A DNA stretch of 64,000 nucleotides, from the NCBI GenBank assembly GCA_040220235.1, contig JAVJTO010000049.1; one strand, written 5' to 3'. Positions 1 through 64,000 of the stretch are shown here, in pieces. Below the pieces are notes generated by a model. That model made no database searches. It had not been told where the DNA came from and worked only from the letters and a program-made list of their open reading frames with translations. How positions within the stretch are numbered: the first letter of the stretch is position 1; each line of letters opens with the position of its first letter. A program made the position numbers and the translations under genes. The DNA comes from Coleofasciculus sp. B1-GNL1-01. GTDB lineage: Bacteria; Cyanobacteriota; Cyanobacteriia; Cyanobacteriales; Coleofasciculaceae.

Positions 1-201
1 GGGGCTGCTGTGTGGGCATCCGTTATGGTCAGTTTATCCTTCTTTGTGGGACGGATTATTCCCCTAGAAACTTTAGTCTCTTGGATGGCGAAATTTGGCA
101 TCGCGGCACTGCTGTTGGTGATTGCTTGGATAGGCGTTTCAATGTGGTTGGAGTCCCGTAAAATCAAAGATGTATCAATTAGCGATCAACCATCAGAGTG
201 A
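1..201 (+). CDS. DedA-family membrane protein, C-terminal part (5' end outside window)
   Basis: Frame open from base 1: GAAVWASVMVSLSFFVG followed by a further hydrophobic helix, typical of a DedA C-terminus. Confidence 0.65.
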   Translation, partial: GAAVWASVMVSLSFFVGRIIPLETLVSWMAKFGIAALLLVIAWIGVSMWLESRKIKDVSISDQPSE

Positions 202-482
202 CGATTACCGTTAAGCTGCCAACTCTCTCCTTATTGATGTGATTAGAAAAAATTATTAATCCGTCTAAACTCTTAGAAGGAGTGCAAGAGCTGAGTTTGG
301 CGCTTAAGCGGGTTTACTTATCCTTAAGATTTCATTAATAAAAAATCTCTCCTCTTTAGCCACTCAATTCCCCTAGATTCAAAATATTCAGCAATTTTAC
401 TGAAGCCATTTGCGACAAATGGCTGATGAAATATATCCCTAGGGATGAATAACAATTAAAGACAAGACTGTATAACAAAACA

Positions 483-923
483 ATGGAAACGCCTGTGAAT
501 ATTAATCTTAGTGGAAAAGACCTCAGTGGCAAGGATCTAACGGGTGCTAACCTTCGGGGTGCTATCCTCGAAAGGACTGACCTGAGTGGCGCTGATTTAA
601 GTGAAGCAGACCTACGGGGTGCGAATCTCAATGGTGCTGACCTCTGCTTAGCCAACCTCAGCTACACGAAATTGACCCGCGCCCAACTCAGGGGTGCTGA
701 ATTGCTAGCGGCTGATTTAATCGGTGCTGACCTCAGGGGCGCAGATTTGAGAAATGCAGACCTTAAGGGTGCTGATTTAACGGATGCTGATTTAAGAGGG
801 ACTGATTTGAGGGGGGTCAAATTGAGCCGAGTTAACCTCAGAGGTGCTGATTTGAGGGGGGCAAAGTTGAGTAAAGTCTATTTAATGGACGCTAATGTAA
901 GAGGGATAAAGCTGGTAAGCTAA
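483..923 (+). CDS. Pentapeptide repeat protein
   Basis: Continuous A(D/N)LxG pentapeptide repeats. Confidence 0.95.
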   Translation: METPVNINLSGKDLSGKDLTGANLRGAILERTDLSGADLSEADLRGANLNGADLCLANLSYTKLTRAQLRGAELLAADLIGADLRGADLRNADLKGADLTDADLRGTDLRGVKLSRVNLRGADLRGAKLSKVYLMDANVRGIKLVS

Positions 924-1054
924 TGGCTCTGTTGAACAAAGATTTTAGATTTTAGTAAATTCAAAATGCTAAAATCTAAAATTCGTTGTCTTGTTGCTTA
1001 ACTTACCTGTTCCCCAATCTCAACCGCCAACTTTAATGTTGTCTGACTACATGA

Positions 1055-2293
1055 GTGAATATTAAAACCGTTGGTTACTGGGTTTTGAGTTGTCTCACGG
1101 CGCTAATTGTTTGGCTAGTCTTTTCGTTTCCTAGCACGAGTCAACCGCATCCATCAGGAACGGTGAGGATAGTACTAGCCAACGGGGATAGGGGCGCTGT
1201 TGTGTCTTTGGCAAACTCCACAAGAGAGCGATCGCGAAATAATAGTGATCCGACTCCACCGTTAAACGACACGTCCTTATCCTCAACCTTACGGGTGATT
1301 ACGAAGGTTTTTGAGCCATTTGTAATCTATGACAATGGCAACTATAGCGGATTTAGTATCGAACTGTGGGACAAGCTTGCCGAAAAAATGGGGGTAAGCT
1401 ACCAATTGCAGGGCGTGGATACCATTGGTCAACTCTTAGAGGAAATAGAACAGGAGATGGCTGATGTCGCGATCGCGGGTGTGACGATTACGTCTGAACG
1501 GGAAGAAACCATTGATTTTTCCTACCCCTATTTTGAATCCGGGTTGCAAATTATGGTGTCTGCTCAGAACCGTAGCCTCCTCGGTACTCTTTTCCAAGGA
1601 ACTTTGAGCATTTTATTGACACCAGCCCTTTATTATGCAATAGGATTTTTTGTCCTCTGTTTATTGATCGCGGCTCATCTGATTTGGTTCGTGGAACGCC
1701 AGCATAACGAGGAGTTTCCCAAATCTTACCTACCCGGTATCTGGGAATCCTTCTGGTGGGCGGCGGTAACAGTGACAACCGTGGGTTATGGAGATAAAAC
1801 CCCCAAAAAGGCATTAGGACGGTTATTTGCTTTATTTTGGATGTGTGCAGGCTATTTTATCTTTGCCTACTTCACCGCCAGTATTACCACTAGCTTCACA
1901 TTGCAAGGATTGCGCGGCGCGATCGCAACGCCTGCGGATTTGCATCATGTGCGAGTGGCTACAGTGGAAAAAAGTGCGGCTCAAGAGTATCTACAGGATA
2001 ATCGAGTGGCATCTATTTTGTTTAAAACCCTGCCAGAGGCTTATCAAGCTCTAGAGGATGAACGAGTGGATGCTGTGGTTTATGATGCACCTGCCCTACA
2101 GAATTATGCGACATCTGAAGGGCAAGGCATGGTTAAGTTGATTGAGCCGACATTTCAACAACAAAATTATGGGATTGCGCTACCCGAAGGGAGCCTCTGG
2201 CGGGAAAAAATTAATTTGACATTATTAAAGTTGATGGAAGATGGGACATACCAAGGGTTGTACCAAGAGTGGTTTGGCATGTCCACACAGTAG
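1055..2293 (+). CDS. GluR0-like ligand-gated K+ channel (split periplasmic binding domain plus pore)
   Basis: Amino-acid-binding S1 (ITSEREETIDFSYPY), M1, pore helix and filter WWAAVTVTTVGYGD, M2, S2 (AVVYDAPAL, YGIAL). Confidence 0.9.
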   Translation: MNIKTVGYWVLSCLTALIVWLVFSFPSTSQPHPSGTVRIVLANGDRGAVVSLANSTRERSRNNSDPTPPLNDTSLSSTLRVITKVFEPFVIYDNGNYSGFSIELWDKLAEKMGVSYQLQGVDTIGQLLEEIEQEMADVAIAGVTITSEREETIDFSYPYFESGLQIMVSAQNRSLLGTLFQGTLSILLTPALYYAIGFFVLCLLIAAHLIWFVERQHNEEFPKSYLPGIWESFWWAAVTVTTVGYGDKTPKKALGRLFALFWMCAGYFIFAYFTASITTSFTLQGLRGAIATPADLHHVRVATVEKSAAQEYLQDNRVASILFKTLPEAYQALEDERVDAVVYDAPALQNYATSEGQGMVKLIEPTFQQQNYGIALPEGSLWREKINLTLLKLMEDGTYQGLYQEWFGMSTQ

Positions 2294-2744
2294 TTTCAAC
2301 GCTGAACTTCAATGGGGTATTGTTATTCTAGATTACGGCAAGTGATAAAATATACGGATTAAGAACGGCGAACTCACCAGTATCGCAATCTCTAAAACAG
2401 CGATTGTCCACCAGCGGATTTCTTGATAACTCATTCGCATTTTCTCAATTCAATTTACCCAATCTCCCTCAGGGAAATAGTCTTAAGCTAATCAAAGTTT
2501 GTTGAGAAAGACTATCAATTTATTTGGGTATGTTCCTTTTTACAGAGGCGACGACTGGTTTCAGTAGCCTGTGTGTGAAGAGTGCGTGAGAAATCCGTAA
2601 AGATAGAGTGAAAAGGAGTTTGGGGAAGCTGGGGGAGCTGGGGGAGCTGGGGGAGCATGTAGAGACGCGCCATGGCGCGTCTGGAAGCTGTGGAAGCCGA
2701 TTGCTTGTACAGTGATCAATAGCCTCTGTGATTTTAACATTCTC

Positions 2745-3566
2745 ATGAAACGTTGGATTGTCAGTTTATGCGGTATCGTGCTAGTGCTGGTATGCTCTGG
2801 ATTGTGGATAACGCCATCAGTGATGGCACAAGCCCAAATCCCTGATTTAACCCAGGCTCAGATTGAGCGGCTCAACGAATTGCGGCAAAAAGCGTTTACG
2901 GCGACACAACTGGGTGAGTTTGCCACGGCTGAAGCGTATTGGACACAACTGATTGAACTGTTACCCAATAATCCCGTAGGCTGGAGTAATCGGGGAAATG
3001 CCAGAGTCAGTCAGAATAAATTAGACGAAGCGATCGCAGATTTTAATCAATCGATTCAGTTAGCGCCCGACGCCCCTGATCCTTATTTGAACCGGGGGAC
3101 AGCTTATGAAGGAAAGGGAGAATGGGAAGCTGCGATCGCAGATTATCAGCAGGTATTGCAGATTAACCCCGATGACGCGATGGCGTACAACAACCTAGGA
3201 AACGCTAACGCCGGAAAGGGAGAATGGGAAGAAGCGATCGCGAATTACCAGAAAGCCGTCGATTTATCCCCGGATTTTGCCTTTGCCCGGGCAAACCACG
3301 CCCTCGCCCTTTATCAAATTGGCAAGAAAAAAGAGGCAATCCTGGAACTCCGCAAGCTAATCCGCAAATATCCCCAATTTCCCGATGTCCGGGCTGCACT
3401 CACCGCCGCCTTATGGGTGAATGGGAATCAAGGAGAAGCCGAGAGTAACTGGGTTGCTGCTATTGGGTTAGATCAGCGCTATAAAGACATCGATTGGGTG
3501 GAAAATATCCGCCGTTGGCCCCCCGCGATGGTGATGGCGTTGGAGAAGTTTTTACAGTTGGAATAA
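2745..3566 (+). CDS. Exported TPR protein
   Basis: Signal peptide (MKRWIV...VMA) followed by several 34-aa TPRs (WSNRGNA, YLNRGTA, YNNLGNA). Confidence 0.9.
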   Translation: MKRWIVSLCGIVLVLVCSGLWITPSVMAQAQIPDLTQAQIERLNELRQKAFTATQLGEFATAEAYWTQLIELLPNNPVGWSNRGNARVSQNKLDEAIADFNQSIQLAPDAPDPYLNRGTAYEGKGEWEAAIADYQQVLQINPDDAMAYNNLGNANAGKGEWEEAIANYQKAVDLSPDFAFARANHALALYQIGKKKEAILELRKLIRKYPQFPDVRAALTAALWVNGNQGEAESNWVAAIGLDQRYKDIDWVENIRRWPPAMVMALEKFLQLE

Positions 3567-3692
3567 TATCTGAGTTTTAGTCCATTTTAATGGACTTGAG
3601 CTATAAGCCAAGAACTTGAGTTCTTGGCAGATACTGATGTGTGGGCGCACGTCTGTGCGCCCCTACAGTTGGCTGGTCTATTCAGCTAAATC

Positions 3693-6074
3693 CTAGGACT
3701 GAATTCGCAATCTTAACACTACGGTGCTATTAACCGATTGAGAAGGACGCCACTTGAGCAAATGTCGCTTAATTAACTCAATCACATTTGCTGTTTTCAA
3801 GGTTGAAGCATCCTCATCTAACATAATCCGCCCGACGCGCCCTTTACTTAGCGTAAACTCGAAGACGATTTCACCACTCAAATTAGAGGGTAAATTCTTA
3901 TGTTGCAAATATTGGGTCAATGAAAGGGTGTTACTTGGCTCTAATCCCGTGACACTTACTACTTCTAACTTGGTATTATTGGCGGCTGGAGACGAAGGCT
4001 TTTTACCTAACTTTTTCCGAACGGCATCGATACCTTGATTAACCATTCCTTTGGGGGAAGAAGTCGGTAGAGGTGGTTTTTTTGCCTCATCTGCTTTCAT
4101 CGAATACATGCCACTAAATACTGAGGGTGCTTCATTGGAAAGAGAGAGACTTTCAAGGGACATACCTGTCTCACTGGCGGAATAGGCTTGTCGTTTTGAT
4201 TGAAGTGACATTGAACGAGGTGCTGCTGCACCGAAAACGCCTCGATAACTAACATCTTCTGCCATTTCCACGGGAACATTCATGGAAACCGATTGGCTTC
4301 CGGGTTCTACGCGCACATCATCACTAACGGCAACAAATGCGGTATATTGACACAATAACTGATAGGTTAATGCCGTATCGGTTACTGCCTCAACTCCCGA
4401 TTTAGTTTCATAAGTCACCATTTGATTCATCAAGTCTTTAATCCGCGCCCGTCCCCATAATTGAGCAATGGCTGGATTTCCGGTTTCACTAAAATTGAGG
4501 TGAAATGTTTTTTGATAGCGTTCACCCTCGACGGTAGTCCCATGAATTTGTAAGTCACCCGCCATGCGATCGCGCTTTCGTCCAAATATCACTAAAGGCT
4601 GCTGGGCAAATAAATCGGGGGCGATGGCGGGGTAAATTTCTGGGGTTTCTCCGCTTCCGTTCCAGGTTAGTTCAATGGTGGTTAACACGGGACTATTAAT
4701 TGAGCGGAAAAACTTTTCAACCACTTTTTCCGTCGGTTCATCGTGACGAATAGTCCGGCAAATTCCGCGTCCGATTTCAGCGATACGATTGAGTAAAAAG
4801 CGGTTAACGGAACTACCCGCCCCAAAACTATATAAGCGATTTCCGGGTTTAAGTTCCTGCTGAACTTCGGCTAAAATGCGATTCTCATTACCAATATATC
4901 CATCACTGAGTAAAACCACACTCTGCAATCGCCCCTCTGGTGCAGGAACATTAATCGCCGCCCGAATTCCACTGAGCATTTCAGTGGCACCACTGGCGTG
5001 TAATTGATTGATATAATTGATCGCTAATTCCCGATTTTCTGGTGTATTAGCCAGGGGGGTTTGGGAGAGATGGCGGACGGTATTAGAAAAGTCAAGAATC
5101 GTGAATGTATCGTCAGGATTTAACCCCTGAATAAAGCGCCGCATCAGTTCTTGACATTTGTGCAAGGGTGCGCCTTTTTGAGAACCAGAGGTGTCCATGA
5201 GAAACACCACATCTTTGGGAAAAATCTGATCAGGGCGATAGTCTAAGGCGGGAATAAAATAAAGGGCAAAATGTCCGCCCCGTTGATCAGATTGGGTTAA
5301 GACGGTGGCTTGGGTATTGTCTCCAGCAACTTGATATCTCAGGATTAAGTCTTTATTTGGAATTGTGTCATCACCACCCAGTTGTACCCGGACAATTTCT
5401 CCTTGAGTTTCTATCTGCAACTGATGAGAAGGGGAATGGACATTGTGAATGGGTACACCTGCATCAATTTCTACTGTAACGCCGATATCGTGTGCCGATC
5501 GCAATCCTTCGGGTACGATGGGGGGTGTGATTCGGGAAGCATCGGGGACTTCATCGGTATCGCCACTTTCATCAATGGTTGCACCCGGAATATATCGAAG
5601 TCCCACCACCATGGGAAAAACGAATTCATAGTCCCCTTGTTCAAAGTTCAAGCTATCGGTGTAGCGAATCGTGACATCAATTTCTTCACCCGGTTTGATA
5701 TTAGCCAGGGATTGAGTAAAGATATTAGCGCGTTCTTGTTCCAGTAATCCGGCGGTGCGCCCTTCTTGTTTAGCTTGTTCGTAAATCTGTTGGGCTTCTT
5801 CCCGCTTTTTAATGGTTCCTTTAATTATGCGATCGCCAATTTTAATTTCCATGTCATCCACGGCGGCTTCATCGGGTAAGGGGAAGACATAGATAGCTTC
5901 TAGCGGTTGGGTAAAGGGATTCTCAAATCGCTGCGTTACCTCAACTCGTGACAGGTTTCCGGCAATTTTCGCCTCAACCTCGGTATGCTTGAGGGGAAAA
6001 ACCAGAGAGTTTCCCTCTGGAGATTGACAGTATAAGCCGTTGTATTTAGGGGGGGTAGATTGAACGGAGGTCAT
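3693..6074 (-). CDS. VIT + vWA domain protein with C-terminal after-VIT-type domain
   Basis: VIT (YVFPLPDEAAVDDM), MIDAS DTSGS...T...SDG, LWGRARIKDL motif. Confidence 0.9.
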   Translation of the reverse strand: MTSVQSTPPKYNGLYCQSPEGNSLVFPLKHTEVEAKIAGNLSRVEVTQRFENPFTQPLEAIYVFPLPDEAAVDDMEIKIGDRIIKGTIKKREEAQQIYEQAKQEGRTAGLLEQERANIFTQSLANIKPGEEIDVTIRYTDSLNFEQGDYEFVFPMVVGLRYIPGATIDESGDTDEVPDASRITPPIVPEGLRSAHDIGVTVEIDAGVPIHNVHSPSHQLQIETQGEIVRVQLGGDDTIPNKDLILRYQVAGDNTQATVLTQSDQRGGHFALYFIPALDYRPDQIFPKDVVFLMDTSGSQKGAPLHKCQELMRRFIQGLNPDDTFTILDFSNTVRHLSQTPLANTPENRELAINYINQLHASGATEMLSGIRAAINVPAPEGRLQSVVLLSDGYIGNENRILAEVQQELKPGNRLYSFGAGSSVNRFLLNRIAEIGRGICRTIRHDEPTEKVVEKFFRSINSPVLTTIELTWNGSGETPEIYPAIAPDLFAQQPLVIFGRKRDRMAGDLQIHGTTVEGERYQKTFHLNFSETGNPAIAQLWGRARIKDLMNQMVTYETKSGVEAVTDTALTYQLLCQYTAFVAVSDDVRVEPGSQSVSMNVPVEMAEDVSYRGVFGAAAPRSMSLQSKRQAYSASETGMSLESLSLSNEAPSVFSGMYSMKADEAKKPPLPTSSPKGMVNQGIDAVRKKLGKKPSSPAANNTKLEVVSVTGLEPSNTLSLTQYLQHKNLPSNLSGEIVFEFTLSKGRVGRIMLDEDASTLKTANVIELIKRHLLKWRPSQSVNSTVVLRLRIQS

Positions 6075-6524
6075 GGTTATCTGTCCTGTTTTATCGGAGT
6101 TTTTTGATTGAAAAAAATGTAGTTAAACTTAGCTGGGTTGTAATAGGGTTATGGTAACCTGATTTTCACTGAACGGCATATTAGAGAGAATGGCACTGGC
6201 GCGTCTGTGTGTAGGGGCGCACGGTGTGCGCCCATTCTAACAGTAAAATCTATTCCACAATTTTAGCTTTGTCAGGGTGAGTAAGGGTACGGCAGTGCCG
6301 TACCCCTACAGGTGGGGTTGTAAGCTGTAAGCTGTAAGCTGTCATGCATTTAAATTGGATATTGGTAGCGAGCAAGATGTTCAATGCAGCGAGCAAGATG
6401 CAAAGCCTGCGGCATGGCTTCGCTAAACGCACTACGGCAAGGATTGCGCCATTATTAATATTAAGGTTTAAATACCGAACAGCTTATGTTGGGTAACGCT
6501 TACGCTCTACCTAACCGACTTGAA

Positions 6525-7139
6525 CTAACAACTAACCGACTGAAATATTTCTTCAGCGGTTAACTGTAAGTTAGGGAAAGCAACTGACTGGATACAGTCA
6601 TTCCCTCGAAATTGGCTGACTTGGTATTCTCCATCCACTAAAACATAAATAGAAACCGTTGGCTGTTTTGGATTACCAATAAATTTACGACCGCCCAGAG
6701 CCAAATGATCAACGATCCAGTATTCAGAAATTCCTATTCCTTCGTACTCCCCATATTTTTTGTAGTAATCATCTCGCCAATTACTGCTAACCACTTCAAT
6801 AACTAAAGGAATCGAAGCTGCCATAATTAAAGTAGACTCTTTTTTCCACAAGGGTTCGTTGCTCAATTTCAAACGATTGATCAACAAAATATCTGGCGAA
6901 TAAGCCGATTCACTTGATGCTGATTTAACTAGCGCCGTTTTTGGAATAGAATAGGGAAGCTGGAGACGGACATATTCTAATGTCAGCTTTTCGGCTAAAA
7001 ATCCCACAACGTCTTCATGTTCACCTGTAGGCTGTGGCATTTCAATAATGACTCCATCATGCAGTTCATAGCGTTTATTGGCTGGCTTCCATTGGATAAA
7101 TTCAGCGAAACTTATTGATTTTTGTAAGAATTGAACCAT
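6525..7139 (-). CDS. Uma2 family PD-(D/E)XK endonuclease-like protein
   Basis: RYELHDGVIIEM, SPD, LVIEVVS, YWIVD motifs. Confidence 0.9.
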   Translation of the reverse strand: MVQFLQKSISFAEFIQWKPANKRYELHDGVIIEMPQPTGEHEDVVGFLAEKLTLEYVRLQLPYSIPKTALVKSASSESAYSPDILLINRLKLSNEPLWKKESTLIMAASIPLVIEVVSSNWRDDYYKKYGEYEGIGISEYWIVDHLALGGRKFIGNPKQPTVSIYVLVDGEYQVSQFRGNDCIQSVAFPNLQLTAEEIFQSVSC

Positions 7140-7470
7140 GATTATCACCACAATTGGGAACGGGGACATCAACTTCAATCACCCAAGGAATCGAACCCGT
7201 AGGGATACGGCATTGCCGTGCCTGTTTATCAAATTCAAAGGGTTGATTAACACGATATCTAGCAAATAAGCCAGAGCTAGCCTAATCAATGATAAGATAA
7301 AACTTTGTCGCTGGATCACCCTTGCCCAAGCTACAGAAAGTCATTGAATCGGCAACATCGGGAAATTGAAGCCTGAACGTCCCTTTTTTGTCAGCAGGCT
7401 TTCTGCCAAGGTAGGAAGAGGCAAGGGGATCTCCAAATAAAGCTCACCCATTCTCGGTTTCATCGTTTAC

Positions 7471-8298
7471 ATGAATATTCTTAGTAACCTGCTTTCCAAA
7501 CCTGCCCAGCCGTCTCGTCCGAAAAAACAACGTCGGGGCATCGAAATTAAATCCGAGTCTGAACTTACTATTATGCGGCAGGCATCTAAAATAGTCGCTA
7601 CCGTTCTCAAAGAAATTTCCGAACAGGTTAAACCGGGGATGACGACGGCAGATTTGGATGCTTATGCCGAAAAGCGCATCCGCGAAATGGGAGCAACGCC
7701 GAGTTTTAAAGGATACCATGGTTTCCCGGCTTCAATCTGTTCCTGTCTCAATAACGAAGTGGTGCATGGAATTCCCAGTCGCAAAAAGGTGATTCGGGCG
7801 GGGGATTTGCTGAAAGTTGACACGGGGGCGTACTATGAAGGCTTCCATGGCGACTCCTGTATTACCATTGCCGTGGGTAATGTTAAACCCAACGCCGCCA
7901 AGTTACTAGAAGTCGCCGAAGCCGCACTGTATAAAGGAATCGAACAGGTAAAAGCGGGGAACTACCTGCTTGACATTGCGGGGGCGATCGAAGACCATGT
8001 TAACGCCAATAGTTTTTTTGTGGTGGAAGATTTCACCGGTCATGGGGTGGGACGCAACCTGCACGAAGAACCCTCTGTGTTTCACTTCCGCACTCGGCAA
8101 ATGCCCAATGTAAAGTTACGGGAAGGGATGACTCTGGCAATTGAACCGATTATTAATGCAGGTTCCAAGTTTACCCGGATCTTATCGGATCGTTGGACTG
8201 CCGTAACCGTCGATAATGCCCTATCCGCTCAGTTTGAGCATACCGTATTGGTGACAGCCAATGGATACGAAATTTTAACTGACCGCAGCAAAGTGTGA
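7471..8298 (+). CDS. map: Type I methionine aminopeptidase
   Basis: VVHGIP, D/D/H/E/E metal ligands (KVD, GDS, GHGVG, AIEP, AQFEHT). Confidence 0.97.
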
Positions 8299-8337
8299 AC
8301 AAGTCGAGTTAAGATAGATCAACTCAAAACTTAGCCA

Positions 8338-8543
8338 GGGCGGGTTTAGTCACATCTGGGTTAATCAGAAACGATAGTAGTAAAACCCGCCCCTACCCAA
8401 ATCGGTTCGGGCGGGTTTAGTCACATCTGGGTTAATCAGAAATGATTAGTAGTAAAACCCGCCCCTACACAAATCGGTTCGGGCGGGTTTAGTCACATCT
8501 GGGTTAATCAGAAATGATAGTAGTAAAACCCGCCCCTACACAA
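8338..8543. repeat. Three tandem ~71-bp palindromic REP-like units
   Basis: GGGCGGGTTT...AAAACCCGCCCCTAC units starting at 8338, 8409 and 8481, near-identical including loops. Confidence 0.92.
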
Positions 8544-8603
8544 ACACCAGGTTCCCTGAGCCTAGCGTTGGGTCAAAACTAATCGACATCCTAGAGGTAT
8601 AAA

Positions 8604-9365
8604 ATGTCGGAAATTGTGTCGATTCACTCATTCCGTGGTGGTACGGGCAAATCAAATGCTACAGCGAATCTAGCCGCGACTGTTGCTAAAGCTGGATATC
8701 GAGTCGGTATTGTTGATACTGATATCCAGTCTCCTGGCATTCACGTTCTTTTCGGCTTCGATGAGAACAAAATGAAAAATGCCCTAAATGATTACTTATG
8801 GGGGCGTTGTCAAATTCAAGATGCGGCGTATGATGTCAGTTCTATTCTCGGAGAAAACCGCAAAATCAATAGCAAAATCTATTTAATTCCGTCCAGTATT
8901 CGCATGGGAGAGATTACCCGGATTTTGCGAGAAGGGTACGATGTGAATATGCTGATTGATGGGTTTGAGGATTTAATTCAAGCCTTAAAGCTAGACTATC
9001 TCTTCATTGATACTCACCCTGGTTTGAATGAAGAAACGCTACTATCTATCACCATCTCTGACGTATTGCTCATTATTCTCCGTCCAGATCGCCAGGACTT
9101 TCAAGGAACGGCTGTTACCGTTGATGTGGCACGTAAGTTGCAAGTACCTAAGTTATTGTTAATGGTGAATAAAGCCTATGAAACCCTTGACTTTAAGGCA
9201 TTAGAGCAAGATATAGCCCAAACCTATCAAGCGACAGTTGCGGGAATTTTACCCTTATCCGAAGAGATGATTGAACTGGCTAGCGGTGACATTTTTTGCC
9301 TCCGCAATCCCAGTCATCCTTTAAGCCTAGAAATTAAAAAAGTGGCACAGCAAATTATGACGTAA
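8604..9365 (+). CDS. MinD/ParA-family ATPase
   Basis: Deviant Walker A SFRGGTGKS, VDTD, IDTHPG; no MinD C-terminal amphipathic helix evident. Confidence 0.88.
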   Translation: MSEIVSIHSFRGGTGKSNATANLAATVAKAGYRVGIVDTDIQSPGIHVLFGFDENKMKNALNDYLWGRCQIQDAAYDVSSILGENRKINSKIYLIPSSIRMGEITRILREGYDVNMLIDGFEDLIQALKLDYLFIDTHPGLNEETLLSITISDVLLIILRPDRQDFQGTAVTVDVARKLQVPKLLLMVNKAYETLDFKALEQDIAQTYQATVAGILPLSEEMIELASGDIFCLRNPSHPLSLEIKKVAQQIMT

Positions 9366-9641
9366 TTAAAACGGGGTTCGTAGTTGCGCTTTAGCGCTAA
9401 AAATCCTATCACTGACTGCAAACTCTAAAGTCAGCGAGATTTAAACTAAATAAGTACCATGGATAATCTTGGATTGCCTCAGCAGGATTATTGACAGATT
9501 TGAATAAAGGGCGACCCGATCAAATTGAGTGGATACAGTTGTTAATTGGTGCAAACGGGTCGCCCCTACAGGAGGACTAAAGGTGACATATTCTCAATTT
9601 ATTCTATTTTTTGCGTGTCTTTAAAAAGGAGAAGAAAGCAG

Positions 9642-10436
9642 CTATCGTAACTGGAGTTCCTGCAACAAATTATTGACCCAAAGGGTATCTGCTTCTGACA
9701 ATGAGGGTATCAGTTCTCGACTATAATCAATGGTGTAATCATAACCTGCTCGGTCGTAAACCTGATGCAGCAATGCTTGTAAATCCACTACAGGTTCTCT
9801 ATCGCCTGCACGCAGAGGTATCGGAAACGCCGGAATTGGCTGCGGTAAATTAAAAGCATATAAATCTGCTTGAGGACGACGTTCTTGACGACTAATTAGA
9901 ATTCGATAATCTGACTGAATTGTATTATTTAAGAGTGGCATCGGTTGCCATTGCCGCAGTAAGTCAATTTCAATTAAATGGGTCAAACTCCCAAAAATTT
10001 TCTGCCGTTTGTTAAGGTAGGTTTCTCGTCCTTTCCCAGTACGTTTGTTGACGGGGGAAATAATTTCAATCGCTGTCACGACTTGCCCGGTGACTAAATC
10101 TCGCACTTCTAGATAAGCTTGTTTGATTTGTTCGGGTATGGGTACAGTTACCGTCGTCGGTTGTTCAGCAGGTGGGGCAACAGCGACTGTTGATTCTTGG
10201 TTATCAGGATCATTGGGTTTTCTGTTGACTGTAACATCAGGAATTCCCAGCAAAAGCCCACTATCCCCATCAGTTTGGTTAATCTGATAAATGCGCTTTT
10301 CAATCGCGACTCGGTACTTAGGACGAACTTGGGGAACTAGAACATCAGAAATCGCCACAATCAAGCGATTGTGAACTTCCACCCAAAAGTCAGGATGTTC
10401 TAAATAGGGATTCATGCCGGGAAATGGAGAAGGCAT
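9642..10436 (-). CDS. DUF4058 family protein
   Basis: MPSPFPGMNPYLE start, IEIISPVNK, HLIEIDLLR. Confidence 0.9.
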   Translation of the reverse strand: MPSPFPGMNPYLEHPDFWVEVHNRLIVAISDVLVPQVRPKYRVAIEKRIYQINQTDGDSGLLLGIPDVTVNRKPNDPDNQESTVAVAPPAEQPTTVTVPIPEQIKQAYLEVRDLVTGQVVTAIEIISPVNKRTGKGRETYLNKRQKIFGSLTHLIEIDLLRQWQPMPLLNNTIQSDYRILISRQERRPQADLYAFNLPQPIPAFPIPLRAGDREPVVDLQALLHQVYDRAGYDYTIDYSRELIPSLSEADTLWVNNLLQELQLR

Positions 10437-10441
10437 ATTAA

Positions 10442-10480
10442 TTCGTCATTCGTCATTCGTCATTTGTCATTCGTCATTTG
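10442..10480. repeat. Heptamer short tandem repeat (STRR-like)
   Basis: (TT[C/T]GTCA)x5. Confidence 0.85.
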
Positions 10481-10514
10481 TACAAGAGGGAGGATTGATT
10501 CATATCTGGGTGAA

Positions 10515-11771
10515 TTAAGTAAAGGAATACAGAGAAGCCAACATTGTATCTATGGCACTCCGTAATGCCGTTGCGGCACCAGCACTCATATCACGGGGAA
10601 CACAGACACGATTTCTCAAGTAGGACAGAGTAATTGCTCCTATCGCTTCTATTGAGACACCCTCACCTTCATTTTTATTAACAGGTTTACTAAAGAGTAA
10701 CGCCGTATTTTCATTCACCAGATAATTGGCAACCAATTTGAGATAAAAGTCAATATACTCCTCCAGCATCGGTGAAGCTTCTGGATTAGTCCACGCCGTT
10801 ATCCCCGAATTTTTTAGAATATCAGCGCTCATAATTTTGTGGTTATCACTCAATCGAGCAGCGGCTTCCCATCGTCCTTCATTTGTCTGAGTGGTTTCAG
10901 TTTGGGGGACAGTTTGGCTTCCCTGGCTAATCGGTTTTAAACCAAATAGTTTTTGCATGACTAAATTGTTGGTTTTATCATCCGGTTTTACCTTCTGATA
11001 CGCCGGACGCTGATAGATGGCGTTAAACCAGCGCTGTAGATTGGGGAACCGTTCATTTCCTTGCAACTGATACCCTCGAAATAGAGGTAAATTTGCATCC
11101 AAACGCTTTAAAGCTGGTGTATACATAATATCCACCACGCTAAACTCTGGCAGAAAATATGCACCTGGATATTGACCTAAAGCCTGTTCAACCTGAGCTA
11201 ATTGTGTTTCAAATTGTGTCCGTAAAACGTCTAAATCGACTTCAGGTTCGTCTTGAGGATTAGACGTGAATGGTTTTCCTCGGAGAAATTGGAAGCCCGC
11301 TTGGATAAACTCTCCCGTATCACAGGCTTCTATCATCTCCAAGGCAATCGATTTTGCCGCTGGTTCTTGAGGTAATAACGGCAAAGCTGAAAATTTTTCC
11401 TCTAAGGCTAAGAGGATACTTTTTGACTCATAAACCAATTCCCCAAAAATTTTCACCGCCGGGACAAGCCCTGTCGGCACCATGTCTGTGTACCACTTTG
11501 GCTTATTTCGTAAGTCGATTAACTCAACATTAAAGGGAATTTCTTTTTCTTCTAAAGCAAACCAAACTCGCTCACAGAAAGGACACCAGGCATTGGTATC
11601 TCGATAGAGTAAGACGGGGGCTTTCTGCCCTTGAGTAATTTTGTCAAGATGAGTTGAAATGGATACAGTCGAAGGACTTTTTCCGGGTCTAAGTTCCCAT
11701 TTTACTGATGCTTTAGGTGTGGCAATGTCTAAGAGTTCTTGCCAAGTTTTTAAGGTTTCCTGAACTAACAT
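10515..11771 (-). CDS. Glutathione S-transferase family protein
   Basis: WCPFCERVW, cis-Pro LVPAV, YES motif, C-terminal VPRDMS. Confidence 0.9.
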   Translation of the reverse strand: MLVQETLKTWQELLDIATPKASVKWELRPGKSPSTVSISTHLDKITQGQKAPVLLYRDTNAWCPFCERVWFALEEKEIPFNVELIDLRNKPKWYTDMVPTGLVPAVKIFGELVYESKSILLALEEKFSALPLLPQEPAAKSIALEMIEACDTGEFIQAGFQFLRGKPFTSNPQDEPEVDLDVLRTQFETQLAQVEQALGQYPGAYFLPEFSVVDIMYTPALKRLDANLPLFRGYQLQGNERFPNLQRWFNAIYQRPAYQKVKPDDKTNNLVMQKLFGLKPISQGSQTVPQTETTQTNEGRWEAAARLSDNHKIMSADILKNSGITAWTNPEASPMLEEYIDFYLKLVANYLVNENTALLFSKPVNKNEGEGVSIEAIGAITLSYLRNRVCVPRDMSAGAATALRSAIDTMLASLYSFT

Positions 11772-11786
11772 ACTCTATCCCCTTTC

Positions 11787-13082
11787 TTAAATACCTAAAC
11801 GTTGATAGATCTCGTCGAGATGGCGAAAATGATGTTGGGGATTAAAACAGTCCTCAATTTCATCCGGTGTTAGCTGATTTTGAACCCGCGAATCTTGGGC
11901 GATGAGTTCCCGGAAATTTCCCCCCGGTTGATTCCATGCCTGATGAGCGCAAGACTGGACAATACTGTAGGCGTCTTCTCGACTGGTTCCCTTTTCTACG
12001 AGAGTTAACATGACTCGTTGACTAAAGATTACGCCGCCATACCGATTCAGATTCCGCTTCATGTTTTCTGGGTACACCAATAGGTGTTTGACTAAATGAG
12101 TCATTTCATGAAGCATAAAGTGGGTCAAAATGCAAGTGTCGGGCAGGATAATTCGTTCCACAGAGGAGTGAGAAATATCTCGTTCGTGCCATAGTGCCAT
12201 ATTCTCCAATGCAGCGATCGCATGACCCCGCAGAATCCGCGCCATCCCGCTTAGGCGTTCAGACCGAATCGGGTTACGCTTATGGGGCATGGCAGAAGAA
12301 CCTTTTTGTCCTTTGGCAAAGAATTCTTCAACTTCTAAGACATCGGTGCGTTGTAAGTTGCGAATTTCTACCGCAAAGCGTTCCAGAGACGCCCCTAACA
12401 GGGCGAATTGCTGGACAAATTCACCATGACGATCGCGCGAAATGACTTGAGTTGATGCCATATCTGGATCAAGTCCCAGTTTCTGACAGGCGATCGCTTC
12501 CACACGGGGGTCAGTATTGGCGTAGGTTCCCACTGCACCCGAAATTTTACCGACAGCAATATGGTGACGCAAATTCACCAAGCGATCGCGGTGTCGCAAA
12601 ATTTCCGCCAACCACCCAGCTAGCTTGAAACCAAAGGTAATCGGTTCCGCATGAATTCCGTGCGATCGCCCAATCATCACCGTGTAGCGATGTTGTTGCG
12701 CCTGATAGCGAATCGCTTGAATCAGTTGCTCCAAGCATTCCACAATTAGATTCAGACTGGCAACCAGTTGTAATGCCAACGCCGTATCTAAAACATCAGA
12801 ACTGGTTAATCCCAGGTGGATGTAGCGCCCCACATCCCCCACATACTCATTCACATTCGTCAGGAATGCGATCATATCATGACGGACTTCCGCCTCAATT
12901 TCCAAGATGCGATCGACATCAAAATTTGCCTTCGCCTTAATTTCCGCAACCGCATCCGCCGGAATTTCACCCAATTCCGCTTTTGCCTCACAAACCGCAA
13001 TTTCCACCTGTAGCCAGGTTTTGAACTTATAGGTATCCGTCCAGAGTTCGCCCATTTCAGGCAAGGTATAGCGCTCGATCAA
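11787..13082 (-). CDS. purB: Adenylosuccinate lyase
   Basis: IERY start (TTG), GRSHGIHAEP, signature SSAMPHKRNP. Confidence 0.97.
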   Translation of the reverse strand: MIERYTLPEMGELWTDTYKFKTWLQVEIAVCEAKAELGEIPADAVAEIKAKANFDVDRILEIEAEVRHDMIAFLTNVNEYVGDVGRYIHLGLTSSDVLDTALALQLVASLNLIVECLEQLIQAIRYQAQQHRYTVMIGRSHGIHAEPITFGFKLAGWLAEILRHRDRLVNLRHHIAVGKISGAVGTYANTDPRVEAIACQKLGLDPDMASTQVISRDRHGEFVQQFALLGASLERFAVEIRNLQRTDVLEVEEFFAKGQKGSSAMPHKRNPIRSERLSGMARILRGHAIAALENMALWHERDISHSSVERIILPDTCILTHFMLHEMTHLVKHLLVYPENMKRNLNRYGGVIFSQRVMLTLVEKGTSREDAYSIVQSCAHQAWNQPGGNFRELIAQDSRVQNQLTPDEIEDCFNPQHHFRHLDEIYQRLGI

Positions 13083-13258
13083 TGCCTGTATTGCCCAATA
13101 CAACCGTCATATTGTACAACTGTGCTTTGGTTTATTCCATTGTTTTAGCGGTTGGATTGTAAAAGCTTGGTAATAGGTTGACATAAGTCCGCCTTTGTGG
13201 GCAGGTATCCTTCAGACTTGCAGGATAAACTAGCAAAAGTACCTATTGCAATATTTCC

Positions 13259-13648
13259 ATGTTTGATATTACGTCCCTACTTGAATTTTCCCGCGCCCAT
13301 TGTGTGGCGATTTGTGGGGGATTAGTTCCCCTAAACTTACTGCTGACATTACAGACGATGATTTTGACGGGACTCCAGCGCCCTCAACGTCAGGTGCGGT
13401 TAGCGGCTGCATTTGCCTGTCTTCCGGCTGGGGTGATGGTTCTCCATGTTTGGACATGGTTGATGATTGGGGTGGTGATGGCACCCACGTTCATCTTGTT
13501 AGGGTTAGCTTGTATCTGTGTGGGGATTAATGTCTGGGCAAATCTTTCCCCGCAAACGATGGCGGGTGTACTGCGAGGGGGGTGGTTCTGGGTTATGAGG
13601 CGTGTCCGCCATTCTGATAAGGGGAATGATTCTGTAGTTGTCTCTTAA
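13259..13648 (+). CDS. Conserved cyanobacterial membrane protein
   Basis: About three hydrophobic helices; HVWTW...GVVMAPTFIL motif. Confidence 0.7.
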   Translation: MFDITSLLEFSRAHCVAICGGLVPLNLLLTLQTMILTGLQRPQRQVRLAAAFACLPAGVMVLHVWTWLMIGVVMAPTFILLGLACICVGINVWANLSPQTMAGVLRGGWFWVMRRVRHSDKGNDSVVVS

Positions 13649-13870
13649 TTAAGTTCAAAGAACCAGCATCCCCGATTTCCCTGAGAAGTCGGGGATTTGG
13701 CGGGTGCTAATCGCGCCAGTTGCCCAACCCCTCGGTAATAACCTAAGCCAATTACTGAGGAAGGCGTGACTTTACCTGACGTTTAATTCTCTGCAACGCT
13801 TGATTTGCCAGGTTTTGAGCCGTTTTCGGGCTGGGGGTTCGTGGTGAAGTTTTGAGAGCGTTTGTCGAGT

Positions 13871-13946
13871 CTTCATAAAAACTTTATATAAATACTGAGA
13901 TTTCGGGCTACATCTTTACCAAAACTTTATAGACTTAAAGCTTTAT
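13871..13946 (+). promoter_or_regulatory. Direct-repeat array CTTYAY upstream of PEP-CTERM gene 1
   Basis: Hexamers at 13871, 13882, 13914, 13925, 13941; same spacing upstream of paralog 2. Confidence 0.55.
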
Positions 13947-13989
13947 CGTACTAATATCTATCTAGAGAGACAAATTTACATCTACTTCA

Positions 13990-14805
13990 ATGGAGTTTAT
14001 TATGAGTCAAGGATTTATAAAGTCTACTCAACAATTATCGATGGCGGCTGCAGTAGGAGCAATAGCGGCTACTACGTTAAGCGTTAATCCCGCCAGTGCT
14101 TTTTCAATTACAGCGGGCGGTCAGCCAATCGGAAGTCCTCTGGCAAATGAGGGTATTACTACCGAAGTACCTAATACCATTGTTATCGATTTTAATGATG
14201 CTGTTGACTCTCCGTTTACAACAGTCGATCAAGTCGCTCAAAATGGCGCTATGTACTCTCCGGGAAATGCCTTAGTCATCAATAACAATGGCGCTCTTGT
14301 TCCAACGACAGGTGCTGTTCCTTATTCCGGTCCCCCACCTGCTGGACAAGTCAACAACACTTCAGCCTACCTTTCACTTCCGACAAATTCTAACCAAGGC
14401 GTTGGTACTAGCGTAGTTACCATTACATTACCCAAATTGTCCAACTACTGGGGCATGCACTGGGGTTCTATGGACTCTACGAACAAAATTGAATTTTTGC
14501 GGGATGATGTAGCGTTTGCAGAGTTTACACCAGATGATTTTGCAGGTTTAGGAGTGGGTCCTGCGCCAGGTGGGGGAAACCAGCAAAACGAATCAAATAA
14601 CCCCTACATGAATTTCTTTTCTGAAGACTCAGGAGAATGGTTTAACGGTGTACGACTGACTCAAGAAGGTAACAATTCTGGTATTGCCTTTGAAAGCGAC
14701 AACCACGCTTATCGTCCAGTTCCCGAACCTCTCACCATTCTGGGTTCTGGCTTGGCTTTAGGATTTGGCGCTATCTTCAAAAAACAACAGTCACGGCGGC
14801 GTTAG
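13990..14805 (+). CDS. PEP-CTERM (cyanoexosortase) surface protein, Npun_F0296-like
   Basis: Signal peptide PASA, WGSMD..N and AFESDNH motifs, VPEPLTILG-TM-KKQQSRRR. Confidence 0.9.
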   Translation: MEFIMSQGFIKSTQQLSMAAAVGAIAATTLSVNPASAFSITAGGQPIGSPLANEGITTEVPNTIVIDFNDAVDSPFTTVDQVAQNGAMYSPGNALVINNNGALVPTTGAVPYSGPPPAGQVNNTSAYLSLPTNSNQGVGTSVVTITLPKLSNYWGMHWGSMDSTNKIEFLRDDVAFAEFTPDDFAGLGVGPAPGGGNQQNESNNPYMNFFSEDSGEWFNGVRLTQEGNNSGIAFESDNHAYRPVPEPLTILGSGLALGFGAIFKKQQSRRR

Positions 14806-14947
14806 TTAATTCACTCCTTATCTCATAACCTTTACTTCTGTGTAGAGACGTGCCATGGTACGTCTCTATAATTTTGCGTGGATTCCTGCAACGGATTGAT
14901 AAACATCAGAGTTTTCTTCCGACTCCGACTTCGCCCAGTAATTCTCC

Positions 14948-15024
14948 TTTTACCGAATCTTTATATAAACCCTGCTATTAATTCTGCTATCTTCACGGAA
15001 GCTTCACCTAAAAGCAAGCTTCAT
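14948..15024 (+). promoter_or_regulatory. Direct-repeat array YTTYAY upstream of PEP-CTERM gene 2
   Basis: Hexamers at 14948, 14959, 14991, 15002, 15019. Confidence 0.55.
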
Positions 15025-15093
15025 TAAATTAACATCTACCTAGAGAAACAAATAAAGTTCTCTTTATAAAGACTAGATGAGCTTGATAACGCT

Positions 15094-15870
15094 ATGACAA
15101 TGAATAAGGATGCATCAATCATTACTACCGTGGCTGCTACAGCAACGGCTATGATAGGGGTTATTTCTCTCAGTGGTTTTACGATTACTACGGGCGGTGA
15201 ACTTAAAGGTAGCCCAGCCGGAAGTGAGGGACTGACTACCAGTAGACCCGGTGCTGTGGTGATTGATTTCAATGACGCGCCTAAGCTTGACTTCACCAAG
15301 GTTGGTGAAGTTAATCAAAAAGGAGCAACCTACTCTCCAGACGACGCATTAGTCATCAACAACGGGGGTAAACTTGTAGAAACAAAAGGGGCAGTTCCCT
15401 TTTCCAGTTCTACACAAGAAAACACCTCAGCTTACTTATCACTACCGACCAATTCTCAGGATGATGAAGACATCGAGCAAGTCTCGATTCAGTTACCCAA
15501 ACCATCCAGCTATTGGGGGATGCATTGGGGATCTATGGATGCGAGTAATCAAATTGAATTCTTCCGAGGTGATACCCGTTTAGCCCGGTTTACGCCTGAT
15601 GATTTTGTCAGTTTGGGAGTGGGTCCTGGCGTTGGGGGTGATAATCAAACAGAGGAATCTAACAATCCTTATATCAATTTCTCGGCTGAGGGATCAGATC
15701 AATGGTTTGATAAGGTGGTGTTGACTCAACTGGGTGATGATGACACTATCGCCTTTGAAAGCGATAACCACGCTTATGATGCAGTCCCTGAACCCCTGAC
15801 GATTCTGGGATCAGGGTTGGCTTTGGGATTTGGCGCTTTGTTCAAAAAACAACAGTCACGGCGGCGTTAG
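15094..15870 (+). CDS. PEP-CTERM surface protein, tandem paralog
   Basis: Colinear with 13990-14805; near-identical VPEP tail. Confidence 0.9.
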   Translation: MTMNKDASIITTVAATATAMIGVISLSGFTITTGGELKGSPAGSEGLTTSRPGAVVIDFNDAPKLDFTKVGEVNQKGATYSPDDALVINNGGKLVETKGAVPFSSSTQENTSAYLSLPTNSQDDEDIEQVSIQLPKPSSYWGMHWGSMDASNQIEFFRGDTRLARFTPDDFVSLGVGPGVGGDNQTEESNNPYINFSAEGSDQWFDKVVLTQLGDDDTIAFESDNHAYDAVPEPLTILGSGLALGFGALFKKQQSRRR

Positions 15871-16064
15871 TCAATTCACTTCTTGCTCATCACCTTTAGT
15901 AGAGACGTTGCATGCAACGTCTCTACAATGTTGTTGGGATGGCTTCACAGCCAGAGGTTTACGCACGATGAACCATCAGCGATAAGCTTAGGAATATATT
16001 CCACACAACCAAGAACTGCTTTAGGCTATCACTTAGAAGCAGTGCCACAGTCTCACAATAGGCG

Positions 16065-16964
16065 ATGACCACATTACTAACGCTTTTTAGCAAACAACGG
16101 CAGGAACTGCAAGGCGCGATCGATAAAACCACCAATTCAGAACAGGTGGTGATGCTGGTGCAAAACCAACTCAATACTCTGGAAAGCAGTTACATTGGGG
16201 GACTGAGTGTCTCTCAAGTGCGTCTGGCGGCGTTTTTCCTGGATGCACTGCGCCAGTCTGTGGCGACACTAGCGGCGGCGAATCCCACCAACCCGATGCG
16301 GGTTACCCCCCCAGAATCGGAGTCAGAGGCTAAACCAGGGCGACAATTATCTCCCAAACGCCTGATTCTCAAAGTTCTTCAGGGACTTCTCTGTATCGGT
16401 ATCTTAGATTCGCTGTTCAATTTGAGTTCCGATGCGCCAGGGGCGTGGTTAGATATTTTGCTGATGGCGTTGTTAGTTGGGTTAGAGGTTGTCTCCCAAC
16501 TGGATAAAGGTTTTCCAGAAAACCCTACAGATACACTTGAATCAACCGTCTCTCAGTTTACCCTGCGAATCGATAGCCAAGTCTTATTAGATAATATAGC
16601 TGAGGCGCTCAATACGATTGATTTAGCCGTTGCTCAAGCCCAAGATGGGAAGAAAACCGTCGAGGCGAATGCAATTGAGGAACAACCCGAACTATTAAAT
16701 CTGCTACAACGGTTGATAGGCGCATCATTTCTAGAAAAGCCTCAGATGGCGCTAGAACTGACTAAACTGATACCCCAAATTTTGGTTGAGCAGGGGATTG
16801 AAGCCCAACTCTATCACCCGGATGATGTCAAAAGTCATCGGGAGTATTTTGACTTCGAGCCAAGTATCAACCCCAATGCTAAAGAGTATATTACAATTGC
16901 GCCCGCTTTAGTCAAAGGCGATCGCCTATTGCGGCGGGGACGGGTAATTGAACCGAGACGCTAA
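16065..16964 (+). CDS. Membrane protein with GrpE-like C-terminal beta domain
   Basis: Two central hydrophobic helices, a helical region, C-terminal TIAPALVKGDRLLRRGRVI resembling the GrpE end. Confidence 0.55.
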   Translation: MTTLLTLFSKQRQELQGAIDKTTNSEQVVMLVQNQLNTLESSYIGGLSVSQVRLAAFFLDALRQSVATLAAANPTNPMRVTPPESESEAKPGRQLSPKRLILKVLQGLLCIGILDSLFNLSSDAPGAWLDILLMALLVGLEVVSQLDKGFPENPTDTLESTVSQFTLRIDSQVLLDNIAEALNTIDLAVAQAQDGKKTVEANAIEEQPELLNLLQRLIGASFLEKPQMALELTKLIPQILVEQGIEAQLYHPDDVKSHREYFDFEPSINPNAKEYITIAPALVKGDRLLRRGRVIEPRR

Positions 16965-16977
16965 TAAATAATCAATT

Positions 16978-19017
16978 ATGACTGATGTAGTTTCCTTGAC
17001 CAACTCTGAACACAGCGAAAGTATTTCACCCCTAAACACGTCCCCATTATCTCCTATTATTCCAGATAATATGCACGTTTTAGAGACCATTGGATTTGAT
17101 TTAGGACACGGTGAAACAGCCGTTGCTAAAGCGCTAGTGGAGAGCATTGACCCCCCAGAAATGCTGGAGGTGAATAATAAAAAAGTGCAAATCACCGCCT
17201 TAGGCTGGCATCCTGATCTAGGTTATTTGGTGGGGGAACAAGCTTTAATTCAAGTGGGTGTAACTCAACTGGATATTGCCTTTAAACAAAAACCGAATGC
17301 GGATCTAGATTACCGCAAGACTATTCGTCATTTTCTAGAAACCTACTACCATATTTTGCAAAAAAGCAAACAACTGGAGGGGGAAGAAAAGAGTCATTTT
17401 TTCGTCGGTTGTCCCTCTGGCTGGTCAAAGCGCGATCGCCAGGATTATCAAACCCTCTGTAAAGCCGCTGGAATCCCCCGCCTCAGCGTGGTTCCCGAAT
17501 CACGGGCAGCATTTATGCAGGCAAAGGAAGCGGGGAAGCTGGACTATGATAAGCTCAAATCTGCGGTACTGATTATTGATATTGGCTCGTCCACAACCGA
17601 TTTTACCTTAGTCAAGAGTTTACATGAAATTCCCCTGGATTTTGGCAGTAATACCCTAGGCGCTTTCCTGATTGACCGAGCAATTTTTGAGCGCACCGTG
17701 GCAAACTATGAAGATACCGCCCTATTAAAATGGGTGTTTGAAGAATATCCCCATCATAAATCCCGTTGTCTCTTGGCTAGCCGGAAAGCTAAGGAAGATT
17801 ATTTTTCTAATGAACAAGTCTACAGCCATCCCCAATCCTTTGCCCGTGGCTTTGAATCGATTAACGAACAGATTTATTTTATCCCCCAAGTCAATAAAAC
17901 CGTCATGACGGAGATATTGAATCAACCATTAACAGAATTGGATGGGAAAAGTTGGATGGAATCGTTTCGAGAGTCAGTGATTGAGGCAAAAGAAACTCTA
18001 GCGAAACAAGGAATAACTCCAAAAGTTATATTAATGACAGGGGGTGCATCACGGATGCAATTTACCCGTCAGATTTGCGAAGAAATTTTCCCCGAACCCG
18101 CCACCCAGGTGCGCCCAGATCCTGAACCAGAACGGTGTATCGCCCTAGGGTTAGCACGAGTCGGACGCTGGGATTTACGGGCGGAAGCGTTTAAAAAAGA
18201 AGTGGATCAACGGTTTGATTCTGAGAAACTGAAATCGATTATTGAACGACATATTCCTGAGTTAATTGAACTGCTGATTAAACCGCTATCTCAGGGGTTA
18301 ATTGAAAATGCAGTTAAACCCAGTTTACAAGACTGGCGCAGGAATAAAATTCGGACATTAGGTGACTTAGAAACTCGGATGAAGCAGCAGGCGGAAGCGT
18401 GGATTAAGAATGATTCTCTGGGAAAGAATGGAACTGAATCTGCCCGACAGATTGTCAAAAATCAATCGATTACCTGGTTTAACAGCAAAATTCAACCCGA
18501 ATTATCAGTAGAAACTGACCCAATTTGTCAAAGATATCAGATACCCCGAAGTAGTTTACGATTTGAGGAAGGGATTGATCCGGATGTGGTTAACCCAGAA
18601 ATCTCCGTGGGCGATGCTATCTTGGCGGATACGGTTTTATTAATTGTTAATCTCGTGATTGGTGGAGGAACAGTTGGCGGGATTATTGCCTTAATTTTAA
18701 CCGGGCATTTGGCTTGGCCCCTTTTAGTCATTTATGGGATTTCGGTACTGGCGGCTGGTGTAGAAATCACTCGCAGCAAAACCCAGGAAGCGATTAAGAC
18801 AAAATTAGATATTCCGGGTTGGAGTCGTCAATTTCTGTTGAATGATAATAAGATTAACTCGACGTGTGAGCAAATGAAGCCGGAGTTAGAGAAGGTATTT
18901 CGCGAACAACTGATTGAGAACCAGGAGGCATTTGATGAATTAATTAATAAAGTGGGGCGAGAGTTAAAAAAAGCGCTTAATGCAAAGGCACAAGAGGCGG
19001 TAATTTTGATTCAGTAG
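16978..19017 (+). CDS. Atypical Hsp70/actin-fold ATPase with C-terminal hydrophobic hairpin
   Basis: GFDLGHGET, VGCP, PESRAA, IDIGSSTTD, TGGASRM; no DnaK substrate-binding domain; start could be 17071. Confidence 0.8.
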   Translation: MTDVVSLTNSEHSESISPLNTSPLSPIIPDNMHVLETIGFDLGHGETAVAKALVESIDPPEMLEVNNKKVQITALGWHPDLGYLVGEQALIQVGVTQLDIAFKQKPNADLDYRKTIRHFLETYYHILQKSKQLEGEEKSHFFVGCPSGWSKRDRQDYQTLCKAAGIPRLSVVPESRAAFMQAKEAGKLDYDKLKSAVLIIDIGSSTTDFTLVKSLHEIPLDFGSNTLGAFLIDRAIFERTVANYEDTALLKWVFEEYPHHKSRCLLASRKAKEDYFSNEQVYSHPQSFARGFESINEQIYFIPQVNKTVMTEILNQPLTELDGKSWMESFRESVIEAKETLAKQGITPKVILMTGGASRMQFTRQICEEIFPEPATQVRPDPEPERCIALGLARVGRWDLRAEAFKKEVDQRFDSEKLKSIIERHIPELIELLIKPLSQGLIENAVKPSLQDWRRNKIRTLGDLETRMKQQAEAWIKNDSLGKNGTESARQIVKNQSITWFNSKIQPELSVETDPICQRYQIPRSSLRFEEGIDPDVVNPEISVGDAILADTVLLIVNLVIGGGTVGGIIALILTGHLAWPLLVIYGISVLAAGVEITRSKTQEAIKTKLDIPGWSRQFLLNDNKINSTCEQMKPELEKVFREQLIENQEAFDELINKVGRELKKALNAKAQEAVILIQ

Positions 19018-19054
19018 AAAATGCGAGGAAATAATAATCACGCATTCGTTGGAG

Positions 19055-19160
19055 TTTAGGGACAATTTGTAGAGGCGGGTTTAGGGACAATTTGTAGGGG
19101 CGGGTTTAGGGACAATTTGTAGGGGCGGGTTTAGGGATTCAATTAGATAGTCACCGATAA
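19055..19160. repeat. Three 25-bp tandem repeats built from a REP arm
   Basis: TTTAGGGACAATTTGTAG(A/G)GGCGGG x3; complementary arm AAAACCCGCCC near 19170. Confidence 0.85.
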
Positions 19161-19535
19161 ATGAACAACAAAACCCGCCCAGATTAACCATAGCTGAAAA
19201 TAAATTTGACAGGTTTGCCGGACGCACGTCGGTGCGCCCCTACGATGGTGAAATAGATTTTACAGGTTTTGAATTCGTCATAGAGATGATAGGGATGGCA
19301 AAAGTTGTAGGGGCGAGTCGCTGTTCAAATATAGCGGTGTGAAGATTAACTTGTCTCGACTCGCCCTGGTCTCAATGTACGCCGTGTCAGATAATTACTG
19401 ATACTTGATGCAGGGCGACCCGATAAAATTGATGGATGGGTTATGTTGATTTTGTACGGCGGGTCGCCCCTACAGATATCTTGACCAATAACGCTAAGTG
19501 CGATCGCACAACTCGAACCCCCAGATATAATCCTA

Positions 19536-20219
19536 CTACCGCAAGAGTTGCAACGTCCCCTGAATTCGTTCAAACGCCTGTTGATACACCGCCTCATTGC
19601 CACTTCCTTTAGCCAGACGAAGCACAATAATATCTTGACCATCGCGACTGGGAAGCACAATAGTCTCGAACTCGTACAATCCTGTAGACTGGAATGCGAT
19701 CGCGTCTTGATTGGCGACCTGTTGCTGAGTATAATTCTGGGGGGATACAAAATACTCAGAACGGCTTTCTACCCAGTCTTGTAACGAGAGGCGATCGGGA
19801 TTACGATAAACCCAAAGGCTAACGTTGGCTGGCAATTCTGTACCCTCAAATTCATTTGTCTGCATCGCCTCATAGTCAGCCTGCGTCCATACCTCTACGG
19901 TTCCCCGCCGCATTTCAGACTCAGCATCGGACTGTTTATTCGTATCATCAACAACAAACCCCTCTGGATACTCGAAGCGAATACCCAAAGACTCGTTTTT
20001 ATAAGTAGTTTGGCTATCCGTTGACGATGAGTTAGTCTGAGTGGCTGGTTCGGTAGAACTGGAGGAAGTTACAGATTCAGCAGACGTTCCCGGAGAATTC
20101 ACCCCAGAGGGAGGTTCTGCTTGACAAGCGATAATCAGTCCCAAACTCACACCGTACAATACTCGACCCAAAAACCAGGGGATGCGACTGTTAGTTATCC
20201 ATTCGCGCTGAATTGACAT
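19536..20219 (-). CDS. Lipoprotein with PsbP-like domain
   Basis: Lipobox IIAC, Ser/Thr linker, YKNESLGIRFEYPEGF. Confidence 0.7.
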   Translation of the reverse strand: MSIQREWITNSRIPWFLGRVLYGVSLGLIIACQAEPPSGVNSPGTSAESVTSSSSTEPATQTNSSSTDSQTTYKNESLGIRFEYPEGFVVDDTNKQSDAESEMRRGTVEVWTQADYEAMQTNEFEGTELPANVSLWVYRNPDRLSLQDWVESRSEYFVSPQNYTQQQVANQDAIAFQSTGLYEFETIVLPSRDGQDIIVLRLAKGSGNEAVYQQAFERIQGTLQLLR

Positions 20220-20228
20220 AAACCATCA

Positions 20229-20411
20229 TTATCTGCCTTTATCTGGTTTTTCTCGCTTGGGTGGTATCTGTCCGGTTTTTTGAGCTTCTAATACAGCCAC
20301 CTCAATCAAAAAGGCAGCTAAACTCGCTCTGGGTCTGCCTTGGTTGTCTGCCCATTGCTCTAAAGTGTCATAAATATAGTCGGGAATTGTAACGTGAATA
20401 CGTTTGCTCAC
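20229..20411 (-). CDS. Ribbon-helix-helix (CopG-like) DNA-binding protein
   Basis: SKRIHVTIPD..YDTLEQWAD.QGR..ASLAAFLIE; GTG start. Confidence 0.85.
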   Translation of the reverse strand: MSKRIHVTIPDYIYDTLEQWADNQGRPRASLAAFLIEVAVLEAQKTGQIPPKREKPDKGR

Positions 20412-20646
20412 TACCAACAGTTGACGTTCATTATCGCTTTTAATCTTACAGGTCTGCACTCGTAAATAGGGCGTTAGCTACAAATTAGCTACAAAAAAAG
20501 CCCAAAGTATGCTATAATTTAGGGCTATTCATTTTTGTGATACTCTTGAAATGAACGCGAAACGTTCAAAGTCAGAAGCCAGTCTCGCGCCCTAGACAAG
20601 CATCGGACTGGCTCTGGCTCCCACTTACATAGGAGATAATTTCATT

Positions 20647-21051
20647 ATGCTATATCAAGAGCGTCTCAAGCCTTGGATTGTGGTTAATCTGCTGCCAAAT
20701 TTCCAACGAGTCGTTATGGTGGGAAATAACCCCAATTTTTATCCCCATGCTGCGTCCTATGAATTTGAAGCTTGGCTTTTACCATTTTGGTCAACTATTC
20801 AGAAACTGGCTAAACATAACAAGTCGGCTCCCAGTGGCAATCCTGAGAAAGTTAATCATGATAATCCGCCTTCCCAGCGAATTAAAGAAATCTTTGAATT
20901 AGGGAAAAGTTCCCGGAGTTATAATAAAGCGCGTGATGCAAAAAAAATCTTAGAGCAAAACGATCTAATGGATGCTATTGAAGCTTGTTCCGAATTAAAG
21001 GCGTTTATCAATACAATTTTATCTTTGTCTGGAAGAGACGCAATTCTGTAA
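20647..21051 (+). pseudogene. Probable chimeric ORF: start of small RHH-associated cyanobacterial protein fused to DUF4276-like C-terminal part
   Basis: MLYQERLKPWIVVNLLPNFQRVV switches abruptly to YEFEAWLL...PEKVNHDNPPSQRIKEIF...YNKARDA. Confidence 0.55.
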
Positions 21052-21093
21052 CCCAGGTACAAGTTATTTTATTCAGATAAGTCAAGACTATGC

Positions 21094-21534
21094 CTATCTT
21101 TCTTTTCGACGCTGCAATAAAGCATCCATCGCCGGATTAATCAATTCTTGAATCTCGCCATTTTCCCTGTGAATTACGACCTCAAGCCATTGGTGGCGTG
21201 CTATTTCCATCGCCCAGTTAATCGCGGCTTCTTGAGTAGGGAACACTTTAACATTGTCCTGGATAGCGTCTTGAATAACTGCCCATCCGGCTGCATGAGG
21301 TGCTACATGTAACTTAGAATTGAGTTCCTTTTGTACTCGTTCCCGCAGTCCAATCACCGTAATACCCACGATGGCTTGGCTGTTCTCATCATATCGAGCA
21401 ATGACTCCCTCACCAAGTTCTACCGTTAAGGTTGGTAGTGACTGTCCCAAGGACAGATAGAGAACATCCGCGTCTTGGTCGTAGTGTCCTGTGATCGTGG
21501 GAGAATCTTCTAAAATTCTGATTATAGTGTCCAT
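21094..21534 (-). CDS. DUF2283-DUF2188 fusion, putative antitoxin
   Basis: YDQDADVLYLSL...IVGITV (DUF2283); HVAPHAAGWAV...TQEAAI..A...EVVIHRENGEI (DUF2188). Confidence 0.75.
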   Translation of the reverse strand: MDTIIRILEDSPTITGHYDQDADVLYLSLGQSLPTLTVELGEGVIARYDENSQAIVGITVIGLRERVQKELNSKLHVAPHAAGWAVIQDAIQDNVKVFPTQEAAINWAMEIARHQWLEVVIHRENGEIQELINPAMDALLQRRKER

Positions 21535-21863
21535 ATAATTCGCCTATTGGTTGAGGGACGCTTTCTAAGATAGGCTGTTATGATATATCCATCGTAACCG
21601 CTACGTTCTCGATAAACCACCATCAGATACTTTTGGTTGCCAGGAATTTCCGGATAGAGGCGAACCGCGACCAAAGTACTTGTATCATTCCCTTGTTGAA
21701 TCAAATCCGGATCTTCCAGGGTTTCTAAAATAAAGCTGTAATAAGGTTGCATTTCAGGATGTCCGTCCGGTCTGATAATATGATCCCACCGCTCACGAGT
21801 TAAACGGATGGGAACCCCATTCACTGAACGCCCAATCCATAGTATGTTTTTTCCCTGTGTCAT
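21522..21863 (-). CDS. BECR/DUF4258-like putative RNase toxin
   Basis: IRLTRERWDHI..HPEM, TLEDPD, VVYRE, GYIITAY; overlaps downstream gene by 13 nt. Confidence 0.7.
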   Translation of the reverse strand: MTQGKNILWIGRSVNGVPIRLTRERWDHIIRPDGHPEMQPYYSFILETLEDPDLIQQGNDTSTLVAVRLYPEIPGNQKYLMVVYRERSGYDGYIITAYLRKRPSTNRRIIWTL

Positions 21864-21926
21864 TGGGTCTGGAATTTAAGCAATATGACTTATACATTTT
21901 GAACATTTTAAGTCGGTTTCTTACTC

Positions 21927-22223
21927 CTATCTAGACCTCGTATTCAGTTCGATGCGACTGAGAAGGTCAATGATCGCGATTAGCGCTTGGGTGATGACGT
22001 AGACGATTAAACAGCCGATTATACCTTGCAACAGCACAACCAGTAAGGGGAAGACTACAGCAAGGATGTTTGCTCCAGCAGTGCCAACCTGGAAAAATCC
22101 CGTCCCAAACAAAAAAATTAGACTGAAAGCAACAACAAGGAAATAGCCAAAATACTGAATTCTTTTCAGATTGGAAATAAATCTTGTATACAGTTTACCT
22201 TGCTCAGAATTCCCCTGTGTCAT
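21927..22223 (-). CDS. Small two-helix membrane protein
   Basis: Two hydrophobic stretches ending IIDLLSRIELNTR. Confidence 0.65.
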   Translation of the reverse strand: MTQGNSEQGKLYTRFISNLKRIQYFGYFLVVAFSLIFLFGTGFFQVGTAGANILAVVFPLLVVLLQGIIGCLIVYVITQALIAIIDLLSRIELNTRSR

Positions 22224-22315
22224 TTTCCGCCAAACCTTACTTTTACAGCAATGAGAGTGTCCCCAGCTAGGAAACACTCTCATGCTACTACAAGGTGTGC
22301 GATCGCGAAGTCCTT

Positions 22316-23842
22316 CTAAGCGCCGACAGATTCTTTAGCAGCGTACATCACCTCAAGGGAAATCTCCGTAAACCCTCGCTCCCGGGCAAATTTCTCTGTA
22401 TTTCGCTTCACTTTACCGCGCACGAAACCAGGAACTTTATTCAATTCCGCTTGCGCTTCTTTATTCCAATTCAAGTCAGAATCAGCGGAAATTCCTTTGG
22501 TAATTACTTCCTTGGTATCATGACCGCCGAAGATTTCCAATAGGTGATCTTCCATTCCCAAAGTGAAGGAATTATAGACCAAATCCGCAATCTGATTCGT
22601 CCCTTCGTAACCCATAAAGGGTTTATACCCAATCGGGAAGTTTTGAATATGAATCGGTGCTGCAATCACACCACAGGGAATATCCAACCGCTTACCTACA
22701 TGGCGTTCCATCTGAGTGCCAAAAATAGCCGACGGTTCAATCCGGGCGATCGCATCACCAATTTTGCCGTTATCATCACTAATTAGGATCTCGTCACAGT
22801 ACTCGCTCACCTGTTCCTTGAACCAGTCCGCGTCGTACTTGCAGTAGGTTCCCGCTAGTACCACATGAATCCCCATCTCCCGTGCCAAAATCTTGGTCAT
22901 CGCCGCCGCGTGGGTATTGTCACCAAAGACAACGGCTTTCTTTCCAGTTAAATTCTGACAGTCAATGGAACGGGAGAACCAAGCGGCTTGGGACACATAC
23001 AGCGTCTGATTATCAATAAACTCCTCGTAATTGACATCAGCACCTTGCTGGTTGAGTACCTGCTGAATCTTACGGATACACCGCGCTGTTTCCACGACTC
23101 CCATCGGCGTGATATCCACATAAGGCATATCAAACTCGGCTTCCAGGTAACGCGCCGCCATTGTACCGATTTCCCGATAAGGCACTAAATTAAACCAAGC
23201 GCGAGGCAAATTCTTCAGATTGTGAACTGATGCGCCTTCTGGAATCACCTCGTTGACTTCAATCCCCAAATCAGCCATTAACCGCTTCAATTCCGTGCAG
23301 TCGTGCTGGTTGTGGAAACCGAGAGTGGAAATGCCAATGATGTTCACTGAGGGTTTTTCCGTCTTCCCTTCGGGTAATTCCCCTTTCTTGTTCGCTTTCT
23401 TCAGGTAAAACTGGACGATCTGTTCTAAAGTGCGATCGGCGGCTTGCAGTTCATTCACCCGATAGTGGTTCACATCTGCCAGCATCACATCGCTGTTGGC
23501 TTCAAGTTCGGCGCGTTCGACGAAGTTAGCCAAATCTTCTTGGAGAATGCTGGAGGTGCAGGTGGGGGTCAATACAATCAAATCCGGGGTGACTTCCTTA
23601 TCCTTACGGACGATATTGTCCACCACTTTTTCCTGAGAACCCCGTGCTAAAACGTGCCGATCAACGATGCTGGCGGTGACTGGAGTGTAGTCTCGTTCCC
23701 GTTCCAGCATCGATCGCATCACGTTAAAATAATCATCGCCCAGTGGTGCATGCATGATCGCGTGGACATTCTTAAACGAACTAGCAACGCGGAGAGTGCC
23801 AATGTGAGCCGGACCTGCATACATCCAGTAAGCTAATTTCAT
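22316..23842 (-). CDS. chlB: Dark-operative protochlorophyllide reductase subunit B
   Basis: [27 protein letters not shown]_red C-terminal domain ([14 protein letters not shown]). Confidence 0.98.
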
Positions 23843-24184
23843 ACGAGTTTCTCCCTTGTATTAGTTGCACAAAGCCCAATTGAGGACGAATGGGCAGTGT
23901 TATCGATAAGTTTATGGTTGAGGTCGTTTCTGATTGTCTCAGACTTTTCGCATTTCGTGAGTAGGTATTTACGCGGATTGTCATGGTGGGAAAATCGCCA
24001 AAACCCCTTGAGTGACTGGAATTCAGCCTCCCAAATAAACAACTCTCCTGTTGTTTATTGCAATTATTCTTAAACTTTCGCGAAATTCCTCAACGTTCTG
24101 GTTGCACGCTTAACAGTCCTATGGAGTAATAGCCGATAGGATCTAGGGATAGAGACATCAACAGACAAGCGACAATAGCAATCT

Positions 24185-24874
24185 ATGGTTCAAACTTCTT
24201 TCCAACAAGAGTCTTTACCTCCAGCGCTTGAAAGTGGCGATCGCTTAAATCGTTATGAATTTGAGCGTCGTTATAATGCGATGCATTCTCTCAAGAAAGC
24301 TGAACTGATTGAAGGAGTTGTTTACTTGCCTGCTGCACTGCGTTTTAGAAGTCATGGTCAACCCCACGCCAATTTAATCTTATGGCTAGGCAATTATCAA
24401 GTGGCGACATCTGGGCTTGAGTTGGGGATTGAACCTACCGTTCGTTTAGATTTGGATAACGTACCCCAACCTGATGCTGTATTGTTAATTGATGAAAATG
24501 CAGGTGGACAGGCGAGACTCAGTGAAGATGATTATATTGAGGGTGCGCCAGAGTTAGTAGCCGAGATTGCAGCGAGTAGTGTGGCGATTGACTTGCATGA
24601 TAAGAAACGGGCGTATCGTCGGAATGGGGTGCGAGAATATATTGTTTGGCAAGTGTGTGAACGGAGGCTTGATTGGTTTTACTTGCAACAGGGGGAGTAT
24701 GTATCGTTACCCGTGGATGCAGGAAATGTGATCCGGAGTCGAGTGTTTCCCGGATTGTGGCTAGCTGCAGGTGATTTGTTAGCAGGAAATATGGCGAGGG
24801 TGTTGTCGGTGTTGCAAGAAGGTTTAGCTTCCCCACAATATGCAGCCTTTGTCAAAGAGTTGACAAAGCAATAG
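24185..24874 (+). CDS. Uma2 family endonuclease-like protein
   Basis: LESGDRL..EFERRY, PQPDAVL, GAPELVAEIAASS, GVREYIVW. Confidence 0.92.
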   Translation: MVQTSFQQESLPPALESGDRLNRYEFERRYNAMHSLKKAELIEGVVYLPAALRFRSHGQPHANLILWLGNYQVATSGLELGIEPTVRLDLDNVPQPDAVLLIDENAGGQARLSEDDYIEGAPELVAEIAASSVAIDLHDKKRAYRRNGVREYIVWQVCERRLDWFYLQQGEYVSLPVDAGNVIRSRVFPGLWLAAGDLLAGNMARVLSVLQEGLASPQYAAFVKELTKQ

Positions 24875-25027
24875 GGAAATTAGTTTGCTCACTATAATAG
24901 TATTTGTGAAGAGATAGTGAACGTTAAACTAATGTATAACTTGACGGATAGCCAAAAATGTCGAGTGGTGCGAACACGCGACAATTTACGAGTTATGATT
25001 GAAGCCTAACGGTTTAACGTGCTGACT

Positions 25028-25483
25028 TTATTGATTTGCCTTCAGTGATTTCAGCAATTGCCTGGGGCGAAATAGTTGGATATCTTGATAGTGATCGGGA
25101 TAGTGGATAAATAGATAATGTTCGTACTCGTACCAGTGCATTTCACCTTTTTCCCGATTGCAGCTACGGCAAATGACCCACAGATTTCTAAAGTCTAAGG
25201 ATAGCCAGGGATATTGCGATCGCGGAAGTTTGTGATCGATGGTTCTTCCACCCACATCGGCAAATCGGCTACCACAAACTGGACAATGCCAATCCGAATT
25301 ATTTCTCACCCAGTCTTTGCTCTGTTGAGTTGTGCCGCATTCAGCACTACCATTGACATAACGCCAGTGATCAAACTTGCGATAGTCTTCTAAATCTTGG
25401 TGAGTTAGTTTATGATAACGTTTTTTACCAACCTTATCGGCTACTTTAAAGAGATCTTCGAGATTTTTATCCTCAAGGTTCAT
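25028..25483 (-). CDS. HNH endonuclease
   Basis: CPVC...TIDHKLPRSQYPWLSLDFRNLWVICRSCNREKG. Confidence 0.9.
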   Translation of the reverse strand: MNLEDKNLEDLFKVADKVGKKRYHKLTHQDLEDYRKFDHWRYVNGSAECGTTQQSKDWVRNNSDWHCPVCGSRFADVGGRTIDHKLPRSQYPWLSLDFRNLWVICRSCNREKGEMHWYEYEHYLFIHYPDHYQDIQLFRPRQLLKSLKANQ

Positions 25484-25506
25484 GATCGATCGGATTGTGA
25501 CGTAAT

Positions 25507-25929
25507 TTAGCGATTTTTATAGCGAGATTGCCGTGATGAACGAGACATCTGACTGTAATCAATTACTTCTACGTCCGTTTCCGGAAATTGCTGGTCAACT
25601 AAGTCTGATACTGCATTCACTTCCGCCGCCATTTCTTGATTAAACGCTTCTATTTCTTCAGGCGTTTGGTATTTTTTACCGATGCGATCAGCTTCTAAGA
25701 ACAATTCTTCTAAGGTGGGTTGTTCATCCGCGTCCGGCTGAGCCAGTAACTCATTAATTTTTTGATAGAGCTGAATCACATTATCCCAGCCAACATTTTT
25801 ATATCCGTTTTCTTTGAGCCAGACTTGATGATTTTTCGGCAATTTACTCCGACGAATTGAATTTGAGTGCTGGACTTCACGATAGCCCATACCGCTAAAT
25901 GTGCGACTTTGGTGTTTTCGCCTTGCCAT
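25507..25929 (-). CDS. Hypothetical protein (operon with HNH gene)
   Basis: 140-aa ORF tightly spaced between co-oriented genes. Confidence 0.7.
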   Translation of the reverse strand: MARRKHQSRTFSGMGYREVQHSNSIRRSKLPKNHQVWLKENGYKNVGWDNVIQLYQKINELLAQPDADEQPTLEELFLEADRIGKKYQTPEEIEAFNQEMAAEVNAVSDLVDQQFPETDVEVIDYSQMSRSSRQSRYKNR

Positions 25930-25941
25930 ACTAATTTACCC

Positions 25942-26526
25942 CTACCCTAACGTCCACCGAAACAGTCTGATCAACGCTTTGCGAATCTCGCTATCCTCAT
26001 ATTCCAACAACATTTTAGTATCTCGCGCTAACCGTAGTCGAATTTGGTCAACAATATTCTTTAAATCTTTGTTATCTTTTTTAAGTTTTTCATTAGCGTC
26101 AACCAACTCATCATTGTGAGTGGTTAGACTCTGCACTTTGCCTGATAATATTTTTCCCTGATCCGATAACTGCTTAATCTGTGCTTCGAGTTTTTCTTGT
26201 TCCTGGGATAGCTGATCCCTGTGAGTGACTAGGGAGGTATTTGACTTCTCTAGCTTGGCGATATCTTTTTCTAACTTTTCATGCTCTACTTGAAGAGATT
26301 TGAGCTTTTTCTGTGCTTGACTCCGCTGCTGACCAAAGTTACGATTATTTTGGCTGAGTTTTTCATTTTTGGCAATGAATGACTCAACCAGCTTGGTTGC
26401 ACTCGGTTGATCTTGTAGCAGGTTCAATAACTGTTCACACTCTACCGCAGATAGAGATTGGGTAATGTTCTTATTAATGCCGTATGTAGATTTCAGCGTA
26501 TCTTGAAGAGTACTCTTGGTTGGCAT
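25942..26526 (-). CDS. Coiled-coil protein
   Basis: Strong RBS (AAGGAGAAGG); long heptad-rich region. Confidence 0.75.
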   Translation of the reverse strand: MPTKSTLQDTLKSTYGINKNITQSLSAVECEQLLNLLQDQPSATKLVESFIAKNEKLSQNNRNFGQQRSQAQKKLKSLQVEHEKLEKDIAKLEKSNTSLVTHRDQLSQEQEKLEAQIKQLSDQGKILSGKVQSLTTHNDELVDANEKLKKDNKDLKNIVDQIRLRLARDTKMLLEYEDSEIRKALIRLFRWTLG

Positions 26527-26630
26527 TCACCTTCTCCTTCAGAGGTCTATTTTCACTATACCTCACGCAGCGTAGCTGTAATACCGACACTTAACTATTG
26601 GGTGTGGGGTGTGGGGATTATGGATACCGA

Positions 26631-28115
26631 TCACAAGTCTGTAAGCAATCTCGCTTTTCTGAGAATGAAGGTCAAAACGGTTTCTTCGGTGGTAACAATA
26701 TCGGCTCTCCCTTCCATACCCGATTGAATCAGACAATTTTGTCCATTAGAATTCAACTGCAAACGTTCGGGCTGAATGGTTACGTCGTAAGCCGGACTCG
26801 CTGTAGTTGTAGTCGTATTAACACCATTCTGTTGCGGTGAAATGGCGTCTGGAGAAATGGTGTGAACTGTACCGGGAAGTGTACCGTAGTCGGGATAGGA
26901 ACAGGCAGAAACGCGCATTTGTACTCGTTGACCTGTTTCCACTTTACCGATATCCTGAGAGGGGACTTGAGCTTTAATCACTAAGGGCGCTTCACTGGGA
27001 GCAATTTGGGCAATCGCATCTCCGGAATTGACGACTTGTTCAGTGTTGCGGAGATTCAGTTGCTGGATAATCCCAGACGCCGAAGCGCGAATCACAGTAC
27101 CCGTGAGTTCGGTTTCCACTTGTTTGAGTTCATTTCTATCTCGGTTGAGTTGGTTTTGCAGTTCCACCCGCCTCTGGATTAATTGTTCCCGTTCCTGGTT
27201 TAATCGGGATAGGCTGGCTTCTCCCGTAGCTCGTTCTTGGGCGATTTTCTCTTGGGCGATCGCAACAGTAGCATTACTGGGATTGAGGTGGACTAATGCC
27301 CCTTCTAGTCTAGCTTGGGCTGCATCAACGGCGGCGACGAGTCGTTCGATGTCTTGTTTTTGGGCTTCAACGGTGGCTTTTTGGGCTTCTAGGGCTTGTT
27401 CTTGTTGAGTGACAGACAGTTGGGCTTCCTGGAATTGATCCTGAGACAAAGCGCCCGATTCAGCAATGGGTTTATAGCGATCGCGTCTAGCTTTAGCAGC
27501 GTTTAAGGCGGCTTCGGTGGATTTTAAGTTCGCCTGGGCTGATTGTAACTGCGCCTGTTGTCGTTGTAAATCCTCTTGGGCTTGGGTTAAATTGGCTTCA
27601 GCTTCTTGAACTTGAGTTTGGCTGGTGATTTGTTGATCGCGATAATCCCGTTGGCTGTGATTGAGTTCAGCTTTAGCGGAAGCGATAGTTCGTTGAGTGC
27701 GATCGCGTTCTGCTGTAATCTGTCTATCTAGGGCAATAATCTGGGCGTCGATTTGCCGAAGTTGTTGTTGATTTTGGTTTAGGTTACTTTGTAGCTGACT
27801 TTTTTGCGTTTGCAGCCGGGAGTCGTCAATCGTAGCAATACTATCCCCTTGTTTAACGGGTTGGTTTTCTTTGACGTGGATACTTTTAACGGTTCCTTGA
27901 GTGGCGGCTTGTACCAGACGCAGTTCACCCGCTGGACGAATTGTAGCAGGGGCTTTTACGGTAATGTTGTATTTTGTGAAAGCAGCAAGGGCTACCGCGA
28001 CGCCACAGGTTCCTACTAGAAACAGTCCGCCAAGGGTTGTCCAGCGACTGATTGGCGGGAGAAACTCGTCACTTTGAATGGGGCGGAGGACAGTAGGGTT
28101 GGATTCACTAAACAT
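26631..28115 (-). CDS. HlyD-family membrane fusion protein of type I secretion
   Basis: N-terminal TM, lipoyl-like halves, long coiled coil, YPDYGTL, SGMEGRADI. Confidence 0.93.
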   Translation of the reverse strand: MFSESNPTVLRPIQSDEFLPPISRWTTLGGLFLVGTCGVAVALAAFTKYNITVKAPATIRPAGELRLVQAATQGTVKSIHVKENQPVKQGDSIATIDDSRLQTQKSQLQSNLNQNQQQLRQIDAQIIALDRQITAERDRTQRTIASAKAELNHSQRDYRDQQITSQTQVQEAEANLTQAQEDLQRQQAQLQSAQANLKSTEAALNAAKARRDRYKPIAESGALSQDQFQEAQLSVTQQEQALEAQKATVEAQKQDIERLVAAVDAAQARLEGALVHLNPSNATVAIAQEKIAQERATGEASLSRLNQEREQLIQRRVELQNQLNRDRNELKQVETELTGTVIRASASGIIQQLNLRNTEQVVNSGDAIAQIAPSEAPLVIKAQVPSQDIGKVETGQRVQMRVSACSYPDYGTLPGTVHTISPDAISPQQNGVNTTTTTASPAYDVTIQPERLQLNSNGQNCLIQSGMEGRADIVTTEETVLTFILRKARLLTDL

Positions 28116-28527
28116 GGCACAATCACGCTAGTTTTTATCAGTATAGATCCACTCATTTGCCTGATGGTATACCCGTAGGGGCGCACTGACGTGCGCCCGA
28201 AAAATCCCCAAAGGAACTCCAACAATTTTGAATAAGGGCGAGTGTTGTGGAAAGGTTTTCGGTTAAGCTGTTTGGCATTTAAACCTTAATGTTAATAATG
28301 CCAAAATCCTTGTAGTGCGAGCATCTTGCTCGCTAACCATTCCCAATTTCACCGCCAAATCTATCCCACAATTTTAGCTGTGTCACGTCAGTAGGTTGGG
28401 TTGAGCGAAGTCGAAACCCAACGGAATCTGGGGCTAAAGTTCCCTTACTACAAGCCAGCAAGGGTTTGGGAGTTGTGCAGCAAACCCCAATTAGGGCATT
28501 AGGGCGCACGTCGGTGCGCCCCTACGG

Positions 28528-29139
28528 TTATAAAGATGTTTCGTAACTATCCACAATGAATTGAAAAATACCCAGAATTTTCTCCAGTTCATTAATATAA
28601 TATCGCTGGTTATCCACCCAAACACAACTGCCCTCTAACTTCAAAAATTGCCAATCTTCTCCCGTAGTTACACAGCCGTAAATCCCTGAAATTGAGTTAT
28701 CTTCTAGCTCGTTAAACCGTTGCGATCCCAACATTTGGGCAATGCACTGACCTAAACCCCCTTTAATATCGCTTTTTTTTGCTTCTACCAAAGACACAAT
28801 CGGAGCCTGCATTGTCAGCGAAACGGGACTTTTAGCCAAGATAAAATCACATTCTCCTTTCAACCCTTGCTCCTCGTCTACATCCAGCTTTTCGCCAGAA
28901 TAAATGGAGAGTTTATTCGGATTTCGTCGCTCTAGCTCAATTAAAATGGGGGCAATAATAAATTCTGATCGGGCTTTTTCACTGGAGGAAGACAGGGCTA
29001 ATTTAAGGCTGTAGCTGAGGGTTTCCTGTAGCCAGTGACTCGGTTCTAAGGTGGCGACATCCCTGAAAAGTTGAACCGATTGTTCGGTTAGTCCAAAAGC
29101 TTTTTTGACCTGAGTCAATGAAAAATCGCTGTATGCCAT
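28528..29139 (-). CDS. Conserved cyanobacterial PD-(D/E)XK-like protein
   Basis: MAYSDF, SEKARSEFIIAPIL, CDF, VEAKK, GQCIAQM, YGCVTTGEDWQF. Confidence 0.8.
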   Translation of the reverse strand: MAYSDFSLTQVKKAFGLTEQSVQLFRDVATLEPSHWLQETLSYSLKLALSSSSEKARSEFIIAPILIELERRNPNKLSIYSGEKLDVDEEQGLKGECDFILAKSPVSLTMQAPIVSLVEAKKSDIKGGLGQCIAQMLGSQRFNELEDNSISGIYGCVTTGEDWQFLKLEGSCVWVDNQRYYINELEKILGIFQFIVDSYETSL

Positions 29140-29247
29140 AGCAGCCGTTCAGAACTAGAGGAAGATTGTCCAAGGACTAATTTGCTAAATTAGATAAACA
29201 TGAACAACACGTCTCCCCCACCTGTAGGGGTTCTTCTATGCCTATTC

Positions 29248-29525
29248 GTGTCAACTTAATATGACCCTTACCCCTTCTAATTTTCAAGCTATGGGGTTTC
29301 TGCTCCCCCGGCTATGGGAGAAGGGCGGGTTTAGTCAAGTTATCAGTTGGGTACAAAATGTTATTGGTAAAACCCGCCCCTACACCCCCCGATTTAATAG
29401 ATCTTTACCTTAAGTTAAATGTTACTGACTTTAGAGTTTGTAGTCAGCGCTGTCTTCGCTTCTGGCACGCTTCGTGCCTACTACAAAACCCGCTTAAGTC
29501 AGTGACATTCACCTTAAGTTGACAC
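29248..29525. repeat. Nested inverted-repeat (MITE/REP-like) composite
   Basis: Outer IR GTGTCAACTTAA/TTAAGTTGACAC enclosing a REP hairpin and an inner IR AATGTTACTGACTT/AAGTCAGTGACATT. Confidence 0.65.
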
Positions 29526-29571
29526 CAATGGGCAATGCCGTGTCCCTACTCAATTGCTTTCCCCTATATCT

Positions 29572-29856
29572 TTATTTTCTCCAAGGATCGGGAGTCGGCT
29601 TAAACACGGTAAATCCCTCAAAAATCGTCTGATTAAAAATCGTCCATGGACAGGCTAAAGCAGAAGGGCAAGCATCAACCCAAGATAAGTTGGGGATTTC
29701 AATTTGAAACCCACCAGCCACTGCTTCCATCTCCGTATCGGTTAGGTCTTCAACTAGCCCAGCCGGATTCTCCGGTAACTGCGCCTGTTCCTCTTCACTC
29801 AGGCTCCTGCGGTACTCCTCATCTTTCCAAGCCCGGATGATATCAATGTTTGACAT
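29572..29856 (-). CDS. lanA: Class II lanthipeptide precursor, mersacidin/lichenicidin-type leader
   Basis: IIRAWKDEEYRRSL...LPENPAG...DLTDTEMEAVAGG leader; core has 2 Cys plus Ser/Thr; divergent from lanM. Confidence 0.92.
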   Translation of the reverse strand: MSNIDIIRAWKDEEYRRSLSEEEQAQLPENPAGLVEDLTDTEMEAVAGGFQIEIPNLSWVDACPSALACPWTIFNQTIFEGFTVFKPTPDPWRK

Positions 29857-29978
29857 GGATACTTAAGAGAGTAAACTATTTGTAAAATATAGAACTAAAC
29901 TCCGAAAAAGTCAATAAGTATTTTTACGGGTTGACTTTTATAAAAAAACACCTCAGTTACATCGAACTTGCTCCTGCC

Positions 29979-32900
29979 ATGGATACTATGGATAAACCTA
30001 GCTTCTCATCTTCCGCCTGGTATCAAGCCGTCACCTTAATAGAACGCATGGCATCGCTGAATTCAGTTGAAAGGAATACAGAGAATAGCAAAGTTGATAC
30101 GAATTTCGCTGAGCGTAGAAGAGAGCGGTGGCAATCCCAACCTCCTTTCAACACAGACTCATACTTCGCTCAACGTCTGGCAATTGATGGCATGACTGAG
30201 GATGAATTGATTTACCTCCTCGGTGAGCCAATTGAAGCGGTAAAAAATCGTTTACCTGATGTTCCCGATTGGCTACAGAAGTTAGCAGATGGATTTGCAA
30301 ATTATAAGGAAACTAATACTAGCGTAATTCCGCCTCCAGAAGAGTTGGGAGAGCAAAAAGAAGCGGGTTTTTTGTACGCCATTGAGCCGCTAATCAACCA
30401 AGGGATTGAGCGGCTAAAAAAAGGAATTGAATCGCTGATTCAGAACCAATCGGATTTGCCCTTTGACCCCAACACAGTAGCCCGGTTGCTATTTGCCAAT
30501 CTGCCAGGGGAATTGCTGTGGAGGTTGAGTCGCACCATGGTGCTGGAATTAAATGTGGCTCGTTTACAAGGGCAACTAGAGGGCGAGACGGCTGAAGCAC
30601 GATTTTTCAGCTTCTTACAACGCTTACGCGATTGCGACATTGCCCTCTCTCTACTCCAAGAGTACCCGGTTCTGGCTCGACAAGTTGTTATCTGTATTAA
30701 TTATTGGGTTACATTTAGTCTAGAATTTATCCAACACCTCTGTGCTGATTGGGAGGCTATTTGCACCACATTTACACCAGAAGCCGATCCAGGTGTATTA
30801 GTACAACTCGATACAGGTGCGGGAGACAAACATCGAGGCGGGCGTTCGGTAATAATTGCCACGTTTAGTTCGGGCTTTCAGATAGTCTATAAGCCTAAAT
30901 CTCTAGCAATAGACGTGCATTTTCAGCAACTCCTCACTTGGCTGAATGAACGGGGCAATCACCCCCCATTTCGTACCCTCAAGGTGATTAATCGCCATAC
31001 CTACGGCTGGGTGGAATTTGTTCATACCCAACCTTGTAATTCCCCAGACGCCGTTCAGCGTTTTTACCAACGGCAAGGGGGTTACTTGGCATTACTCTAT
31101 GCTGTAGGCGCAACCGATTTCCACAAAGAAAATTTAATCGCCGTCGGTGAAGATCCAGTTCTAATTGATTTAGAATCCCTGTTTCATCCGGAAAGTGAGG
31201 AATTTGATTCTCAAAAATCCCTGTTTGTTGCTAGTAAAAAGATAGTTGACTCCGTTTTACGGGTAGGATTACTCCCGCAGCGAATATGGGCAAATCGGGA
31301 ATCTGAGGGGGTGGATCTGAGTGGTTTAGGGGGTGCTGCAGGGCAAATGACGCCAAATCCTGTACCGTCTTGGGTGGGAATGGGTACCGATGAGATGCGG
31401 TTGACGAAAGAGCGGAAGGCGATGCCAGGAAGTCAGAATCGCCCTAGGCTTAATGATACTGAGGTGAATGTTCTTGACTACACCGACGCGATCGCAACTG
31501 GGTTTACAAACGTTTATCAGTTACTCCTGAATCACCGAGACGAGTTGTTATCAGACAATGGCATATTAGCCCAGTTTGCAGAGGATGAAGTGCGGGTGAT
31601 CTTGCGCCCCACCCAAACTTATGGGTTACTATTACAGGATAGTTTTCATCCCGACTTGTTACGAAATGCCTTGGATCGCGATCGCTTTTTTGATCGCCTC
31701 TGGCAGGAAGTTCCCCGTCGCCCGCATCTGACAAAAGTCATTCTGGCTGAACGGGATGATTTGTGGCAGGGTGATATTCCTATGTTTACCACGCGCCCCA
31801 ATTCCCGCCATCTGTGGAATAGTGCTAACCAGCAAATTGCTGATTTTTTCACCGAATCGGGAATGACACGGGTACAACGCCGCCTTCAGCAACTGAGTGA
31901 AGCGGATTTAACTCGCCAACTGTGGTTTATTCAGGCTTCCCTGACAACCTTATCCGTGGATGGGGATAAGGCAGGATGGACAAGGTATCATCTTAAGGAA
32001 ACCCAGACTCCTGTCACTCGCGAACAACTTTTGGCGGCGGCTTGTCGAATAGGCGATCGCATCGAAACCTTAGCCTTGCGGGGGGAGGAAGATGTTACCT
32101 GGCTAGGGTTAACCTTAATTAAGGCACGCCATTGGACATTATTACCCTTGGGAATGGATCTCTATGATGGCATACCCGGAATCGCTCTATTCTTAGCGTA
32201 TCTGGGCGCGATCGCAAAAGAGGAACGCTACACTCAATTGGCACGAGTTGCCTTAAGTTCCATTCAACATCTGGTAGGGGAAAGTCCTTCTTCGATTCCT
32301 TCTATTGGGGGGTTCAGTGGCTGGGGCGGAATTATCTACAGTTTCACTCATTTAAGTGTACTGTGGCAGCAACCGGAACTTTTGGCTGAGGCTGAAGGAT
32401 TACTCGATCATCTCACAGAACGTATTGAAGGGGACGAACAATTCGATATAATTGGCGGTGCGGCTGGGTGCATTGGCAGTTTGCTGAGTTTGTATCACTG
32501 TAATCCTTCTCAACGCATACTGGATACAGCTATTCAATGTGGCGATCATCTGCTGGCTTGCGCCCAAAAGATGGCGGTGGGGATTGGTTGGATGCCCGTG
32601 GGTGTGGGCAAAAAGCCCCTGACAGGATTCTCCCACGGTGCAGCGGGGATAGCCTGGGCATTGCTGGAACTTGCTGCTGTCACAGGGGAGGAACGATTTC
32701 AGGAAGCAGCACTCTATGCGATCGCTTATGAACGCAGTCTCTTTTCCCCAGATGTCGGAAATTGGCCCGATTTACGCGAATTTGAGACGACGGTGCGTTC
32801 TGGAAACCCAGGACAAGTCAACTATATGACAGCTTGGTGTCACGGTGCTATGGGAATTGGATTAGCTCGATTACTTTCTATGCCTCATCTCCATGATACC

Positions 32901-33248
32901 GAAACTCGTACAGAAATCGACACCGCCCTCAAAACGACTCTTGCTCAAGGATTCGGGATGAATCATTCCTTATGTCATGGCGACTTGGGTAATTTAGAAT
33001 TACTCCTGCAAGCCAGTCTTACCCTCAATGATTCCCAGTGGCAAGAGCATTTAAATCGTTTGAGCGCTATGATTCTCCAGAGTATCGATGAATATGGCTG
33101 GCTGTGTGGAGTCCCTTTAAGCGTTGAAACACCAGGATTAATGACAGGATTAGCCGGGATTGGTTATCAACTGTTGCGATTAGCCCAACCTGATTATATC
33201 CCCTCAGTGCTGGTGCTTGAATCTCCTACTTTTAACCATAACCGTTAG
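29979..33248 (+). CDS. lanM: Class II lanthipeptide synthetase LanM
   Basis: Dehydratase YKPK, DFHKENL, IDLESLF, RPTQTY; LanC-like cyclase GFSHGAAG, WCHG, CHG. Confidence 0.96.
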   Translation: MDTMDKPSFSSSAWYQAVTLIERMASLNSVERNTENSKVDTNFAERRRERWQSQPPFNTDSYFAQRLAIDGMTEDELIYLLGEPIEAVKNRLPDVPDWLQKLADGFANYKETNTSVIPPPEELGEQKEAGFLYAIEPLINQGIERLKKGIESLIQNQSDLPFDPNTVARLLFANLPGELLWRLSRTMVLELNVARLQGQLEGETAEARFFSFLQRLRDCDIALSLLQEYPVLARQVVICINYWVTFSLEFIQHLCADWEAICTTFTPEADPGVLVQLDTGAGDKHRGGRSVIIATFSSGFQIVYKPKSLAIDVHFQQLLTWLNERGNHPPFRTLKVINRHTYGWVEFVHTQPCNSPDAVQRFYQRQGGYLALLYAVGATDFHKENLIAVGEDPVLIDLESLFHPESEEFDSQKSLFVASKKIVDSVLRVGLLPQRIWANRESEGVDLSGLGGAAGQMTPNPVPSWVGMGTDEMRLTKERKAMPGSQNRPRLNDTEVNVLDYTDAIATGFTNVYQLLLNHRDELLSDNGILAQFAEDEVRVILRPTQTYGLLLQDSFHPDLLRNALDRDRFFDRLWQEVPRRPHLTKVILAERDDLWQGDIPMFTTRPNSRHLWNSANQQIADFFTESGMTRVQRRLQQLSEADLTRQLWFIQASLTTLSVDGDKAGWTRYHLKETQTPVTREQLLAAACRIGDRIETLALRGEEDVTWLGLTLIKARHWTLLPLGMDLYDGIPGIALFLAYLGAIAKEERYTQLARVALSSIQHLVGESPSSIPSIGGFSGWGGIIYSFTHLSVLWQQPELLAEAEGLLDHLTERIEGDEQFDIIGGAAGCIGSLLSLYHCNPSQRILDTAIQCGDHLLACAQKMAVGIGWMPVGVGKKPLTGFSHGAAGIAWALLELAAVTGEERFQEAALYAIAYERSLFSPDVGNWPDLREFETTVRSGNPGQVNYMTAWCHGAMGIGLARLLSMPHLHDTETRTEIDTALKTTLAQGFGMNHSLCHGDLGNLELLLQASLTLNDSQWQEHLNRLSAMILQSIDEYGWLCGVPLSVETPGLMTGLAGIGYQLLRLAQPDYIPSVLVLESPTFNHNR

Positions 33249-33432
33249 AATGCCAGCAATGTATTCGGCTTGTAGTAAGGGCTTTAGCCCTATATCCTGT
33301 TGAGTCGTCAACCCAACCTACAATGCTATTCTGGCGGATGGTTTGGGTCATTTCGGCAAGGTATTATCAAAAGTATTTTCCAGCGTTGGAAAGCTTATTT
33401 GGATCTTCTCAATAGCTTGTGATTTTGTTGAG

Positions 33433-33490
33433 TTAGGGTTTATTGCCTAACCCTAAATGAAATCCCCAACTTATACCAAAAGTTGGGGAT
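33433..33490 (-). terminator. Twin hairpins downstream of the YVGG peptide gene
   Basis: TTAGGGTT..AACCCTAA and ATCCCCAACTT..AAGTTGGGGAT inverted repeats. Confidence 0.55.
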
Positions 33491-33515
33491 CTATATCGAA
33501 ATCTAGAGTATAAAT

Positions 33516-33743
33516 TTAGTTAACACCACCTACAAAGTGTTGCAATATGCCAACTGTAGCTCCACCTACATACGCCTGCACACCACCGACATACGCCTTA
33601 GCCACACCACCGACATACGCCATAACACTACTTTGGAGGTTCGCACTACCTACGTAAGTCCCACCAATTATCTGCTCCTGCTCTTTTGCTTCTAGTTCCT
33701 GCCACAATTTATCTTCTTGAGAATGTTTCACATTCATCTTCAT
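33516..33743 (-). CDS. Double-glycine-leader RiPP precursor with repeated xYVGG motifs
   Basis: RBS AAGGA; leader LWQELEAKEQEQIIGG; core TYVGS..AYVGG..AYVGG..AYVGG.TVG..HFVGG. Confidence 0.8.
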   Translation of the reverse strand: MKMNVKHSQEDKLWQELEAKEQEQIIGGTYVGSANLQSSVMAYVGGVAKAYVGGVQAYVGGATVGILQHFVGGVN

Positions 33744-33897
33744 TCTTCTTTTTTCCTTATTTTTCGATTGATATTAATAAGCTTATAGAGATTATAACAA
33801 AGATAAGCTTAAATAGTCTAGATCTAATGCTAATATCGCTCATTCTGGCACAGTGACCAAATATGAGAGTTTTACGACTTTTCCAAAATGTTTGCCC

Positions 33898-34905
33898 TCA
33901 TGCCTCGGCGTGAGAGGCGATTGCTTCATACCAGTCAGTGATGGGTATCTCAGTCGGTGCCGTTAGCTCATCAAATACCCGACGGCAAAGTTCTAAAAAG
34001 GAAGGGTAGCATTCCCGACGCCAATTAGCCGCCAGTTGCCTGAGAGACGCTTGTCGCAAATTTCCCAGAGCATATTGGCGAGCAAATCCATGTTGAATTG
34101 GCACAACTGTACCATCAGCCTCAATAATCAGTGGCGATAAAATATCAGCAAATAAGCCCTCCGTATTCTCAAGTAAAGACGTATCTGCAAACACCATACC
34201 AGGATATGCCCGCAACACATCTCGGTGGGCAAGATCAACTTGCACATACAAACGATCCCCAAAGGCTTTTTGCAGGCGCATCCCTTGCAGATAGGCATAG
34301 GCGGATTGGTTCTCGTTTGCTCTTACTCCCGCTAAACGCTCCTTGGCACGTCCAACTTCTTCAAGGGGATGAATCTGCAATAATTTCGCTCCTTGTTCAA
34401 TGGCGAAATTGGCTACCCAGTCTAAGTCCTGAAGATTGTACCGTGTTAGAGTAAAAATAAATCCGAAAGGAATGCCCGATTGTCGAAGCCCTTCAAGTCT
34501 TGATGCCATTATCTCAAAAGCTTGATCTAAAGAGCGCATTCGGTTATGGAATGCCGGTACACCGTCAAGACTAATTGCGAGTAAATCCACCCGGTTACGT
34601 AACTTTTCCAGGTGTTTCTCATCTAAGAGCATCCCATTGGAGGTAACGGTTGTCACCATACCACATTGATGAGCCTTTTCCAGCAGCTTGTCGAGTGGTT
34701 TATAAACAAGGGGTTCTCCACCTGAAATGTTAGCAACTGTATAGCCTTCCGCACTAGCGTCAGCTATTGCCTGTTGGAGAAGTACCTCATCCAGTTCCTC
34801 CTGTTCTTGAGGGCTAGAAGAGGAGTAGCAATGAAGACATTGTAGATTACATCTTCGAGTTGGGTGGATGTGTAGAATTTTCCGACACTCTCCAGTTGAT
34901 GCCAT
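33898..34905 (-). CDS. Radical SAM enzyme, putative RiPP maturase with Cys-less twitch-like tail
   Basis: CNLQCLHC, SGGEPL, TSNG, ISLDG; C-terminal LIIEADGTVVPI..LGNL lacks the usual auxiliary-cluster Cys. Confidence 0.9.
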   Translation of the reverse strand: MASTGECRKILHIHPTRRCNLQCLHCYSSSSPQEQEELDEVLLQQAIADASAEGYTVANISGGEPLVYKPLDKLLEKAHQCGMVTTVTSNGMLLDEKHLEKLRNRVDLLAISLDGVPAFHNRMRSLDQAFEIMASRLEGLRQSGIPFGFIFTLTRYNLQDLDWVANFAIEQGAKLLQIHPLEEVGRAKERLAGVRANENQSAYAYLQGMRLQKAFGDRLYVQVDLAHRDVLRAYPGMVFADTSLLENTEGLFADILSPLIIEADGTVVPIQHGFARQYALGNLRQASLRQLAANWRRECYPSFLELCRRVFDELTAPTEIPITDWYEAIASHAEA

Positions 34906-35065
34906 AAAATCATGCTACTCCAAGCACTACAAACTTCCTAAAATGTTTAGGGAGCGCACTCCCCATAACGCTGTCATTTTCATGATTTCAGTCTTCAGGT
35001 GGGTGTGGGTGATGCTCACCTGACCTAAAAATGTGACGTTGTTTTTGGGACGACTTTTTAACGGC

Positions 35066-35311
35066 TCAAAAACGATGTATATTTTGCATTAAAAAGGGAG
35101 GAATAGGTATTCCAATTGGAAATAATGTGAAGGGCTTACTTAGAAAGAGACCCGTTATACTTGGTTGAGGCTGAGGCTCACCCAGACCTGTTATATTCGG
35201 TTGAGGCTGAGGCTCACCTAAGAAAGTAGAAACTTGTGTTCCCCCTTTCAACTCTTCTAGTTCTTCAGGGGTAAGTTCGACAAACAATTCTTTATCTTTA
35301 AATTCTTCCAT
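35066..35311 (-). CDS. Double-glycine-leader Pro-rich RiPP precursor
   Basis: RBS AAGGGG; leader LFVELTPEELEELKGG; core with LGEPQPQPxITG x2 (33-bp repeat) and FPIGIPIPP. Confidence 0.8.
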   Translation of the reverse strand: MEEFKDKELFVELTPEELEELKGGTQVSTFLGEPQPQPNITGLGEPQPQPSITGLFLSKPFTLFPIGIPIPPFLMQNIHRF

Positions 35312-35685
35312 TTTCCCTTAACCTAGAACAAGCAAATTGACATATCCGATACATTACCACTAGAATCTTAAAACGTCAAATGGCGCGTAGTACGCCATGA
35401 CTGTATAGAAATATCGTTCGTCTAAATTGGTCGTGAAATAGCTATCCTTGCTTAAGCAAGCTTTGACGCCTCATCTAGATTCCACCAGACTTATGCTCCC
35501 CATTCGGCACTTCAACTTGAAGCTTGTTTTTTCGGACAATGAAATCGGGGTAAACACAAGTATTTATACCTAGTTCAATTCTTCAAAAATTCAAAAGAAC
35601 ATTTATCGGGTTAGGATTGTTGTGGAAAATAAGGCTTGCTCGGCAAGAGTCAATAACGATACAATAAGGTTTTGCCTTCTTAGCG

Positions 35686-37839
35686 GTGACCAAATATCAG
35701 AGTGTTCTCCAACACAGCGAAGAAGACTGCGGTGCAGCTTGTCTGGCTACAATTACCAAACACCACGGGCGTACCTTTACCATTAGTCGTATCCGAGAAG
35801 CCGTTGGCACCGGACAACAGGGAACCACTTTATTAGGACTTAAACGAGGCGCGGAAGCCCTAGGTTTTAATGCTCGTTCCGTTAAAGCCACCCCGGAAAT
35901 CCTCGACAAACTAGATCAAGCCCCCTTACCCGCCGTCATTCACTGGATGGGCTATCACTGGGTTGTATTATATGGGCAACGAGGCAGAAAATACATCATC
36001 GCTGATCCCGCCGTCGGTATCCGTTATCTGTCCAAATCCGAACTCGCCCAAGGTTGGATAAATGGCGTAATGCTCTTACTTCAACCTGATTCTAGTCGCT
36101 TTTTTGCCCAACCCGATGATAGTGATAAACCCAGTGGCTTTATCCGCTTTCTCAAGCGCGTCTTACCCTATCAAGGCATTCTCGGCGAAGCCTTATTAAT
36201 TAACCTGGTTCTTGGTTTACTTTCCCTAGCTTACCCCTTCTTCATTCAAATTCTCACCGATGAGGTGTTGGTACAGGGGGATACCCAGTTGCTAACGGGT
36301 GTAGTCGTTGCGGTGATGGTGATGAACCTGGTGCAAAGCAGCCTACAACTCGTACAATCGAATCTAATTGCCCACTTTGCCCAACGCTTAGAATTGGGAC
36401 TTGTCCTGGAATTCGGACGGCAAATCCTGCGCCTTCCCTTAAGTTACTACGAATCCCGTCGCAGTGGCGAAATCGTCAGCCGTCTCCGTGATATCCGCGA
36501 AATTAACCAACTCGTCTCCCAAGCGATTATCAGCCTCCCCAGTCAGTTTTTTATTGCCCTAGTTTCCTTGGGTTTCATGCTGTTCTATAGCTGGAAACTC
36601 ACGATTGCGGCGGCGGTAATTGCTGTGTTAATGACCCTTTCCACCATCATTTTCCTCCCTACTCTGCAACAGAAAACTCGCCGACTTTTAGTCACCGATG
36701 CCGAAAATCAAGGGGTTTTAGTCGAAACCTTTAAAGGCGCACTCACCCTAAAAACTACCAACGCCGCCCCCCAAGCCTGGGAGGAATTTCAAAGTCGTTT
36801 TGGTCGCCTTGCGAATGTCACCTTCCGCACCATTCAAATTGCCATTTATAATAATGTATTCTCTGGATTAGTCTCCAGCATCGGTAGTATTGCCTTACTC
36901 TGGTTTGGGAGTCGCCTAGTTATTGGAAATGACTTAACCATCGGTCAATTGCTGGCATTTAACAGCATGAATGGTAACTTTACCACCTTTATCAAAACCA
37001 CAATTACCTTTGTGGATGAATTCACCCGTGCCAAAACCGCGACAGAACGATTAACCGAAGTCATCGACGCCACTCCAGAAACCCCAGATGACAGCAAAAA
37101 ACCCTTTGCCAAAATTCCCGACGCGGCGGATATTATCTGCACCAATCTTAACTTTCATCATACCGGACGAGTGAACCTGCTCACCGATTTTTCCCTTACC
37201 ATTCCCGGTGAAAAAGTCACCGCCTTAATTGGCAAATCCGGCTGTGGTAAAAGCACCTTAGCCAAACTCATCGCCAGTCTCTATTCCCTGCAATCGGGTA
37301 ATATTCGCATTGGCATTTATAATCTCCAGGATCTCTCTCTAGACTGTTTACGACAACAAGTTATTTTAGTTCCCCAAGAACCCCATTTTTGGAGTCGTTC
37401 CATTTTAGAAAACTTCCTCTTCAGCTATCCCAACGCCACGTTTGAGCAAATTGTCACCGCCTGTCAAATTGCCAATGCAGATGAATTTATTACGCAACTT
37501 CCCGATAAATATCAAACAGTTTTAGGTGAATTCGGTGCCAATCTTTCTGGGGGACAACGACAGCGATTAGCCATTGCTAGAGCAATTGTTACTGATCCGC
37601 CCATACTCATATTAGACGAATCAACAGGCGCTCTTGACCCCGTAGGTGAAGCCGAAGTTCTAGACAAATTACTGTTTCATCGCCAAGGCAAAACTACAAT
37701 AATGATTAGCCACCGCCCTCGCGTAATCAACCGCGCCGATTGGATTGTCCTCCTGGAAAATGGACAACTCAAACTAACGGGAACTCCCGATGAATTACGC
37801 TGCTTGGAAGGAACTCATCTAGACTTCCTAAACCCTTAA
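35686..37839 (+). CDS. Peptidase-containing ABC transporter (C39 + TMD + NBD)
   Basis: QHSEEDCGAAC (catalytic Cys), HWVV and IADP; GKSGCGKST, LSGGQRQR, ILDES. Confidence 0.95.
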   Translation: MTKYQSVLQHSEEDCGAACLATITKHHGRTFTISRIREAVGTGQQGTTLLGLKRGAEALGFNARSVKATPEILDKLDQAPLPAVIHWMGYHWVVLYGQRGRKYIIADPAVGIRYLSKSELAQGWINGVMLLLQPDSSRFFAQPDDSDKPSGFIRFLKRVLPYQGILGEALLINLVLGLLSLAYPFFIQILTDEVLVQGDTQLLTGVVVAVMVMNLVQSSLQLVQSNLIAHFAQRLELGLVLEFGRQILRLPLSYYESRRSGEIVSRLRDIREINQLVSQAIISLPSQFFIALVSLGFMLFYSWKLTIAAAVIAVLMTLSTIIFLPTLQQKTRRLLVTDAENQGVLVETFKGALTLKTTNAAPQAWEEFQSRFGRLANVTFRTIQIAIYNNVFSGLVSSIGSIALLWFGSRLVIGNDLTIGQLLAFNSMNGNFTTFIKTTITFVDEFTRAKTATERLTEVIDATPETPDDSKKPFAKIPDAADIICTNLNFHHTGRVNLLTDFSLTIPGEKVTALIGKSGCGKSTLAKLIASLYSLQSGNIRIGIYNLQDLSLDCLRQQVILVPQEPHFWSRSILENFLFSYPNATFEQIVTACQIANADEFITQLPDKYQTVLGEFGANLSGGQRQRLAIARAIVTDPPILILDESTGALDPVGEAEVLDKLLFHRQGKTTIMISHRPRVINRADWIVLLENGQLKLTGTPDELRCLEGTHLDFLNP

Positions 37840-38196
37840 CCCTCAACTAAAGTTGGGGCTAAAAGCTAAAACCCGTTGAAACGGGTTCAAAGAGTTAATT
37901 CATTTCTTTCCAGGCTATGGGAGTCAGCGCCATTTAGCTTAAGTTCGTAGTTGCGCTTGTAGTTGCGCTTTAGCGCCGGTCACAAACTGACGTGGCACAA
38001 GTAAAATGGAGAAACAATAAATAATATTAACTTACCCTGCATCCAGTATCAATAAATATCTGACACCGCATACCTTTAAACAAGAGCGAGTCCAAACAAG
38101 TTAACCCTAAACCGCCGACGATAAACAGCGACTCGCCCCTACAACCTAACCGCGATAAACCCCACAATCTCAATTGAATCAATACCCATCCCAATC

Positions 38197-38330
38197 TAGT
38201 GGCGTGGCACACCTAATTTGGTTGATTAGATTCGGTTTGTAGTAGGGGATGCGAGCCCTAGATTCCGCCCTAGTAACATGCGTCAACCTAACCTACAACC
38301 TATTCCACAATTTTAGCTTGGCACACCTTA
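38197..38330. mobile_element. MITE-like element with ~33-bp imperfect terminal inverted repeats
   Basis: Left end TAGTGGCGTGGCACACCTAA..., right end CTATTCCACAATTTTAGC..GCAC; same ends recur at 40.2-40.4 kb. Confidence 0.6.
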
Positions 38331-38950
38331 TTTAATGAATTAGAATTACGCCCGGAAACTGTAGGGGCGCATGGCGTGCGCCCGATTCAATGGTAAAATC
38401 TATTCCACCTAGGTTGGGTTGGCAACTGTTACCAAACAGAATCTAGGGCTAAAGCCCTTACTACAAACTAAAGCGAATTTGGTATAACTTCCCCATAGCC
38501 GCGATCGCGTATACTACATTAACCTAATAATGTCAAAAAAAAATTCTATTTTTTACAAAAATACATGCATCCAAGCTCTACAGTTTTTTGCGCCTATATG
38601 TGCCAAATTAGCGCATAAATCTCGCTAAATCAGGCATTTCAGCGACTGATGAACCGGATTTATCTAAAACTAGACACACTAAGCCACAATTTTCAATTCT
38701 ACCAAATCGCTGAACCAACGCAAACTCGTCGCTAATTGAGAATAATTCTCACACTTTTTTTCCCCGTAACGTTCTGTAAATCAACAAATTTCTAATCTAA
38801 ACCCATGAAAACGAAAACGTTTAATTATCACCCACAGACTCGACTCTGAACGAATCCCCGATCTGTGATAATGGATCACGAGATCCCCCAGTTATCGAGG
38901 AAAAAGTCCACAAGAGAAAAACTGTATCCCAGACTACGAAACATCATCTG

Positions 38951-40165
38951 ATGCGAATCTTATTTTTGCATTCCAACTTTCCCGCCCAATTCCGCCACCT
39001 CGCCGTTAGCTTGGCGCAAGACCCGCGTCACCAGGTTGTCTTTGGCACAACCCGCAAAGAAGGTCAACTACCTGGTGTTGCCAAAGCCATCTACGCACCC
39101 TCCCGCCAAGCCCGTCCAGAAACTCATCACTACGTCCGCCCCTTGGAAAATGCAGTGCTCCAAGGGCAAGCGGTTTATCGCCTGTGTGAACAACTCAAAG
39201 CCCAAGGGTTTATCCCCGATGTGGTTTACGGTCATTCCGGTTGGGGTCCAACCTTCTTTATCAAAGACAGTTTCCCGAAGGCGAAACTATTATGCTATTT
39301 CGAGTGGTTTTATCACGCTCATGGTTCAGACGCCGACTTCGATCCAGCAGAACCCCTCAACGCCGACGACGAAGCCCGGATTCGGATCAAAAACGCGCCG
39401 ATTCTGATTGATTTATACAGTTGCGATCGCGGACTCTCCCCCACCCATTGGCAGCAGCAACAGTTCCCCCCAGAGTATCGGGATAAAATTACGGTACACC
39501 ATGATGGGATTGACACCAACTTTTTTCAACCAAAACCAGGACACAAATTAGTCCTACCTCGGTTAAATTTAGACCTATCTCACGTCGAGGAACTTGTCAC
39601 TTATGTCGCCAGAGGGATGGAACCCTATCGCGGCTTTCCTCAGTTGATGGAAACCATTGCCTTACTCCAAGAAAAACGCCCCCATTGTCATGTGGTTATT
39701 GTCGGCGAAAATCGTGTCGCCTATGGGAAATCCCTTCCGGATGGCAAAACCTATAAGGATGTCATGCTGGAAAAATTTCCTCTGGATCTCAACCGCGTAC
39801 ATTTTACCGGCTTACTTCCCTATCCCGATTATCTGCAAGTATTACAAGCTTCTTCCGTTCATATTTATTTAACTCGTCCCTTTGTTTTATCCTGGTCAAT
39901 GTTAGAAGCCTTATCAACAGCCTGTTTAGTGGTGGCGTCGAACACCGCACCTGTGACTGAGGTTATCCAGGATGGGGTAAATGGTCTATTAGCCGACTTC
40001 TTTTCGCCCCAAGCCATAGCTGAACGGGTGGAAGAGGTGCTGAATCATCCTAACGGTATGGCGGCGTTGCGATTTCAAGCGCGAAAAACGATTCTGGAGC
40101 GTTATGATTTATCTCAATTATTGACGCAGCATATCCAGTGGATCGAACAAGCTAATACGTTGTAA
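38951..40165 (+). CDS. GT4 family glycosyltransferase
   Basis: MRILFLHSNFPAQF, GHSGWG, RGMEPYRGF, PFVLSWSMLEA. Confidence 0.93.
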   Translation: MRILFLHSNFPAQFRHLAVSLAQDPRHQVVFGTTRKEGQLPGVAKAIYAPSRQARPETHHYVRPLENAVLQGQAVYRLCEQLKAQGFIPDVVYGHSGWGPTFFIKDSFPKAKLLCYFEWFYHAHGSDADFDPAEPLNADDEARIRIKNAPILIDLYSCDRGLSPTHWQQQQFPPEYRDKITVHHDGIDTNFFQPKPGHKLVLPRLNLDLSHVEELVTYVARGMEPYRGFPQLMETIALLQEKRPHCHVVIVGENRVAYGKSLPDGKTYKDVMLEKFPLDLNRVHFTGLLPYPDYLQVLQASSVHIYLTRPFVLSWSMLEALSTACLVVASNTAPVTEVIQDGVNGLLADFFSPQAIAERVEEVLNHPNGMAALRFQARKTILERYDLSQLLTQHIQWIEQANTL

Positions 40166-40179
40166 ATCAATTACCTTCT

Positions 40180-40416
40180 TTGGTAGATTAGCTTGGGTTC
40201 GTAGTAGGGAACCTTAGCCTAGATTCTGTTGGGTTGAGCGAAGTCGAAACCCAACCTACAACCTATTCCACGATTTTAGCTGTGCCACGCCACTACTGGC
40301 TTGGCGCACCTAATTTAGTGGATTAGCCTTATACCCAGAAAACTTATACAATTAGAGGCTAAAGCCCCTACTACGAACCTAATCTATCCCACGATTTTAG
40401 CTGTGTCAGTCCACTA
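40180..40416. mobile_element. Two tandem MITE-like copies sharing a TA dinucleotide
   Basis: ...TGTGCCACGCCAC-TA-CTGGCTTGGCGCACCTAA... junction at 40294-40295; second copy ends TGTGTCAGTCCACTA at 40416. Confidence 0.6.
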
Positions 40417-40435
40417 CAAGAAGTTTTAATTCGGA

Positions 40436-41152
40436 TTAGCTTAAGGCGTGACGTTGAGCGTCTAATAACTCCTGAATTCCTTTTTCTGCCAAATCAATTA
40501 ACTGATTAAGTTGAGTCCGACTAAAGCTTTCTTCTTCCGCTGTTCCCTGAATTTCAATAATGTTTAATTCGTCGTTCATGACAATATTGAAATCCGTTTG
40601 CGCGGCGACATCTTCTTCGTACTTTAAATCCAAAAACGGCTCACCCGCCAACAGTCCCACCGAAACCGCCGCGATTTGGTGACGGATTGGCGATCGCTCT
40701 AAGTCTCCAGCTTGGACTAATTTATCTAACGCTTCAGCTAGGGCGACGTATCCGCCAGTAATCGAAGCGGTACGAGTTCCTGCATCAGCTTGCAACACAT
40801 CCGCATCCACAAAAACGGTGCGTTCTCCTAAGGCGGTTAAATCGACAGCCGCTCTTAAACTGCGTCCAATCAATCGTTGAATTTCTTGAGTTCGACCCGA
40901 TAGTTTAAGTAATTCCCGGGTTTGGCGTTGGGGTGTGGCGCCGGGAAGCATCCGATACTCGGCGGTTAACCAACCACTACCTGTTCCTTCCAGAAACCGA
41001 GGAATTCCCTCCTGAATGGTGACATTACACAATACTTGGGTATCACCGCACTTGGTCAATACAGAACCCGGTGCAAATTTAGTGAATCCGCGTACAAAAC
41101 TGATGGGACGGAGTTGGTTGGGTTGGCGATGATCAGGACGTTGCCAAGACAT
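40436..41152 (-). CDS. rph: Ribonuclease PH
   Basis: [38 protein letters not shown]. Confidence 0.97.
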
Positions 41153-41193
41153 GGTACTACTTCTTTGTAAGAACGGGGTTGGGTCAAAAAAGG

Positions 41194-41790
41194 TTAATCG
41201 TCCAGTTCAAGTTTATGTAAGATATTCTGCTGAACTTGCTCTGGCGGTTGGTCACCGTTTATCGTTAACAGCTTTTGACGATAGTCATAGTACTCCAGGA
41301 TGGGAACCGTGCGCTCGTGAAATAACTCGATGCGGCGCGGGACAATTTCGGGATGGTCATCCAGACGAGACTTGGTTGATGGGGTGCTATCTTGAGCTTG
41401 GTTTTGGGATCGCGCCACGGAACGAGTCATCATCACTGATTCGGGTACAGTTAAGTAAATTGCCCAATCTAGCTGCTGATTTAAGTCCTCCAGCAGAAAA
41501 TCTAATTCCTCAGCTTGGAACGCGGTACGGGGATATCCCTCTAACACCCACCCTTTCGCCGTGTCAGTTTCCAGCAGGCGTTGACGCATGAATTCGATCA
41601 GGATTTCATCCGGGACTAATTCTCCCTTCTCGACATAAGGCTGCGCCTTTCGACCTAAGTCAGTTTGAGATGCGATCGCGCGACGCAAAATGTTACCACT
41701 GGAAATTTCCACGATCCCCAAATAGCGACACAACTGTCGCGCCTGTGTGCTTTTCCCTGAACCTGGACCTCCCAGAATCACCAGTCTCAC
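41194..41790 (-). CDS. adk: Adenylate kinase family protein
   Basis: [30 protein letters not shown] start with RBS; slightly divergent, may be a second paralog. Confidence 0.85.
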
Positions 41791-41931
41791 GATAATAGCT
41801 CCTCTGTTCCTAGCCTGGACAAGTCTTTCATGACAAATGTTGCACAAATCCTTTGCATCTGGGCAGGTTTTGACACTACTGACCGTCATTTTGCCACGAA
41901 TCCCCGTGGATGAACATTCTCCAGATTAAGG

Positions 41932-42040
41932 TATCTTCCCCATCTCCCTCATCTCCCTCATCTCCCTCATCTTCCCCATCTCCCTCATCTTCCCCATCTC
42001 CCTCATCTCCCTCATCTTCCCTATCTCCCCCATCTTCCCT
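41932..42040. repeat. 9-bp tandem repeat tract
   Basis: Alternating ATCTCCCTC / ATCTTCCCC units. Confidence 0.9.
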
Positions 42041-42411
42041 TCGGGACTCACTCTTGACGGACTTGTAGATATGGTGTTTGATTAGGGATGCCACTGAAAA
42101 AAATACGCTATATCTTGTTCGCTGCATCGTTGAATTTCTAGTTAGGTTCCTTGAGGTACTTGTGGGTTTTGTGATACAGTTACAATGTAGGCAGGGATCG
42201 GGCAAAAGGGAGGACGTGTTGGATTTGAGTTAAGTTGTAAACGGCTATAATCCCCAGCCCAAAAGGATTCGGTGGAATAGCGGCTTTGGGCGATCGCCAG
42301 ACATAGTGAAAAGCGAATTTTGCCAAAAAGCTAGACAAAGTGACCATGAGACACTGATCAAGGAAGGCTTGAGCAGTGTCCATCAGATTCATTGCTCTTT
42401 AATTGTTGACT

Positions 42412-42948
42412 ATGGTTTCCCAGTTAGAAACTCCTACCCTTAATTCAGCGCATCACCTGACCTACAGCCTAGAAGGGCTGGTGCAAGTCTTTACCAGTTC
42501 CCAGCGCAGCTTTTTTACCAATGTGATTGCTCAAGGCTTGAGAATAGCTGGACAGGGGACACCTGTGCTGGTGGTTCAGTTTCTCAAAGGGGGTATTGGT
42601 CAAGGACACCAGCATCCAATTCGGTTAGGACAGTATTTAGAATGGATTCGCTGTGACTTGCCACGCTATATTGATACCCCAGAATTAGATGAGGCAGAAC
42701 ATAGTTCGCTCAAGCAATTGTGGCATCATACTCAGCAGGTGGTGTATGAGGGGAAATACTCTGTCGTTGTCCTCGATGAATTGAGTTTAGCGATCAACTA
42801 TGGCTTAATCCCCCTCAGTGAAGTATTGAGATTTCTGGAAAGTCGCCCCAGTTCAGTAGATATTATTCTCACAGGACCCGATATGCCCCCAGAACTGTTG
42901 GAGGTGGCTGACCAAATTACAGAAATTCGTCGCAGTCATCAGCCTTAG
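42412..42948 (+). CDS. CobO/BtuR-like P-loop protein (cyanobacterial variant)
   Basis: GLVQVFT, VVQFLKGG, VVLDELSLA, IILTG..ADQITE; Walker A degenerate. Confidence 0.8.
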   Translation: MVSQLETPTLNSAHHLTYSLEGLVQVFTSSQRSFFTNVIAQGLRIAGQGTPVLVVQFLKGGIGQGHQHPIRLGQYLEWIRCDLPRYIDTPELDEAEHSSLKQLWHHTQQVVYEGKYSVVVLDELSLAINYGLIPLSEVLRFLESRPSSVDIILTGPDMPPELLEVADQITEIRRSHQP

Positions 42949-43115
42949 CCGCTATAAGCTGAAGCGGTGACAAGTTACTTGAATAGTAGGCAGGGTGTGG
43001 GGTGTAGGGTGTGGGGTGTAGGGAAAAATTGCACCCCTCTGTTAGTTTGGTACAGGATTGAGTAGAACACTGTACAATGTTAACCTGAACGTGTTTTGTC
43101 GCAAGGTACAGTGAC

Positions 43116-44012
43116 ATGGCAGCGGAAGCGAGAGCGGTTCGTTTCCAGGTTGGAAACATTGAGGTTTCTGGTTATCAGCTAACCTCTGATCAGGATCAGC
43201 GTCTATTGTTCACCCACAGGCAAATCGCCGAAGTCGTGGGTAAAAGCAAGGGGACAGCGCAAAAGTTTTGTAAATCAAACGAAAACAACTTGCCAGAAAC
43301 GGTTAGGACAGTGGTTCCAGACAAACCCAGACCGATCGCGTTATCATCCTGGGATGCCGCCGTAGCATTTTGGCAATATCAAGCGGATGCAGGAAATGAG
43401 ACGGCAAAGGCTTTGGTGGAAGCGGCGAATTCCACATCCTTAGAGACTCTCCAAATTAAAACAGCCAGTGATATCGAGTCAGTTGAGACTCCCTATCCCA
43501 AAGACATCGAAGGTGCGATCGCGGCGTTACCCCAAACCGAGGAATTCCCCCTCGATAATGAACTCCAGCAACTGGATCAGGGGTTACGGTTAATCGCCAA
43601 ATGGTTAGAAGAAGCGGGATTGGATCAACGTGCGATCGCGTCTTGGAAATTGAATGTCATCAGCCAGCGTTTTCCGGCTTTAGCCAGTGCAGCCAACGAA
43701 GCACAGCAGCTTTTAGTCACCCATTCGGTTGAGGAACCATCCGGGATGATCGCCTCCCAAGTCGCTGAGAAGGTGTCACAGCAATTAGGACGAAACGTTA
43801 AAGCGGCTCAAGTCAACGCCGCACTCCATGAATTAGGCATTCAGGAATGGACTAAACCGGGTTCGAGAGAGCGACGACTTACCGAAAAAGGAAAAGCATA
43901 CGGGCGAGCCATGCTAGCCACATCTAAAACGAATGCCTGGAGTGGAGCGCAACTGAGATGGTTTGATAATGTTGTGCCGTTGTTATGTGAATATTTGAAA
44001 CCTTCCCAATAA
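43116..44012 (+). CDS. Phage antirepressor-like DNA-binding protein (KilAC-like C-terminus)
   Basis: N-terminal FTHRQIAEVVG helix; C-terminal ASQVA..AAQVNAALHELG..LTEKGKAYG...LRW. Confidence 0.6.
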   Translation: MAAEARAVRFQVGNIEVSGYQLTSDQDQRLLFTHRQIAEVVGKSKGTAQKFCKSNENNLPETVRTVVPDKPRPIALSSWDAAVAFWQYQADAGNETAKALVEAANSTSLETLQIKTASDIESVETPYPKDIEGAIAALPQTEEFPLDNELQQLDQGLRLIAKWLEEAGLDQRAIASWKLNVISQRFPALASAANEAQQLLVTHSVEEPSGMIASQVAEKVSQQLGRNVKAAQVNAALHELGIQEWTKPGSRERRLTEKGKAYGRAMLATSKTNAWSGAQLRWFDNVVPLLCEYLKPSQ

Positions 44013-44035
44013 AGTATGCCCCAGTTCGACCAGCC

Positions 44036-44515
44036 TTAGCCATAATCTATCGGTAATGAAAGAGGTTGTGTTGGATTCTCGGTACTCCACTGCTCTAGAA
44101 TCTTTTGCAAACGAGCTAAGGCATCTTCATCGCTACTAAACTTAATTTCAGAAATAACAGTGGGGATACCTCTAGGGAATCGTGATATATTTTTATCTTT
44201 TTCGTAAAGTAGAATCAAAGGGATCTTATGGATTTCTGCATAAGCTAATTCCATGCCAACGCCAAAAGAAGGACAACCCAGGTAGGCGATGACTAAATCT
44301 GACGAACTAACTTGGCGCTTGTCTGTCTCAAAAACTTGTCGAGGGCTAACATCAGGGTTATTAATGGGATCGGTTTTAAGATGGGGAACATAGGCTTGAA
44401 ATTCCATCGTTTCACAAAGCGCCCCAATCGATTCATAAAATACCTTGAGTTTTAAAGGATTTTCAACTCCAGTTAATGCACCTGAAATGTAAATTTGTGC
44501 TTTATTTTGATTCAT
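44036..44515 (-). CDS. NDT/DNPH1(Rcl)-like nucleotide N-glycosidase
   Basis: IYISG, VFETD..V..SDLVIA...PSFGVGMELAYA, ISRFPRG. Confidence 0.85.
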   Translation of the reverse strand: MNQNKAQIYISGALTGVENPLKLKVFYESIGALCETMEFQAYVPHLKTDPINNPDVSPRQVFETDKRQVSSSDLVIAYLGCPSFGVGMELAYAEIHKIPLILLYEKDKNISRFPRGIPTVISEIKFSSDEDALARLQKILEQWSTENPTQPLSLPIDYG

Positions 44516-44602
44516 AATTTAATAGATAAAGATGCCTAATTAAATTGTTGAATTCAGGATAATTTATTTCAAATATATATATTTTTTTCTAAAATGAATT
44601 CA

Positions 44603-45340
44603 TTATTTAGCTTTTAATATCTCGACAACAAAAGGACTTATACCACCGATAACAGCCGCTAAAGAAGCCCCGATAACTGGATTAATTAAAGAAGTGAAAA
44701 TACCAATAGCTAAAGCGACAACTGCAAAAGAAGCCATCCAGAATAATCGAGTTTGACGTTCCCTTCTTTCTCTGTCTTTCTCGTATTGTGTTTCTTGCGC
44801 CTGTCGTTGTTTTTCTTGATTAGCCTTCTCTCTAAGCTGCTGCCAGATGTCGTCTCTGTCAGGAGGTCTTCCGACAGAGCCTTTGGCTTGAGATTCTACT
44901 CTGAAAAAGCAAATTGTACACAAAGAATCTCCAAATCTAAGTTCTACAGGACTATCACGATAATTGTGGCAAGAGATTAAGAGTTTGCCAGTCCATCCTG
45001 GATCTACAGTAGTAGAGATGTGAGATAATCCTTGAGAAGTAACTCGTGTAGCCATTGCATGAATAGTTGCTCCTACTTCCCTGGATAAACTAATCGACTC
45101 CAATGTCTCAATCACTACTGTATCCCTAGGTGCAATTTCAATTCGACCGTTTCTTTCAATCTCTACTTCAAGTTTATTATTCCAGGAGAATCCTCTTTGA
45201 CCAACTCGTAAATCATAACCAACAGGTGTCAAATATTTTTTTTCAAAAGGCTCTATTGCAATTCCCGTATCGGGATGTATTTTTTTCGATTCTATTTGTT
45301 TTTCAATATCAACATCGCTTAACACAGTCCTTTCCCTCAA
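44603..45340 (-). CDS. dCTP deaminase/dUTPase-fold protein with C-terminal coiled coil and two TM helices
   Basis: LSDVDI, GYDLRVG, VDPGWTGKL; C-terminal hydrophobic hairpin; alternative GTG start 45325. Confidence 0.8.
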   Translation of the reverse strand: MRERTVLSDVDIEKQIESKKIHPDTGIAIEPFEKKYLTPVGYDLRVGQRGFSWNNKLEVEIERNGRIEIAPRDTVVIETLESISLSREVGATIHAMATRVTSQGLSHISTTVDPGWTGKLLISCHNYRDSPVELRFGDSLCTICFFRVESQAKGSVGRPPDRDDIWQQLREKANQEKQRQAQETQYEKDRERRERQTRLFWMASFAVVALAIGIFTSLINPVIGASLAAVIGGISPFVVEILKAK

Positions 45341-45366
45341 TTATTAAGTTTGGCATGAGATCACAG

Positions 45367-45909
45367 TTATACGCTAGCTCTAGCAACAGACGTCGGATTT
45401 AATAGAAATGATGCTGCTCGTTTTGCTGTTTCCTCAGATAGCTGAATTTTCTTAAGGGTAACTAAACCCTCATTGATAAATGAATCTCTAACTAGAATAC
45501 TGCCTCCACTGTTAAAGGGAGTTTCATAAAAGACTTCATGGATTCCAGCAGAAATGATCAGTTTTAGACAAGAAAGACAAGGTTCTAGGGTGACGTAAAT
45601 ACTGGCATCAGTCGTCGCAATGCCATGTTTAGCGGCTTGTGCCAGCGCATTGGCTTCAGCGTGAACAGCGCGAGATGGCATCTCTTTACTGGCATCACAG
45701 CTACTTAAACCTGGATAACAATATCCTTGTTCTGTACAATGAGCTGATCCGGCGGGTGAGCCATTGTAGCCTGTGGCTAAAACTTGTTTGTTTTTAACAA
45801 TTACCGCACCAACAGGAAAAGCCAAGCACGTTGAGCGAGTAGCGGCAAGTTTTGCCAGCATGAGGAAGTATTCATCCCATGTTGGTCGATCTTGATTCAA
45901 TGGTGTCAT
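45367..45909 (-). CDS. dCMP deaminase (ComEB-like)
   Basis: RPTWDEYF, RSTC, TGYNG, HAEANA, PCLSC. Confidence 0.93.
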   Translation of the reverse strand: MTPLNQDRPTWDEYFLMLAKLAATRSTCLAFPVGAVIVKNKQVLATGYNGSPAGSAHCTEQGYCYPGLSSCDASKEMPSRAVHAEANALAQAAKHGIATTDASIYVTLEPCLSCLKLIISAGIHEVFYETPFNSGGSILVRDSFINEGLVTLKKIQLSEETAKRAASFLLNPTSVARASV

Positions 45910-47402
45910 TTACTATCCTGACTATAGGGCTTATTTGTTTTCAGTGATTCAGCAGCTTTTTGTACCTCCATTCCCAAATAAGCAGCATGGTCTGGTTGAA
46001 TGGCTGGGGACGCTGCACAAATTTCTCTAATCAGCTTTAGGGGATTTTTGCCTGAGTAGCAAGCCACGACTTCGCCACTACCAGGAGTTGTTTGTTTAAC
46101 AACGATTTTGTCGGCTTCAATTTCAATTAAAAAGTTACCTACAGGGTCATAAAAGTCTCGATTTCGACAAATTGCAGGATATTGTTTTCGGATTAACTGA
46201 TCCGCATTTTCCCAGGTGTCATCATAAATATGAGCGCTCTGACTGATAGTAATTAATGGTCCCATGCGTAAGTTATAACTAGAGCGCTGGGCGATTTCGT
46301 CTCGGATATACTGTTGTAGGGCGCGTAGTCCCATGGCATTCGAGGGCCACGCCATATACATATCATTACTGCGGAGAGTCGCGGTCAGTGATAACTCATT
46401 ATCGACAACCCTCGCCCAAAGGTGATTCAGACAAGGACTACCCCCTTGTTCGTGGTCTTTAACATCCCACAGAGACATCACTGCACTCGCCGCATCAATT
46501 TCTCCAATTAATTTGGTAATAATCTGCTCAATTTGGTCTTTGCCAAACCACGAACGGAGACGTTGACCGTAAGTATATTTCACACCTTCTCGATAAGGCG
46601 CATCATCTAAAATTTGGTGAATGTACTCCTGAATAAAAGCGCGATCGCAGGGCAAATAGTTGGGTTCAGGGAAATAGAACCCTGGGGGTTCATCCGTCAC
46701 CACTGCCATTAAATCAATTAATTCTTGCCATTGCCCATCATAGCCCGTGGGTCGAAGGGTTCCCGTTGTTTTAATCCGATGAATAATTTTGACCCAGGTT
46801 TCAGCAATCGTCTTGCCTTCAATCCGATGTCCGTAACGTGATCCAGGTAAGACGGTTGGCACGGCTTCTGTTTGGGGAAATTCTAGCGGCGCACCCCAGG
46901 GTTCAACCCTATCCCTCACCGCATAAGACTTAACCTGACTCACCGCTTCAGCTATTGATTTTACCTCTTGCCACTCCACCGATTGCCGGAGAGTCTCCAA
47001 AGCATTAGCCTCAATTTCAATATCGATATAGCCAGGAATCGCAGACTGAATCACCCAACAGCGACGCCCTGTATCGCTGAACCCTTCAGTAAACCCATTG
47101 CGGAAAAAATCTAATAAGCATATCCCCCCCCCAGCATTTTGGTCTTCCTTCGTGGCGTTGAGAACAACCAAAAAGCGGACATGAGGATTCGCTAATAGAT
47201 TTCGGATCAGCAGGCTGATACCCCGCGTCGGACTGTAGAGTTGACCGATAACAGCAAACTCGTGAGGTTGTAACTGTTTCGCGATCGCACCTTTTACCGT
47301 CCAACCTGTAACCACTGCTGTCTGACCCATACCGTAAATAAGCTGGTTGGGCTTGTGTAGGGGTTTGTACTGGAATTGAGTGATCTGAGCGCTAGCTGTC
47401 AT
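45906..47402 (-). CDS. thyA: Thymidylate synthase (archaeal-type core) fused to MtrA-like N-terminal and DUF4346 C-terminal domains
   Basis: YTYGQRLR, SPCL (catalytic Cys), RSND, WPSN, SAHIY; N-terminal GISLLIRNLLANPHVRFL; C-terminal DPVGNFLI...HAAYLGME. Confidence 0.85.
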   Translation of the reverse strand: MTASAQITQFQYKPLHKPNQLIYGMGQTAVVTGWTVKGAIAKQLQPHEFAVIGQLYSPTRGISLLIRNLLANPHVRFLVVLNATKEDQNAGGGICLLDFFRNGFTEGFSDTGRRCWVIQSAIPGYIDIEIEANALETLRQSVEWQEVKSIAEAVSQVKSYAVRDRVEPWGAPLEFPQTEAVPTVLPGSRYGHRIEGKTIAETWVKIIHRIKTTGTLRPTGYDGQWQELIDLMAVVTDEPPGFYFPEPNYLPCDRAFIQEYIHQILDDAPYREGVKYTYGQRLRSWFGKDQIEQIITKLIGEIDAASAVMSLWDVKDHEQGGSPCLNHLWARVVDNELSLTATLRSNDMYMAWPSNAMGLRALQQYIRDEIAQRSSYNLRMGPLITISQSAHIYDDTWENADQLIRKQYPAICRNRDFYDPVGNFLIEIEADKIVVKQTTPGSGEVVACYSGKNPLKLIREICAASPAIQPDHAAYLGMEVQKAAESLKTNKPYSQDSK

Positions 47403-47453
47403 AGGAGGCTGCGAGTTGAGAAATCTCTAGCCTACAATAGCAAAGAACCGGAG

Positions 47454-48725
47454 TTAAACGGCGGGTAAACGCACCTGAAAACAGCTACCCACCCCAACCT
47501 GACTCGTCACCGTAATTTTCCCGCCATGACGCTGGGCGATCGCAGCAGCAATAGCTAAACCTAACCCTGTCCCCCCCTCGCGGCGAGAACGGGCTTTGTC
47601 CGCCCGCCAGAAGCGATCAAACACAAAGGGTAACTGTTCTCGCTCAATGCCAATTCCGGTATCTTTAACACTAACAATAGCAAAGCGATTAGTTTTCGCT
47701 AAAATCAGCTCTACTTTCCCTTGAGTCGGCGTATATTGAATCGCATTTTCCAGCAGGTTACAAAATAAACGACTCAGTTGTGATTCATCCCCTACCACAG
47801 AAACTGTGGCTAGCCACTGAGACTGGAGTGTAACTTCTTTGTCTTGTGCAAAAGGTTCTAATAACTCCAGCAAGTTCTTTAAAATCTTATTCAGAGAGAT
47901 TGTGCTTTTCTCACGGCTAGGCGTTGATATTTTACTATCGTTTCGCGCTAAAAAAAGCAAGTCTTCTGATAAGTGACTCATCTGATCCGTCGCACTCGCG
48001 ATCGCCGCTAACTTTTTCGCATCTTTAGGATGAATTCGTTCCGGATGATTTCGCATCACATCAACTGATGCTTTAATTGCCATTAAAGGACTGCGTAACT
48101 CATGAGACGCATCCGCCGTAAACTGCTTAAGTTGCTGAAAACTTTGCTCAATTGGCTCCAACGCTTTCTGTGTCAACCACAGTCCGCCTAAACCCACTAA
48201 ACCTAACCCCATAACACCACCCATTCCCAATCCCCACAGCATTTGGCGTTGGACGATTTGGATATCCTCCATCGATTGCGAGGCGCGAATATACCCTTCT
48301 AGAGAGGGCTGATTGGGGGTTGAGCCATCTTTAAACACAGAAATGGTATACGTGCGAACCTGTCTCGGCTTGTGCTTTTCCTCTTGAGTTTGAGAACCGA
48401 CTCGGAGTCGAGAGTCCAACTCTAGAGCGCCTCGACTTGCCAACAGTTGACCCTTGGCATCAAACCATTCTAAGCTTTGCTGATCCCGATTAAAAATATC
48501 GCGCCAGGGAACCGCATCCACTTGATTAAGATATTGACGCCCGTTCATTTTGACAGGCGTAAACGAGGCGGCGGCGGCTTGAGCCAGAGTCAATAGTTTT
48601 TTATCCAGTTGGTAATAAAGATTACGGCTAACAAAGACATAAACTCCCGTGCCAAAGAGACTCAAAATTGCTGCCATTACAGTTAGGTAAGACAACAATA
48701 GACGCCAGCGTAAACCTTGAAACAT
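47454..48725 (-). CDS. Sensor histidine kinase
   Basis: Two TMs, H-box FTADASHELRSP, N box, DTGIG, FDRFWR, GTGLGL. Confidence 0.95.
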   Translation of the reverse strand: MFQGLRWRLLLSYLTVMAAILSLFGTGVYVFVSRNLYYQLDKKLLTLAQAAAASFTPVKMNGRQYLNQVDAVPWRDIFNRDQQSLEWFDAKGQLLASRGALELDSRLRVGSQTQEEKHKPRQVRTYTISVFKDGSTPNQPSLEGYIRASQSMEDIQIVQRQMLWGLGMGGVMGLGLVGLGGLWLTQKALEPIEQSFQQLKQFTADASHELRSPLMAIKASVDVMRNHPERIHPKDAKKLAAIASATDQMSHLSEDLLFLARNDSKISTPSREKSTISLNKILKNLLELLEPFAQDKEVTLQSQWLATVSVVGDESQLSRLFCNLLENAIQYTPTQGKVELILAKTNRFAIVSVKDTGIGIEREQLPFVFDRFWRADKARSRREGGTGLGLAIAAAIAQRHGGKITVTSQVGVGSCFQVRLPAV

Positions 48726-48952
48726 TCTAAGAACGGTAGAAACGTAGCATCCTACGTCTGAGTTTTGACTGTGTAGGGGCGGGTTGATGTGCTTTCGTTT
48801 CACTATGTATGATAACATTTATTCAAAACCTGCCCTGACCGATTGTAGGGGCTAGGTTTTAGCGATAAGGTTGAGGATAAAACCTCTAACTGCACTAAAC
48901 CCGCCCTAACTAAGTTATAAGGTTTAAATTATAAATCTTCCCCAATCACCAA

Positions 48953-49633
48953 TCATTGTTTTAAACGATAACCCAAACCATAAACCGTTTCAATCAAATC
49001 ACTGGGAGCGCCGCCAGCTTCAAGTTTCTGTCGTAAACTGCGGATATGCGCTTTAACCGTCGCTTCTTCCGGGAGTCGCTCAAAGGGCCACAGGTGTTCT
49101 AAGATTTGAGCGCGGCTAAACACACGACGACCATGGCGTAAGAAAAATTCTAACAGCGAATATTCTTTAGGTGAAAGCGATAGGAGGTTATCTTCATAAA
49201 ACACTTCACAGGTACTTGGATCTAACCGTAGTTTACCCCACTCCAATACCGGGGGGGCGGTGGAAACACCCCGACGCAGTAAGGCTCGAATGCGAGCTGA
49301 TAACTCTTCTAAGTCAAAAGGTTTAACCAAATAGTCATCAGCTCCGGCATCCAATCCCACCACCTTATCCGTAATTGTATCCTTAGCCGTTAGCATCAGA
49401 ATCGGAGTGCTACAGCCTTGGGAGCGTAGTCGCCGACAAAGTGTAATCCCATCGATTTTGGGTAACATAATGTCGAGCAAAATTAAGTCATAAGTGACAG
49501 AATCAGCGAGATTTAACCCCTCCTCTCCATCATGCGCCACATCGATCGCATAATGTTGATCGGTGAGATCTTCTTCTAGGGCATCGGTAATGCGCTCATC
49601 ATCTTCCACGAGTAAAAGTCTCATCGCTGACAC
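48953..49633 (-). CDS. OmpR-family response regulator
   Basis: LLVEDD, LLDIMLP, DYLVKPF, winged helix IETVYGLGY. Confidence 0.96.
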   Translation of the reverse strand: MSAMRLLLVEDDERITDALEEDLTDQHYAIDVAHDGEEGLNLADSVTYDLILLDIMLPKIDGITLCRRLRSQGCSTPILMLTAKDTITDKVVGLDAGADDYLVKPFDLEELSARIRALLRRGVSTAPPVLEWGKLRLDPSTCEVFYEDNLLSLSPKEYSLLEFFLRHGRRVFSRAQILEHLWPFERLPEEATVKAHIRSLRQKLEAGGAPSDLIETVYGLGYRLKQ

Positions 49634-49691
49634 CTGTTTCTATGACCTGTCGCTCCCAAGGTAAGCTGTTCACGTTCTGATCAAGCTAGGT

Positions 49692-49991
49692 TTAGGGCGT
49701 AGCCTCACCGTCTTCTTCTTCCTCACCAGGCATAGCCTCTTCCTCACCAGGCATAGCCTCTTCCTCACCAGGCATAGCCTCTTCCTCACCAGGCATAGTT
49801 TCTTCCTCACCAGGCATAGCCTCTTCCTCACCAGGCATAGCCTCTTCCTCACCAGGTATAACCTCAGTTTCTTCTGCTGGAGTTGGCTCTTCTACACCCG
49901 TCTCCTCAGGTGTAGTTGTATCAGTCTGGCAAGCTCCCAGCAATGATGTCAAACCCAACAACAGTGAAAAAGCGATAATCTTCAGCTTCAC
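49692..49991 (-). CDS. Small acidic lipoprotein with (MPGEEEA)n repeats
   Basis: RBS AGGAGG, lipobox LGAC, seven 21-bp units. Confidence 0.8.
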   Translation of the reverse strand: MKLKIIAFSLLLGLTSLLGACQTDTTTPEETGVEEPTPAEETEVIPGEEEAMPGEEEAMPGEEETMPGEEEAMPGEEEAMPGEEEAMPGEEEEDGEATP

Positions 49992-50187
49992 AGCATTACC
50001 TCCTAAAATTTTCCAAATTCAACCGTCTTACCGGGGTAATCAAGTTGCTTATACGTTTCTACTTGGCGTTAATCGCCGTTAAACCCTTAAACAGCCCTGA
50101 ATTTTTCGGGTTCATCTGCCAAGGTAAACTCAAAAAGTAAAAAACTCGATAAAACCGCCCAATAGTTTCCGCCTTGCCATATAGCGC

Positions 50188-50240
50188 TAGGCAATGGGCA
50201 ATAGGCAATGGGCAATAGGCAATGGGCAATGGGCAATAGG
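50188..50240. repeat. Heptamer short tandem repeat
   Basis: ([A/G]GGCAAT)x7. Confidence 0.85.
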
Positions 50241-50374
50241 CATCACCCTGTCATGAGTCCGATCTCCGATACCTAGCTTCATACCGAGTTACGCTCAAAC
50301 ATAGTAAATAGGACAAGCAGGGGAAGCAGGGGAAGCAGGGGAAGGGAAAGCTTTGAATGCAACTTGGTATCAAG

Positions 50375-52396
50375 TCATACCAGACGATTATCCCGATAAA
50401 ATCGATAAAATGAATAATCATCTTGAAACGGATAATCATCAATAACATGATGGATAATACCGCTATCAATCAAAATTTGTCCGATGCGAATTGCTTCTTG
50501 TCGAGAACCCTGAGTCCGTTGTGCTAGCCATTCCACGGCTTCTGCACCAATGAAGCATTGAGGATAAAGATTTCCTCGATAGCGGCGGTCTTTTATTTCC
50601 ACACCATCTACACCCCGCATCGCTGCAACTAATGCTTCAATTTCTGTCTCGGTTAGGGTTTTGGCTGGAGTGATTGTCCGGGATACTGATCCGGATATCT
50701 CAGTCGTAGCTGCGAGGGAATCTTGCGGTTGAGAAAGGGGAGTAGGGTTTGATTGATCACCATTCGTCGGCTCAATTGATCGAGGAGACGATGTTGATGC
50801 ATCCCGATATAATAACAGGTTGAAAATTTCGTCAAGTTTAGGCGATCGCAGATGTAAATCCCGTTGTGGAAAGGGAATCTCAATCGTATGATGTCGCAAA
50901 CATGCCTCAATCCGATAGTTGAGATCACTTTTAACTTTAAACTGTTTCTTCGGTTCTCCTGTCCACACCAGTAAATCAAAGTCTAGGGAACTCTCCCCAA
51001 ACCCTTGAAACCATACCTGAGGCGGCGGTTGCAGCAGCACTTCGGGATGATTTTTGACAGCTTCGAGTAACGCGGTTTGGACTTTATCGATATCTGATCC
51101 ATACGCCACACCCACAGGAATCCGCAGCCGAGAAATCGGATTCCCGTGACTCCAGTTAATTACCTCAGTCTCTAAAAAGCGTGAGTTGGGTACGATAATC
51201 GTAACTTGATCTAACGTACAAATCTCCGTACTACGTGCGCCAATGCGTTCTACGGTTCCCAGTAAATCACCGACTTTGACAAAATCACCGATTTGGATGG
51301 GGCGTTCAAAGGTAATAATAATCCCGCTAATAAAGTTATTGGCAATATTCTGAACCCCAAACCCAATCCCCACACCGAGAACACTGGCAAGAATGGTTAA
51401 AGATCCAACATCTAAACCCCAAATTTGTAACAGGACAATCAATCCGAGAAAGGTGAGAACATACTGAGTGAGGACAGTAATCACCTCTTGCAATCTGGGT
51501 TCAGCCCCGGTGTGGGCTAAGACATAGGATTTAAACAGCTTAGTCAGAGAACTAACCGCAAACCACAATCCAACAGTTAAGCCCAAAAGCAATAGTAATT
51601 CTAGGGCAGAATATTTACTACTACCTAAGCTAATCACTGGCGCATTGAGAATATCAAAAACCTTCGCGATAAAATCAAATAACTCATAGCGCCAAATCCG
51701 ACTGGCGGGAAACAAATCGGTCACATAATAGGCGATCGCAATCCATAATCCGCCCTGTAACCCTAGTTGGGCAAGGCGTACCATGAATTGGGCGGGATCT
51801 TCCCAGGCGTGAAACGAGGAGGTGGGTTGTCCTAGCCACACTCTCAAGCGATGAGACACCCATTTTCCTAGAAACAGTAAACCAACATGAATCGCGATCG
51901 CAACCAGTATCGCCCCAAGGACAAAGCCTAACGCCTGACGAATATAGGCGGGCGATCGCTCAAATTGGGCTTGCACAAATGCCCGTTCCAGAATTCTCTG
52001 CCAAATTCGGGCTTGCTGAAGAGCAGTAAGTTCTGGTAAGACATCCTTATCGGTTACAGTGAGTAAATGGTCTGACTCAGGCAAGGAAGGAATAGTCAGC
52101 GTGGTTTGATCCTCTGTCTGATTCACTTCAACGCTGACAGGTTGAGAGGATTGCACCGCTTGCGCCAAAATATCGTTGATCCGCTTTGCCCGATTTTCTG
52201 CTGTATAGTTATTATTTAAACTTCTTACCTGTAAGAGAACGCGACCATCTAGCACAATTGGTGCTTTGTTATTATGATTTGTTGGAGATGTTTGGGCAAC
52301 GCTGGGAAATGGGTTCAATGTTAGTAGCAGTGTCAGCAATGCTAACAGGATAAACCGCCAACGTCTTAGAGGGAGCCGGGGGAGCTGAGGGAGCAT
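50375..52396 (-). CDS. MscS mechanosensitive channel with C-terminal DEP domain
   Basis: GVGIGFGVQNIANNFISG, IGARST, VPNS, IPFPQRD; tail IKDRRY..YPQCFIGAEAVEWL...HHV...FYRF. Confidence 0.9.
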   Translation of the reverse strand: MLPQLPRLPLRRWRFILLALLTLLLTLNPFPSVAQTSPTNHNNKAPIVLDGRVLLQVRSLNNNYTAENRAKRINDILAQAVQSSQPVSVEVNQTEDQTTLTIPSLPESDHLLTVTDKDVLPELTALQQARIWQRILERAFVQAQFERSPAYIRQALGFVLGAILVAIAIHVGLLFLGKWVSHRLRVWLGQPTSSFHAWEDPAQFMVRLAQLGLQGGLWIAIAYYVTDLFPASRIWRYELFDFIAKVFDILNAPVISLGSSKYSALELLLLLGLTVGLWFAVSSLTKLFKSYVLAHTGAEPRLQEVITVLTQYVLTFLGLIVLLQIWGLDVGSLTILASVLGVGIGFGVQNIANNFISGIIITFERPIQIGDFVKVGDLLGTVERIGARSTEICTLDQVTIIVPNSRFLETEVINWSHGNPISRLRIPVGVAYGSDIDKVQTALLEAVKNHPEVLLQPPPQVWFQGFGESSLDFDLLVWTGEPKKQFKVKSDLNYRIEACLRHHTIEIPFPQRDLHLRSPKLDEIFNLLLYRDASTSSPRSIEPTNGDQSNPTPLSQPQDSLAATTEISGSVSRTITPAKTLTETEIEALVAAMRGVDGVEIKDRRYRGNLYPQCFIGAEAVEWLAQRTQGSRQEAIRIGQILIDSGIIHHVIDDYPFQDDYSFYRFYRDNRLV

Positions 52397-52465
52397 TTTT
52401 AGGGATGGGTTATTTTCACAAATGGCTACTAGCGCCGGATGGAAGAAATCACTAATTGGATAAAT

Positions 52466-52852
52466 TTAATGCTTCATAAGCCAAGGTGAATGATTGTTAA
52501 TCATGTTGATGAAACCTGTTAAAACTTGGTTGTATGTTCCATAAACTTCTCGACCGATTTGAATATCCATATAGCTACATTTAACAGCAAACTCTATCCA
52601 AGTTTGAGTTTCAGCCGCTTCTGCTTCACAGTCATTCAATTTAGCAATAAAGGCAGCTTCATATCGTCTTTTACGCCATGCTTCTGCGAGATTGGCACAA
52701 ACTGAGCGAGAAGAACGACGAATCTGGTCAGTTAAAGAATATCGCTCTTCTACAGGAAATTTTTTGGATAACTCAAAAATTATCATTGCTGAATCAAACG
52801 CCATCTTATAAATTTCTAACTCTCTATGACTTTTCAATAGGTTTCTACTCAT
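52466..52852 (-). CDS. Four helix bundle protein (23S rRNA IVP family)
   Basis: FPVEERYSLTDQIRRSSRSVCANLAEAW, EAAETQTW. Confidence 0.92.
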   Translation of the reverse strand: MSRNLLKSHRELEIYKMAFDSAMIIFELSKKFPVEERYSLTDQIRRSSRSVCANLAEAWRKRRYEAAFIAKLNDCEAEAAETQTWIEFAVKCSYMDIQIGREVYGTYNQVLTGFINMINNHSPWLMKH

Positions 52853-52950
52853 CTTTCTCGACTCAACCCAATACTTACTACTCAAAATCAACTCTAAGTT
52901 ACTCCTTCCCAACTCCCTCCGCTTCCCCCGCTTCCCCCGCTCCCCCTGCT

Positions 52951-53499
52951 TCATTTCACCAGACGACTACTAGACGGCGCTGTGGGCGACGGTTGAGGGC
53001 GCGATCGCTCTAAAATAGTGCTGGCTACTGCCCATGCACCAAATGTGGTTAACAAGAGAACGCCGATTCCAATCGCCCAGATCACCACTTTCTTTTGGGG
53101 GATAGACTTCATCGATGGTGTAAAACTGGATACATTGGGACTCTGGGCGGTGGCGTTGAGATCATTGCTGTGGACTAAGGTGGCGGTCATTTTATAGGGA
53201 CCCATTCGTAGGGTATCTTTAAAGGAAATGGGTTGATTGGCTTGGCGCAGGGGTCGCCCATTCAGAAAGGTACCGTTAGCACTACGTTGATCGGTAATAT
53301 ACATTTGGTTCTTTGCCACCGTAATCAGGACATGAAACCGCGAAATCTCTGGGTTAGCCAGTTCTAACCGAGATACCGACTCTCCTCCCCAATATTCCGG
53401 CATTTGCTCCAATTCTCGACCGATCGCGATCGGTGCAGTTAAGAGCGATCGCTTGACTTCCCCCATTTCTGGATCTTCCCAGGTTAATTGAATATACAT
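52951..53499 (-). CDS. FHA domain membrane protein
   Basis: IGR, ISRFH, SANGTFLNG; C-terminal TM. Confidence 0.9.
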   Translation of the reverse strand: MYIQLTWEDPEMGEVKRSLLTAPIAIGRELEQMPEYWGGESVSRLELANPEISRFHVLITVAKNQMYITDQRSANGTFLNGRPLRQANQPISFKDTLRMGPYKMTATLVHSNDLNATAQSPNVSSFTPSMKSIPQKKVVIWAIGIGVLLLTTFGAWAVASTILERSRPQPSPTAPSSSRLVK

Positions 53500-53742
53500 A
53501 GACGTGGTAGACCTCGAACACCTGTTATAGTAATGGTTCCCATTTTTCGAGTGATGATGCAGGCATTTGCTGAAACCGCAACGCCTGTTGTCACGTCAAA
53601 TTTTTTGGGTCGTCGATTCAACAATCGGGTAAAGGATTCTGGATAAGGATAATGATGATTAGGTCACTATCCAAATCATATCGTTAAAAATAATTAAGAT
53701 AATAGGTCAAGGATGCATTTTTCCTGTAATGAGCGGTAGGGT

Positions 53743-55767
53743 ATGAGCTTCAATCTTTTCCGTCGATTTCAATCCACGAATACCGACCAACCCCTCGGTG
53801 GACGCTATAAAATCGAGCGTCAACTGGGAATAGGCGGATTTGGTCAAACCTTTCTGGCGCAAGATCTCCACTTACCCGGACACCCCCAATGTGTGATTAA
53901 GCAACTTCAACCTAAAACCACTGACCCCGCCAGTCTGGAAACCGCTAGACGCCTATTTGACACCGAAGCTCAAGTCCTCTATCAACTGGGTAATCATGAC
54001 CAAATTCCCCGGCTGCTGGCACATTTTGAAGAGAATCAGGAATTTTATTTAGCACAAGAATTAATTCTTGGCAATCCCCTCACCCAGGAATTGAAAAAAG
54101 GTCAACAATGGTTAGAATCTAAAACCATTGCCCTACTAGAGGATATTCTCCAGGTTTTGGCGTATGTCCATGAGCAAAATGTGATTCATCGCGATATCAA
54201 ACCCTCTAATCTGATTCGCCGCCAACAGGATGGCAAAATTGTCCTAATTGACTTTGGTGCGGTGAAGCAAGTTACCACTCAATTTAGTCATCCTCAATCG
54301 GGACAAACCAATTTAACCATTTCCATTGGGACTCAAGGCTATGTTCCTAAAGAACAGTTGGGTGGACAACCCCGGTTTAGTAGTGATGTGTATGCGGTGG
54401 GTATATTAGGGATTCAAGCCTTAACCGGGACACATCCTCGATTGCTACGGGAAAATCCAGAGACAGGAGAAATCCAGTGGCGTGATTTAGCTCCTCATGT
54501 TAGTCTCAACCTGGCTGAGGTTTTGGATCAGATGATTCGGTATGATTTCCGCGATCGCTATCAAACCGCCACCGAAGCCCTAGACGCCCTGCAACGTCTC
54601 TCCAGCGATATCCCAGCCTCCGATACAACCCAACGATTACCCGATTCCGCAGACACCACAGCATCGCTTCCAGAACATTCAACGCCTCTCTCCTTGCAGG
54701 AGAAAGGTTTGCAGAGAAGTCTTCCAGATTCCCCAGCCCCATCCCCCTCAGACACCAGTACCACTCACTTACCCGAAACTTGGCGGAATTCCCAACCCGC
54801 ATCAGGGAGTTCAGTCCCGACAATTGTTACACCTGGTTCCAACCCAAAACGAGGGCTGAATCTTTGGTGGATTGTAGCAATTTTAGGCATTGTCGGCGGA
54901 ATTGCTGGAGTCGCGACAACACGGCTGATTCCGCAGTTTACCAGCAAAACGACAAATCAGAGTCAGGAGTTAACTGTTAATTCTGCGAACTCTGCAACTC
55001 AATCCTCCCCTACATCATCCCTTGAATCTTCCCCCACCGAAGAGACAAAAACGAATCCCAGTTCAGACTCAGAATCACCCACCTCTGAACAGCCTACTCC
55101 TGATCCACCAAAACCCAATAACCAATCCTCTTCTGTTCCTTCACCGGAATCAACTCCTTCCCCTTCTGTGAAAAAGTCACCCCCAGTAACTCAAAATCCT
55201 GCACCCCCCAAACCAGCAACGCCAACACCAACTCCCGCAGCGCCAAAGCCAACAAAGGTTCAGCCCACACCATCCCCTGTTCCATCGGCTTCTCCTTCCC
55301 CTAATACCGCCAACGCCAAAACCCATTGGCAACGCTGCTATGATTTAAACACTCAGGTTCGTCCAACCGAAGCGATTCAAGCGTGCGATCACGCTTTAGC
55401 CATTAACCCTGATTATCCGGAAGCATTATGGAGTAAGGGTGCGGCGTTGGATCAGTTAGGAAGACATCAAGAAGCATTAAACCTCTACGAAAAAGCGACA
55501 ACCCTGAAGCCAGATTTTGCCGAAGCCTGGATTAATCAAGGCGTGGCGTTGATTTTATTAGGTCAACCGGAGAAAGCGATTCCGGTTCTTGATCGCGCCA
55601 TTCAGCTTAAACCTAATTCTGCAAACGCTTGGATTAACAAAGCCGAAGCCTATATGGAATTAGAACGATTTGATGACGCGATCGCGTCTCTGAAAAAGGC
55701 GCTGGAAATTCAACCTAATAATGAATATGCTGCAACGATGTTAATCGCAGCCGAGGCGAAAAAATGA
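53743..55767 (+). CDS. Hanks-type Ser/Thr kinase with TM, Pro/Ser linker and TPRs
   Basis: GIGGFG, VIK, HRDIKPSN, DFG, SDVY; TM WWIVAIL; C-terminal TPRs. Confidence 0.95.
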   Translation: MSFNLFRRFQSTNTDQPLGGRYKIERQLGIGGFGQTFLAQDLHLPGHPQCVIKQLQPKTTDPASLETARRLFDTEAQVLYQLGNHDQIPRLLAHFEENQEFYLAQELILGNPLTQELKKGQQWLESKTIALLEDILQVLAYVHEQNVIHRDIKPSNLIRRQQDGKIVLIDFGAVKQVTTQFSHPQSGQTNLTISIGTQGYVPKEQLGGQPRFSSDVYAVGILGIQALTGTHPRLLRENPETGEIQWRDLAPHVSLNLAEVLDQMIRYDFRDRYQTATEALDALQRLSSDIPASDTTQRLPDSADTTASLPEHSTPLSLQEKGLQRSLPDSPAPSPSDTSTTHLPETWRNSQPASGSSVPTIVTPGSNPKRGLNLWWIVAILGIVGGIAGVATTRLIPQFTSKTTNQSQELTVNSANSATQSSPTSSLESSPTEETKTNPSSDSESPTSEQPTPDPPKPNNQSSSVPSPESTPSPSVKKSPPVTQNPAPPKPATPTPTPAAPKPTKVQPTPSPVPSASPSPNTANAKTHWQRCYDLNTQVRPTEAIQACDHALAINPDYPEALWSKGAALDQLGRHQEALNLYEKATTLKPDFAEAWINQGVALILLGQPEKAIPVLDRAIQLKPNSANAWINKAEAYMELERFDDAIASLKKALEIQPNNEYAATMLIAAEAKK

Positions 55768-55992
55768 AACCTCTATCTCAACGGGGGTTAGCCCGGAACT
55801 AAAGTTCTGGCTAAAAGCTAAAACCCGTTAAAACGGGTTAAAAGATATAATTTATAATTTGAATTTTGATTATCTAGGAGCCTATCACCTTTAGTCTAAA
55901 CGGTAGGGGCGACCCGCTTGCATCAATTAACAACGCCCCTCCACTCAATCTGATCGGGTCGCCCTTTACTCAACCCCATCATAAAGTCAATT

Positions 55993-56469
55993 TATGAGGA
56001 AAATTTTCAGGGAGAGGCACAGCAACCCGATGAATATCGCGCTCAGGTTGATGGGATTTTTCAGACTAACTCGGCTTTAGATTATACCGTGGTGCAATTG
56101 GTTGGAGAACCGGGAAATCAATGGGGATGGTTATCCTTGGTGGAGACAACAATTCGGCGGCGGGAACGGGTTAATATTATTCAGCATCCATTAGGTCAAC
56201 CGAAACAGATTTCCCTTCAGAATAATTTTGTTGAGTATTTAGGTGGAGATGTGGTTCAGTATGTCACGTCTACGTTAAATGGTTCTTCGGGTTCACCTGT
56301 ATTTAATGATCGATGGGATGTCGTCGCCCTGCATCATGCGGGGGGAAATATTCTCGAACCGACTACACAACGCCGTTATTTTCGGAATGAAGGCATACTG
56401 GTAAGTAGGATTCTCGCTGATTTGCCTCCGGAACTGGCAGAACGGATTCGTTCAGGGACAACAGCTTAA
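55993..56469 (+). pseudogene. 5'-truncated trypsin-like serine protease
   Basis: Frame reads YEENFQG...LDYTVV (Asp), IIQHP, GSSGSPVF (Ser), VALHH; in-frame stop at 55951-55953 and no His (TNxHV) segment. Confidence 0.75.
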
Positions 56470-56504
56470 TCCTGAAGCCCAAAGACTGTCTGGAATAGCT
56501 GTCA

Positions 56505-59500
56505 GTGATGAAACTCAAGCCCCAACTATTACGGTTTTTAGTGAGAATGCCAACCACTCAAACCGTGAGAGAACGTAAAGCACTTTTGGCTTACCTGGGG
56601 TTTGAACGCCTAAGCAGCAAAATTAAGTGGGACAATAGCAATAATTTTGTCTTTTTTACGGAACTCGTCGAACTGCTGATTTCGGAAGGAAAGACTGAGT
56701 TGCTTTCATGTCTGAATAATCTGGTGGAAATTGAGTGGATTGGTCTAGAGGATCAAGAAAAACTCAGGTGTTTAATTGCCGATATTGACGCTTTGGATGA
56801 TCAGGGATGGGAGTACGAGTTCCGAGGTGAATCTAATCGCCAAAAATCATCCTCTATTCCCTTCATCTTACCCCAGCTTGATGTCTCCACATTTACCGGG
56901 CGAGAGCAAGAATTGCAACAACTCGAAGATTTACTCCTCCAGCGCCAAGGATCAAAACTGTGCAGCATTGTTGGGTTAGCAGGTGCGGGGGGAATTGGTA
57001 AATCAGCCCTCGCTTGTCACTTTGCTACCCAGTATCGCGGCGAATTCCCCGATGGGGTGATTGGGATACAGGTGAATGGGAAGGATGTGGATACCATTGC
57101 GCGGGAGTTTGTTCGCCGGATTGGGGCGGAACTTGATCCGGAGGATGAGCGAGATGCTGCCACAATTATGCAGGAAATGTTTGCTCATCGGCGGATGTTG
57201 CTGATTTTTGATAATGCGGATCAGCCAAAGATTAAGGTATTACGTCCAGGTGGGAATCGATGTGCCGTAATTATTACAACCCGCGATCGCAATCTCCCTT
57301 TATCCTTAGATATCCCCGATCAAGGTACAATTGACCTTCCTCCCCTTCCGGAACCCGATTCCTGGCTTTTGCTGCAGCGGATTTTGGGTGAAGAACGGGT
57401 GGTGGCGGAGGAGGAAGCAGCGAGGGAAATTATTCAGTTAGTCGGGAAGTTACCCCTAGCGTTACAAATTGTCGGTGCAGCATTGCGGCAAAAACGGCGG
57501 AGTTTGGCAGATTATGCGGCATCATTACGGGAAGAAAAGACGCGATTGACTCGACTGAAAGTGCGAGGAGACGAGGAGTTAAATGTCATTGCCTCGTTAA
57601 CCTTAAGTGTAGAGTTACTTGAGCCAGACGAGATTGACTTTTTTGCCTGTCTGAGTGTTTGTGCTAAAGAGGGGTTTTCCCGGCGCACGGCGATGGTAGT
57701 GGGGAATTGTCAGGACGAGTGGATAGCGCAAGAGTATCTGGATTGTCTTTACCAACTTTCCCTGCTTAATTATGCGGAGGTGGGAGAAAATCGCTTTGTC
57801 TTTCACCCCCTGATTCGCTTATTTGCTCAGGAATTGGCAGAAACGCGCCAGTTACAAGAGGTGGCGGCAGAACGACACGGGCAGTTTTTTATCGAATTGG
57901 TGAAATCCAGTGAAGTCAATATCGCGGCTGAAATAGCAGAGGACTTAGACGACATTATTCTGGCAGCCCAGTGGTTACAGCGACAGGAAACAACAACGAA
58001 GCGCCAACAAAAATCTCAGTACGGTTTTGCTTTCTGTCTTCAGCCTTTTTTTAAACAATATGGCTACTGGCAACAGGCGGTTGACTTTATGTCAGGATTC
58101 CAATTGTTAGCAAGATTGAATGAAGATTGGAATAAGGCTGTAGAATTTTTGATTCAGCAGGTTAATTATCTGTCTCTACTCGGTGAATGGTCAAGGGCTG
58201 AAGAGGTACTCACTCTAATTCCAGACATTCTGAGCAAAATAGAGGTAGAAGCAACCCGTCAGCGTTATGAGGCAAAATGGCGAACTAATCTGGGTATAAT
58301 ACTACAGCGACAAAGACGGTTCGATGAAGCCATCCAAGTTTTCCAACGTCAGGTTGAGATTAGCCAAACTCTCGATGACCAACGCGAACTGGCAATTGGA
58401 TTTAACTGCTTAGGTGGAGTATTCCAGCAGCTTGGACAACTCGATGAAGCTATCGAAGCTTTCCAACGTCGGATTGAAATCAGCCAAATTCTCGATGACC
58501 AACGCGAACTGGCAATTGGACTTAACTGCTTAGGTGGAGTATTCCAGCAGCAAAGACAGTTCGATGAAGCTATCCAAGCTTTCCAACAGGTAGTTGAAAT
58601 CAGCCAAACTCTCCATGACCAACGCCAAATGGCAATTGGACTCAACTGCTTGGGTAGAGCATTCCAGGAGCAAGGACAGCTTGATGAAGCCATCCAAGCT
58701 TTCCAACAAGTAGTTGAAATCAGCCAAACTCTTAATGACCAACGCCAAATGGCAATTGGACTCAACTGCTTAGGTGGAGTATTCCAACAGCAAAGACGCC
58801 TCGATGAAGCCATCCAAGTTTTCCAACAGGTAGTTGAAATCAGCCAAACTCTCAATGACCAACGCCAAATGGCAATTGGACTCAACTGCTTGGGTAGAGC
58901 ATTCCAGGAGCAAGGACAGCTTGATGAAGCCATCCAAGCTTTCCAACGTCAGGTTGAAATTAGCCAAACTCTCGATGACCAACGCTCATTGGCAATTGGA
59001 CTTAACTGCTTAGGTGGAGTATTCCAACAGCTTGGACGCCTCGATGAAGCTATCGAAGCTTTCCAACGTCGGATTGAAATCAGCCAAGCTATTGATGACC
59101 AACACTCATTAGCAATTGGGTTTAACTGCTTAGGTGGAGTATTTCAACAGCAAGGACAGCTTGATGAAGCCATCCAAGTTTTCCAACGTCAGGTTGAGAT
59201 CAGCCAAACTCTCAATGAACAACACTCATTGACAATTGGATTTAACTGCTTAGGTGGAGTATTCCAGAAACTTGGACGGTTTGATGAAGCCATCGAAGCT
59301 TTCCAACGTCGGATTGAAATCAGCCAAGCTATCGATGACCAACGCTCATTAGCAATTGGATTTAACTGCTTAGGTGGAGTATTCCAGCAGCTTCAGCAGC
59401 AAGGACGACTCGATGAAGCCATCCACGCTTTCCAACAGGTGGTTGAGATTAGTCAAGCTATCGATGACCAACGCCAAATGGCAATTGGATTTAACTGCTT

Positions 59501-61457
59501 AGGTGGAATATTCCAACAGCTTGGACAACTCGATAAAGCTATCGAAGCTTTCCAACAGGGGGTTGAGATTAGCCAAGCTATCGATGACCAACGCTCATTG
59601 GTAATTGGATTTAACTGCTTAGGTGGAGTATTCCAGCAGCTTGGACGCCTCGATGAAGCCATCCACGCTTTCCAACGTCAGGTTGAAATTAGCCAAACTC
59701 TCGATGACCAACGCCAAATGGCAATTGGACTCCACCGCTTAGGTGGAGTATTCCAGCAGCAAGAAAAGCGTGATGAAGCTATCGAAGCTTTTCAACAGGT
59801 GGTTGCAATAAGCCAAGCTATCGATGACCCACGGAGTCTAACCATGGGACTTAGTAGTATCAGTAGATTACTACAAGAACAAGGTCAGATTGTAGAGGCT
59901 ATCGATACTCTCTATCGTATTGTTGCTATTGAGGATAACTTAGGCAATCAACGTGGTTTGGCAATGACTCTGAGTAGTTTGAGTGGCTTACTACGAGAGC
60001 AAGGTCGGATTGCAGAGACTCTCGATACTCTTGAGCGCATTATCACAATCGAGGAACAGCTAGGTAACCAAAGTAGTTTGGCAAGAACACTTAACCGCTT
60101 AAGCATGGTGCTGCTTGATCAAGGTCGCTTTGATGAAGCCGTAGATGCTTTCCAACGTAGTGTTGATATTAGCAAACAACTTGATGATCAACAAGAGTGG
60201 GTGATCGCACGCACCAGTCAGGCGGTAGTATTACATGAGCTGGGGTGTTTCTGGTTACAGCAGCACAGGCGCTTAGACGAAGCGGAACAATTTCTCCGGC
60301 GTAGTCAGGCTATCTGCGAGGAGTTGGACAACCAACATAGTCTGGTGATGGTATTAAACAGCTTAAGTGGAGTGCTAAAGCGACAAGGGCGTCTTGATGA
60401 AGCCGAGGACATTCTCCGACGCAGCCAAGCTATTTCAGAAGAATTAAATGACCCCCAATCTTTAGCCATGGTATTATACAGCTTAAGTGGAGTGCTAGTG
60501 CGACAGCAGAAATGCCATGATGCTGAGAAAATTTTTCGCCGCAGATACGATTTAGCCCAGAAACTCGAAGACCAACACGGACAAGCCATTATATTAAATA
60601 GTTTAGGTGGAGTGCTAAAGCGACAAGGGCGTCTTGATGAAGCCGAGGACATTCTCCGACGCAGCCAAGCTATTTCAGAAGAATTAAATGACCCCCAATC
60701 TTTAGCCATGGTATTAAACAGTTTAGGTGGAGTGCTAGAGCGACAGCAGAAATGGTATGATGCTGAGAAAATTCTTCGCCGCAGCTACGATTTAGCCCAG
60801 AAACTGGAAGACCAACGCGGACAAGCCATGATTTTGAATAGTTTAGGTCAGGTACTCTACAAGCAGAGAACTGAGGAGAAAATCGAGTTAGCTTTCATGT
60901 ATTTCCGAGCAAGTGTGAAACTGGGTGAACAACTAGACGACTCATCCCACCTCGCCAAAGTTCACACAGCTATGGGTCAAGCCTTTCTTGCCAAAGGTGA
61001 TACAGAACAGGCAATTATCGAATTTGACAAAGGTTTCACCATTGATGAGCATTTGCAAAATCCTCGCGGACTCCAGATTGTAACAGGCGAATTGACTTAT
61101 GCTCTCACTAAGCTAAACCGACGTGAGGAAGCCATCCGTTATTGTCAAAGAGCGCTAGCTGTTGCACCAGAAAACCAACGACTCCTACATTTGTCTGAGC
61201 AACTCTCCTCACCATCCAAACCAACCGCTAAACCTGTATTTAAACAAGGTTCAGTCAAATTTATCAAATACCACGAGCAAGGTTATCACTGGGGATATAT
61301 TATCCCCGATGATGGCAGTGAGGATATTTATTTTCGCGAAGGGTATATCAATCCCCACTGTTTATCCAAATTGGCAAAAGGCACACTTGTTGAAGTCGAA
61401 GTCAAGCAAACCGCCAAAGGAGCTTGTGCTAAAAATGTTAGGATAATATCGAATTGA
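56505..61457 (+). CDS. STAND NTPase: EAD-like N-terminus, NB-ARC, TPR array, C-terminal cold-shock domain
   Basis: FTGRE, GAGGIGKS, LLIFDNA, IITTR, GKLPLAL, FHPL; 40-aa TPRs; GSVKF...WGYIIPDDGSEDIYF...AKNVR. Confidence 0.92.
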   Translation: MMKLKPQLLRFLVRMPTTQTVRERKALLAYLGFERLSSKIKWDNSNNFVFFTELVELLISEGKTELLSCLNNLVEIEWIGLEDQEKLRCLIADIDALDDQGWEYEFRGESNRQKSSSIPFILPQLDVSTFTGREQELQQLEDLLLQRQGSKLCSIVGLAGAGGIGKSALACHFATQYRGEFPDGVIGIQVNGKDVDTIAREFVRRIGAELDPEDERDAATIMQEMFAHRRMLLIFDNADQPKIKVLRPGGNRCAVIITTRDRNLPLSLDIPDQGTIDLPPLPEPDSWLLLQRILGEERVVAEEEAAREIIQLVGKLPLALQIVGAALRQKRRSLADYAASLREEKTRLTRLKVRGDEELNVIASLTLSVELLEPDEIDFFACLSVCAKEGFSRRTAMVVGNCQDEWIAQEYLDCLYQLSLLNYAEVGENRFVFHPLIRLFAQELAETRQLQEVAAERHGQFFIELVKSSEVNIAAEIAEDLDDIILAAQWLQRQETTTKRQQKSQYGFAFCLQPFFKQYGYWQQAVDFMSGFQLLARLNEDWNKAVEFLIQQVNYLSLLGEWSRAEEVLTLIPDILSKIEVEATRQRYEAKWRTNLGIILQRQRRFDEAIQVFQRQVEISQTLDDQRELAIGFNCLGGVFQQLGQLDEAIEAFQRRIEISQILDDQRELAIGLNCLGGVFQQQRQFDEAIQAFQQVVEISQTLHDQRQMAIGLNCLGRAFQEQGQLDEAIQAFQQVVEISQTLNDQRQMAIGLNCLGGVFQQQRRLDEAIQVFQQVVEISQTLNDQRQMAIGLNCLGRAFQEQGQLDEAIQAFQRQVEISQTLDDQRSLAIGLNCLGGVFQQLGRLDEAIEAFQRRIEISQAIDDQHSLAIGFNCLGGVFQQQGQLDEAIQVFQRQVEISQTLNEQHSLTIGFNCLGGVFQKLGRFDEAIEAFQRRIEISQAIDDQRSLAIGFNCLGGVFQQLQQQGRLDEAIHAFQQVVEISQAIDDQRQMAIGFNCLGGIFQQLGQLDKAIEAFQQGVEISQAIDDQRSLVIGFNCLGGVFQQLGRLDEAIHAFQRQVEISQTLDDQRQMAIGLHRLGGVFQQQEKRDEAIEAFQQVVAISQAIDDPRSLTMGLSSISRLLQEQGQIVEAIDTLYRIVAIEDNLGNQRGLAMTLSSLSGLLREQGRIAETLDTLERIITIEEQLGNQSSLARTLNRLSMVLLDQGRFDEAVDAFQRSVDISKQLDDQQEWVIARTSQAVVLHELGCFWLQQHRRLDEAEQFLRRSQAICEELDNQHSLVMVLNSLSGVLKRQGRLDEAEDILRRSQAISEELNDPQSLAMVLYSLSGVLVRQQKCHDAEKIFRRRYDLAQKLEDQHGQAIILNSLGGVLKRQGRLDEAEDILRRSQAISEELNDPQSLAMVLNSLGGVLERQQKWYDAEKILRRSYDLAQKLEDQRGQAMILNSLGQVLYKQRTEEKIELAFMYFRASVKLGEQLDDSSHLAKVHTAMGQAFLAKGDTEQAIIEFDKGFTIDEHLQNPRGLQIVTGELTYALTKLNRREEAIRYCQRALAVAPENQRLLHLSEQLSSPSKPTAKPVFKQGSVKFIKYHEQGYHWGYIIPDDGSEDIYFREGYINPHCLSKLAKGTLVEVEVKQTAKGACAKNVRIISN
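58320..59840 (+). repeat. Twelve-plus near-identical 120-bp TPR-coding tandem repeats
   Basis: Recurring GATGAAGC.ATC.AAG.TTTCCAAC...AATTGGA.T.AACTGCTTAGGTGGAGTATTCCA every 120 bp; one unit is 9 bp longer. Confidence 0.95.
60348..60845 (+). repeat. 240-bp tandem duplication within the TPR region
   Basis: GGAGTGCTAAAGCGACAAGGGCGTCTTGATGAAGCC... at about 60369 and 60609. Confidence 0.9.
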
Positions 61458-61851
61458 GAACAGAAGGCAGAGGACAGAAGGTTGATGACTGAGATGTATA
61501 AATATAAAGCCTATCATAAACATAGTTTAAGCCTCAATTGTAGGAGCAGGTTTAGCCGTTTAATTCGAGTATTTACCGATAACTCTCAACAAAACCCGCC
61601 CTTCCTTATCTATCTGATACTGTCCCTCTCCTGAAATCTTGCCACACCAATAATAAATCCCACGTTACCGTGAGGTGGGCAAACGTAACAAACGATAACA
61701 TCAGCATTTTCAAGTTAATAATGTTTGCCCACCCTACAGGATAAAAGCTACCAACTTCAGCAATAACCAGCGAGAATGAACAGAGCGATCGCGTATTTGG
61801 ATAAACTAGATCGAGTTGTACATAGACACCAGCATGGGTCGGAGTATCTCT

Positions 61852-62259
61852 ATGTCTTTGGAAGAGATCAAAGAACAGGTTAACCAATTATCTGTAAGCG
61901 ATCGCCTCGCCCTGATCAGTGCGATCATTCAATCCCTAGAAGATACCAACCTGCAGGAAAACTGGCACTATCTGGTGGCACGTCCCCATCCGTGGCGACG
62001 CCAACTTTACATAAAAGGACGCAAACTCCTGGCTTCAACAGTTTGGCAAGATAAGATTGTCAATGAAATGACACCCGAACAAGCCGCAGAAAATTGGGAT
62101 TTGCCTCTACCCGCAATCTATGAAGTGATCCATTACTGCGAAAGTCATCGAGATCTGATCAAGTTAGAAGCAGACGAAGAACGCTATCGTTTAGAAGAAA
62201 AAGGAGTTTTATCTGAGTCAATTTATTATTCTCAATCAATGGAACTACTGAACAAGTAA
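61852..62259 (+). CDS. DUF433-like putative antitoxin
   Basis: RPHPWRRQLYIKGRKL, TPEQAAENWDLPL.AIYEVI.Y; C-terminus appears rearranged. Confidence 0.7.
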   Translation: MSLEEIKEQVNQLSVSDRLALISAIIQSLEDTNLQENWHYLVARPHPWRRQLYIKGRKLLASTVWQDKIVNEMTPEQAAENWDLPLPAIYEVIHYCESHRDLIKLEADEERYRLEEKGVLSESIYYSQSMELLNK

Positions 62260-62478
62260 ACGGAGAAAAGCCCTGGCGATCGCAGATGAAAAAATTCACT
62301 CCAAGTTTAGAGTTTGTAGTCAGCGCTAAAGCGCTGATGGTACTAAAGTACCAACTACGAACCCAGTTTGATAACCTGCTTCTCACCGAGGACTTGGGTT
62401 CGGGACTTCAGTTGTTGACGCAAAAGAACATAATAGTATAGTTACCTCTATCACTGTCGCTCATCCCCAGTCACCATC

Positions 62479-63777
62479 GTGTCCCAGGTTGTTCTCGAAA
62501 ACGTTTACAAAAGCTTTCCTAGTCGCCAAGACAGGTCAACTGTTGCGCCTGTGACAACAGAACCCTTGCTGACTCCTACGGATGAAGCGCCACTGATAGC
62601 CGTTGATTCATCCTCGGCGTCATCGGGAAGCGTGAATGTTTTGCGGCGGATTAATCTGAGAGTCTACGATGGCGAGTTTATGGTATTGGTGGGTCCTTCG
62701 GGGTGTGGTAAAAGCACCCTGCTGCGGGTGATTGCGGGATTAGAGGAATTAACCGGGGGGAAAATTTGGGTAGGCGATCGCATGGTAAATGATTTACCCC
62801 CAAAAGCCCGCAATATTGCCATGGTGTTTCAAAATTATGCCCTTTATCCACACCTGACGGTCTACGATAATATTGCCTTTGGCTTGCGGCGAACAAGGGT
62901 GGGATTAGCCTACGAAAAGCCTACCACCGAGAAACCCCTGTGGGTGGAGAATGCTTTAATTAGGATGACGCGATCGCTTCCCAAACAATGGCGTTATTTC
63001 TCCGATCGCGAACGGGCGATTGATGATCAGGTGCGCTACGTCGCCAAACTCCTGCAAATTGAACCCCTGCTGAATCGACGCCCCAAACAGCTATCCGGGG
63101 GACAAAAGCAACGAGTCGCCCTCGGGCGTGCGATCGCCCGGAACCCCCAAGTCTTTCTCATGGATGAACCCCTTTCCAATCTAGACGCCAAACTCCGGGC
63201 GGAAACCCGCAGTCAAATCGTGCGCTTACAACGCCAGTTAGGAACCACCACTCTCTATGTCACCCACGATCAAACTGAAGCCATGACGATGGGCGATCGC
63301 ATTGCGGTGATGAATCAGGGGGAAATTCAGCAAATCGCCCCTCCCCTCGAACTCTATAACCACCCCGCCAATCGCTTTGTCGCCGAATTTATCGGTTCAC
63401 CGCCGATGAACTTTATTCCGGTTCAATTTAAAGCGCCCCTGCTGATTCAGCATCGCCAATTTCGGCTCACGCTTCCAGAGGTTTGGCAACCCTTTCTGCA
63501 AGAATATGATGGACGATCTTTAATTTTAGGAATTCGTCCCGAACATTTGAGTGTCAGTGTTCCCGCCCCGAAAAACTTATCGGTTACTGTTGAACAAGTC
63601 GAAGCCTTGGGCAATGATACCTATTTATTAGTTAAGCTGGATCGGAAGATTCGATTACAAGCCCGAATCCCTGCTGATCATGTCGTCAAAGTCGGCGATC
63701 AAATTTGGTTATCGATTAACGCGGATAAAGTTCATTTCTTTGATGAAAGAACAGGTCAAGCGATTCGGTCTAATTAG
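62479..63777 (+). CDS. MalK/MsiK-type sugar ABC transporter ATP-binding protein
   Basis: GPSGCGKST, VFQNYALYPH, LSGGQKQR, DEPLSNLDA, FIGSPPMN, TOBE domain. Confidence 0.95.
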   Translation: MSQVVLENVYKSFPSRQDRSTVAPVTTEPLLTPTDEAPLIAVDSSSASSGSVNVLRRINLRVYDGEFMVLVGPSGCGKSTLLRVIAGLEELTGGKIWVGDRMVNDLPPKARNIAMVFQNYALYPHLTVYDNIAFGLRRTRVGLAYEKPTTEKPLWVENALIRMTRSLPKQWRYFSDRERAIDDQVRYVAKLLQIEPLLNRRPKQLSGGQKQRVALGRAIARNPQVFLMDEPLSNLDAKLRAETRSQIVRLQRQLGTTTLYVTHDQTEAMTMGDRIAVMNQGEIQQIAPPLELYNHPANRFVAEFIGSPPMNFIPVQFKAPLLIQHRQFRLTLPEVWQPFLQEYDGRSLILGIRPEHLSVSVPAPKNLSVTVEQVEALGNDTYLLVKLDRKIRLQARIPADHVVKVGDQIWLSINADKVHFFDERTGQAIRSN

Positions 63778-64000
63778 GGTTTGTTGTAGGGAGTGGTGAG
63801 GTGAGGGGGAGATGGGGAAGATGAGGGAGACACAAAAAGTGTGGGTAGGAGGGAACAGTAGTGCGAGCGTCTCGCTCGCTATTGGTTTTTCACCGAAAAC
63901 TCAGAGTAAAAACTTGTTGTGGAGAGAAATTACAGCAGTTTGCTCTGCTATGCGGTACATTGTCGATCCCCCTAAATCCCCCTTAAAAAGGGGGACTTTG

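Follow-up and report, generated by a model that had tools for sequence, protein, structure and literature searches.

Does a four-gene cluster whose products all resemble proteins acting on deoxypyrimidine nucleotides make dTMP, or does it watch over the nucleotide pool? The cluster lies on the minus strand of the stretch of 64,000 nucleotides from Coleofasciculus sp. B1-GNL1-01 that was analyzed (the window), and an earlier note had read it either as an alternative dTMP pathway with built-in sanitization of modified dUMP or as a surveillance or defense module appended to such a pathway. We found that these two alternatives fit different genes: the operon is made of two layers, a housekeeping dTMP route (genes 1 and 2) and an accessory pair (genes 3 and 4), to which the idea of an appended module applies. 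The four co-oriented genes are spaced as claimed, with an overlap of 4 nt followed by gaps of 26 and 87 nt. The database version of the third gene begins at residue 6 (240 amino acids), with which the 26-nt gap would become 41 nt. Profile searches confirmed the domain calls for all four genes. Gene 1 (45906..47402; 498 amino acids), a three-domain thymidylate synthase (TS) fusion, matched PF00303, PF14251, and, weakly, the MtrA model PF04208; gene 2 (45367..45909; 180 amino acids), a ComEB-like dCMP deaminase, matched PF00383 with 95 bits against a cut-off of 25; gene 3 (44603..45340; 245 amino acids, TTG start), a membrane pseudo-dUTPase with a hydrophobic C terminus, matched PF22769; and gene 4 (44036..44515; 159 amino acids), a putative deoxynucleoside-monophosphate N-hydrolase of the DNPH1/Rcl/MilB type, matched PF05014 slightly below the cut-off (27.4 versus 28.8 bits). 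All four genes occur together at 26 of 27 loci of the close clade, showing that their clustering is not due to chance, and cobO or adk lies alongside in 23 of the 27.

The last two genes are AT rich, as had been noted: their span has 37.3% GC compared with 45.5% for the genome, and only 1.7% of 6559 genome windows of the same size are lower. Given that low GC3 values (0.26 to 0.30) extend to the dCMP deaminase gene, with 0.43 in the TS gene, we place the compositional break after the TS gene. Scans for promoters and terminators returned counts at chance level (10 versus 8.1 and 4 versus 3.5, respectively), and we found no paper on DUF4346, the TS fusion, or the pair of membrane protein and hydrolase in the literature searched.

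The structure model of the TS fusion (pLDDT 95.7, pTM 0.91) comprises an MtrA-like domain (46890..47384; about residues 7 to 171), a TS core of the short, archaeal type (46164..46844), and a PterinBD-DUF4346 domain identified by a profile match (45915..46148). The core matches TIGR03283 under the cut-off (E value of 4e-36) and carries the ThyA signature, i.e., the catalytic cysteine in a PC motif, RSxD, the dUMP-specifying asparagine, and HxY. The residues concerned are E227 and, with the number of conserving sequences among 110 diverse relatives in parentheses, C324 (109), R344 (109), S345 (110), D347 (106), N355 (110), H391 (110), and Y393 (108), of which we take N355 to be the dUMP-type residue. 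The Arg-Arg pair of ThyA, a phosphate binder of the second subunit, is absent: A305-S306 stand in its place here, and the 110 relatives have RR in 22 and AS in 21 cases. A monomeric TS as a consequence of this loss was rejected, since the homodimer model (0.90 versus 0.00 for the best control; contact agreement of 89%, pLDDT of at least 85) passed a mark that 20 of 30 solved pairs clear, as does 1 of 23 single chains; given that TS dimers have already been solved, this pass may partly be memory. Helix 470-482 of the PterinBD-DUF4346 domain packs against the mate in the dimer model, and H472 of this domain is found in 109 of the 110 relatives. A stand-alone DUF4346 gene adjoins psaL-like and GNAT-like ORFs (labels assigned by eye), which offers no clue to folate. 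The MtrA-like domain superimposes on PDB entry 5laa (Z of 17.1, rmsd of 2.4, 149 residues aligned). The histidine in the QGHI stretch of MtrA, presumably the cobalt ligand, is replaced by Q88 in a gappy, poorly conserved column with no conserved His. For this reason we rejected a cobalamin enzyme, the cobO neighbor being explained otherwise: it adjoins the ancestral dcd slot and is shared by ThyX genomes.

The genome, which is 100% complete, contains a single PF00303 gene, whereas searches of it for ThyX, thymidine kinase, and FolA found none. Among 41 relatives, the fusion is present in 20 and ThyX in 19, never together; the completeness of the 2 genomes that have neither is 89% and 67%. Given the sole copy and the exclusion with ThyX, we infer that the fusion is the dTMP synthase, and an additional or defense-related TS was rejected on the same grounds. 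Genes 1 and 2 would then form the main dTMP route instead of the alternative one proposed earlier. The dCMP deaminase has both zinc motifs, HxE (HAE) and PCxxC, and it takes the place of canonical Dcd: the 41 relatives have the deaminase in 13 cases, canonical dcd in 27, and both in a single genome that is 88% complete. Genes 1 and 2 occupy the rph-adk-cobO slot in which relatives have dcd and thyX, and the two sets are swapped at the identical site within one genus. Phage copies of the fusion cluster with nrdA at 34 and with nrdB at 26 of 68 loci. We rejected the deaminase as an anti-phage dCTP deaminase (NF041025; dCTPase in PADLOC), for which its 180 amino acids are too short and its score is far below the cut-off (91 versus 400 bits), the match covering the deaminase part only. 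It is very probable that the deaminase would yield dUMP and that the fusion, as a three-domain homodimer with the ThyA fold, would methylate it to dTMP, this being the cell's only de novo route. The dihydrofolate expected from this reaction would be recycled by an enzyme other than FolA, for which no gene was detected in 43 of the 52 fusion carriers sampled and which is present in all three genomes with canonical ThyA. Within one family, FolA is enriched with the fusion (9 of 22 carriers versus 1 of 15), which suggests ordinary dihydrofolate-producing chemistry; a search for R67-type DHFR gave no match, and none in the controls either. A ThyA-type enzyme would thus operate in 43 of 52 fusion genomes where FolA was not found, and with the fusion a long-standing question becomes open to testing, namely, how cyanobacteria lacking FolA recycle dihydrofolate.

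The label "Dcd-like" given earlier to the gene 3 product holds for its fold but not for an enzyme. The head (about residues 6 to 150) has the fold of archaeal dUTPase P45/Dcd, with the Thermococcales dUTPases 9ln0 and 8y1w as closest structures, and is followed by a coiled coil and a hydrophobic C-terminal hairpin (44609..44752; about residues 197 to 244). Kyte-Doolittle peaks reach 2.2 for 19-mers starting at residues 197 to 226, and each of the 37 relatives aligned has the hairpin (hydropathy peak of at least 1.6). ESM Atlas returned only DCD-labeled clusters, and the score against TIGR02274 was 74.8 bits (cut-off, 92.8). Motif 1 of trimeric dUTPases and the motif 3 aspartate with its aromatic residue are present (D43, D113, and W116). 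E81, P114, N126, and W/Y116 are invariant in 91 of 91 family members, and D113 is present here and in 63 of 91 relatives, so that the protein may still hydrolyze weakly. The motif 2 Ser, the Dcd Glu, and the motif 4 Gln are retained in none of the 91, and two patterns tried for the C-terminal arm (motif 5) matched none of them. S111 and R115 of E. coli Dcd, which we take to be catalytic together with E138, correspond with the latter to A97, S102, and S123 here, and this Ser/Arg/Glu set is kept in 0, 3, and 0 of 91 relatives, respectively. With these catalytic residues missing, we rejected the protein as the Dcd of this genome.

The gene 4 product is on sequence grounds a dNMP N-hydrolase of the DNPH1 type whose catalytic residues are all in place, resembling MilB and BcmB as closely as DNPH1. 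It has the catalytic Tyr-His-Asp-Glu set and the phosphate-binding Ser motifs of DNPH1/Rcl, in that H45, D65, S83, E89, and S111 align with Rcl and Y9 aligns with 7m5h. Except for S83, its catalytic and phosphate-binding residues are invariant in 28 relatives.

In many genera the last two genes are found together and in company with this thyA, contrary to the absence of co-occurrence that the earlier note had named as a refutation. Among 301 genomes of the phylum, the hydrolase is found in 12, each of which also has the fusion, and the membrane protein in 24, including all 12; kin are not independent, so that such counts overstate the association. In the 12 genomes with a membrane protein and no hydrolase, the neighbor is dut in 4 and dcd in 7, the latter being weak evidence given that dcd is the default neighbor at the locus, and the remaining copy is flanked by PDC-M54A and a short Argonaute. 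In one relative, the hsdR and hsdM genes of a type I R-M system enclose the gene and an accompanying dut. No recognized hydrolase was found within 1.5 kb at 6 of 91 membrane-protein loci. On a quick tree of the membrane proteins, the hydrolase label changes 5 times compared with 25 after shuffling; the hydrolase count of 62 of 91 on this tree is inflated by the many loci fetched with the hydrolase, and its frequency was therefore taken from the 301-genome sample.

The pair is dispensable, fast evolving, and jointly decaying. Both genes are frameshifted in one genome, and foreign DNA interrupts the membrane gene in another. Of six dCMP deaminase genomes without the membrane protein, four show neither dut nor hydrolase, suggesting that neither is needed for growth. 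The dN/dS values, which rest on two pairwise comparisons and are all well below 1, are 0.20 to 0.27 for the pair versus 0.06 to 0.09 for TS and deaminase, with orf298 reaching 0.12 to 0.19. Median identities over 26 genomes are 54% for the membrane protein, 64% for the hydrolase, 75% for TS, and 83% for the deaminase. Gene order in the main clade is stable across many genera, more so than in most defense systems.

Enrichment in defense islands, which the earlier note had proposed as a check, was not seen at this locus, which is the rph-adk-cobO housekeeping slot. Of the phylum copies of the membrane protein, 23 of 24 lie at the dTMP/dcd locus, the exceptions being L268 and, outside the 301-genome sample, L177. 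Defense-type neighborhoods were seen for two distant relatives, and PADLOC gave no match for the third or fourth gene. A phage origin of the pair was rejected, since viral contigs hold one distant locus for the membrane protein and two for the hydrolase; no cultured phage covers 80% of the TS fusion.

How, then, could a dead dUTPase on a membrane hairpin work together with an intact hydrolase? Type II Metis consists of a membrane effector and a cleaner enzyme, and its authors expect that more types exist in which other modified bases are sensed (bioRxiv 10.1101/2025.11.05.686725). By analogy, our leading reading, which we put at a little under even, is that genes 3 and 4 form a Metis-like sensor/effector and cleaner for a uracil-type deoxynucleotide, and the pair may serve as a tripwire against phages. 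The pseudo-dUTPase head would bind the ligand, unable to turn it over, and binding would be relayed via the coiled coil to the membrane hairpins, leading to arrest or death of the infected cell. The hydrolase would remove the trace of ligand present in healthy cells, so that the effector would fire only when a phage floods the pool. Two ligands are equally plausible candidates, 5-hydroxymethyl-dUMP or another 5-substituted dUMP on one hand and dUMP/dUTP from genome breakdown on the other, with something else at about half the chance of either. The first could arise as a trace by-product of the host TS and, in bulk, as a product of hmU phages or from the action of the dCMP deaminase on hm-dCMP; as the boldest choice, it would let the cell detect hmU/hmC phages by their own precursor. 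The fuller version, an undescribed anti-phage system in which the dead dUTPase-hairpin is the sensor, its threshold is set by the hydrolase, and its signal is supplied by the dCMP deaminase, is speculative and rather unlikely. If true, Metis would have a pyrimidine counterpart inside a dTMP operon, beside a ThyA that usually occurs without FolA. The sensor/cleaner reading itself would add uracil-type nucleotides to m6dAMP and dTTP as sensed danger signals, provide a bacterial role for DNPH1-like enzymes, and give a function to a widespread family mislabeled "dCTP deaminase."

The strongest competitor, to which we give roughly a one-in-four chance, is that all four genes are metabolic: the unusual TS would be a source of faulty dNMPs, the hydrolase would clear these or hm-dUMP, and the membrane protein would be a slow dUTPase, substituting for missing dut and dcd, or a harmless pool regulator. 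Consistent with this, no trimeric or dimeric dUTPase or canonical Dcd was found in the genome (the control of one search was weak), true dUTPases are the closest folds, D113 is kept, and the housekeeping locus is fixed. The restriction of the hydrolase to fusion genomes (12 of 12 in the 301-genome sample), together with three non-cyanobacterial loci where it lies beside the TS fusion with the membrane gene absent, favors a TS-linked clean-up role. However, none of the 91 membrane proteins retains the residues at three catalytic positions, and an intact dut adjoins relatives in 4 of 24 genomes, indicating that the membrane protein is no simple dut replacement. The hydrolase is also absent from 40 of 52 fusion genomes (present in 12) and from all 68 phage fusion loci, and all 12 carriers have the membrane protein, which weakens built-in sanitization for TS in its pure form; a purely metabolic operon would also explain neither the membrane hairpin nor the joint decay.

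Phage proteins that bind or inhibit host dUTPase or Dcd exist, and the head could instead be bait, with phage-protein binding triggering the hairpin and the hydrolase depleting dNMPs as a second arm. Fast divergence, the sharing of one slot by several distant clades, and the highly variable motif 2 loop point this way, as does run X1, in which close kin agree with the TS and deaminase genes (1597 bases, 21 differences) and leave 44132-45064 uncovered at 88% likeness. We regard this decoy as improbable, since the pocket residues are invariant and partners follow clade on the quick tree, a better fit for a small-molecule link. Least likely by far is that the fusion is a base-modifying enzyme (a dUMP hydroxymethylase or flavin hydroxylase) in an operon that makes and controls a modified nucleotide: its top structural match is the FAD-dependent dCMP monooxygenase 9iqc (Z of 23.2, rmsd of 2.1, 204 aligned), MilA (Z of 21.2) also ranks above ThyA (Z of 19.6), the Arg-Arg pair is lost, and one copy from Bacillota is accompanied by HAD, ParB-CE, and a membrane Dcd-like gene, but the genome yielded no other source of dTMP, fusion and ThyX never coincide in the 41 genomes, and N355 is universal among the 110 relatives.

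Compared with known systems, the fusion shares with short archaeal-type ThyA (PF00303; TIGR03283) the fold, catalytic Cys, RSxD, Asn, HxY, predicted homodimer, and exclusion with ThyX, and NCBI labels it "thymidylate synthase," whereas it adds the MtrA-like and DUF4346 domains and has Ala-Ser in place of Arg-Arg. The likeness of its N-terminal domain to the corrinoid subunit MtrA of methanogen Mtr (5laa) is one of fold, the QGHI histidine aligning with Q88. The membrane protein shares the fold (TM of 0.87 to 0.91 by target, rmsd of 1.1 to 1.7) and the GYDL and DPGW motifs of the Thermococcales dUTPase P45 (9ln0, 8y1w)/Dcd; it differs in lacking the motif 2 Ser, motif 4 Gln, and Dcd Glu and in having the coiled coil and membrane hairpin where these enzymes have the C-terminal arm. 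Gene 4 has the Tyr, His, Asp, Glu, and phosphate-binding serines of the DNPH1/Rcl, MilB, and BcmB N-hydrolases, from which it is distant (profile E value of about 1e-5) and set apart by its pairing with a membrane pseudo-enzyme. With type II Metis (MisC effector and MisB cleaner) and the dTTP-sensing Clover, the pair would have only a logic in common, that of a nucleotide-binding effector held by a partner enzyme, and the membrane-effector architecture of type II Metis fits the predicted hairpin of gene 3. The folds differ, being dUTPase and NDT here versus an unannotated MisC and a HAD protein there; a HAD phosphatase cleaner of the Metis type (PF13419) was not found as partner, and among the membrane-protein loci only one has a HAD partner. 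Unlike type II Metis, the pair would act on a pyrimidine rather than on m6dAMP, and it sits at a housekeeping locus.

The four-gene cluster is real and conserved. On the minus strand it encodes a three-domain thymidylate synthase (TS) fusion (45906-47402), a dCMP deaminase (45367-45909), a membrane Dcd-like protein (44603-45340) and a DNPH1-type hydrolase (44036-44515), and the same four genes are found side by side in 26 of the 27 loci of the close clade, drawn from genera such as Nostoc, Scytonema, Calothrix, Microcoleus and Lyngbya. Close homologues bear the name Coleofasciculus, which identifies the source as a filamentous cyanobacterium. An ORF check bore out the strand, the 4-nt overlap and the gaps described in the earlier note; database homologues suggest a possible later start for the membrane protein gene. 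The AT richness described for the last two genes also held (37.3% GC over their span, in the lowest 1.7% of windows of this 8.66-Mb, 100% complete assembly), and low GC3 sets in already at the deaminase gene. One half of the cluster is ordinary housekeeping with extra domains, the other a credible candidate sensor/cleaner pair. Nearby, a 298-amino-acid ORF without a confident family (43116-44012) is kept across the genus regardless of the TS cassette after it, and very high contig depth at 41644-42265 in DNA sequencing run X1 marks a repeat in the adk-cobO interval.

The fusion is the housekeeping TS, given that searches of its own genome returned no second PF00303 gene, ThyX, thymidine kinase or FolA, and that fusion and ThyX exclude each other among 41 related genomes (20 with the fusion, 19 with ThyX, none with both). 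This agrees with the COG table for 31 cyanobacteria in PMC5954106, which gives ThyX for 23 and ThyA for 8. In three genomes of the same genus, dcd and thyX occupy the slot of the four genes. Fusion-length TSs occur in 52 of 301 phylum genomes, 9 of which have FolA, as do all three genomes with canonical ThyA (two genomes with short or spurious hits were left out of these counts). Within one family of this sample, FolA accompanies 9 of 22 fusion carriers versus 1 of 15 others, which counts against a DHFR-free TS chemistry. Since DHFR is listed as missing in Prochlorococcus (PMC1971073), a cyanobacterial reductase other than FolA may serve ThyA- and ThyX-type TSs alike.

The second gene is an ordinary dCMP deaminase. 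Such deaminases occur in 13 of the 41 genomes and canonical dcd in 27, with both in only one, incomplete genome; the deaminase provides dUMP where Dcd was lost. Of the alternative dTMP pathway proposed earlier, what stood is that TS and deaminase supply a dTMP route, but it is ordinary housekeeping, with the sole TS found in the genome. At four loci (L189, L196, L207 and L264), a single reading frame of 323 to 338 amino acids holds hydrolase and dCMP deaminase.

The 498-amino-acid fusion joins a short TS core to an N-terminal MtrA-like domain and a C-terminal PterinBD-DUF4346 region. Its predicted structure (pLDDT 95.7, pTM 0.91) matches 5laa with a Z of 17.1 and TS-fold proteins with Z values of 18 to 23, with the FAD-dependent dCMP monooxygenase 9iqc as top match. 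This is a deep family, in which 407 clusters (50% identity) reach E 1e-30. Among 110 diverse members the TS catalytic set is almost invariant, while the Arg-Arg pair is retained in only 22; in the alignment the MtrA-domain His is not retained. A two-copy model scored 0.90 against 0.00 for the best control (contact agreement 89%, pLDDT of at least 85). Of 30 solved pairs, 20 reached the mark, as did a single chain in 1 case out of 23; because TS dimers are among the solved structures, part of the model's pass may be memory. The modeled interface combines the usual sheet with DUF4346 helix 470-482 packed against its mate. A stand-alone DUF4346 gene (G000:C15:38582-38899) has the HAxYLGxE motif in common.

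Three-domain TSs with 51 to 75% identity also occur on 68 viral contigs (L100-L167), often close to nrdA/nrdB; within the stretches covered, which are 10 kb or longer for 36 of them, none of these loci had a DHFR gene or either gene of the pair, and no cultured phage record covered 80% of the three-domain TS. At a cyanobacterial locus, L047:3321-9340, another TS-fold gene (568 amino acids) comes after the fusion, and genes for a P-loop protein and PF18723, the 5-hmdU DNA kinase helical domain, come before it, possibly an hmU-type modification set in a chromosome. In Bacillota, one run (L087:4202-8512) comprises a membrane protein, a Dcd-like membrane gene, HAD, ParB-CE and the fusion; the fusion may have been recruited into conflict systems. 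The TS/dcd locus draws mobile inserts: long ORFs split the fusion in one genome (L054, L055), and in-frame inserts, labeled intron or intein by eye, interrupt thyX and dcd among L175, L182, L183 and L047:10879-11937.

The earlier note proposed a survey of the neighborhood of each gene. In the 301-genome sample, which is the unbiased basis for such counts, the membrane protein occurs in 24 genomes and the hydrolase in 12, all 12 having membrane protein and fusion, although these counts are drawn from kin and hence not independent. The hydrolase is absent from 40 of the 52 fusion genomes. In the remaining 12 membrane-protein genomes the setting is dut (4), dcd (7) or a defense island (1). One Dcd-like membrane gene is inserted together with dut in a type I restriction-modification system, where the two separate hsdR from hsdM (L177:2326-9576); another, next to a methyltransferase, has PDC-M54A on one side and a short Argonaute system on the other (L268). 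One Anaerolineae locus carries the pair with dcd but no TS, and one genome has frameshifts in both genes of the pair. Exceptions are a thyX-plus-dcd genome with the hydrolase, whose contig ends just upstream, three noncyanobacterial loci that combine hydrolase with TS but lack the membrane gene, and 6 of 91 membrane genes without a recognized hydrolase close by. At L179:519-6129, genes for an HTH-like ORF, an IrrE-type peptidase, an unannotated 274-amino-acid ORF, PF18723 and MazG lie on the strand opposite to a distant Dcd-like membrane gene.

By comparison of its model, the head of the membrane protein has the fold of the Thermococcales dUTPases 9ln0 and 8y1w, and leads into a helix of 60 residues and then a hydrophobic hairpin. 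All 91 family members have lost the Ser of motif 2, the Glu of Dcd and the Gln of motif 4, and none matched either of the two C-terminal arm patterns tried, while E81, P114, N126 and W/Y116 are present in all 91; from these residues, the head has the profile of a binder rather than an enzyme, even though D113 is retained here. This gene is the most rapidly changing of the four. A quick tree places several distant clades in the same slot, relatives in run X1 match closely over TS and deaminase and diverge over this stretch, and foreign DNA interrupts it in one genome. The hydrolase aligns as a DNPH1/Rcl/MilB-type N-hydrolase with catalytic and phosphate-binding residues present. A homologue lies immediately 5' of a ribonucleotide reductase large-subunit gene (L198:641-1627).

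Formation of hm-dUMP is a known side reaction of TS. Because the hydrolase appears to need both fusion and membrane protein in cyanobacteria, an economical model would have the TS leak small amounts of hm-dUMP, which the hydrolase would clear until hmU/hmC phages or genome breakdown exceeded its capacity. A plain dUMP/dUTP surge via the dCMP deaminase is an equally likely signal. Seven near-full-length C5 methyltransferase matches in the genome make methyl-dCMP a further candidate. No paper on the fusion, on DUF4346 or on the pair emerged from our literature search; Nicastro et al. 2023, outside its coverage, may bear on novelty. In the Clover system, as described in PMC12265719, a pyrimidine dNTP can serve as a phage cue, and the account of type II Metis in bioRxiv 10.1101/2025.11.05.686725 has a cleaner hold the signal nucleotide under the effector's threshold. 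The membrane protein would offer a catalytically dead head that binds a nucleotide, anchored by its hairpin, and its companion is nearly always an enzyme consuming dU/dC nucleotides; by analogy, the pair may share the logic of type II Metis, in which a nucleotide-binding membrane effector is restrained by an enzyme that consumes its nucleotide.
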